Source of the DNA: Alphaproteobacteria bacterium | GTDB taxonomy: Bacteria; Pseudomonadota; Alphaproteobacteria; UBA9655 | Length of the DNA stretch: 35,072 nucleotides | Reading direction: 5' to 3' | Assembly (NCBI GenBank): GCA_035531295.1 | Contig: DATKTE010000294.1 | Coordinates: 1 to 35,072, forward strand | In this document: piece after piece, positions 1 to 35,072 of the stretch | How positions within the stretch are numbered: the stretch's first letter is position 1 | How the letters are laid out: every line of letters begins with the position of its first letter | Notes under the pieces: generated by a model | What the model saw: only the letters and a program-made list of their open reading frames with translations | Database searches by the model: none | What the model was told of the DNA's origin: nothing | Position numbers and translations under genes: made by a program

Positions 1-1091
1 GTCATACCATAAGTCGTCTCCAGCGCACGATAAGATCTCTCTAATAGAAGAAAAGTAAAGGGGAGAATCAGCAGAATTTGCATCACACCTAAGAAAAATT
101 CTTGAGGCATAAAGGGCATTTTAAGAGAAAGAAAGAATAAAAGAACGCCTAGAAGAGTTGCGGGAAATAAGAAATAAAATGACGCAAAATATCTTAAACT
201 TCGCCATCCAATTAGCACGAGCCCTAGAGAAATGGCGGCGCTTAAGGATCCAAAGCAGAGAGCTAATACAAAGCTTTTCCATAGGGCTTGCCAGACGAGA
301 GGGTTTTGGAGCGTCAGGGGAAGTGCGGTTAAAGAAGGGCCTAAAATGACAACCAGGGGAAGACATATAAGGCCCAATCCTATCCATATAAAAAGCTTTT
401 GAGAGGAATCTTTAAGTTCGGGCAGATCAGGTTTTTTTAGGGAATCACCTTGGGGGAAAGCTTTAATTAAAATGGTAAAAGCTGCTAAACTTAAAGTGAG
501 GATGAGTTGAAGGCTCACAAACCAAGAGACTTGTTCAAAATCATAAAAAAAGAAAAGGGCGTGATAGAGACCAGCACTCAGTGTTGTTTTTTGCGGCCCC
601 CCTCCGAGCACCATAATCGCCGTAAAGCTATTCAAAGCAAAGCAAAAACAAACCCAGGTCACCTCTAGGAAGGATTTGCGAAGTTGGGGCCACTCTATAA
701 AATAAAAGGTGTGCTTTGAGGAAAAATGCAATTGACGGCCGAGCTTATAGTGTTCCTCAGGAATCAATCGCCAAGCATTGACCAAGAGAAGCGCTATCCA
801 GGGACTATAAAAAACCACATGGACCGTAACGATACCAGCAAGACTGTAGATATTAAAAATACTCCCCATCAGCGTTAGAAAGCCTAAAATTCCGACGAGG
901 GCCGGTGTAATTAAGGGAATGCCTAAAAGTTTCATGCAAAACCGTGCAGGCCACCAGTTCTGATTCCACACAATAGCGCGGGCTATCAAAACAGCTAGCG
1001 GAATCGTAAAAAGAGTTGAAAGGGTCGCTTGCTTCAGCGTAAACCAAAAAACATAAAGGATGTAATTCACTGAATGAGACCCTCCACCCAT
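1..1091 (-). CDS. thiP: Thiamine ABC transporter permease ThiP, partial (3' end runs off the window at position 1)
   Basis: Missing from the ORF track because it has no stop inside the window. Hand translation of the minus strand from 1091 is open to position 1: MGGGSHSVNYILYVFWFTLKQATLSTLFTIPLAVLIARAI...MVLGGGPQKTTLSAGLYHALFFFYDFEQ... It is multi-TM and matches the ThiP signature (E. coli LGGGPQATTIELAIYQAL, from memory). The start is ATG 1091 or GTG 1070 (GTGA overlap with the thiB stop). It lies directly downstream of thiB. Confidence 0.8.
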   Translation of the reverse strand, partial: MGGGSHSVNYILYVFWFTLKQATLSTLFTIPLAVLIARAIVWNQNWWPARFCMKLLGIPLITPALVGILGFLTLMGSIFNIYSLAGIVTVHVVFYSPWIALLLVNAWRLIPEEHYKLGRQLHFSSKHTFYFIEWPQLRKSFLEVTWVCFCFALNSFTAIMVLGGGPQKTTLSAGLYHALFFFYDFEQVSWFVSLQLILTLSLAAFTILIKAFPQGDSLKKPDLPELKDSSQKLFIWIGLGLICLPLVVILGPSLTALPLTLQNPLVWQALWKSFVLALCFGSLSAAISLGLVLIGWRSLRYFASFYFLFPATLLGVLLFFLSLKMPFMPQEFFLGVMQILLILPFTFLLLERSYRALETTYGM

Positions 1092-2158
1092 TCCTTAATC
1101 CAGGCTTTTTGCGATTCTTTGACATCAGCCGAAGTATAAGAAATCCAGAAAGGTTGTGGGAAAAAGTTGTCAGCCTTTATCCAGGTCTCAGGCATGTCTC
1201 CCTTTGGATAAATCCACGCATGCGTGGCTATAAGGCGTTGAGCCTGTGGAGACAGAAGGAAGCTTAAAAAGTGATCAACAAGCTCTGGATGTTGGGTTGT
1301 CTTTAATTTACCCGCATAAATATTTGAACAAAGGTGCCCTTCGGAAAAAGGGAGAGCTTTCAGATGGGGCATTTCTTTTTCGAGTTCATTAAAGAGGCCA
1401 TCTGTTGTGTAGCTCAAAACAATCGGGGCTATGTCTTGCTTAAAAAGGGCGTAAGCTTCCGTCCATCCTTTCGTGAAGGTTAAGACATGTGCGGCTAAGG
1501 TTTTCCATTTTTGGGATGCTTTGTCTCCATATGCTTTTTTCATCCATACCAGAAACCCTAACCCCGTGATACTACTTCTCGGGTCTTGGAGGATAATGGG
1601 ATAGGAAGAGTTGATAAGTTCATCAAGTGTTTTTGGCGGGCAAGGAATTTTCTGGGAATTATAGACAAAAGCCAAACAATGGGATGCATAAGGAACAAGC
1701 TTATTAACATGTGTTGCATCAAGCCCAATGTCCTCAAGGCCCAGGACTACATCTGCTTTTGTTCTTTCTCCTTCAAAGTTCAGACGATTTATAACCAGAG
1801 GAATGGTATCCAGGACAACATATTGAATCTCACAATCACAGGTTTTTTCAAAAGCTTCCTTTAAATGAGCTCCAGGTCCATAGGAGGAAGACATAAAAGC
1901 TGAGTGCGTATAAACGGTGAGGATTTCTTTGGCATAAAGAGAAGAGGTGCTGATGAGAAACAGAAGGTTAAAGATAATAGATTGCTTTTGCCGTGGCGTA
2001 GGCTGGGTTGTCGATAGGCTCCTCCTGATGAATAACCCTGGATTGCTTTGTCGCTTAAGCTCCTCGCGATGACGAGCCTCCCTCTCCGTCATTGCGAGCC
2101 CATGAAGAGGGCGAAGCAATCCAGAAAAAATAAATTTTAAATTGTAAGGAATAAACAT
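1067..2158 (-). CDS. thiB: Thiamine/TPP ABC transporter periplasmic binding protein ThiB, with an unusual ~57-codon N-terminal extension containing a repeat element
   Basis: From KEILTVYTHSAFMSSSYGPGAHLKEAFEKTCDCEI...ADVVLGLED the protein is collinear with E. coli TbpA/ThiB ([34 protein letters not shown]...ADVVLGLDN). A signal-peptide-like KQSIIFNLLFLISTSSLYA precedes this. ATG 2158 is 7 nt after a GGAGGA that forms the 3' end of a TPP riboswitch. Confidence 0.9.
   Translation of the reverse strand: MFIPYNLKFIFSGLLRPLHGLAMTEREARHREELKRQSNPGLFIRRSLSTTQPTPRQKQSIIFNLLFLISTSSLYAKEILTVYTHSAFMSSSYGPGAHLKEAFEKTCDCEIQYVVLDTIPLVINRLNFEGERTKADVVLGLEDIGLDATHVNKLVPYASHCLAFVYNSQKIPCPPKTLDELINSSYPIILQDPRSSITGLGFLVWMKKAYGDKASQKWKTLAAHVLTFTKGWTEAYALFKQDIAPIVLSYTTDGLFNELEKEMPHLKALPFSEGHLCSNIYAGKLKTTQHPELVDHFLSFLLSPQAQRLIATHAWIYPKGDMPETWIKADNFFPQPFWISYTSADVKESQKAWIKEWVEGLIQ
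2038..2124. repeat. Palindromic MITE/RPE-like element, family A, copy 1 (inside the thiB 5' coding region)
   Basis: Termini are CTGGATTGCTTTGTCGC...GCGAAGCAATCCAG. An inner inverted repeat is CTCGCGATGACGAG / TCCGTCATTGCGAG. Length is 87 bp. The same termini and inner hairpin recur at 21314-21430 and 27562-27657. Confidence 0.8.
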
Positions 2159-2240
2159 CTCATTTCCTCCGCCGGTATGAGCCGGATCAGGTTCACGGGT
2201 TTGATCTCAGCTCTTCCCTTAAGAGCACCCCGATGAGTGA
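2159..2240 (-). promoter_or_regulatory. TPP (THI-element) riboswitch controlling thiBP
   Basis: The minus strand reads CUCAUCGGGGUGCUCUUAAGGGAAGAGCUGAGAUCAAACCCGUGAACCUGAUCCGGCUCAUACCGGCGGAGGAAAUGAG followed by AUG. It contains the conserved GGGGUGC, CUGAGA, ACCC and GAACCUGAUCCGG..ACCGGCG blocks. P1 is CUCAU/AUGAG. The SD GGAGGA and the start codon abut the P1 3' strand. Confidence 0.85.
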
Positions 2241-2244
2241 GTTC

Positions 2245-2273
2245 ATTTTACGGTAGCTGTGGTTGAAGTTCAA
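2245..2273 (-). promoter_or_regulatory. Sigma70-type promoter for the riboswitch-thiBP transcript
   Basis: The minus strand reads TTGAAC (2273-2268), a 17-nt spacer, then TAAAAT (2250-2245). This ends about 7 nt before the first P1 nucleotide of the riboswitch. Confidence 0.55.
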
Positions 2274-2306
2274 GAGCAAACGAAAAAAGGTAATTACGTA
2301 TGTTTA

Positions 2307-2345
2307 TTCCCCTCACCTGCCGCGTAGCGGGGTGAGGGGAATTTT
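2307..2345 (-). terminator. Strong GC-rich hairpin between the OmpA-like gene and the thiB promoter (likely terminator/insulator)
   Basis: TTCCCCTCACC (2307-2317) pairs with GGTGAGGGGAA (2331-2341), with an inner CCGC-GTA-GCGG extension. A T4 run follows on the plus strand, but only AUAAACA follows on the minus strand. Orientation and efficiency are therefore uncertain. Confidence 0.45.
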
Positions 2346-2374
2346 AGCCATCTACTTTGCTGAACTCAGCTTAT

Positions 2375-3214
2375 TTAATACTCTAAAAATAAGATATCCA
2401 CACGACGATTATGACCTTCTACCTTTGGGCCCGGGGCTTCCCCAGCAGCCTTGGTAGAAATGTGGTGAGGAGAAACTCCTCTGCGGACAAGTTCTTTTTT
2501 TACCATCTGTGCGCGTTTCTCGGAAAGTTCCATATTATTTTCAGCATCACCGATTTTGTCTGTACGGCCGATAAGAAGGATGTGACCTGGATATCCTGCT
2601 GGAGAATCTTTGACAGAAGCTACTCTATCAATAACGCCTGCAGCTTCGGCATTAATATGTGTGCTTCCAAAATCGAAAAACACCATGTTTGCAGGCATTG
2701 TTTCAAGGACGCCACCTCTGAGCATGAGTTCAACTTCGGCCATCGCATGGTAAAATTCAGCCCTGCAATTGGCGATATCTTCTTTTTGCCATCCTTCAGC
2801 TTGCTGCTCTACCCAACAGTCAAAATGAGCTTGAGCATGAGCCGACATCTTTGGTGCGATTTGCCATGCTCCGGATTCTAAAGCACGCATTAATCGCTCT
2901 CGTGCTATAGCAAGCTCTGGAATCTTGTCGCTCTCAATATCCCATTTGCAAAGTGGGGTGGGTATTACGATACGACCTTGCTTAGCGAGGATTGCTTTAC
3001 AAAAGTACCAATTGGCGGACCAATCATCATACATGATAGCTTGCTCAGTATTTCCAAGGGTTTCATATTCTTCAGCGAGTGTTCTTGTGAATTCTGGGCC
3101 CATTGGCATTGTGTCTTTTAGAAGCAAGCGGTGGTATTCTGTACAACCTGTCGCTACAAACAATGCCATAAGAGCACTTAATTTAACACTTTTAGCTAAA
3201 AATCTATTTTTCAT
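2375..3214 (-). CDS. OmpA/MotB-domain lipoprotein (peptidoglycan-associated)
   Basis: The C-terminus ILLIGRTDKIGDAENNMELSEKRAQMVKKELVRRGV...NRRVDILF is an OmpA-like peptidoglycan-binding domain. The N-terminus MKNRFLAKSVKLSALMALFVATGC has a lipobox. I moved the start to ATG 3214, which follows AGGGAG at good spacing, instead of the track start 3256. Confidence 0.8.
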   Translation of the reverse strand: MKNRFLAKSVKLSALMALFVATGCTEYHRLLLKDTMPMGPEFTRTLAEEYETLGNTEQAIMYDDWSANWYFCKAILAKQGRIVIPTPLCKWDIESDKIPELAIARERLMRALESGAWQIAPKMSAHAQAHFDCWVEQQAEGWQKEDIANCRAEFYHAMAEVELMLRGGVLETMPANMVFFDFGSTHINAEAAGVIDRVASVKDSPAGYPGHILLIGRTDKIGDAENNMELSEKRAQMVKKELVRRGVSPHHISTKAAGEAPGPKVEGHNRRVDILFLEY

Positions 3215-3499
3215 ATTTGACTCCCTTTCTATTAACGCAAGTAACATAAACTTCATATATGTCCTACCCTAAGCGGCCTAACTATCTGAAAATTCCCCTT
3301 GGGTCTTTTAAATTTGATTAAGGTAAAACAAAAACCTTATAACTTCTTAAAATTTTTATCATTTAATGAAAAAATTCACACAAAAATGTTCCGGGGGCCT
3401 TAAAAATTGAGAGGAGTGAGGCAATTTTAACACTCTTTAACGTAATTTTAAGACGCTCAAATATAGAGTTAAGGAGTCAATATCAGGGATATCCTATCG

Positions 3500-5626
3500 A
3501 TGAATATGAAGCCTCTAGACCTCTTGTTTGCTCCACGATCTATAGCTTTGATTGGGGCCAGCCCAAAAGACGGATCTCTTGGAAAAGCCTTGATGAAAAA
3601 TATTATCGATGGAGGATATGAAGGGACAATTTTTTCTGTGAATCCAAAATATGCAGAACTATTAGGCCCACCCTATCATCCAACAATCAAAACACTTCCT
3701 TCCGTGCCGGATTTAGCTATTCTTTGTACGCCTGCAACGCTTGTTCCCGCACTCATTGCAGATATTGGGAAAAAAGGAACAAAGGTTGCTGTGGTCATTT
3801 CCGCAGGTTTTGGAGAGGGAGGGGAAGAAGGGATACACCTTCAAGATGCGATGCTAGAAGCCGCTAAAATTCATGGTGTTCGTATCATTGGACCCAACTG
3901 TTTAGGGATTATTAATACGCATGTAAAATTAAATGCCACTTTCTCAACCCTTTCTCCAAAAAAAGGAAGTGTCGCTTTTATTACTCAGTCTGGGGCTCTT
4001 CTTGTTTCAATGATGGAATGGGCACACACACAGGAGATGGGCTTTTCGAAGTTGGTGTCGGTTGGAGGGATGAGTGATCTTCACTTCGCAGACTTTCTGA
4101 AGTATCTTGAAGACGATCCAGAGACAAACGCTATTATTCTTTATATAGAAGCCATTACGGATGCGGCGCGCTTCTTATCCATAGCAAAAGAAACGGTTGT
4201 AAAAAAGCCGGTTGCAGTTATGAAGTCTGGACGATTCAAAGGAGCAGCGAAAGCTGTTCGTTCCCATTCGGGGGCTCTTGCGGGAAGTGATGCCGTTTAT
4301 GAAGCGGCTTTTCGGCAAGCTGGTTTATGTAGGCTTTATGAACTTCAAGATGTGTATGATTTGTTCTTAACCATGAGTCACCTCCAGAAACTTAAAGGAG
4401 ACAAACTTGCCATTTTAACAAATGGAGGTGGTCTTGGGATCCTTGCAACAGATGCCTTGATAGCCACAGGGAGAGAGCTCTCTTCCCTTTCCTCGTCCAC
4501 GATTAACAAGTTAAACATTGTACTTCCTCCCACTTGGTCCCAGGGAAATCCTGTTGATATTATTGGAGATGCCCCCCCGGAAAGATACGCCTCGGCCCTA
4601 AAGATTTTGATGGACGATCCCTCACTGCACGCGATTCTCTTGATACATTGTCCAACGAGCTTATCTCCGGCTGAACAAGTTTTTGAAATCCTGAATGAAA
4701 CCATTCATACGTGGAAAAGGCCACGGCCAGACATTTTTATGGTTTCTCTTCAACAAAACGTTAAGAAGAAAATACTTACCCAATTTGTCCAAAACAAAAT
4801 TCCCATTTACCCCACTCCAGAAAGAGCCGTAGGGGCTTTTAGCAATATCTTAAGGTGTGAAAGTGAAGCGCGTTTCATTGATAAAAGTCCCCTAAAACCG
4901 ATTAAAGTTGAAGCAAAAGTCACAAAAATTCTTAAACAACTCGTCAAGAAACAAGATCAAGAATGGCTAGATCACCATGTCAATCAAGAGATTCTTTCAT
5001 CTTACGATATTCCTGTTATCCGGACTGAGTTTGCCTCTTCTCCCTCTGAAGCTAAATTGGTTTCTCAAAAGATGATGTTCCCAGTTGTTTTAAAAATTGC
5101 TTCTGAAGATATTATTCACAAAAGTGATATCGGCGGGGTTATTCTTAACTTAACCAATTCGGAAGAAGTTGAAAAAGCGGCAAAAAAAATGCTCTCCGTT
5201 ATTGCAATCCATAACCCGAAAGCTAGAATTGATGGCTTTATTATGCAGCCCATGATCCCTCTCGATCATGGATTTGAACTGTTTTTGGGGGGTGTACAAG
5301 ATAAAACTTTTGGCCCGGTCGTCATTTTTGGCGCTGGGGGAAAAGCTGTTGAAGTGATTAACGATAAGGCTTTGGCCCTTGCTCCTCTCAGCCACAAATC
5401 AGCCATGGATCTCATTGAAAAAACAAAAATCTATAATCAATTAAAAGGGTATCGTGATCAACCGCCTATTCCTTTAGATCAACTCATTGAGTGTTTGATT
5501 AAGATTTCATACGTGCTTGTCAATCATTCCGAAATTGCGGAATTAGACATCAACCCTCTTCTTACAGATTCAAAAAGAATTCTTGTTCTTGATTCCCGTA
5601 TGCGGCTTACATTACCGTCTACATGA
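3500..5626 (+). CDS. Acetate--CoA ligase family protein, ADP-forming (fused CoA-binding / succinyl-CoA-synthetase-like / ATP-grasp)
   Basis: 708 aa. N-terminal PRSIALIGASPKDGSLG is a CoA-binding Rossmann motif. GPNCLGIIN and SQSGAL are ligase-CoA motifs. The C-terminal ATP-grasp includes FPVVLKIASEDIIHKSDIGGV. There is no C-terminal GNAT, so it is not a Pat/YfiQ-type acetyltransferase. Confidence 0.8.
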   Translation: MNMKPLDLLFAPRSIALIGASPKDGSLGKALMKNIIDGGYEGTIFSVNPKYAELLGPPYHPTIKTLPSVPDLAILCTPATLVPALIADIGKKGTKVAVVISAGFGEGGEEGIHLQDAMLEAAKIHGVRIIGPNCLGIINTHVKLNATFSTLSPKKGSVAFITQSGALLVSMMEWAHTQEMGFSKLVSVGGMSDLHFADFLKYLEDDPETNAIILYIEAITDAARFLSIAKETVVKKPVAVMKSGRFKGAAKAVRSHSGALAGSDAVYEAAFRQAGLCRLYELQDVYDLFLTMSHLQKLKGDKLAILTNGGGLGILATDALIATGRELSSLSSSTINKLNIVLPPTWSQGNPVDIIGDAPPERYASALKILMDDPSLHAILLIHCPTSLSPAEQVFEILNETIHTWKRPRPDIFMVSLQQNVKKKILTQFVQNKIPIYPTPERAVGAFSNILRCESEARFIDKSPLKPIKVEAKVTKILKQLVKKQDQEWLDHHVNQEILSSYDIPVIRTEFASSPSEAKLVSQKMMFPVVLKIASEDIIHKSDIGGVILNLTNSEEVEKAAKKMLSVIAIHNPKARIDGFIMQPMIPLDHGFELFLGGVQDKTFGPVVIFGAGGKAVEVINDKALALAPLSHKSAMDLIEKTKIYNQLKGYRDQPPIPLDQLIECLIKISYVLVNHSEIAELDINPLLTDSKRILVLDSRMRLTLPST

Positions 5627-5658
5627 GAAAATAAATATATAAATATTGATTATATATC

Positions 5659-5689
5659 CAGCACAATCATGTGCTGTGTTTATTTTTTT
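5659..5689 (+). terminator. Rho-independent terminator of the acetate-CoA ligase gene
   Basis: CAGCAC-AATCAT-GTGCTG hairpin followed by TGTTTATTTTTTT. Confidence 0.65.
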
Positions 5690-5925
5690 AAATATTAACT
5701 TTTTACTTTAACTCCTTCTTTGATGGAACAAGGGAGAGATGACCCTGTATTCGTTTAAAAATAAATGACATTGAAAGAAATGTGTAACCGTATAATAAAG
5801 GAGAAGTGGAAGATTCAAAACGACGATGAGATCGTAGTTTTCAACAGGGATTTTAATAAAAAAATCTGTAAAATTAATATTTTTAGAATCATTCCATAAT
5901 AAAATTGATAAAAAAGGATTTTTAC

Positions 5926-6423
5926 ATGAATATAAGCAAATTTGTTTTTTATACTTTAACAACAAGCGCTCTTTTTCTTTCAACTCCATTGCCATTGAAA
6001 GCAGAAATAACTGTAACAAATAGCACTTCCGATGAAATCGAGGTGACCTTTCGAATTTCAGCAAAACCCGGAATTAGGTCAGATATGCCAAATGACATAA
6101 GCTTTGATCCTTATAGTGGGGCAAGGATTCACACAGAGTTAACTCGCAATATCTCACCGGGAGCTGAATGGAATATTGGAAAAGAAGCCGTAATACCTGA
6201 GGGTGAGGATTTACAAGGTTACTCATCTTATTTTGTTGCTTTTGAAACTGTGATGATTAAAGAATTTAAAGAAGGGAAAGCGGGCTTTGGCCAACCAGCG
6301 CGTTTGAATCACAAACATCACTTTAATTTGGGTGAAGAAAAAGGGAAAAGCCAATTAGCTAAAAATTTTACGATTACAAAAAACCCCTATGGCACCCGTT
6401 TTAACTTCCTTTCGAATAACTAA
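5926..6423 (+). CDS. Hypothetical secreted protein (orphan)
   Basis: MNISKFVFYTLTTSALFLSTPLPLKA is a signal peptide. I recognise no family. ATG 5926 is preferred over the TTG at 5905. Confidence 0.6.
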   Translation: MNISKFVFYTLTTSALFLSTPLPLKAEITVTNSTSDEIEVTFRISAKPGIRSDMPNDISFDPYSGARIHTELTRNISPGAEWNIGKEAVIPEGEDLQGYSSYFVAFETVMIKEFKEGKAGFGQPARLNHKHHFNLGEEKGKSQLAKNFTITKNPYGTRFNFLSNN

Positions 6424-6442
6424 AAGGGACAGAGAGAACAAG

Positions 6443-6476
6443 CCCAGGTGCATCACTCAAGAATAACGCACCTGGG
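6443..6476. terminator. Hairpin between convergent genes (possible bidirectional terminator)
   Basis: CCCAGGTGC (6443-6451) pairs with GCACCTGGG (6468-6476) around a 16-nt loop. Pyrimidine/T-rich tails follow on both strands. Confidence 0.4.
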
Positions 6477-6503
6477 GTTCTTCAGCTTATTTTTCCTAAC
6501 TGG

Positions 6504-7244
6504 TTAAACCCTCACCAATTCATAAAGGGCAAGGGCTGCTGCAACTGATACGTTTAATGTTGGGAAAGCAGGGTCTGTGGGGAGCTTGGTTAAAAAGTCA
6601 CATTTTTCTTGAGTCAGGCGACGAAGCCCTTCCCCTTCCGCCCCCATAATAAGAGCCACCTTTTCGGGTAAATCTGATTTAGAAAGCATTTTAGGTGCAT
6701 TCTCATCAAGGCCTACGGTCCAGAATCCTTCTTTCTTAAGGTCATCCAAGGTACGCGCAAGATTGGTCACTTGCCAAAGAGGCAAGCTATCAAGGGCACC
6801 GGAGGCAGCTTTCGCCAAAACCCCACTTAAAGGAGGCGCATTCCGATCTGTCATGACAACGCCCAATGCTCCCAAAGCTCTGGCCGTTCTTAAGATCGCT
6901 CCCACATTATGAGGGTCTGTGACTTGATCCAACACCACAAGAACCCCCGCGCTGGTATTGCGTAACTCATGTAGTGGGCTTTCTGGCAAGGGAGCGACCT
7001 CCATCGCAATTCCCTGATGTACAGACCCTTCCGGCAATAGGCGGGAAAGTGAAGAAGCATCAAGAATTTCTACTTTATAGGCATGATTTTCTTTAGAAAG
7101 CCCAAGTTCTTTTATCATTGATTCTGTAATCAAAAGACGAAAGCAGCGTCTTTTCGGATTTTCAAGGGCAGCTTTGCACGCATGGATCCCCCAAAGCCAC
7201 AGACGGGAAGGATCTTGGGGGGGACGAGGGGGCCGTTTTGTCAT
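6504..7244 (-). CDS. rlmB: 23S rRNA (guanosine-2'-O)-methyltransferase RlmB (SpoU/TrmH family)
   Basis: LWGIHACKAALENPKRR is the substrate-binding N-domain. SpoU motifs are LDQVTDPHNVGAILRTARALGALGVV, MGAEGEGLR and LNVSVAAALALYE. Confidence 0.85.
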   Translation of the reverse strand: MTKRPPRPPQDPSRLWLWGIHACKAALENPKRRCFRLLITESMIKELGLSKENHAYKVEILDASSLSRLLPEGSVHQGIAMEVAPLPESPLHELRNTSAGVLVVLDQVTDPHNVGAILRTARALGALGVVMTDRNAPPLSGVLAKAASGALDSLPLWQVTNLARTLDDLKKEGFWTVGLDENAPKMLSKSDLPEKVALIMGAEGEGLRRLTQEKCDFLTKLPTDPAFPTLNVSVAAALALYELVRV

Positions 7245-7473
7245 GAGACTCTTTCACTTCAAATAGGGTTTCGATTTCTAAAGCAACTCTGAGAAGAAGA
7301 GCAGCTCGTGTGGATATAAGTGGTCGTTTTATCGCCAGATCTATAAGTGGCGCTCTAACCATATTTTTCATATTTTCCAGCATACCCATTGCTGAAAAGA
7401 TCTCAAGCTTGAATTCATGATGATTTGAAAATTTGTTCACGGAGCCTCATCTGAAAGAAGAGGAGGTGAGGCC

Positions 7474-8202
7474 TTAGATTTTTTGCGACGTCATTTCTCT
7501 TTTTAAAAATTTTGTAGCTTCTTCTGCGGATAAAGGATGGCTAAAATAATAACCCTGAATTTCATCGGCATCATGTTTTGCTAAAAATGCCAGCTGTTCT
7601 TGCGTTTCGACTCCTTCTGCGATGACTTTAAAACCCAAGCTATGAGCCATTGCAATGATTGCAACAACAATCGCTGAATCATCTTCATTCGTTACGATAT
7701 CACGGACAAATGATTGATCGATTTTTAGATAATCTATTGGAAAACGCTTTAAATAGCTTAGAGACGAATACCCTGTTCCGAAATCATCTATTGCAATTTT
7801 AAGACCCATTTTTTTCAGATCTCTCAAAATTTGAATATTATTTTCAACATTTTTCATCAAAATACTTTCCGTCAATTCAACTTCAAGGCAATCAGGGTTT
7901 AAATTGCTTAGTTTCAAAGTTTGCTCTACGGCTTCCAAAAGTTGCATATTTAAATTATTGATGGAAAGATTGATAGCGACGGAAATTTTAGGGAGACCTT
8001 CTTCTTGCCATGTCTTATTTTGCATACTCGCTGTATGTAAAACCCACTGCGTCATGGGTATAATAAGATCACTTTCTTCGGCTGCATAAATAAACTCAGC
8101 TGGTAAGATAAGCCTATCAGATTTTTGCCATCTTATAAGGGCTTCCATTCCAATGGTTTTATTCGTTTTCAAGTCGATTTTTGGTTGATAGTAAAGAAAG
8201 AA
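7474..8202 (-). pseudogene. EAL (c-di-GMP phosphodiesterase) domain, same frame as and contiguous with the upstream GGDEF ORF, cut off only by TAA 8203-8205
   Basis: The minus strand reads ...[37 protein letters not shown]... Catalytic signatures look intact: EAL, NLS(I)N, ELTES, DDFGTGYSSLSYL, KIDQSF, EGVETQEQ, QGYYFSHP. The track ORF start (8172) is a TTG inside the first beta-strand region. Confidence 0.75.
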
Positions 8203-11040
8203 TTAACCATTTTTCAAAGCTTGACGCAAATCATTTTGTAAGATGATGCGGTTTTCGGCCTTCGTGGTCATTTCAGGTGTGCAAAATTGAAAATTATTTC
8301 TGCCCTTTTCCTTCGCTCTATACATGGCAATTTCTGCACCTTTTATTAAGGATTCAACCTTATTGCCATCTTTAGGATAAAAGCTAATGCCCATACTCGA
8401 CGTTATAAAGAATTCTTTTCCTTCCACTGAGATCTTATTTTCAAGTTTTTTTTGGATTTTTTCTGCAATCTGAATAACATCATTATCTGAATCTATATCA
8501 GGAAGAACAATTATAAATTCATCTCCTCCGACTCTACCAATTAAATCCTGAGGCCGAACGCAACTTTGAAGAATCTTAGAGATTTCGACTAACAGAATAT
8601 CACCGACTTGATGACCCACGGAATCATTAATCATTTTGAATTGATCGAGATCTAGAAAGAGAACTCCTACTTTTTTATGGGTTTTCTTAACTTTTATAAG
8701 CTCATTATGCAGAGACTCCTGAACAAGCTTTCGATTTATTAATCCGGTCAAAGCATCATGCTCTGCCAGATAGAGCATCTGTCCTTCCATATGTTTTCGT
8801 TTTAGAAAAAGACCAAACTGGTTACCTATTGATTCAAACCACGATAATAGACCCTCAGGCTCTTGAAAAATATTTTTGCTAAAAAACTCAATAATGCCGA
8901 GAACCTCATTTTCATAGATAATGGGAAAGCATGTCCCCATCTTTAATCCGGCGGAAGCTGCCTCTTGTTCCCTTAAGATGAGATCATTAAGATCAGTGTG
9001 CCACACAGCTTTCCGATTTTTCCAAACTTTTCCGGGAAAGCCCATTCCGCGCTCAAAAGTAATGCTCAGGGATTTTTTCTTGAATTCATCGATTTGGGTC
9101 GTAGGTGCTTGCCATACGGTTATACAACGTAAAACGTTCGCTTTTGCATCAACAGCCCAGATTGCGCCTATATCCCAATTCAAGCGTTCACAAATAACCT
9201 TTAATATCTGCGTCGTTGCCTCTTGCAAGCTTGTGGATTCAGCTAAAATCAATGATATTGCATATTGTACCTCAAAATATAGTCTTGATCGTTTACGTTC
9301 TGTAATGTCACGTATAATTAAGTAAACAGCAGGTTTATTTTGATAAGTGAATGGACTTGCAACGACCTCTACATCAAGTACACTTTTATCTATCGTTTCA
9401 ATTTTCCCTTCGATGAGAGGGGTCTGTTTCCCTTTGTTTCGTTCTGTCATATATTCTTTAAGAGCTAAACGAGATTCAGGTTTAAAGTAATCAAAAACAG
9501 ATTGATTGAGTAATTGCTCTGGCTTGTGTGCGCCCAATAATTTTAGTCCTGCTGCATTTGCGAATGAGAACTTATCTTCTTGAAGAATGAAGATGGCATC
9601 CGGTGAAATTTCGACGAGTTGACGATGTTGTTCTTCAGAAATTGCAAGATTTTCAAAAGCTTGCGCTAAAGCCATTGATTGCCCAAGTTGCATTCCTAAC
9701 GTTCGTGCAAAGGATAGAGGGTTTTCCCCTATTAAATTAGTAGAGTCTGATCCTAAGAACAGTATGCCAGGGTTTATAGATCCCGAGGTTAAAGGGACGA
9801 TTAATGCCGATTGTACATCTGCTTCTTTCAATAGCCCCTTTGTTTCTTGTATTGGAAGTTCCTTGGAAGGGATAGCAAAAGGTTCTTGATTCTTTAAGAC
9901 CTTATTTAAAAGTTGAATTTTGCCAAAGAATGTCTCCAATTTTTGCCTTTGGTTTTTCTTATAACCAATAATTTGTTGTAATTTGATGTCGTCATCGCCT
10001 TCTTTTATATAAAGGGCACCCTTTGATATTCCAGCCGCATCCAGGAAATAATAAAGAACATCTGCTAAAGTCTCATCAATTTTTTTATTAGATTTCGTTA
10101 AGGTTTCGGCGACGCCGGTAAGTAAATAGAGTTGAGCTGTTTTTATAGCGCTTTGTTGTAAAAGATCAGAACTAGATAAAGTTTGTTGTTCCAATTGTCG
10201 AATAAGTCGGTTGGTATGTTGTTCTTTGATGTCACTTTCAAGTTTGATGCTTATGTTAGGGTTAACAGAATTTATATCTTTTAAACACTTAACCAACTCA
10301 TTAATGAGTATTGTTTCGTCTGGAGTACGTGTCATGTAATGGGTTGCACCTACTTTGTGCGCAAGATCAACATCGGCATCCTCTAGGTAATGAGCGGTTA
10401 GAAGAATCACTGGAATGTTACTCAGTTTCGGCTCTTGTCTTACAGCTAAACATAATCCAAAACCATCTAGAGTTGGCATCAAAATATCGCTGACGATGGC
10501 ATCGGGAGGCGTAACTTTGGCTTTATCAAGAGCGACTTGACCATCGGTTGCTGTTGTAACCTGAAACCCAGCATTTTGGAGTTGCATCCCTAAAAGTTTA
10601 AGTTGTATGGGGTCATCATCCGCAATCAGAATCTGTCGCCCTTCTCCAATAGATGAAGTTGAAGGTACTGAAAGGGGCAAGTGGACTTTTATCGTTTCAA
10701 TTAAGAGTGAAGGTTCAATAGGTTTCATCAAAAATGCTGTAAAGCCATGCTGATTTTGTTGCTCATTTAAGCCTGTTAAAAATCCTGTAAGGGCTAGAAT
10801 CGGGATGTCTTGGATTTCGGGTAAGGCTCTCAATTTTTTATTTAAATCAAATCCATTCATATCCCTCAAAAATAAACCTTGAAATATCAGACTTGGTTTG
10901 TTTGTTTTTGCCATTTTTAGCCCTTCAGATCCATTTCGAGCTTCAATGACAGTATAGTTTTTAGTCGTGGCTAAAGTCGTTCTTAACATTTTTCGTGTGG
11001 CGGGATTGTCTTCAATGATTAATACAACTTGCTTTTTCAT
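8203..11040 (-). CDS. PleD-like response regulator / diguanylate cyclase: REC(degenerate)-REC-GAF-PAS-GAF-GGDEF
   Basis: REC1 has Gly where the acceptor Asp is expected. REC2 has a normal [14 protein letters not shown]. There are two GAF-like segments and a PAS segment ([13 protein letters not shown]...IIRDITERK). The GGDEF domain has an intact GGDEF and an RPQD I-site 5 residues upstream. ATGA start/stop overlap with the upstream response-regulator gene. Confidence 0.85.
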   Translation of the reverse strand: [945 protein letters not shown]

Positions 11041-11429
11041 TGGAATACACCTGATTTACTTTTTTTTAAATAGCTCAGGACTTCATTAGAAAAAGTTTTT
11101 ACATCGATGGGTTTCGTCATGTAGCCATCGCAACCTGCAGCTAGGGCTTTTTCTTTGTCTCGCGTCATAGCATAAGCCGTTAGGGCAATAATAATTATCG
11201 TTTTAAATCGAGCATCGTGTTTAAGTTTTTGTGTAAGCTGAAGACCGTCCATTCCTGGTAGCTGCAAATCCATTAAAATGAGGCGGGGACGAAAATTTTT
11301 TAAAACCTCTATAGCTTCTTCGGCATTTGTTGCCGTCTGAATCTCATATCCTTCAACGGTCAATAATGTTTTCACCAACTTTAGATTGGAAGGGTTATCT
11401 TCAATAATTAAAATCGGCTCCTTTAACAT
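11037..11429 (-). CDS. Single-domain CheY-like response regulator, DivK-like
   Basis: MLKEPILIIEDNPSNLKLVKTLLTVEGYEI...PRLILMDLQLPGMDGLQLTQKLK...ALTAYAMTRDKEKALAAGCDGYMTKPI closely parallels Caulobacter DivK (from memory). I chose ATG 11429, just past the kinase stop and preceded by AGGGAAG, over the track start 11471. Confidence 0.85.
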   Translation of the reverse strand: MLKEPILIIEDNPSNLKLVKTLLTVEGYEIQTATNAEEAIEVLKNFRPRLILMDLQLPGMDGLQLTQKLKHDARFKTIIIIALTAYAMTRDKEKALAAGCDGYMTKPIDVKTFSNEVLSYLKKSKSGVFQ

Positions 11430-11442
11430 CCTATTCTTCCCT

Positions 11443-14400
11443 TCATGTTTTTTTAGCGGGAATAGGGGCAATATGTTTTAACTCCGTAATAAGATGCTCC
11501 ATAGCTCCGCCCCCTTTTTGAATGACTGTATCAACGGAAACTTTAATACGAGCTTTATCCGCATCACTTAAATCCTGGTTCGTACAAATGATGACAGGGG
11601 TGTTTTTCCCCTTTTCCGTACTTCGCAAACGTCTTAAAAATTCTAATCCACCAACATTTGGCATGAGAAGGTCAAGCACGATAACATCGGGAGTGGTTTT
11701 CTCTGCTATTTCTAGCCCATGCTCGGGATCAGTTTCAAAAAAGAGTTTTAAATTTGAATCTTTTAAATATTGTTGAACTAATTTTAAAAATTTAGGGTCA
11801 TCGTCAACAAATAAGACGGATTTTGATTCCTCTGGAAGAACACCAGCTTGTTTAAGCGCCGTCAGTATGTCTTCTGATTGGGTGGGCTTTAGCAAGAAGT
11901 TCTGTACCTTACAGCCGAAACTTGCGGACTTTTGGGGGATGACTGTAACGACAATAGCAGGAGTCTCTTGGTTGATTCCATCATTTCGAATGGACCTCAA
12001 AATATTCCATCCATTCATGTCGGGAAGGAGTAAATCAAGGGTAATGGCATCGAAGTGTTCCACCCGACATAGCTCTATAGCCTTAGCTCCAGTAAAAGCT
12101 GTTTCTATCGCATAACCTGCTGTTGTAAGAGTTTTGGCAATAAGTGCGCTTTCCTTTTTATCGTCCTCGACAATCAGAATCTTAGGCGCATTTTTTTCAA
12201 CGAGTTGAGTGGCCGTCGTTACAACAGGGTTTCTTGCTTTTTCCTTTTCAATCTTATGAGGGACTAAAGGCAGGGTAACAAAGAATGTACTCCCTTTCCC
12301 AGGGGTGCTGCTTACCCCAACCTCTCCGCCCTGAGCTTCGACGATACGCAAAGTAAGAGCAAGCCCAAGGCCCGTTCCCTGATATTTCTTAGCTGCCGTG
12401 GCATTAAGTTGTTGAAATTCTGAGAAGAGTTTGGGTATATCCTTCTTACTGATTCCAATTCCATTATCTTCCACCTCCAAACGAAAATTCTTACGTCCTT
12501 CTGGAACGACCCGAATTTCAACGGTTCCACCTTCGTTCGTAAATTTCAAGGCATTAGAGATATAATTATAGAGAATCTGTTTAAATTTAGCAGGATCAAG
12601 TGTAGCACTCGCAACCTTAGGGTCCACCTTAATTGAAACAGTTATTTTGTTCTTAGCGATTAAGGTTCGAAGAATATCGCAGACTTCACCTATGACTTTA
12701 TCAAAATCAACTTTTTCAGGATGAAATTCCATTTTACCGGATTCAACTTTGGCTAAATCGAGAATATCATTAATCAGTTGAAGGAGGTGACGAGAGCTGG
12801 TTAAGATGTCTCCAAGATACTCTTTATGCTCAGGAGACACAGGCCCCACTTTCCCCAAATGCATCAATTCCGTAAAACCGATGATAGCATTTAGAGGGGT
12901 GCGCAATTCATGAGACATATTCGCTAAAAACTCACTTTTTATCAGCGTGGCTTCTTGTAAAAGACGATTTTGTTCAGCGAGCTCAACATTTTTTGTGCGT
13001 AACCCTGCTTGTCTGTTTTGTTCACTTATATCTTTGGAAATCAACACATAACCTACTGGTTTTCCAAGTTTATCTCGACGTAAAGTGAGGGCCAAGGATG
13101 CAGGAAATCTTTCCCCATTTTTTCTAACGCTTTCTAAAACACCTTCTTCTTTCCCAGTGCTCAGAGCTGCATCAAGGACGGCTTGCAGCCGACCAGATTT
13201 AATATCTTCTGGTGCATGCAAAACCCTGGTATTTTGCTTACCGATCATTTCTTCTGCTGTATAACCATAGTTGAGCCTAGCCCCTTCATTCCAGGCAAGG
13301 ATTTTCCCATCCAAATCTTCAGCGATGATGGAATAAGCGGTTGAACTTTCTAGGATATCATTTAAAAAACTGGTCTTATCCTGTAATTCGCTGTTTTGTT
13401 TTCGGATTTGTTCTTCTAAACGCTTTTGTTCAGTGACGTCTCTGGCAACCGTAAATACCCCACTTAAGTTTCCTCGCGTATCTCTAAAGGTTGTCGCATT
13501 ACAGGACACAAACGTTTCTTTACCATCTTTTGCCTTAATGGTTAGATCGTAATTAATGACTTTTTCAGAAGCCAACACACTCCGGATGCAATCTTCCGCT
13601 CGTTTTGGATCGGTGAAATTTGCACTGAAAGGGGTGCCAATCAGTTCTTCTCGGGTTCGATCTGTAACGATACACATTTGTTTGTTCACATCTGTAATAA
13701 TTCCAATAACATCTGTGATCATGAAAACATCCACACTCGATTCAAGAAGGGAAAGGTTATTATTGAGCTGTTCCTCTAAGGCTTGTCTTTGCTGTTTCAG
13801 GTCCGTAATATCCTTTGAAATTAACACATAGCCAACCGGTTTTTTCTCTGCATCCAGTCTTAACGTAACAGCAACTGATGCATAGAATCGTTCCCCATTT
13901 TTTCGTAAGCGCTCAAACTCGCCTTCTGCGTTACCTGTTTTTAAAGCAAGATCGAGGATTTCTTGAGCTCTACCGGATTTAATGTCTTCTGGTACATGTA
14001 AAATGGATGCATTTTTCTTACCAATCATTTCATCGGCGGTATAATTATAGTTACGTCTAGCGCCTTCATTCCAGGCAATTATATTTCCCTCCAAATCTAG
14101 GGCAATGATAGAATTTGTGGTTGAGCTTTCCAAAAGATCATGAAAAAAATCAGTCGCTTCCTTTAAGGCAATATTTTGCGCGAGAGCTTTTTCTTCTAAG
14201 CGTCTCTGTTCCGTAATATCGTGAGCGGTCGCAAAAATTCCCTTCAATTCACCATTTTTCAAACGAAGCGTCGTTGAATTAAAAGAGACAGGGGTTAGTA
14301 TGCCAGTGCGGGATTTCACGATCAGTTCGTAATTTGTGATACGATTTTCTGAAAGAACTTTTCGTATCGCATCCTCAGCATGTTTGGGATTCGTAAAAAA

Positions 14401-15003
14401 GTTTTTAAAGGGGGCGCCTATTAATTCCTCACGAGAAAACTCTGTAATATCACATGCTTTTTGGTTGACATCGTTGATAATACCCAAAGTATCCGTTGCT
14501 ATCAAAACATCCAGACTCGATTCTATTAAACTACGGTTATATTCTTCAGATTGTTTTATCGATTGTATTTCATTTTGTAGCTCTGGTAGATCGCGTGCTA
14601 TAAATGTGTATCCAGTGGGCTTTCCAGAAGAGTCCATTCTTAAAGTAATTGTGAAAAGAGGTGCTAATCGGCTGCCATCTTTTTTTACACAATTTAATTC
14701 ACCGAACCATAAACCTTGATTTCTAACTTCATCAAAAATTTTTTCGAGTTTTATGGATTCTAAGTCAGCTGTATCTTGGAGAAGAAAAATTTTTTGAGAG
14801 CTAAGAACCTCTCCTGGCTCATAACCAAAAATTCTACGGGCACCTTCGTTCCATGTTAAAATTACTCCGTCAAGATCCGTGGCAATGATTGAATGCTCGG
14901 TTGCGCTCTCTAAAATTGAACGTGTTATATTGAATTTCTTCTTCAAATTTTTATTGGATTTATGAGATATTGGTGAAGATACACCTCTAACTTCGTCATT
15001 CAT
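11443..15003 (-). CDS. Cytoplasmic hybrid sensor histidine kinase: 5 PAS - HisKA - HATPase_c - REC - REC
   Basis: No TM segment. Five PAS modules are arranged A-B-A-B-A. The H-box is EFLANMSHELRTPLNAIIGF and the G-boxes are EDNGIGI...GTGLGLAL. The two C-terminal receivers contain ITLDLLLPDMNG...LLKP and VIVLDLLMPNVGG...IQKG. Confidence 0.9.
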   Translation of the reverse strand: MNDEVRGVSSPISHKSNKNLKKKFNITRSILESATEHSIIATDLDGVILTWNEGARRIFGYEPGEVLSSQKIFLLQDTADLESIKLEKIFDEVRNQGLWFGELNCVKKDGSRLAPLFTITLRMDSSGKPTGYTFIARDLPELQNEIQSIKQSEEYNRSLIESSLDVLIATDTLGIINDVNQKACDITEFSREELIGAPFKNFFTNPKHAEDAIRKVLSENRITNYELIVKSRTGILTPVSFNSTTLRLKNGELKGIFATAHDITEQRRLEEKALAQNIALKEATDFFHDLLESSTTNSIIALDLEGNIIAWNEGARRNYNYTADEMIGKKNASILHVPEDIKSGRAQEILDLALKTGNAEGEFERLRKNGERFYASVAVTLRLDAEKKPVGYVLISKDITDLKQQRQALEEQLNNNLSLLESSVDVFMITDVIGIITDVNKQMCIVTDRTREELIGTPFSANFTDPKRAEDCIRSVLASEKVINYDLTIKAKDGKETFVSCNATTFRDTRGNLSGVFTVARDVTEQKRLEEQIRKQNSELQDKTSFLNDILESSTAYSIIAEDLDGKILAWNEGARLNYGYTAEEMIGKQNTRVLHAPEDIKSGRLQAVLDAALSTGKEEGVLESVRKNGERFPASLALTLRRDKLGKPVGYVLISKDISEQNRQAGLRTKNVELAEQNRLLQEATLIKSEFLANMSHELRTPLNAIIGFTELMHLGKVGPVSPEHKEYLGDILTSSRHLLQLINDILDLAKVESGKMEFHPEKVDFDKVIGEVCDILRTLIAKNKITVSIKVDPKVASATLDPAKFKQILYNYISNALKFTNEGGTVEIRVVPEGRKNFRLEVEDNGIGISKKDIPKLFSEFQQLNATAAKKYQGTGLGLALTLRIVEAQGGEVGVSSTPGKGSTFFVTLPLVPHKIEKEKARNPVVTTATQLVEKNAPKILIVEDDKKESALIAKTLTTAGYAIETAFTGAKAIELCRVEHFDAITLDLLLPDMNGWNILRSIRNDGINQETPAIVVTVIPQKSASFGCKVQNFLLKPTQSEDILTALKQAGVLPEESKSVLFVDDDPKFLKLVQQYLKDSNLKLFFETDPEHGLEIAEKTTPDVIVLDLLMPNVGGLEFLRRLRSTEKGKNTPVIICTNQDLSDADKARIKVSVDTVIQKGGGAMEHLITELKHIAPIPAKKT
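13024..14913 (-). repeat. Intragenic tandem duplication: 780-nt (260-codon) two-PAS unit repeated 2.4 times within the kinase gene
   Basis: The (L/I)(L/I)ESS module starts recur at residues 31, 160, 291, 420 and 551. By eye, type-A modules (WNEGAR...GY...E.IGK) at 291 and 551 are about 70 percent identical, and type-B modules (VN.. C.. T....REELIG.PF..NFT.PK.AED.IR) about 55-60 percent. Identical DNA runs remain, e.g. GCCTTCATTCCAGGCAA on the plus strand at about 13283 and 14063. Confidence 0.8.
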
Positions 15004-15144
15004 AAGCCCATTTTTCCTTAAGTTTACATTTTACCGTCCTTAATAGGCTTTTAAAGTAACAGAAATTTTTTAAGAAAATGATAATGTGAATTATTTTATG
15101 AGCAGTGCTAATCATCCCAATAGCTCAGTTTCAGGCGTTTTTTC

Positions 15145-15927
15145 TTATTGCATAAACCAACCATGACTCACCACCAAGGATTGACCGGTTAGTGCATTTG
15201 AATCAAATGAGGCAAAAAACAAAGCAACATCTGCAACATCAGCGCTCGTTGTAAATTCTCCATCTACCGTATCCTTAAGGAATACTTTCTTAATGACATC
15301 TTCTTCACTAATGCCTAAGTCTTTCGCCTGTTCAGGAATTTGTTTATCGACAAGAGGCGTTCTTACAAACCCTGGGCATATCACGTTAGCACGAACATTG
15401 TGTGCAGCCCCTTCTTTTGCAACGACTTGGCATAGACCTATCAGTCCATGCTTGGCGGTAACGTAGGGTGCTTTTAAAACGGAAGCCTCTTTCGAGTGAA
15501 CAGAGCCCATATAAATGATGCTCCCTCCCTTTCCATTTTTATACATATTTTTTAGACAAGCCTTTGTTGTAAGGAAGGCTCCATCAAGGTGAATGGCCAA
15601 TAATTTTTTCCATTGCTGAAAGGGCACATCTTCGAGAGGAGAAATGAATTGAGTTCCTGCGTTGCTCACAAGAATATCAACCCCCCCATAGGACGATATA
15701 ACTTTCTCTATTGCCCGTTCGACTTGTTCTTCGTTGGTAACATCCATCGAGACAGCCATGGCTTCGTGCTTATTTTTTTGGATCTCTTTGACGGTGAGTT
15801 CAGCTTTATCTTGCTCAATGTCTGCAATCACAACTTTTGCGCCATTTTGCGCAAATTTTTCAGCTATTTCTTTACCAATCCCACTAGCAGCACCGGTTAC
15901 AATGGCAACTTTATCCTTTAGTCCCAT
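15145..15927 (-). CDS. bdhA: 3-hydroxybutyrate dehydrogenase (SDR family)
   Basis: N-terminal [16 protein letters not shown], the NAG, S...YVTAKHG catalytic tetrad pattern, and an HGWFMQ C-terminus resembling the GGWTAQ end typical of BdhA. Confidence 0.75.
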
Positions 15928-16010
15928 TCTTAATTCTCCATCCTTGTGATAGAAAATATCTTAAAGTATTTTTATTAATTTATGATGAATTTTATAATAT
16001 AAAGAAATTC

Positions 16011-16739
16011 TCAAGCAAAATATTGACCACCATTCAGTGTTAGAGTTGTGCCTGTTATAAACCCAGATTCATCAGAGGCAAGGAAAACAACGGCACGCGC
16101 AACTTCTTCAGGGTTTCCAAGACGCCCAATAGGAATTTGATGCGTAATCTGAGCTAGAGCGGATTCTGGTACATTATCAACCATATCCGTTTTGATGTAT
16201 CCTGGCGCAATAGCATTGACCGTGATGCCTTTGGTAGCACTTTCTACCGCAAGAGCTTTGGTAAAACCGATTATCCCTGCTTTAGCAGCGGAATAATTCG
16301 TTTGGCCAAACTGGCCTTTCTGTCCGTTGATAGAGCTGATGTTAATAATCCGCCCAAAGCCGCGCGCTCGCATAGGCTCAATTAACAATCGGCACATATT
16401 AAAACAGGATGTTAGATTCGTTTGAATCACATCCGCCCACCGGTCATAATCCATTTTATGCAGCACACCATCTCGAGTAATCCCTGCATTATTTACAAGA
16501 ATGTCAATCGGACCATGATCTTTGGCCACCTGAGCAATGCCCCTCTCACAAGCTTGAAAATGACTAACATCCCATTTATAGGTTGGGATTCCTGTGCTTT
16601 TTTTAAAATCCTCTGCTCCCTTCTCGTTACCCTGATACACGGTCGCTACAGTATATCCTGCTTCTTTGAGTTGCTGAGAGATAGCTGCTCCTATGCCCCG
16701 TGTTCCACCTGTCACTAATGCTACTTTTTTCATTGGCAT
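16011..16739 (-). CDS. phbB: Acetoacetyl-CoA reductase (PhaB/PhbB)
   Basis: VALVTGGTRGIGAAI, GRIINISSINGQKGQFGQTNYSAAKAGIIGFTKALA and PGYIKTDM are near-canonical PhaB strings. Start trimmed to ATG 16739 (or 16733); the 31-codon track extension looks non-coding. Confidence 0.85.
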   Translation of the reverse strand: MPMKKVALVTGGTRGIGAAISQQLKEAGYTVATVYQGNEKGAEDFKKSTGIPTYKWDVSHFQACERGIAQVAKDHGPIDILVNNAGITRDGVLHKMDYDRWADVIQTNLTSCFNMCRLLIEPMRARGFGRIINISSINGQKGQFGQTNYSAAKAGIIGFTKALAVESATKGITVNAIAPGYIKTDMVDNVPESALAQITHQIPIGRLGNPEEVARAVVFLASDESGFITGTTLTLNGGQYFA

Positions 16740-16911
16740 ACTCGCTTTTAAAAAGGATTTTTTATTTTTGATACAGTAAGGATGTCCTATAATTATTAAC
16801 AAAATGTTAAAGAAGCACAGAAAACCGGGCATTGAAATTCTCTCATTAACAGTAGAATTTTAATGCAGACCCTTTTAAGATAAAAAAAATTTATTCTAAA
16901 GGACCAAGTGA

Positions 16912-17532
16912 ATGAAATGTGTATGGGTTTTCTTAGGGCTTCTATTGGTGGACAATGCAAGGGCAGAAGTCATGACAGTGACAAACGTAAAGGTATCCGT
17001 CACAGCTGATTCTGCAGCAACGGCTAGAGAGAAAGCGCTCGATAGAGCTCACGATCTTGCTTTTCAAAAACTTTTGGATGAAAGTTTCTTAGAAAACTCT
17101 GGGTCCCTTCCTCCTCATGATGCCGTCATGAATATGGTGTCAGACTTTTCTATTGATCGGGAAAAGACAACTCCTACCAGTTATGCCGCGTCTCTAACCT
17201 TTCAATTTGATAGCCCTCAAGTCCAGGCTTGGCTGCAACAGCAGAGTAACGTCACACCACTAAGTCCACAGACATCTGGTAAAGAAAAACTTTTCATAAT
17301 GAAAGCTTCTTATACCACCCTTTCTGAGTGGCAAAATATTAAAAAAGCTCTTGAGACTTTTCCCGAAGTCAAAAAAGTAACTGTACTTGCCTTCTCTCCC
17401 CGAGATGCCAATGTGGAGATCACCTATGGTGGCAGTATTGAAAAGCTACAACAGAATCTTCTGCAGAAAGGGTATCTCTTTTCTCCAGATGAAAAGGGTT
17501 GGACTATCACATCAAATAAAATGCCCTTGTGA
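16912..17532 (+). CDS. Hypothetical periplasmic protein (possibly DUF2066-like)
   Basis: Signal peptide MKCVWVFLGLLLVDNARA. The mature N-terminus VTNVKVSVTADSAATAREKALDRAHDLAFQKLL resembles the DUF2066 opening pattern. That family assignment is from memory only. Confidence 0.55.
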   Translation: MKCVWVFLGLLLVDNARAEVMTVTNVKVSVTADSAATAREKALDRAHDLAFQKLLDESFLENSGSLPPHDAVMNMVSDFSIDREKTTPTSYAASLTFQFDSPQVQAWLQQQSNVTPLSPQTSGKEKLFIMKASYTTLSEWQNIKKALETFPEVKKVTVLAFSPRDANVEITYGGSIEKLQQNLLQKGYLFSPDEKGWTITSNKMPL

Positions 17533-17565
17533 TAAATGACTTTTACAATACGGATGAAATAGATC

Positions 17566-18126
17566 ATGACACAAACAATGAACCTTCCAAATATTATCAG
17601 CCTTGCTCGTTTATTAAGTGTCCCCCTTATTGTTTCACTCATTCTCTCCCATCAGTTGATGGCGGCCTTTATTCTTTTTACAATAGCGGGGCTATCTGAT
17701 GCCCTTGATGGTTTTTTGGCTCGTATTTTCAAAGCAAGAACAACGTTGGGGGCCTATTTAGATCCACTCGCCGATAAGGCCCTCTTAGTGGGAGTCTTTG
17801 CTGCCTTGGGACAGATCGGGCTTATTGAGCTTTGGGTCGTGATTCTTGTAGTTTTTAGGGATGTTCTTATTATTGGGGGGATTCTTCTTCTCTTCCTTTT
17901 TAAAAGTACTATTGAGATGAAGCCTTTAATGATCAGTAAAATCAATACAGTTGTTCAATTAGTTTATGCCCTTTTTGTTCTTGGCCAAGGGGAATTCTTT
18001 TTGGGAATTCCTGATTTAAATCTTTATTTTGGTTATTTTGTTGCATTAACGACCGTGCTTTCTGGCGTCAGCTATGTTAGGCTTGGGTTGAAATATTTCA
18101 ATAAGATGGATACTGCAAATCTGTGA
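17566..18126 (+). CDS. pgsA: CDP-diacylglycerol--glycerol-3-phosphate 3-phosphatidyltransferase
   Basis: CDP-alcohol phosphatidyltransferase motif DALDGFLARIFKARTTLGAYLDPLADKAL in a multi-TM protein of 186 aa. Confidence 0.85.
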   Translation: MTQTMNLPNIISLARLLSVPLIVSLILSHQLMAAFILFTIAGLSDALDGFLARIFKARTTLGAYLDPLADKALLVGVFAALGQIGLIELWVVILVVFRDVLIIGGILLLFLFKSTIEMKPLMISKINTVVQLVYALFVLGQGEFFLGIPDLNLYFGYFVALTTVLSGVSYVRLGLKYFNKMDTANL

Positions 18127-19226
18127 CTAAGAATCGTCAGATATGGCTTTGGGTCGGGTTGGGAGCTGTCCTGGTGGCATGCCTTTATTTCCTTCAAGGC
18201 ATCCTCTTGCCTTTTTTGACAGGTCTTTTAGTCGCCTATGCCATGAATCCTGCCGTTAGATGGTTTGAAAAATGGGGGATCTCTCGGACCTTAGGTACCG
18301 CTTTTATGATCCTTAGTTTTTTCCTTATCATCGGCATCATCCTTTTTATTGCCATCCCCTTTATCCAAACAGAACTTTTACGTCTAGCCTCCCGCGTCCC
18401 GCAATATGGGGAACGAATTTTAGCCGCTTTACGACCCCTATTAGAAGAAGCGTCTGGTTACATTGAGCCCAAAGATATAGAGCGTCTTCGTGAGCTCGCG
18501 AGCACCCACCTCGGCGAGCTCATAACGTGGGGGATTAAAGTCTTAGCGGGAATTTTGACAAGCGGGCTCGCACTTGCAAATCTGATCTCATTGATTGTCA
18601 TTACCCCAATCGTTGCTTTTTATTTTTTAAGGGACTGGAATAAAATGATACAGACGATTGATCGTTGGTTCCCTCGCCCTTTTAAATCCACCATAAGGGG
18701 TCTTTTTACAGAAATAAATGCAACTATTGGTGGGTTTGCAAAAGGACAAGCGCTTGTGTGTCTTATGCTTGGACTTTACTATTCAGTCGCTTTGACTTTG
18801 GCTAATCTTGATTTTAGCCTTGTTGTTGGTATGCTGATTGGCGTGATGGCCTTTATCCCCTATGTAGGCGCTCTTTTTGGCTTTATGCTCAGCATGGGAA
18901 TTGCCTTCGCGCAATTTACAGAATGGACCTCTATCGGTGTTGTAGCGGGAATATTTGTGGTGGGTCAGACCTTGGAAGGCTACCTTCTTATCCCTTATTT
19001 CGTGGGAGATCGCATTGGTCTGCACCCGGTTTGGGTACTCTTTGCCCTTTTGGCTGGGGGGGTTCTCTATGGATTCGTGGGGATTTTGTTTGCGCTACCC
19101 GTTGCAGCCGCTCTCGGTGTTCTGGTAAGGCATGCCCTTGCCCTTTATCTAAAAAGCCCCTATTACCTTGGACAATCCTCAACTCATCCAAAAAAGTCTC
19201 GTGAAACAGCTCATTCTCCCTCTTAA
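18123..19226 (+). CDS. AI-2E family transporter (PerM/UPF0118)
   Basis: 367 aa with about 8 TM segments. The layout is typical, with a long cytoplasmic loop and a C-terminal GG..YGF.GI..A.P. GTG start in a GTGA overlap with the pgsA stop. Confidence 0.75.
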   Translation: MTKNRQIWLWVGLGAVLVACLYFLQGILLPFLTGLLVAYAMNPAVRWFEKWGISRTLGTAFMILSFFLIIGIILFIAIPFIQTELLRLASRVPQYGERILAALRPLLEEASGYIEPKDIERLRELASTHLGELITWGIKVLAGILTSGLALANLISLIVITPIVAFYFLRDWNKMIQTIDRWFPRPFKSTIRGLFTEINATIGGFAKGQALVCLMLGLYYSVALTLANLDFSLVVGMLIGVMAFIPYVGALFGFMLSMGIAFAQFTEWTSIGVVAGIFVVGQTLEGYLLIPYFVGDRIGLHPVWVLFALLAGGVLYGFVGILFALPVAAALGVLVRHALALYLKSPYYLGQSSTHPKKSRETAHSPS

Positions 19227-19881
19227 ATTACCCCCAGCATTTGAGGACAAAGATTTTATCGTCTCGAGCTGCAATGAAAAGGCATATCTTTGGCTCATGC
19301 GCTGGCCAAATTGGCCAAATCATTGTCTTTCCATTTATGGAGATGGGGGATGTGGAAAAACTCACCTTTCTAACATTTGGCAAATGAATACAAAGGCTAG
19401 ATATCTTAAGGCCCAAGACTTTAATTCAATAGATTTAGAGACTCTTTTCGAAGAGCCAAAATTATTTATTCTAGATGACGCACATCTTATTGAAAAAGAA
19501 GAAAAATTTTTTCATCTCTATAACCACCTCATTGATTCAAAAGGGGGATTACTGCTTCTGTCGCGGACACCTGCCGCACACTGGGGAAAAAGTTTGCCAG
19601 ACTTGCGTTCACGTCTAAATGCTATTCCGGCAGTGAAAATTCATGGCCCCGATGAAAAACTTCTCTTTCAAGTTATTCAAAAACTTTTTAGCGATGTCCA
19701 ACTTCATGTTGAAGATACTGTTATATCCTTTCTCCTTAAGCATATGGAGAGATCTTTTGAGCAGGCTCGTTTCTGGGTTGAAACGCTCAACAGACTTGCC
19801 ATGACTCAAAACAGACGGGTTACAATTCCTTTGGTGCGAGAGGCTCTATTGGTTGAGGGGCTGGCTGAAATAGATCTGTAA
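19201..19881 (+). CDS. hdaA: DnaA regulatory inactivator HdaA
   Basis: QLILPLKLPPAFEDKDFIVSSCNEKAYLWLMRWPNWPNHCLSIYGDGGCGKTHLSNIW follows the alphaproteobacterial HdaA pattern (QL.L.L....gr.dF.vs..N..A...l..Wp.W......l.Gp.GsGKTHL). The start is uncertain: GTG 19201 is preferred and TTG 19168 is the track start. Both overlap the transporter gene. Confidence 0.8.
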   Translation: MKQLILPLKLPPAFEDKDFIVSSCNEKAYLWLMRWPNWPNHCLSIYGDGGCGKTHLSNIWQMNTKARYLKAQDFNSIDLETLFEEPKLFILDDAHLIEKEEKFFHLYNHLIDSKGGLLLLSRTPAAHWGKSLPDLRSRLNAIPAVKIHGPDEKLLFQVIQKLFSDVQLHVEDTVISFLLKHMERSFEQARFWVETLNRLAMTQNRRVTIPLVREALLVEGLAEIDL

Positions 19882-20347
19882 CCTCTCCTCCCCACCAATT
19901 CAAATCTTTCCAATGACTTATCGGAAACTGAAAACCAATAAGGGTTGCAGGTGTCACCCCTTCTATTAAAATCTCAGGAAAGACCTTCGTAAACTTCAGG
20001 GCAGTAAAGGCAATTCCCGGATTGTGACCAATATAAAGTACCTTGTCTTTCTGATCTGAAACTTGCTTTAGGTAACTAAGAATTTGATCTTCTGGGCTAT
20101 TGTAATAGCTCTTAGAAACGTCAATAGCGTCCGTGCCTATGACTGGGCGTAGAGGCTCTAATGTTTCACGTGCTCTTAAGGCGGCCGAACACATTACAAA
20201 ATCAAAGGTGATTTTTTCATTTTGAAGATAACTTGCAACTTCTTCTGCTTGCCTACGCCCTTTCTCATCTAAAGGACGATCAAAATCGGAAAGGCTAAGC
20301 TCACGTGGGGCGGCAAAGGCATGACGGAGGAGATAAAGTGTTTTCAT
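19820..20347 (-). CDS. sixA: Histidine phosphatase family protein, SixA-like
   Basis: N-terminal LYLLRHA catalytic motif and the ...SAALRARET... pattern, in a protein of 175 aa. Confidence 0.7.
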   Translation of the reverse strand: MKTLYLLRHAFAAPRELSLSDFDRPLDEKGRRQAEEVASYLQNEKITFDFVMCSAALRARETLEPLRPVIGTDAIDVSKSYYNSPEDQILSYLKQVSDQKDKVLYIGHNPGIAFTALKFTKVFPEILIEGVTPATLIGFQFPISHWKDLNWWGGEVTDLFQPAPQPIEPLAPKEL

Positions 20348-20402
20348 TCTTTAAGGTTACCAAAAATATCTTAAGATTGGAACCTTTCAACTCAATGGGT
20401 GC

Positions 20403-20765
20403 TTAAAAGGACATTGTTTCAAATTCAGGAAGAACTTTGAAAAAATCTTTTGTATATTCAATGGCTTTCTGCTCATCAAAGCTTTTGCATGTATAAAATA
20501 AGACAGAAAAGAACTTCGAAGAGCTCCAAACATAAGCCGAAATCCCCGAGTCAATCAACGGCACGAAAGCGTCAAACCCTTGATTTTCCTCCTTGCCCAT
20601 CCCAGTTGCTGGCGAAAAAATAATGGGATCGCCGTAAATCTTTAGATTAAGATGCTCTGCAACTCCCCTTAAATAAGCGTCCAGCATTTCCTTTGTCACT
20701 TCAATCGTATAAAAGGCTTCAATCATTAATCGCTGACGATAGATGTGGGGGGCAATATTTTTCAT
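20403..20765 (-). CDS. S-adenosylmethionine decarboxylase-like (PF02675-type) small protein, non-canonical
   Basis: About 120 aa. HIYRQRLMIEAF... and ...VPLIDSGISAYVWSS resemble the small prokaryotic AdoMetDC fold. The canonical processing/active segment LSESHI(S/T)IHTWPE is not conserved. Confidence 0.45.
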   Translation of the reverse strand: MKNIAPHIYRQRLMIEAFYTIEVTKEMLDAYLRGVAEHLNLKIYGDPIIFSPATGMGKEENQGFDAFVPLIDSGISAYVWSSSKFFSVLFYTCKSFDEQKAIEYTKDFFKVLPEFETMSF

Positions 20766-20929
20766 TATAAATCTCTTTCCTTATCTTCCTTAAGATTACC
20801 AGAGAAACAGAGTCTTATTCAAGGTTTGTTAAGCTTTAGTTTGAGTCTTGAGATGTGGGGAGAATCCTTCGGAAAGCGAGCCTCTATAATGTCGAGAGTT
20901 TGTCCCAAGTAATCATGCGCTTGCTTTTT

Positions 20930-20971
20930 AAATAAAAAGCCAAGAAAATAAATGCTCTCTTGGCTCTTTTT
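20930..20971 (-). terminator. Rho-independent terminator of rpmE
   Basis: The minus strand reads AGCCAAGA-GAGCATTTATT-TTCTTGGCT followed by TTTTATTTAAAAA. Confidence 0.65.
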
Positions 20972-20991
20972 GTTCTCTAAACGATAGGTCC

Positions 20992-21210
20992 TTAAAGACC
21001 CAAGTCTTTGAAACGTCCTTGGAATTTAGCAAGCTGGCCGCCTGTATCCAAGAGGCGATGAACACCGGTCCATGCGGGATGGGATTTGGGATCAATGTCA
21101 AGACGCAAGGTATCCCCTTCCTTTCCCCATGTGGAACGTGTTTTAAATTCTGTCCCGTCTGTCATCACGACTGTAATTTCATGATAATTTGGATGGATCT
21201 CTTTTTTCAT
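20992..21210 (-). CDS. rpmE: 50S ribosomal protein L31
   Basis: [27 protein letters not shown]...[13 protein letters not shown] is canonical L31. AAGGAG SD upstream. Confidence 0.95.
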
Positions 21211-21313
21211 AACAAAATCTCCTTTTACTGAGGATGCTTATAGAATATTTCGCATATAATGTCTACGTTTGATTTTAGTAATGAGCGCTACAGGCAATGG
21301 CTTGGAAGATGTT

Positions 21314-21430
21314 TGGATTGCTTTGGCTCACAAGGAGTCTCGCAATGATGCTCTCCACCGGTCATCATGCGAGGAGCGTGAGCTTCGACACGCCTACGCC
21401 AAAGGCTATGCTGCGTCGAGAGCAATCCAG
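21314..21430. repeat. Palindromic MITE/RPE-like element, family A, copy 2 (intergenic)
   Basis: TGGATTGCTTTGGCTCAC...CTCGCAATGATG-CTCTCCACCGGT-CATCATGCGAG...GTCGAGAGCAATCCAG. It accounts for the spurious track ORF 21269-21454. Confidence 0.8.
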
Positions 21431-21460
21431 AAAATGGGAAGCTCTTACTCCTAAGAAACC

Positions 21461-22975
21461 TTACGCAAAATGAAGCCGTCGATAGCTTAAAGCTTCTGCA
21501 ATATGCGCACCCAACACAGTCGGTGATTCTCCCATGTCAGCAAGCGTACGTGCAACCCTCAACACTCGTCGATAGCCTCGCGCGGAAAGTTTGAAGTTCT
21601 CCGCAGCTTTTTTTAACAAAGCAAGGCCTGCTTCATCAGGGGTTGCAATCTCATCCAAAAGCTCTCCATCTGCATGGGCATTCTGGCGAATGGACACCCC
21701 TAAGGCTTGGTAGCGCGTTTCTTGAATCTGTCGTGCCCTATTAACACGAGCTGCAACTTGTGAACTGTGTTCCCCTGTTGCTTCACGGGTCAGGTCCGCG
21801 GCGGATACCTCTGGTACCTCGATATGCAAATCAATGCGATCAAAAAGCGGGCCTGAAATCTTTGATTGATAATCGAGAGCACATTTGGGAGCGCGAGAAC
21901 AAGCCCTGCTGGCATCAGATACGTAGCCACAGCGACAGGGATTCATTGCTGCTACAAGCTGAACTCTTGATGGATACGTCACATGGGCGTTGGCGCGTGC
22001 CACAACTGTTTTTCCTGACTCCAGAGGCTGGCGAAGGGCTTCAAGAGCTGCACGCTGGAATTCAGGGAGCTCATCTAAAAACAACACACCATGATGGGCG
22101 AGCGAGATTTCCCCCGGTTGCACCTTCAATCCTCCCCCTACCAGGGCCGGCATAGAGGCAGAATGGTGCGGATCTCTGAAAGGACGGTTGCGGATGAGCT
22201 TGCCTTCATTAAGCCTACCTGCCAAACTCTGGATCATCGTAACTTCCAAGGCTTCAGCCGGTGTTAAGGGTGGCAAAATGCCGGGAAGTCGTGCAGCCAA
22301 CATGGATTTTCCTGCGCCAGGCGGGCCTAGCATCAACAAATTGTGGCCACCAGATGCTGCCACCTCAAGAGCCCGTTTGGCAGTTTCTTGTCCCTTTATA
22401 TCTCGCAAATCAAGGACTTTTTGAATACCTTCCTCTTCCATTAAGGGCTCAGGTTTTGAGAGAACTTGCGTTCCTTTAAAATGATTTATAAGTGAAAGGA
22501 GAGAATCTGCCGCTAAAATATGGATGTCCCCTGCCCAGGCTGCCTCTCCTCCACACATTTTGGGACAAATAATCCCCTTATCCAGGGATGCTGCATGAAT
22601 AGCTGCAGGAAGAACGCCCGAAATGGGGGCAAGAAGGCCGTCTAAGGAAAGCTCTCCCAATACAATATATTCTGCAAGAATATCAGAAGGAATCACCTTC
22701 ATCGTGGCCAGAAGTCCCAAGGCAATAGGAAGATCATAATGGCTTCCTTCCTTTTGAACATCTGCTGGGGCGAGATTGATCGTTATACGTCGATAGGGAA
22801 GGGAAAGACCCATGGCATGGAAAGCGGAGCGCACGCGCTCTCTTGACTCTCCTACCGCTTTATCAGGCAATCCTACGATAGCAAAGCCAGGCATCCCAGA
22901 TGAAATCTGAACTTGGACGTCGATTGTGATGACATCGACTCCCTGAAAGGAAACCGTATTAAGACGCGAAAACAC
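21461..22975 (-). CDS. comM: YifB/ComM family ATPase (Mg-chelatase-like)
   Basis: N-terminal Lon-protease-like S5 domain (VDVQVQISSGMPGFAIVGLPDKAVGESRERVRSA), Walker A LMLGPPGAGKSMLA, GVLFLDELPEF, and a C-terminal Mg-chelatase domain. GTG start. Confidence 0.9.
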   Translation of the reverse strand: MFSRLNTVSFQGVDVITIDVQVQISSGMPGFAIVGLPDKAVGESRERVRSAFHAMGLSLPYRRITINLAPADVQKEGSHYDLPIALGLLATMKVIPSDILAEYIVLGELSLDGLLAPISGVLPAAIHAASLDKGIICPKMCGGEAAWAGDIHILAADSLLSLINHFKGTQVLSKPEPLMEEEGIQKVLDLRDIKGQETAKRALEVAASGGHNLLMLGPPGAGKSMLAARLPGILPPLTPAEALEVTMIQSLAGRLNEGKLIRNRPFRDPHHSASMPALVGGGLKVQPGEISLAHHGVLFLDELPEFQRAALEALRQPLESGKTVVARANAHVTYPSRVQLVAAMNPCRCGYVSDASRACSRAPKCALDYQSKISGPLFDRIDLHIEVPEVSAADLTREATGEHSSQVAARVNRARQIQETRYQALGVSIRQNAHADGELLDEIATPDEAGLALLKKAAENFKLSARGYRRVLRVARTLADMGESPTVLGAHIAEALSYRRLHFA

Positions 22976-23026
22976 TTTTCCTCCCTGCTCAGAATAACTG
23001 GTTACCCGATGAAGAAATGCAAGAGA

Positions 23027-23046
23027 CCGCGGGGTTACGCCCGCGG
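23027..23046 (-). terminator. GC-rich hairpin after the 308-aa hypothetical gene
   Basis: CCGCGGG-GTTACG-CCCGCGG. On the minus strand it is followed by UCUCUUGCAUUUCUUC. It lies in the 75-bp gap before comM. Confidence 0.5.
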
Positions 23047-23050
23047 AGCT

Positions 23051-23977
23051 TTACTGCAAGGTTTTGAGTATATCGCTATAATCTAGATTTTCATACTCTA
23101 TTTCTTTTTTCATTTCATTTTTTTCAGAAGGTGAAGGCTTAGGCTCTTCCATGACTTGTTTGATTAAAATAAGTTTATCTGGCTCAACCTTATAAGTATA
23201 CGTTCGCGTCAAAATATAACCATCTTTTGATAATATACTTAATATTTTTAGCTTAATGTTAAATTCATATAGTCCCCCCAACTCCTTTTCCTCGATGATT
23301 CGTTTTTCTTTTGGAGAGTACGTTGGGAAAGATATGGGCTGAATGTTGAGTTCATCCCTCACTTTTTTAATGGTGAAAGGACGCAAATTTGCCTGATAGG
23401 CCGCCATAAAGGGGCTGTAAATCAGAAGGTAAGTGTCGGGATAAAACTGCAAAAGATCAGTGGGGCCTGATGCCATGCTTTCCTCATCATCTGCCTTTAT
23501 CAGACCCTTCTTTTTAAGAAGATCAGAGATAAGAACATTTACGATATATAGCCTTTTATTGTAATCTGCTGGGAGCTTTTCGACACTCGTTTTTGTATCC
23601 ATCAAGTCATCAACCTTATTTGTGAAAATAACTTGGTGGATCAGTTCTTCGTTTAAGGTTTTCTCTTTGAGAAGAGCTTCTATTCTAGCTTCGTACTCTT
23701 TACGAAGCTGTTCTTCATCTGAAGGTCGGTTTTTAAGCCAATCCCCTTGTTCTGCTTTAAGTTTGAGAGGATTTTTTGAGTATTCCAGAGCTTGTCTGTA
23801 AATAAAGCTCATTGCAAAGTCGAGTCCTGGCAAATAAACTGAATTACAAATTGTGTTTTCAACAGGAGTTGTTGCTCTATCGCAATTTACACTTTTGCTA
23901 GCGCCAAGAGGGGACTCATGAAGAGAGAGGCTTATACTCATCAAAAAGATGAGCACCCCCAGGTTCTTTAATTGCAT
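23051..23977 (-). CDS. Hypothetical secreted protein with LprI/DUF1311-like N-terminal motif
   Basis: Has a signal peptide. CDRATTPVENTICNSVYLPGLDFAMSFIYRQAL...LKAEQGDWLKNR follows the C..A.t..E..iC....L..lD..m...Y...Q..Wl..R pattern. I do not recognise the roughly 220-aa remainder. Good AAGGAAG SD. Confidence 0.6.
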   Translation of the reverse strand: MQLKNLGVLIFLMSISLSLHESPLGASKSVNCDRATTPVENTICNSVYLPGLDFAMSFIYRQALEYSKNPLKLKAEQGDWLKNRPSDEEQLRKEYEARIEALLKEKTLNEELIHQVIFTNKVDDLMDTKTSVEKLPADYNKRLYIVNVLISDLLKKKGLIKADDEESMASGPTDLLQFYPDTYLLIYSPFMAAYQANLRPFTIKKVRDELNIQPISFPTYSPKEKRIIEEKELGGLYEFNIKLKILSILSKDGYILTRTYTYKVEPDKLILIKQVMEEPKPSPSEKNEMKKEIEYENLDYSDILKTLQ

Positions 23978-23991
23978 TGTGTGTTCTTCCT

Positions 23992-24570
23992 TTAAGGTGC
24001 TTTAGTAACCTCAATTAAATTAACAACTTTTTTAACCCCTGTAATGTCATAGGCAGCATCAACGACTCTTTGCATTTCTTCTTTTGAGTAAGCTGTCCCA
24101 AAAATATATATAACCTTATCAAAGGTAGTCACAAGATAATTAGGTGCCATAACATCTTCATCAGCATATAAGGATGCTTTCAATTTTGTGGTCATCCATG
24201 CGTCTCGGGTGTATTCTGAAAAGCCGTCTTCGCCTTCTATATTCATCCCATCAATGACGTCTTTAACGCCTGAAATGCTTCTGGCTGCGCGCACAGCAGA
24301 ACCTTTTGCCTTTTCACTTGTCGCAATGCCCGTTAAAAGCACACGTCCTTTATAGACCGTTACATCAATTTCTGAAGCATCTGCCAACTGATCGTATATT
24401 TCGGTATCCACTTTGATACGCAAGATTTGATCACTCGCAACGCCCGTAAGACCACGATCTTCAACAGCACTCATTCCAACAGTGCCAATCCCACCGACAG
24501 CAGCTAAACCACATCCTGAAAGCAGGATAGGAAGAAAAATAGTACATTTATTCCACATTTGAATCTCCAT
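23992..24570 (-). CDS. dolP: Dual-BON-domain outer-membrane lipoprotein, DolP (YraP)-like
   Basis: Lipobox LLSGC. It is collinear with E. coli DolP, e.g. DQILRIKVDTEIY...IDVTVYKGRVLLTGIATSEKAK versus DGTLEVRVNSALS...INVTAYQGKVLLVGQSPNAELS. There is a second BON ending GVKKVVNLIEV. The start is 24570 or 24558. Confidence 0.8.
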   Translation of the reverse strand: MEIQMWNKCTIFLPILLSGCGLAAVGGIGTVGMSAVEDRGLTGVASDQILRIKVDTEIYDQLADASEIDVTVYKGRVLLTGIATSEKAKGSAVRAARSISGVKDVIDGMNIEGEDGFSEYTRDAWMTTKLKASLYADEDVMAPNYLVTTFDKVIYIFGTAYSKEEMQRVVDAAYDITGVKKVVNLIEVTKAP

Positions 24571-24936
24571 TTACTGGGATAGCCAAGCTCCTTGAATATG
24601 ACAAGGCCATTTCCAGGGACAGATTAAGATGACATCAAATCGTAAATCAAGAGAGAAAGGATGGCGACTTAGATAATATAACAACGCTCGCTCAATCCGT
24701 CGCTTCTGGAAAGGAGTTACAGCCATTGATGCTTTTTCTAAAGTTAATCTGTTTTTTACTTCGATAGCGACGAGCGTTTTGCCCTTACGGACTAATAAAT
24801 CAATTTCTCCAACAGGCGTCTTAAACCGGCTTTCAAGAATTTCATACCCTTTAAAGCGCAGATAAACACTTGCAACTTTTTCTCCCCATTGGCCTTTAAG
24901 ATAGGCCCGTTTTCTTGGATTTAAGGGCAAGCGCAC
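24571..24936 (-). CDS. yraN: YraN family (UPF0102) endonuclease-like protein
   Basis: GQWGEKVASVYLRFKGYEILESRFKTPVGEIDLLVRKGKTLVAIEVK is the YraN core. The track start 25014 overlaps rsmI by 119 nt. I prefer GTG 24936 (alternatives GTG 24951 and TTG 24930). Confidence 0.75.
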   Translation of the reverse strand: MRLPLNPRKRAYLKGQWGEKVASVYLRFKGYEILESRFKTPVGEIDLLVRKGKTLVAIEVKNRLTLEKASMAVTPFQKRRIERALLYYLSRHPFSLDLRFDVILICPWKWPCHIQGAWLSQ

Positions 24937-25735
24937 GTTGATATACCTCACGTTTTGACAAGCCAAGGGCTTTTGAAACAAGGTCTGCAGCCTCTTTGAC
25001 AGAATGGGTGGCAAGAGCTATTTCCAACTGTGCCTCAAGATCCTCAATCGATAAAGAAGAAAATAAGGATGCTCCTTCAATCACAATCACGATCTCTCCC
25101 CGTGGTGGATGAGATTCAAAATGGGCAATGAGGCAAGAAAGCAATCCCTTTTGAACTTCTTCAAAAAGCTTCGTCATTTCCCTGCAAACGGCTCCTTGCC
25201 GATCCCCCAAGACGCTCAAAGCGTCCTTCAAAAAAGCGATTGTCCTTTTCGGAGATTCAAAAAAAAGAAGCGTCGGCCGGAGTGGTTTGAGTTCTTCGAG
25301 AGAGGCTTTTCGTGCCCCTTGTTTGGGGGGTAAAAACCCGCAAAAGAGAAACCGGTCTGGGGAAAGGCCAGAGAGGCAAAGAGCCATCACAGGTGCAGAT
25401 GGGCCAGGGATAACGGTATAGGGCAACTGTTCTTGTTGACAAGCCACCACAAGCTTAAACCCTGGGTCTGAAATCAGAGGCATTCCCCCGTCTGTGATAT
25501 AAGCAACTCTTTTTCCGTCCTTTAAAAGAGCCAAAATATGAGGCCGCACTTGCTCTGCATTGTGATCATGGTAGGACAGAAGGGGCTTAGAAATTCCATA
25601 GTGGTTGAGCAGTTTTGATGAAACGCGTTTATCTTCGCAGGCAATAAAGTCTGCATCTTTTAGGGTCTCAAGAGCCCTTAAGGTGATATCTTTTAAGTTT
25701 CCAATGGGTGTTGCGACGAGATAAAGCATCTTCAT
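24896..25735 (-). CDS. rsmI: 16S rRNA (cytidine1402-2'-O)-methyltransferase RsmI
   Basis: LYLVATPIGNLKDITLRALETLKDADFIACEDKRVSSKLLNHYGI and TDGGMPLISDPG are canonical RsmI. Confidence 0.9.
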   Translation of the reverse strand: MKMLYLVATPIGNLKDITLRALETLKDADFIACEDKRVSSKLLNHYGISKPLLSYHDHNAEQVRPHILALLKDGKRVAYITDGGMPLISDPGFKLVVACQQEQLPYTVIPGPSAPVMALCLSGLSPDRFLFCGFLPPKQGARKASLEELKPLRPTLLFFESPKRTIAFLKDALSVLGDRQGAVCREMTKLFEEVQKGLLSCLIAHFESHPPRGEIVIVIEGASLFSSLSIEDLEAQLEIALATHSVKEAADLVSKALGLSKREVYQRALALKSKKTGLS

Positions 25736-25796
25736 AACTTAAGTTGCTGCATCATCGTTGTAAAGGTTACATCATTTTAAAGTTACAACGACTCAC

Positions 25797-25820
25797 AAAA
25801 TGTTTCACGTGAAACATTTT
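25797..25820. repeat. 24-bp perfect palindrome AAAATGTTTCACGTGAAACATTTT (copy 1): terminator-like hairpin or operator
   Basis: Self-complementary over all 24 nt. It lies 49 nt after the bicupin stop and 62 nt before the rsmI start. A second copy is at 28861-28884. Confidence 0.7.
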
Positions 25821-25868
25821 TGGATGATCGAAAGAAGTTTAGATTGCGTCAGAGCAAAGCAATTCACC

Positions 25869-26984
25869 TTAAAGAGACGTCATGTAATCATGAACAGGCA
25901 GCTTGAGAATTTTTTCGGCGACTTCTTTGCTGAGCCCCGTGGCACCAGCTAAAGTTCCGGCACTAAAGTGTTTTGCCCCACTCAGCAGAGTCACTTCTGC
26001 CAAACCTTTTGATGCGTTAAACGCCTCATAGATTTCAAGAACGTCTGTGGATACATTCACATATGTATGGAACGTCCCAACAGGGATAAAGATTAAATCA
26101 CCTGGGTTGATGAGGACGTTATAGACAGTGCCCTCATGATTCATCATCGTAAAAAAGGCAGTTCCTTTATTTACAAATAAAACTGCATCCCCCGTTGTAT
26201 ACCAGTGTGGCTCACGTATCGCGCCGGGGTTGAGCAGAGTTTGTTGTAAGGCCATAGACTCCATGGCAGGGTTTGTATCTGCATCAATTCGTCTAATAGA
26301 TCCCAATTCGCTTTCATAAAGGGGCTTTCCTGCAAAGAAGTTGCCCGTAAAAGGGTCTGGAATAATTCTTTCTTCGGGAATAGATTCGGGATCATAGCTG
26401 CTTAAGCGGTTGTTTGTGCTCTTTTTAAGAGCCGTGATTTCCTCTGGCAAAAGTCCCAATGATCGTTCGAGCAAGGTATCTGGCAAGGCAGCCCACGCCG
26501 TTACAAAGTCCCTATCTGCCGCATTAGGGGAATTGTAGACAACGATAAAATCTAACTCAACATCTCCCACATTTTCGAGAGCATGTAGGGAGGCTTGGGG
26601 AATAAGCCACGTCCCATTTTTCTCAACCGTAAAGACCCTTGGTTTGTTCAATCCATCCCAAATAGTGATCTTCATTTTTCCCGTTAGGACGACACCGACT
26701 TCGATTGCATTTGCATGCCAATGGGGAACACGCATAGAATGATCATAGAGTTTGTAATAGAACAGAAGACCACTTAAACCCAAATCATCAAACTGTTGAG
26801 CTGTTTCAGAGTATCTAACCCCTGCTTTATTTTCATCAATTTTGCCGTCTTTATATAAATCAAGACAGTAAGGAAACGCGGATGATAGTTTTTTGCTTTC
26901 TTGATCTAAAAACAACTTGATCTTTTGCAAGGTTTCGCTTGAAACGACGTGACTTTGATCAGATAGAGTCGGCTGTTTATTCAT
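25869..26984 (-). CDS. Bicupin protein (oxalate oxidase/decarboxylase-like); only the N-terminal cupin has a full metal-ligand set
   Basis: Cupin 1 is PHWHANAIEVGVVLTG...ASLHALEN (H-x-H...E...H). Cupin 2 is PHWYTTGDAVLFVNKG...GTFHTYVN (degenerate). I prefer ATG 26984, 5 nt after the upstream stop, over 27032. Confidence 0.7.
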   Translation of the reverse strand: MNKQPTLSDQSHVVSSETLQKIKLFLDQESKKLSSAFPYCLDLYKDGKIDENKAGVRYSETAQQFDDLGLSGLLFYYKLYDHSMRVPHWHANAIEVGVVLTGKMKITIWDGLNKPRVFTVEKNGTWLIPQASLHALENVGDVELDFIVVYNSPNAADRDFVTAWAALPDTLLERSLGLLPEEITALKKSTNNRLSSYDPESIPEERIIPDPFTGNFFAGKPLYESELGSIRRIDADTNPAMESMALQQTLLNPGAIREPHWYTTGDAVLFVNKGTAFFTMMNHEGTVYNVLINPGDLIFIPVGTFHTYVNVSTDVLEIYEAFNASKGLAEVTLLSGAKHFSAGTLAGATGLSKEVAEKILKLPVHDYMTSL

Positions 26985-26989
26985 AGCAT

Positions 26990-27352
26990 CTACTCTTTGT
27001 CTAATTGAGAATTGGGATTTACAGGTTGACATCCTCTTAATCCCTTATGAGGATCATATTGGCAGGTGGAGGGAATTACGACCCCCTTTAAATATATTTG
27101 TCCTTCAGGTGGGCAGTAATGTCGTCCGATAAGATGATAACAACAGGACAAATACATTGGATGATTTTTAGTATTCCAAAATATGTGAGATAAAGCCACT
27201 GGCTGGCCTCTAAAATCTGCTTCATTAGCGCATGTGTAGCTATAGAAAGGTTCACCCTTTACATAATATGTTTCCTTTGTAATGAGAGAGCCATTTGCCA
27301 AGGTAGGAGTAATTTGCAGAGAAATTATAATAAAAGATAGCAAGATTCTCAT
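26990..27352 (-). CDS. Small secreted cysteine-rich protein (orphan)
   Basis: Signal peptide MRILLSFIIISLQITPTLA, six Cys in the mature ~100 aa, AGGAA SD. It is tightly coupled to the bicupin gene downstream. Confidence 0.6.
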   Translation of the reverse strand: MRILLSFIIISLQITPTLANGSLITKETYYVKGEPFYSYTCANEADFRGQPVALSHIFWNTKNHPMYLSCCYHLIGRHYCPPEGQIYLKGVVIPSTCQYDPHKGLRGCQPVNPNSQLDKE

Positions 27353-27561
27353 GATATTTCCTTTCAGTTTTTGTATACTTAAATATGATAAGAAATATGT
27401 ATTAATTATTAATTAAAAAAGCTTTATTCTTGCCGAATAGAAATGACAATTTACTGTTTTCACACATAAAAACTAACTCTTGACCAAATTTAGACATTGT
27501 CCTCTTTTATGAGGGGCATTATAAGAGAGATATACTCTTCACACTTGAGGGAACCTTATTT

Positions 27562-27657
27562 CTGGATCGCCACGCCCCCAAAGGGCGCTCGCGAAGACGA
27601 TGGTGGGAAACGTCCCCCAGCCGTCTTTGCGAGGAGTTTTGCTCCGAAGCAATCCAG
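27562..27657. repeat. Palindromic MITE/RPE-like element, family A, copy 3 (intergenic)
   Basis: CTGGATCGCCACGCC...CTCGCGAAGACGATGG...CCGTCTTTGCGAG...CCGAAGCAATCCAG. Confidence 0.8.
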
Positions 27658-27793
27658 GAATCTTCAGGTTTGTTAGGAATAGAAGTCGTTTCACTGTTTT
27701 ATTCTTTAAGAAAAATAACGTTATTTTTTAATGGAAAGAATTTTAGATAGGACATTCTTAAGAATAAGTTGTTGTTAATTAATGGAGTTATTG

Positions 27794-28222
27794 ATGAAGC
27801 TAATATTATTATGCATACTTTTCTTTGCATCCTATGTGACGACTAGTCATGCAATGGAGGGAAAAGAAAACCAAGAAAAGGATAGGCAATCTCTTCCCAC
27901 AAAGCTTGTCGAGAAACAAGTAAAAGATTTTTTAATAGACAATATTAATGAAATACTTATAAAGGGCAGCCCGCAGTATTCGTATGCAGATAAGACATGG
28001 AAGTTCCGATGTTCTCTGAACTTCTTTAATGAATGGAAGCGTCAAAATGAGGATCGTACGATCTCAGACATGATTTCTTCTCATGATCTTATCCTTTATC
28101 CCAGCATAGCTCCTCAAGAGGATAATGGTACGTCGTATGCTCATAAGAACAATAATTTTTTAGTTTTTATCGGAAACGATGGACGAAATGTATTAATTTT
28201 AGATATGGATAGAGTTAATTAA
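27794..28222 (+). CDS. Hypothetical secreted protein (orphan)
   Basis: MKLILLCILFFASYVTTSHA is a signal peptide. GGAG lies 7 nt before ATG 27794. No family recognised. Confidence 0.55.
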   Translation: MKLILLCILFFASYVTTSHAMEGKENQEKDRQSLPTKLVEKQVKDFLIDNINEILIKGSPQYSYADKTWKFRCSLNFFNEWKRQNEDRTISDMISSHDLILYPSIAPQEDNGTSYAHKNNNFLVFIGNDGRNVLILDMDRVN

Positions 28223-28236
28223 AAGGCTAGTTATCC

Positions 28237-28815
28237 TCAGTATTGCCGAACTGGTGATACTGAAGTATCCCTTGCAACCACCCCTTCTTCCGTCAAGAGA
28301 TAATCTAGAGCAAAATCATGCGCTTGTCGGGGGATTTGTTCTACTTCTTGACCTTTGAAGCCAACGCCAATTGTTAGCACTTTATGTTGGTGAAGAAACC
28401 GATCAAAATGCCCCTGACCATAGCCTAATCGATGGCCTTCATGGTCAAAAGCTAATAGAGGAACAAGCAAAACATGGGGAATAAGAACGGGTGCTGTTGA
28501 AGGGGGCTCAAGAGCTTGGAATAAACCCTCTTCAAGGTGTGTTAAGGGCGTCCATTCGCGAAAGATAAGACCATCTGATGTGATATGGGGGAGAGCACAC
28601 CTGAAGTTCTGTTCAAAAAGTTTACTTAAAAGAGGTCTGATATCAAGCTCACTTCTCATTGGCCAATAGCCACCCACAATTGTGCCTTCGGTCAAGTTAA
28701 AAGAGTTAAAAAAGTGAGCCGTAATTTTTACACCCGCATTGGGATGTTCTTGAAAAAGGAGGCGGCGCTTTTCTTTCATAACAACCCGCAGTATTTTTTT
28801 TTGAGAAGCAGGCAT
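28237..28815 (-). CDS. ygfA: 5-formyltetrahydrofolate cyclo-ligase
   Basis: KKILRVVMKEKRR..., GGYWPMRSELDIRPLL, and LLVPLLAFDHEGHRLGYGQGHFDRFL (the GYG.G.YDR motif region). Confidence 0.85.
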   Translation of the reverse strand: MPASQKKILRVVMKEKRRLLFQEHPNAGVKITAHFFNSFNLTEGTIVGGYWPMRSELDIRPLLSKLFEQNFRCALPHITSDGLIFREWTPLTHLEEGLFQALEPPSTAPVLIPHVLLVPLLAFDHEGHRLGYGQGHFDRFLHQHKVLTIGVGFKGQEVEQIPRQAHDFALDYLLTEEGVVARDTSVSPVRQY

Positions 28816-28860
28816 GAGGGCGTCCTCGCATAATGAAAGCTTTTAAAAATAAAGCTCTTG

Positions 28861-28884
28861 AAAATGTTTCACGTGAAACAATTT
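28861..28884. repeat. Second copy of the TGTTTCACGTGAAACA palindrome (AAAATGTTTCACGTGAAACAATTT)
   Basis: The 16-bp core 28865-28880 is identical to copy 1, with one mismatch in the flanking arms. It sits between the candidate 6S RNA and the cyclo-ligase start. On the minus strand the hairpin is followed by UUUUC. Confidence 0.7.
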
Positions 28885-29055
28885 TGTGTGGAAGAGGGCG
28901 CCGCAAAGACCGTCAGCGATATTTATCCTCGTGTGGCCCGCATGTGCAGGTGGGCGCCATTTGCCAAAATCCACGGATTAAGACGAAAACAGCTCCCTTA
29001 AGGAAGTTATCGGCCCCAGGGAAATGCACGCTTAACGCATCCCACAGCAACCCTC
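28885..29055 (-). ncRNA. ssrS: Candidate 6S RNA (SsrS)
   Basis: A 261-bp gap with no credible ORF lies immediately upstream of, and co-oriented with, the 5-formyl-THF cyclo-ligase gene, which is the classic ssrS-ygfA linkage. It forms a GC-rich island. By hand, a long imperfect closing helix pairs 29046-29040 UGUGGGA with 28893-28887 UUCCACA, 29029-29026 GUGC with 28901-28898 GCGC, and 29019-29011 CUGGGGCCG with 28912-28904 CGGUCUUUG. Beyond it lie a large internal bubble and an apical hairpin (28959-28934). The segment CCCUGGGGCCGAUAACUU resembles E. coli 6S CCCUGAGCCGAUAUUU (from memory). Ends are approximate. Confidence 0.45.
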
Positions 29056-29076
29056 ATTTGTTATCTAAGCATAAAT

Positions 29077-30165
29077 TCATGAAACTGCAAGATCAGATTC
29101 AGAAAGAATTTCTACCTCAAGTTTTTTCCTGTAATAATCCGTCCCCAGCAAATAGTCGATAAAGAACCCTTGTTTTTCGTTACTCATTTCAGTCCACTCA
29201 AAAGAGGTGAAATTTTCTTTCAAAAACGCTAAGAGCTTGAGCCCCAGGGAAAAGGCATCGAGCTTGGCAAAATCAGTAACGAAGAGCTGAGCTCCTTGGC
29301 ATTCTTTTCCTTTAAGTTCACCAGACTGAGGCAAGAAAATGAGTGGACGAGCGCGAATGCCATCCATGCCATTGATAAAATCCACAAGATTGTGATGATT
29401 CAACCCAGGAGCCCCAAGACAAGTGAAAGGGAGACTTGTTCCTCTGCCTTCTGAAACATTTGTTCCTTCCAAGAGGACAAGCGCAGGATAGAGAAGAACG
29501 GAATCCCATGAGGGAAGGTTAGGAGAGGGGGGAATCCAAGGATATTTATAAGGGGTATGATCATGTTGGCAGGGCATCACCGTTAACGGCAATTGACTGT
29601 GAGATGTATTAAAGCTGGTGAGGAGTTCTCCCATTGTTTGACCATGTTGAAAGGGGACATCTAAATACCCCACAAAAGAACGGAAATTGGGGTCAAGCCT
29701 TGGCCCTTTACACTTTGACCCGAGAGGGTTTGGTCGATCACAAACCAGGATCTCAAGTGAGTAGGAAGAAGAAATTTCCAATATCTTTGCGCACGTTGCT
29801 GTGTAGGTGTAGCAACGCAAACCCACATCCTGGAGGTCAATGATAAGCGTATCTATGTCGATTTCACCAAGCGTTTTTTGATTTCCCCCATAGAGGCTGA
29901 AGACGGGGATTCCGAGTTGGGAATCGAATCCATCTGCTACTTTTACCCCCTCTGGAATGAACCCACTCCAGCCATGCTCAGGTGTCAGAATACATGTCAG
30001 GGCGTTTCCCAACCTCTCTGATAAGGCCAGAGCAGTCGGTTTATAATCTTGTGTAAGGGCACTCTGGTTGGTGAGAAGGCCAACTTTTTTCTTCGAAAGA
30101 AGTTGAAGCAAGTCCTCATTTTTGAGAAGAAGATCGATTCCTGTGGGGGGGAGATTATGGGGCAT
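29077..30165 (-). CDS. DUF1343 family protein (YzbB/NamZ-like exo-muramidase family)
   Basis: 362 aa. The N-terminal KVGLLTNQSALTQD, ...PEHGW.G and ...DLQDVG.R.YTY pattern is typical of DUF1343. Confidence 0.7.
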   Translation of the reverse strand: MPHNLPPTGIDLLLKNEDLLQLLSKKKVGLLTNQSALTQDYKPTALALSERLGNALTCILTPEHGWSGFIPEGVKVADGFDSQLGIPVFSLYGGNQKTLGEIDIDTLIIDLQDVGLRCYTYTATCAKILEISSSYSLEILVCDRPNPLGSKCKGPRLDPNFRSFVGYLDVPFQHGQTMGELLTSFNTSHSQLPLTVMPCQHDHTPYKYPWIPPSPNLPSWDSVLLYPALVLLEGTNVSEGRGTSLPFTCLGAPGLNHHNLVDFINGMDGIRARPLIFLPQSGELKGKECQGAQLFVTDFAKLDAFSLGLKLLAFLKENFTSFEWTEMSNEKQGFFIDYLLGTDYYRKKLEVEILSESDLAVS

Positions 30166-30258
30166 GGGTCTGTATTACATGTATGGGTTGTGTCATGGTA
30201 AGATTCTTAAATAACCCACCATATTTTGCAACCCTCAGTCCTCATTCTGAAAATAACT

Positions 30259-30299
30259 TGTTTTCTCTTTCAAAAAAGTATAGATTATGTATATACATA
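30259..30299 (+). promoter_or_regulatory. Putative mazEF promoter with overlapping 14-bp palindromic operator
   Basis: TTGTTT-N17-TAGATT is followed directly by the perfect palindrome TATGTATATACATA (30286-30299), 15 nt before the mazE start. TA operons are typically autoregulated at such palindromes. Confidence 0.4.
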
Positions 30300-30313
30300 A
30301 AGAGGTATATCAG

Positions 30314-30544
30314 ATGCATATGAATGTTATAAAATGGGGAAACAGCTTAGGAGTAAGGATTCCCCGTGCTTTTGCGAATAAAATTGGTATTCATGAAGGG
30401 AATTCTGTAGAGGTTTCCCTTCAGGATCATTCAATCCTTATCAGAAAAGCCTATACGCTTAAATCAATGTTGGATCAGGTTACTCCTGAAAACATTCACA
30501 ATGAAATTCAGATGGGCCCAGCCCGTGGTGAAGAACTTTGGTAA
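30314..30544 (+). CDS. mazE: MazE-type antitoxin (AbrB/SpoVT fold)
   Basis: MHMNVIKWGNSLGVRIPRAFANKIGIHEGNSVEV is a canonical swapped-hairpin N-terminus. AGAGG SD precedes ATG 30314. Confidence 0.85.
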   Translation: MHMNVIKWGNSLGVRIPRAFANKIGIHEGNSVEVSLQDHSILIRKAYTLKSMLDQVTPENIHNEIQMGPARGEELW

Positions 30545-30888
30545 AGAGTAACTCCTATGTCCCAGGGCAAGGCGATATTGTATGGATAGAACTTGATCCT
30601 AGCCTTGGTTCGGAAATGAAAAAGACGCGCCCCGCTGTCGTTGTTTCCCCTTTAAGCTATAATAAAAAAGTAGGGCTAGCTTTGATGTGTCCTATAACAA
30701 GCCACCAAAAAGGGTATCCATTTGAGGTAGAATTGTCATCAAAGACGAACATAAAAGGTGCTATTTTATCCGATCAAGTTAAAAGTTTGGATTGGAGAGC
30801 AAGAAAAGCCAAATTCGAAGAAAAAGTTCCACAAGATGTTATTGTAGAAGTAATTGAAAAGATTTCTGCCCTTCTTGAACTTTCTTGA
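30538..30888 (+). CDS. mazF: MazF/PemK endoribonuclease toxin
   Basis: YVPGQGDIVWIELDPSLGSEMKKTRPAVVVSPLSYNKKVGLALMCPITSHQKGYPFEV...LSDQVKSLDWRARKA is collinear with E. coli MazF (YVPDMGDLIWVDFDPTKGSEQAGHRPAVVLSP...QSKGYPFEV...ADQVKSIAWRARGA). TTG start overlaps the mazE stop. Confidence 0.9.
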   Translation: MVKSNSYVPGQGDIVWIELDPSLGSEMKKTRPAVVVSPLSYNKKVGLALMCPITSHQKGYPFEVELSSKTNIKGAILSDQVKSLDWRARKAKFEEKVPQDVIVEVIEKISALLELS

Positions 30889-30949
30889 ATAAACAATCAT
30901 CCTCGTTAAGCCTTAAAAATGGCTATTACAAGATTGAAAGAGGTTCGAG

Positions 30950-31225
30950 ATGCTTAAATATGAATCCTTCCGGAAAAAGCTTTTATCCGATCCTGAGGTT
31001 TTGAGAGAATTTGAGGCTCATAAAGCAGAGTTTGAAGTAGCGCAGGCTCTTATTAAATCCAGACTTGCAGCAAAAATGACACAAGTTGAAGTAGCTAAAC
31101 ATATGCATACGTCGCAATCTCAGATCGCCCGTTTAGAAAGTGGGGCGCATTTTCCAAGTCTCTAAACCCTTCACAAATACGCCCGAGCGATTAACCGTCC
31201 AATATCTCTCAAAATATTACCGTAA
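30950..31225 (+). pseudogene. XRE-family HTH antitoxin-like gene interrupted by an in-frame TAA (31163-31165); no cognate toxin adjacent
   Basis: ...MTQVEVAKHMHTSQSQIARLESGAHFPSL-TAA-TLHKYARAINRPISLKILP-TAA. The post-stop frame continues the usual PSL.TL.KYA.AL...L.I helix-5 consensus. Confidence 0.6.
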
Positions 31226-31303
31226 AGCTTTTCATTCCCCAATGAGGCCTATAATCGTGAACAACCCCTTGCTGCGAAGATAATATTGAAGTAAAAAACA
31301 ATC

Positions 31304-33301
31304 ATGATAGATGCATTTCCCCAATCGTTCACAGAACACAAATTTCAGACAATGGCAAATGCCATACGGGTCCTTACTATGGATGCGGTGGAGCGCGCCC
31401 ATTCTGGTCACCCCGGGATGCCTATGGGAATGGCGGATGTGGCAACTGTCCTGTTTTCAAAGTTTTTGAAGTTTGATGCGTCATCTCCCCAGTGGCCGGA
31501 TCGGGATCGCTTTGTTTTATCCGCAGGCCACGGGTCTATGCTGCTTTATGCTCTTTTGTATTTGACGGGCTATAAAGATATGACGATCGAAGAAATCAAA
31601 AACTTTCGTCAATGGGGAAGCCGTACAGCAGGTCATCCTGAGTATGGGCATGCCGCTGGAATTGAGACAACGACAGGGCCTTTAGGGCAAGGACTTGGAA
31701 ATGCGGTAGGGATGGCACTTGCTGAAAAAATGATGCGCGCCCAATTCGGGGAAGAGCTCGTTGATCACAAGATTTATACGATTGTCGGAGATGGCTGTCT
31801 TATGGAAGGTCTCTCCCATGAAGCGATTTCCTTAGCGGGCCATCTATCTCTTAATAATCTTATTGTTCTTTTCGATGACAATCACATATCCATTGATGGC
31901 CCGACGGAGCTTGCCGTCACAGACGATCAGCTGGAACGTTTTAAGGCGTCTCACTGGGAAGTTATGGCCATCGATGGCCACAACTTTATGGAGATTGAAG
32001 CGGCACTTCAACGCGCCCAAACCGCGACAAAGCCCGTTCTTATTGCCTGTAAGACGCAGATTGCTAAAGGCTCTCCTCATAAGGCAGGGACATCGGCCGT
32101 TCATGGGTCTCCCTTGGGAGAGGAAGAGGTTCAAGCGACACGTGACAACCTCAATTGGGCTTTTGAGCCTTTTGTCATTCCTGAGGAGATTCTATCGGCC
32201 TGGCGAGAATTTGGGAGTAGGGGCCATGAGGCCCATCAAGCTTGGAAGCAACGCCTGGCTGAAAATCCTAAAAAAGCAGAATTTGAACGCCGAATTAAAG
32301 GGAACTTGCCCTCAGACTGGCAGGCCCCTCTTCAGGTGCTACTTGAAAAATTTGTGGCTGAGAGAACAAGTGTTGCGAGTCGCCAGTCTTCTCAAATGGT
32401 TTTGGATGTTTTGTCCCCTGAGCTTCCTGAACTCGTTGGAGGATCTGCAGATTTAACAGGCTCTAACAATACGAAAGCCAAAGACATGGTGGATGTTCGT
32501 CCTGGTGATTATATGGGGCGTTATATTCATTATGGGGTCAGAGAACATGGAATGGCGGCAGCCATGAATGGCATCGCTCTGCACGGCGGCCTGATTCCCT
32601 ATGGCGGCACATTCTTGATGTTTTCGGATTATTGCAGGCCCGCTATTCGCCTTTCTGCACTGATGGGCATTCGGGTTATTTATGTGATGACCCATGATTC
32701 CATCGGTCTTGGGGAAGATGGTCCCACCCATCAGCCTATTGAACAACTCGCGTCTTTAAGAGCCATTCCCAATTTGCTGGTTTTTCGTCCCGCAGATGCG
32801 GTAGAAGTTGCAGAATGCTGGGCTTTAGCACTGGAATCAGAAAAAATGCCGTCGATTTTAGCCCTGACTCGGCAAAATCTCCCTCTATTGCGACAGGATG
32901 TTTCCCAAAACTTTTCCGCAAAAGGTGCTTATGTTTTAAAGGAGTCTAAGGGAAAACGTGAAGTAACCATTCTTGCCACCGGTTCTGAAGTGGCCATTGC
33001 CGTTAAAGCCCAAGAGGCCCTAGAGGCTAAGGGAATTGCGACCGCGGTTGTTTCCATGCCGTGTTGGGAGCTTTTTGATAAACAAGATCAGACCTATCAA
33101 AACGCTGTCTTGGGCAAGGATACGTTCCGTGTTGCGATTGAAGCCGCAATTCCTATGGGATGGGAGAAATATATTGGAGAAAAAGGGGCTATGATCGGAA
33201 TGCATAGCTTTGGAGCTTCTGCCCCTGCTGAAATCCTTTATCGCGAATTTGGATTTACAGCTGATCACATCGTTAAAATTGTTGAAGGAAGAAAATCATG
33301 A
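31304..33301 (+). CDS. tkt: Transketolase
   Basis: [37 protein letters not shown], the [27 protein letters not shown] motifs, and 665 aa. The start could be M17 (31352). Confidence 0.95.
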
Positions 33302-34302
33302 CTTGTAAAGTTGCTATTAATGGATTTGGCCGCATTGGAAGGCTCGTTTTAAGAGCCATTCTTGAAAATCGACGCTCGGATATTGAGGTCGTTGCAATCA
33401 ACGACTTAGGTTCAATTGAGGGTAACGCCCATCTCTTCAAGTATGATTCTGTCCATGGACCCTTTCCTGGAACGGTTGAGGTTCTTGCCGACGGCCTTAA
33501 AATTAATGGTCAGTTTATTAAAGTCCTTGCAAATCCAGATCCAGCGGCTTTGCCATGGCAAGAGCTTGGCGTTGATGTCGCTATGGAGTGTTCGGGTCGG
33601 TTTACCAAAAGAGAAGATGCTTCAAAACATCTGACAGCGGGCGCCAAAAAAGTTCTTATTTCAGCCCCAGCAGAAGGCGCGGACTTAACGGTTGTTTGGG
33701 GCGTGAACGATAAAGACTTAAAGCCTGAGCACAAGGTTGTTTCCAATGCCTCCTGTACCACCAATTGCTTGGCACCGGTTGCTTACATTCTTAATAAAAA
33801 ACTTGGGATTCAGCATGGATTTATGACAACCATCCATTCTTACACGGGAGATCAAAGTCTTGTGGACACCATCCACAAGGATTTAAGACGCGCTCGTGCA
33901 GCTACCCTTTCCATGATTCCCTCTTCAACGGGTGCCACAAAAGCGGTAGGCCTTGTGCTTCCTGAACTAAAGGGAAAGCTCGATGGAACATCAATCCGCG
34001 TCCCGACCCCAAATGTGTCCTTGGTGGACTTTAAATTCGTTTCAAAACGCCCGACCTCTAAATCCGAAATCAATGGATTCATGGCCGAAGCTGCTGAAGG
34101 GGAATTAAAGGGGGTTCTTGCCGTTAATGATGAGCCCTTGGTTTCCTGTGATTTTAACCATAACCCGGCAAGTTCCATTTTTGATATCACCGAAACCTTC
34201 GTCGTTGATGGGACCTTCTGCCGCATTCTAACGTGGTATGACAACGAATGGGGTTTTTCAAACCGTATGGCAGATACAGCTGTTGCGATGGGGAAGATGT
34301 AG
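33298..34302 (+). CDS. gap: Type I glyceraldehyde-3-phosphate dehydrogenase
   Basis: [44 protein letters not shown] overlap with the tkt stop. Confidence 0.95.
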
Positions 34303-34535
34303 AATCAATTTATTTCTTTCTGCACATAAGTTAGCATCTCAACCCAAAGCGCCTCTCGGCAGAAGTTTTTTCTCACTCAAAGACGAAAAAAGCAACGTGC
34401 CAGGGAGTCAAGTTAACGGCAGAAAAGGTTTACCGCAGCCTGACATTCGCTTTTTAATGAAGAAGCTTTATGTGAACCGTGTGGATCATTTACTCTATTC
34501 AAAATATTCGCGCTTCTTCACACGTCGTTATGCAC

Positions 34536-34788
34536 GTATTATACCATTTAGGAAAAATAAACTGACTAACCCCCGATGCGTCATCCCGGAATTTAAAAAC
34601 CCTTCGCGACCCCTTTTAGGGGAAGCGTTAGGGTTTTTTAATATCCGGGACCCAGAAAATGCTTTGAATTACATAAAATCCTGGGTCCGGGATATTAAGA
34701 AAAGCTAGCGCTCACACACGTTCGCTTACCTTTTCTAAATTCTGGGATGACGCCGTGTGGTTAGGTTAATTAATCAAAATGGTATTAC
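34536..34788. repeat. 253-bp composite nested palindrome (family B element(s))
   Basis: Three tiers of inverted repeats. Outer: GTATTATACCATTT / AAATGGTATTAC. Middle: CTAACCCCCGATGCGTCATCCCGGAATTT (34566-34594) / AAATTCTGGGATGACGCCGTGTGGTTAG (34737-34764). Inner: AATATCCGGGACCCAG (34640-34655) / CTGGGTCCGGGATATT (34681-34696) around a 25-nt loop. Each arm also carries its own local hairpin. Confidence 0.75.
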
Positions 34789-34985
34789 ATGCTGTTTTAC
34801 ATTCGTTAGCTCTTAGCCTGTTGACGAGAAGAGCCTCAGTCAAGCAATGCTAAATTTCTTTTGGAAAACAAGCATTTCTTGCCAAGGATGACATTGGAAG
34901 GCGGGTATTTACTTAGAAATAGATTGCCTTTAACAAATAAATATTATAAATAAGATGATATTGTTTTCAATATGTGGTGTTTTTT

Positions 34986-35072
34986 ATGAATCGTTGTTCT
35001 CTCATTTTAATGAGTACTTTTCTTACAGGAACTATTCTTTCTGCTCAAGCGAATCCATTCAAAGATGTGGAA
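34986..35072 (+). CDS. 5' end of a secreted/periplasmic protein (partial, runs off window)
   Basis: ATG 34986 opens MNRCSLILMSTFLTGTILSAQANPFKDVE, which is signal-peptide-like with an AQA cleavage motif and stays open to the window end. Only 29 codons are visible. Confidence 0.4.
   Translation, partial: MNRCSLILMSTFLTGTILSAQANPFKDVE

Follow-up and report, generated by a model that had tools for sequence, protein, structure and literature searches.

In the window, i.e., the entire 35,072-nt stretch of DNA analyzed herein, a minus-strand ORF of 363 aa (1067..2158) encodes a ThiB/TbpA protein whose start codon directly follows a TPP riboswitch and whose N-terminal region is occupied by palindromic repeats. 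The features of this locus, together with two further copies of the repeat family (family A), were as follows.

3..1070, minus strand: thiP (permease), whose GTG start overlaps the thiB stop
1067..1930, minus strand: mature ThiB, thiamine ABC transporter periplasmic binding protein, stop codon included (homology, dN/dS)
1931..1977, minus strand: surviving ancestral signal peptide as predicted from hydropathy and the 2QRY alignment, core and cleavage region IIFNLLFLISTSSLYA
1978..2037, minus strand: remnant (right half) of a second family-A copy, decayed and akin to the variant at 21312-21432 (local alignment)
2038..2124, minus strand: complete family-A palindromic element of 87 bp (arms; covariance model, 87 bits)
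2125..2155, minus strand: AT-rich 5' flank, codons 2-11 (FIPYNLKFIF) and base 1 of codon 12 (alignment)
2156..2158, minus strand: start codon ATG, orthologous to the signal-peptide Met1 of short-form relatives
2166..2170, minus strand: Shine-Dalgarno sequence GGAGG inside the aptamer (sequence and Rfam structure line)
2147-2242, minus strand: TPP riboswitch aptamer (THI element), full-length match to RF00059 at 73.9 bits
2245..2273, minus strand: promoter-like site TTGAAC-17 nt-TAAAAT, just 5' of the aptamer (consensus scan)
21312..21432: intergenic family-A copy, long variant with an internal insertion of ~32 nt (covariance model, 71.6 bits)
27561..27659: another intergenic family-A copy, its inner stem showing compensatory changes (covariance model, 80 bits)

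The protein matched the NCBIfam subfamily model TIGR01254 at 214.2 bits (cut-off 93.4) and E. coli TbpA (2QRY) with an E-value of 5.5e-62, and its score of 221.1 bits against the equivalog model TIGR01276 (thiB) lay below the cut-off of 317.15. The window ThiB is a diverged member, and the name thiB was assigned because of the TIGR01254 and 2QRY matches together with the adjacent thiP and the TPP riboswitch. For the mature portion, dN/dS was 0.07-0.12 in comparisons of the window with nine relatives and 0.06-0.12 at dS of 0.68-1.03 among the relatives with a long N-terminus (long forms, described below), the short forms behaving likewise; judging from these ratios, mature ThiB is under strong purifying selection. 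Since the contig derives from a metagenome, where repeats can mislead assemblers, and an insertion in a signal peptide could inactivate the gene, thiB might be regarded as a decaying pseudogene or as an assembly artefact caused by the repeats. Such a reading is, however, contradicted by the dN/dS values, by the full-length and open 363-codon frame, by the overlapping thiP frame, which is intact over 356 codons as far as the window edge, and by the recurrence of the architecture in five assemblies obtained independently from different samples, and we thus consider it extremely unlikely.

The aptamer scored well above the Rfam gathering score of 54.3 and covered model positions 1-105 of 105. Its 3' end reads GGAGGAAAUGAG, and the AUG at 2158 comes directly after it: the 3' strand of helix P1 (AUGAG, 2159-2163) abuts the ATG with no spacer, and the AGG of the Shine-Dalgarno sequence, located 7 nt upstream of the AUG, constitutes the 3' strand of helix P4. 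Neither a separate expression platform between the aptamer and the thiB ORF nor a terminator-like site was found. In E. coli, thiM and thiB are likewise preceded by TPP aptamers, and these translational riboswitches control access to the ribosome-binding site (PMC10578472). Unlike in those systems, the Shine-Dalgarno sequence of the present locus lies in the P4 strand of the aptamer itself and the AUG is adjacent to P1, and hence TPP binding would hide both of them together and the start codon would be fixed in place, being unable to shift without loss of regulation. As for the sequences further upstream, the CTTGAAC motif of the promoter-like site was present at the same place in the relatives, and 2245..2273 may function as a promoter. 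An 11-nt perfect complementarity between the start region (ATGTTTATTCC, 2148-2158) and GGAATAAACAT (2300-2310), a pairing with the potential to enclose the riboswitch, was rejected as a chance or lineage-specific match because it was absent from all 20 relatives and its upstream partner lies 5' of the promoter-like site. MFE folding of the entire leader failed to reproduce the aptamer structure and was left out as evidence of switching.

The comparison set consisted of 21 related thiB loci, namely the window and L001-L020, all from metagenome assemblies. The nearest named relative was 'Alphaproteobacteria bacterium 41-28'. The window and L001-L013 were analyzed with cmscan, and L014-L020 by motif and by identity of the 40 nt upstream. 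The aptamer scored 65.7-75 bits in all 13 relatives tested, and the riboswitch end and the ATG were retained in every one of the 21 loci, with CCGGCGGAGGAAAT(T)GAG-ATG invariant and the GGAGG unchanged throughout. In the 16 loci with no insertion (short forms), this ATG encodes Met1 of an ordinary signal peptide, 19 residues long (MLKYLL...SSLYG|KE). These observations were in good agreement with the proposal of the earlier note that AUG 2158 is the real, riboswitch-gated start. In the other five loci, the window included, repeat elements occur just past the ATG; these long forms (363, 390, 390, 406 and 375 aa) carry inserts of 57-100 codons whose contents differ completely, comprising families A and B and a third type. 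What they have in common is the ATG, a flank of ~10 codons (MSxPxNLKYxF) and the element terminus CTGGATTGCT. The flank diverges fast (5-12 differences per 33 nt) and contains a 6-nt in-frame deletion in L016. That the long forms arose once is suggested by these shared junctions and not by the neighbour-joining tree of mature ThiB, in which their monophyly received a bootstrap value of 0.12. A scan of metagenomes for the pattern riboswitch-ATG-N(20-40)-GATTGCT yielded no long forms beyond the known contigs.

In the window, as the earlier note had claimed, the reading frame is preserved through a palindromic repeat that separates the ATG from the signal-peptide core: the element at 2038-2124 spans 29 codons and begins 11 codons after AUG 2158. 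Its outer arms CTGGATTGCTT/AAGCAATCCAG are paired at 11 of 11 positions and its inner arms CTCGCGATGACG/CGTCATTGCGAG at 11 of 12, and it is translated as (S)GLLRPLHGLAMTEREARHREELKRQSNP, two of its six frames being free of stops. The 141-nt segment holding the hairpin (2020-2160) was calculated to fold at about -42 kcal/mol, and such a stable hairpin, starting 36 nt past the AUG, could lower translation. The alignment with the relatives upheld the element as an 87-bp, frame-preserving unit but not as a clean insertion of 87 bp, since the insertion relative to the short forms amounts to 171 nt (57 codons) in total. The ~60 nt on the 3' side of the element (1978-2037) are not derived from thiB; they aligned locally with the copy at 21312-21432 with a score of 25, which was matched or beaten by 1 of 2000 shuffles, and terminate in AAGCAATCTA, a terminus that L014, L016 and L001 have in the same place. 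On the basis of these alignments, the window insert is a composite that combines one complete 87-bp copy with the right half of one that is older, and the insertion as a whole is read as an old one, shared with relatives and rebuilt through nested elements. Likewise, the insert does lie ahead of the signal-peptide core as had been supposed, but it is situated inside the ancestral signal peptide, past its few initial codons, and not upstream of it. While a possible TTAAA(A)TAY duplication surrounds the whole insertion in the long forms, it is complicated by 15 extra nt, and no target-site duplication was evident at the three copies in the window.

The dispersed nature of family A was assessed with a covariance model, which superseded blastn-short and a regular expression for the termini. 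Three copies are present in the 35-kb window, the one at 21312-21432 sitting between rpmE and a Mg-chelatase-like gene, and further ones occur at the loci of the relatives. The thiB copy gave the best score (87 bits, E=6.5e-20), and the hits, which included sequences outside the training set, spanned 26.4-87 bits, with pairing in the helices preserved via compensatory changes. By these measures, the element is a member of a dispersed repeat family and not a chance palindrome. With the three window copies as queries, blastn-short recovered few relatives, and pairing of the termini by regular expression was discarded owing to false positives in the thiB 3' end. An Rfam scan of the element at E<=1 returned no known family, no RAYT or transposase partner of the element was identified, and a query with the 51-aa element-encoded peptide gave no candidate for in-frame copies elsewhere. 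With 11/11 paired terminal inverted repeats, a small size (87-121 bp) and no transposase gene, the family is MITE-like. Similarly to MITEs and REP-like elements (ERIC, Correia, BOX, REP/BIME), it combines terminal inverted repeats of at least 11 bp, a length of 87-120 bp and many copies with a stable hairpin showing compensatory changes, whereas it is longer and more branched than classical REPs, having an outer stem, a central stem and two side hairpins.

The inserts of all five long forms had no stop in frame 0, while frames 1 and 2 contained 1-9 stops each. The probabilities of a stop-free frame 0 by chance, estimated from dinucleotide shuffles, were 0.12, 0.009, 0.013, 0.013 and 0.15 for the five, so that the open frame of the window alone (P=0.12) is just mildly unlikely; three of the five were retrieved via called ORFs, which biases them toward open frames, and the window and L001 were obtained independently of ORF calling. 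At the ancestral Met position the long forms have AAG, CCT, CCT, ATT or CTT, and none of the five possesses a conserved alternative start codon or Shine-Dalgarno site. The element of the window itself contains two potential start codons in frame, TTG (codon 14) and ATG (codon 23), both devoid of a Shine-Dalgarno site, and from the element to the hydrophobic core no in-frame ATG, GTG or TTG occurs, just as the earlier note had stated. The AGGAGG at 2021-2026 was correctly described there as lacking a usable start, though it turned out to be the decayed GCGAGGAG arm of the second copy; as an internal Shine-Dalgarno site it was rejected, the sole start-like codon at usable spacing (ATC) being out of frame and meeting a stop. 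We also considered internal initiation at non-canonical codons, e.g., ATT/ATC at codons 61-62 or CTG at codon 66. Such near-cognate codons do exist at residues 61, 62 and 66 of the window, and their use would restore an N-terminal, near-normal signal peptide. They are, however, unconserved among the long forms and have no Shine-Dalgarno-like sequence ahead of them, the AGGAGG being at least 33 nt upstream, and a start at codon 61 or later leaves no positive n-region. Moreover, thiB would then be uncoupled from an invariant riboswitch, and the opening of frame 0 over 57-100 codons in five lineages would be left unexplained. Internal initiation is therefore judged very unlikely. Considering that the ribosome-binding site lies in the aptamer, the start could not be re-created downstream, and the insertions would thus be read through rather than bypassed. 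Among the possibilities raised for the buried signal peptide, tolerance of the element-encoded peptide is accordingly the one favoured by the open frame 0 in the five long forms, the lack of an alternative start or Shine-Dalgarno site, and the low dN/dS (0.06-0.12).

The peptides encoded by the inserts themselves showed no conservation at the peptide level, as evidenced by a dN/dS of about 0.9. In contrast, the nucleotide sequence of the insert differed by 6.5% between L001 and L015, the differences being spread evenly over the codon positions (6, 5 and 3), against a pS of 0.45 at synonymous sites and a divergence of 36% in the 5' flank; no other 216-nt block of the gene is as conserved as this insert. 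This, together with the compensatory changes that keep the family-A helices paired, would be expected if the repeats had been co-opted within the thiB message as a functional element at the RNA or DNA level, e.g., in mRNA stability, translation pacing or protein binding, and were kept on that account. On the other hand, the comparison consists of a single orthologous pair, the conservation could be explained by gene conversion with other genomic copies (a related copy is present at 34829-34893 of the window), the completely different contents of the long forms argue against one specific function, and 16 relatives have no insert at all. Recruitment thus appears rather improbable, and we rate equally low a broader version in which the n-region is a permissive landing pad for nested element families, some of whose inserts became nucleotide-constrained and were recruited as an RNA/DNA module.

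The signal-peptide core and mature ThiB begin ~57 codons past AUG 2158. The hydrophobic core, IIFNLLFLIST, reached 2.32 in its best 11-residue Kyte-Doolittle window, a value equal to those of the short forms, and ends 5 residues before SLYA|K. By this heuristic, the arrangement agrees with that of cleavable Sec signals, in which a core of 7-15 residues leads into a short polar stretch with a small residue at -1, adjacent to the mature protein. Cleavage is predicted before K77, the residue aligned with the position at which mature E. coli TbpA starts in 2QRY. A Sec signal is expected at the extreme N-terminus behind a positive n-region of 1-5 residues, but the core of the window starts at around residue 58-61 of the sole supported ORF, behind an n-region of at least 57 residues with a net charge of +7 (+7 to +14 for the extensions of the long forms), which is atypical. 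In the AlphaFold model, pLDDT was below 50 for residues 1-24 and 36-58, a helix was predicted at residues 57-69, and the mature domain was confident. The core and the cleavage region SSLY[GA]|KE are retained in the long forms, the core of L001 being weakly hydrophobic (best window below 1.6). A compromised export signal, though less favoured than tolerance of the element-encoded peptide, may still be considered.

An N-terminal extension preceding an otherwise normal signal peptide is not without precedent. The ESPR of autotransporters, an extension of about 25-60 residues, is placed before a normal n-h-c signal peptide, and these proteins are exported and cleaved. The long extension of ThiB is similarly followed by an otherwise normal signal peptide with predicted export and cleavage, although it is repeat-derived, variable and 57-100 residues long, unlike the conserved and dedicated ESPR. 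Alternatively, the extension may stay uncleaved, with the core serving as an N-in signal anchor and ThiB working as a protein tethered at the inner membrane. Other bacteria have functional binding proteins of this tethered kind, those of Gram-positive bacteria being lipid-anchored; all the evidence for read-through fits this topology equally, and the strongly positive extension favours the N-in orientation. However, the core is short, its about 12-14 hydrophobic residues being typical of cleavable signals and not of anchors, and SSLY[GA]|KE has been conserved across all five long forms although their dS is 0.7-1.0, which suggests that the cleavage region is still in use. An anchored ThiB is therefore regarded as unlikely.

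Taken together, we consider it likely that thiB is translated from AUG 2158 through the repeats and that the extension is removed with the signal peptide. In this proposed mechanism, AUG 2158 would be the sole start served by a ribosome-binding site, that built into P4. The palindromic repeats would have landed just past this start, in the n-region of what was originally a 19-residue signal peptide, and the survivors would be only those insertions that kept the frame and contained no stop. The ribosome would then traverse the repeats to give a precursor in which a 57-residue unstructured, positive extension precedes the core and the cleavage site, both left intact. We infer that, from this initiation onward, the extension remains on the cytoplasmic side while the core engages Sec, and that signal peptidase cuts after SLYA. 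The resulting mature ThiB would be identical to that of the insertion-free relatives, and for this reason the insertion would be tolerated.

In-frame palindromic elements within working genes have been described as Rickettsia RPEs (Ogata et al. 2000; PMC10969869), and no new mechanism is thus implied, such elements having been known in Rickettsia since 2000. Family A resembles RPEs in consisting of short dispersed palindromes that lack their own transposase and occur as both intergenic and in-ORF copies, and the copy in the thiB ORF keeps the frame and adds a peptide to a host gene that stays functional under purifying selection. The likeness is one of architecture, the sequence family being a different one in an alphaproteobacterial MAG host. 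The thiB case further differs in the nesting of several element families at a single site and in the placement of the insert, which occupies the n-region of a signal peptide predicted to be cleavable and would probably be lost with it instead of being displayed on the folded protein. By analogy, the thiB insert may be regarded as an RPE-like case of a new family in a new context; the literature on repeat insertions in signal peptides and on the peptide motif provided nothing specific.

For annotation, the long N-terminus of thiB should be treated as real sequence and not as a mis-called start, and the repeat-derived peptides (GLLR..LAMTE..RHRE..KQSNP) should not be taken for protein domains. 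With the ribosome-binding site located inside a TPP aptamer, the locus would illustrate how a regulatory RNA constrains the structure of the gene that it controls. The five lineages with 57-100 extra residues would also represent a natural experiment on the load that an export signal can bear before its core.

On the minus strand of 1067-2273, the thiB region runs from a promoter-like site through a TPP aptamer to an ATG:

2273-2245, minus strand, promoter-like TTGAAC-17-TAAAAT (sequence scan)
2242-2147, minus strand, full-length TPP riboswitch aptamer (RF00059, 73.9 bits; gathering score 54.3)
2170-2166, minus strand, Shine-Dalgarno (SD) GGAGG inside the aptamer (AGG is the P4 3' strand in the Rfam structure line)
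2163-2159, minus strand, P1 3' strand AUGAG of the aptamer (sequence and Rfam alignment)
2158-2156, minus strand, start ATG, with no spacer after the aptamer (sequence)

The GGAGG at 2170-2166 is the sole SD sequence for thiB, and a scan of the leader found neither a terminator-like site nor space for a separate expression platform, in contrast to the E. coli thiB and thiM TPP switches, which possess one. The ORF opened by ATG 2158 (363 codons) scored 214 bits against the ThiB/TbpA subfamily TIGR01254 (cut-off 93.4) and missed the cut-off of the equivalog TIGR01276 (221 vs 317). Alignment with E. coli TbpA (2QRY; E=5.5e-62) placed the first mature TbpA residue at K77, the ThiB residue before which signal-peptide cleavage is predicted. 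thiP comes next, its GTG start overlapping thiB, and its frame runs without a stop over 356 codons to the window edge.

In a protein search, close homologues fell into two length classes, and DNA was obtained for 20 related loci (L001-L020). In the 16 short forms, the ATG is followed by a 19-residue signal peptide (MLKYLLAFVLFISTSSLYG, then KE... after the cleavage site), and the proteins comprise 305-316 aa. The five long forms are the window (ThiB of 363 aa), L001 from Alphaproteobacteria bacterium 41-28 (390 aa), L015 (390 aa), L014 (406 aa) and L016 (375 aa). In all five, the same ATG is followed by about 10 AT-rich codons (MSxPxNLKYxF), the left terminus CTGGATTGCT of a palindromic repeat family (family A), a variable interior and the matching right terminus, either as AAGCAATCCAG or in decayed form. 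What is left of the ancestral peptide (..LKYF..) comes after this, then the hydrophobic core and SSLY[GA], with KE after the cleavage site. All 21 loci, window included, have an identical CCGGCGGAGGAAAT(T)GAG immediately before the ATG, and the riboswitch was present in 13 of 13 relatives' loci scanned with Rfam. Since the counterpart of ATG 2158 is Met1 of the signal peptide in 16 loci, sequence comparison identifies ATG 2158 as the ancestral, conserved thiB start, in agreement with the earlier note, which had taken it for the real riboswitch-gated start. The ancestral Met position in the long forms now reads AAG, CCT, CCT, ATT or CTT. At L006 (JBEPVR010000082.1), the public thiB protein (P0019, 285 aa) apparently begins ~31 residues inside the gene; the riboswitch-adjacent ATG there gives an intact 316-aa ThiB with a normal signal peptide, and the start was probably mis-called in the source. 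An 11-nt perfect complementarity between the window start region (2148-2158) and 2300-2310, upstream of the riboswitch and of the promoter-like site, is missing in all 20 relatives and is probably due to chance.

A repeat search in the window placed the palindrome within thiB in a real repeat family:

2038-2124, minus strand, family-A element in thiB, 87 bp or 29 codons, outer arms of 11 nt perfect, inner arms 11/12
21312-21432, intergenic family-A copy, long variant
27561-27659, intergenic family-A copy

Six copies, taken from the window and from contigs of relatives, could be aligned to a common layout in which the outer stem CUGGAUUGCU/AGCAAUCCAG and the central stem CUCGCAAUGACG/CGUCAUUGCGAG are accompanied by two small side hairpins; at 11 of 30 pairs, one or more copies preserve the pairing by a double change. 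A covariance model trained on these six gave its top score to the thiB copy (87 bits) and also picked up non-training copies in L001, L014 and L016, while an Rfam scan returned no family matching the element. In one short-form relative, a further copy (L004:3715-3816) immediately precedes the thiB promoter region; thus the family also occurs in lineages with uninterrupted thiB. Between thiQ and greA of L001, a family-A element (6957-7109) leaves an open frame, so that a mechanical ORF starting at a TTG lengthens GreA by ~95 residues, probably a pitfall of annotation and no real extension. greA is called at 185 aa in L016 vs 158 aa in L014.

The earlier note had asked whether the 87 bp are a clean insertion; comparison with the relatives' 5' regions upheld an in-frame element, but the insert is composite, and the 171 nt by which the window exceeds the short forms consist entirely of flank and repeat DNA. 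Beyond the 87-bp copy, a stretch of 60 nt (1978-2037) aligns with the right half of the long variant at 21312-21432, including the inner arm (GTCATCATGCGAGGAGC vs TTCATCAGGAGGAGC) and the terminus, a match equalled by 1 of 2000 shuffles. Hence the AGGAGG at 2021-2026, to which the note had drawn attention, represents a repeat motif in decay, and its candidacy as a ribosome-binding site was rejected. The L014 insert contains a left fragment and two more family-A copies; in L001 and L015, family-A ends enclose a palindrome of another family, and in L016 a third, GC-rich palindrome. Judged from these sequences, the thiB site has been struck repeatedly. The window also has a partial copy of the L001/L015 family, at 34829-34893 (87% identity over 68 nt). 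After the OmpA-like gene (2375-3256, minus strand), a GC-rich hairpin at 2306-2342 (ATTCCCCTCACC-13 nt-GGTGAGGGGAAT) has a motif, CCCCTCACCC...GGGTGAGGGG, that looks like the third palindrome type, a resemblance only.

Elsewhere in the window, inverted repeats of 42-43 nt at its end (34543-34774) are related to 6463-6504. A 6S RNA gene (SsrS, 28894-29053, minus strand; RF00013, 61.3 bits vs a gathering score of 46.4) adjoins the second of two copies of a near-perfect 24-26-nt palindrome AAAATGTTTCACGTGAAACATTTT (25797-25822 and 28861-28886, 96% identity), which could be a terminator or operator-like site. The 1186-codon ORF at 11443-15003 (minus strand) contains a 300-nt direct repeat (13028-13327 and 13808-14107, 71% identity, 780 nt apart), and its sequence suggests an internally repeated protein.

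Frame 0 is stop-free in all five inserts (56-99 codons), against between 1 and 9 stops in each of the other two forward frames (1 and 2). In the thiB family-A copy itself, two of six frames are stop-free, the frame in use among them. In dinucleotide shuffles, frame 0 came out stop-free with P of 0.12 for the window and 0.009, 0.013, 0.013 and 0.15 for the other long forms; the product, with L001 and L015 counted as one, is ~2e-6, only an upper bound on the strength of evidence because the inserts lack full independence and called ORFs had led to three of the long forms. The 5' flank of L016 carries an in-frame deletion of 6 nt. Mature-region dN/dS among long-form pairs was 0.06-0.12 at dS 0.68-1.03, indistinguishable from short-form pairs; this result went against a pseudogene, and the idea that thiB is a pseudogene or artefact is extremely improbable.

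Non-canonical initiation inside the gene would spare the signal peptide its extension. As the earlier note had stated, however, scanning the window thiB found no in-frame ATG, GTG or TTG between element and core. Within the element, a TTG at codon 14 and an ATG at codon 23 lie in the hairpin without an SD site, and near-cognate codons by the core (ATT 61, ATC 62, CTG 66) also lack one and show no conservation across the remaining long forms. The AGGAGG indeed has no usable start: the sole start-like codon at SD spacing, an ATC, is out of frame and runs to a stop. We regard internal initiation as very unlikely and infer that translation begins at 2158.

The orthologous inserts L001:3758-3973 and L015:6038-6252 differ at 14 of 216 nt (6.5%), evenly over codon positions (dN/dS 0.9), and form the most conserved 216-nt block of thiB in this pair; in the same gene, synonymous pS is 0.45 and the 11-codon 5' flank differs at 12 of 33 nt (36%). 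For this single pair, constraint at the nucleotide level, gene conversion by copies elsewhere or between-lineage exchange is possible. That the repeats have been recruited to act at the RNA level in the thiB message is, in our estimate, unlikely.

The window core IIFNLLFLIST has a hydrophobicity of 2.32, equal to the short forms, and the cleavage region is conserved. The N-terminal extension of the window protein has a net charge of +7, and those of other long forms reach +14, which fits an N-in orientation under the positive-inside rule. In the AlphaFold model, pLDDT is <50 for residues 1-24 and 36-58, residues 57-69 form a helix, and a confidently predicted binding-protein fold starts at residue 78. 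That the core serves as an uncleaved signal anchor is rather unlikely; the precursor would probably be exported via Sec and cut before K77.

What characterizes Rickettsia RPEs is that these palindromes lodge in frame inside genes that remain functional (PMC10969869). The thiB element resembles them in behaviour and appears to represent another sequence family, in an unclassified alphaproteobacterial lineage. It shares inverted termini with MITEs, without a clear target-site duplication. Long signal-peptide extensions also occur in autotransporters, where they are dedicated, conserved sequences, unlike the repeat-derived extension of the thiB long forms. A literature search returned no report of repeats within a signal peptide behind a riboswitch-locked start, a weak sign of novelty.

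Taken together, the analysis confirmed the observation and supported the earlier interpretation of a palindrome in frame behind a riboswitch-gated thiB start. The sequence comparisons show the layout of the region, the orthology of its start codon, maintenance of the frame and selection acting on mature ThiB. Because the ribosome-binding site lies within the TPP aptamer, the start codon would be fixed, and an insertion after it would survive only when translated through. The signal-peptide n-region may be the sole part of ThiB where added residues cost little, since they would be removed along with the signal.
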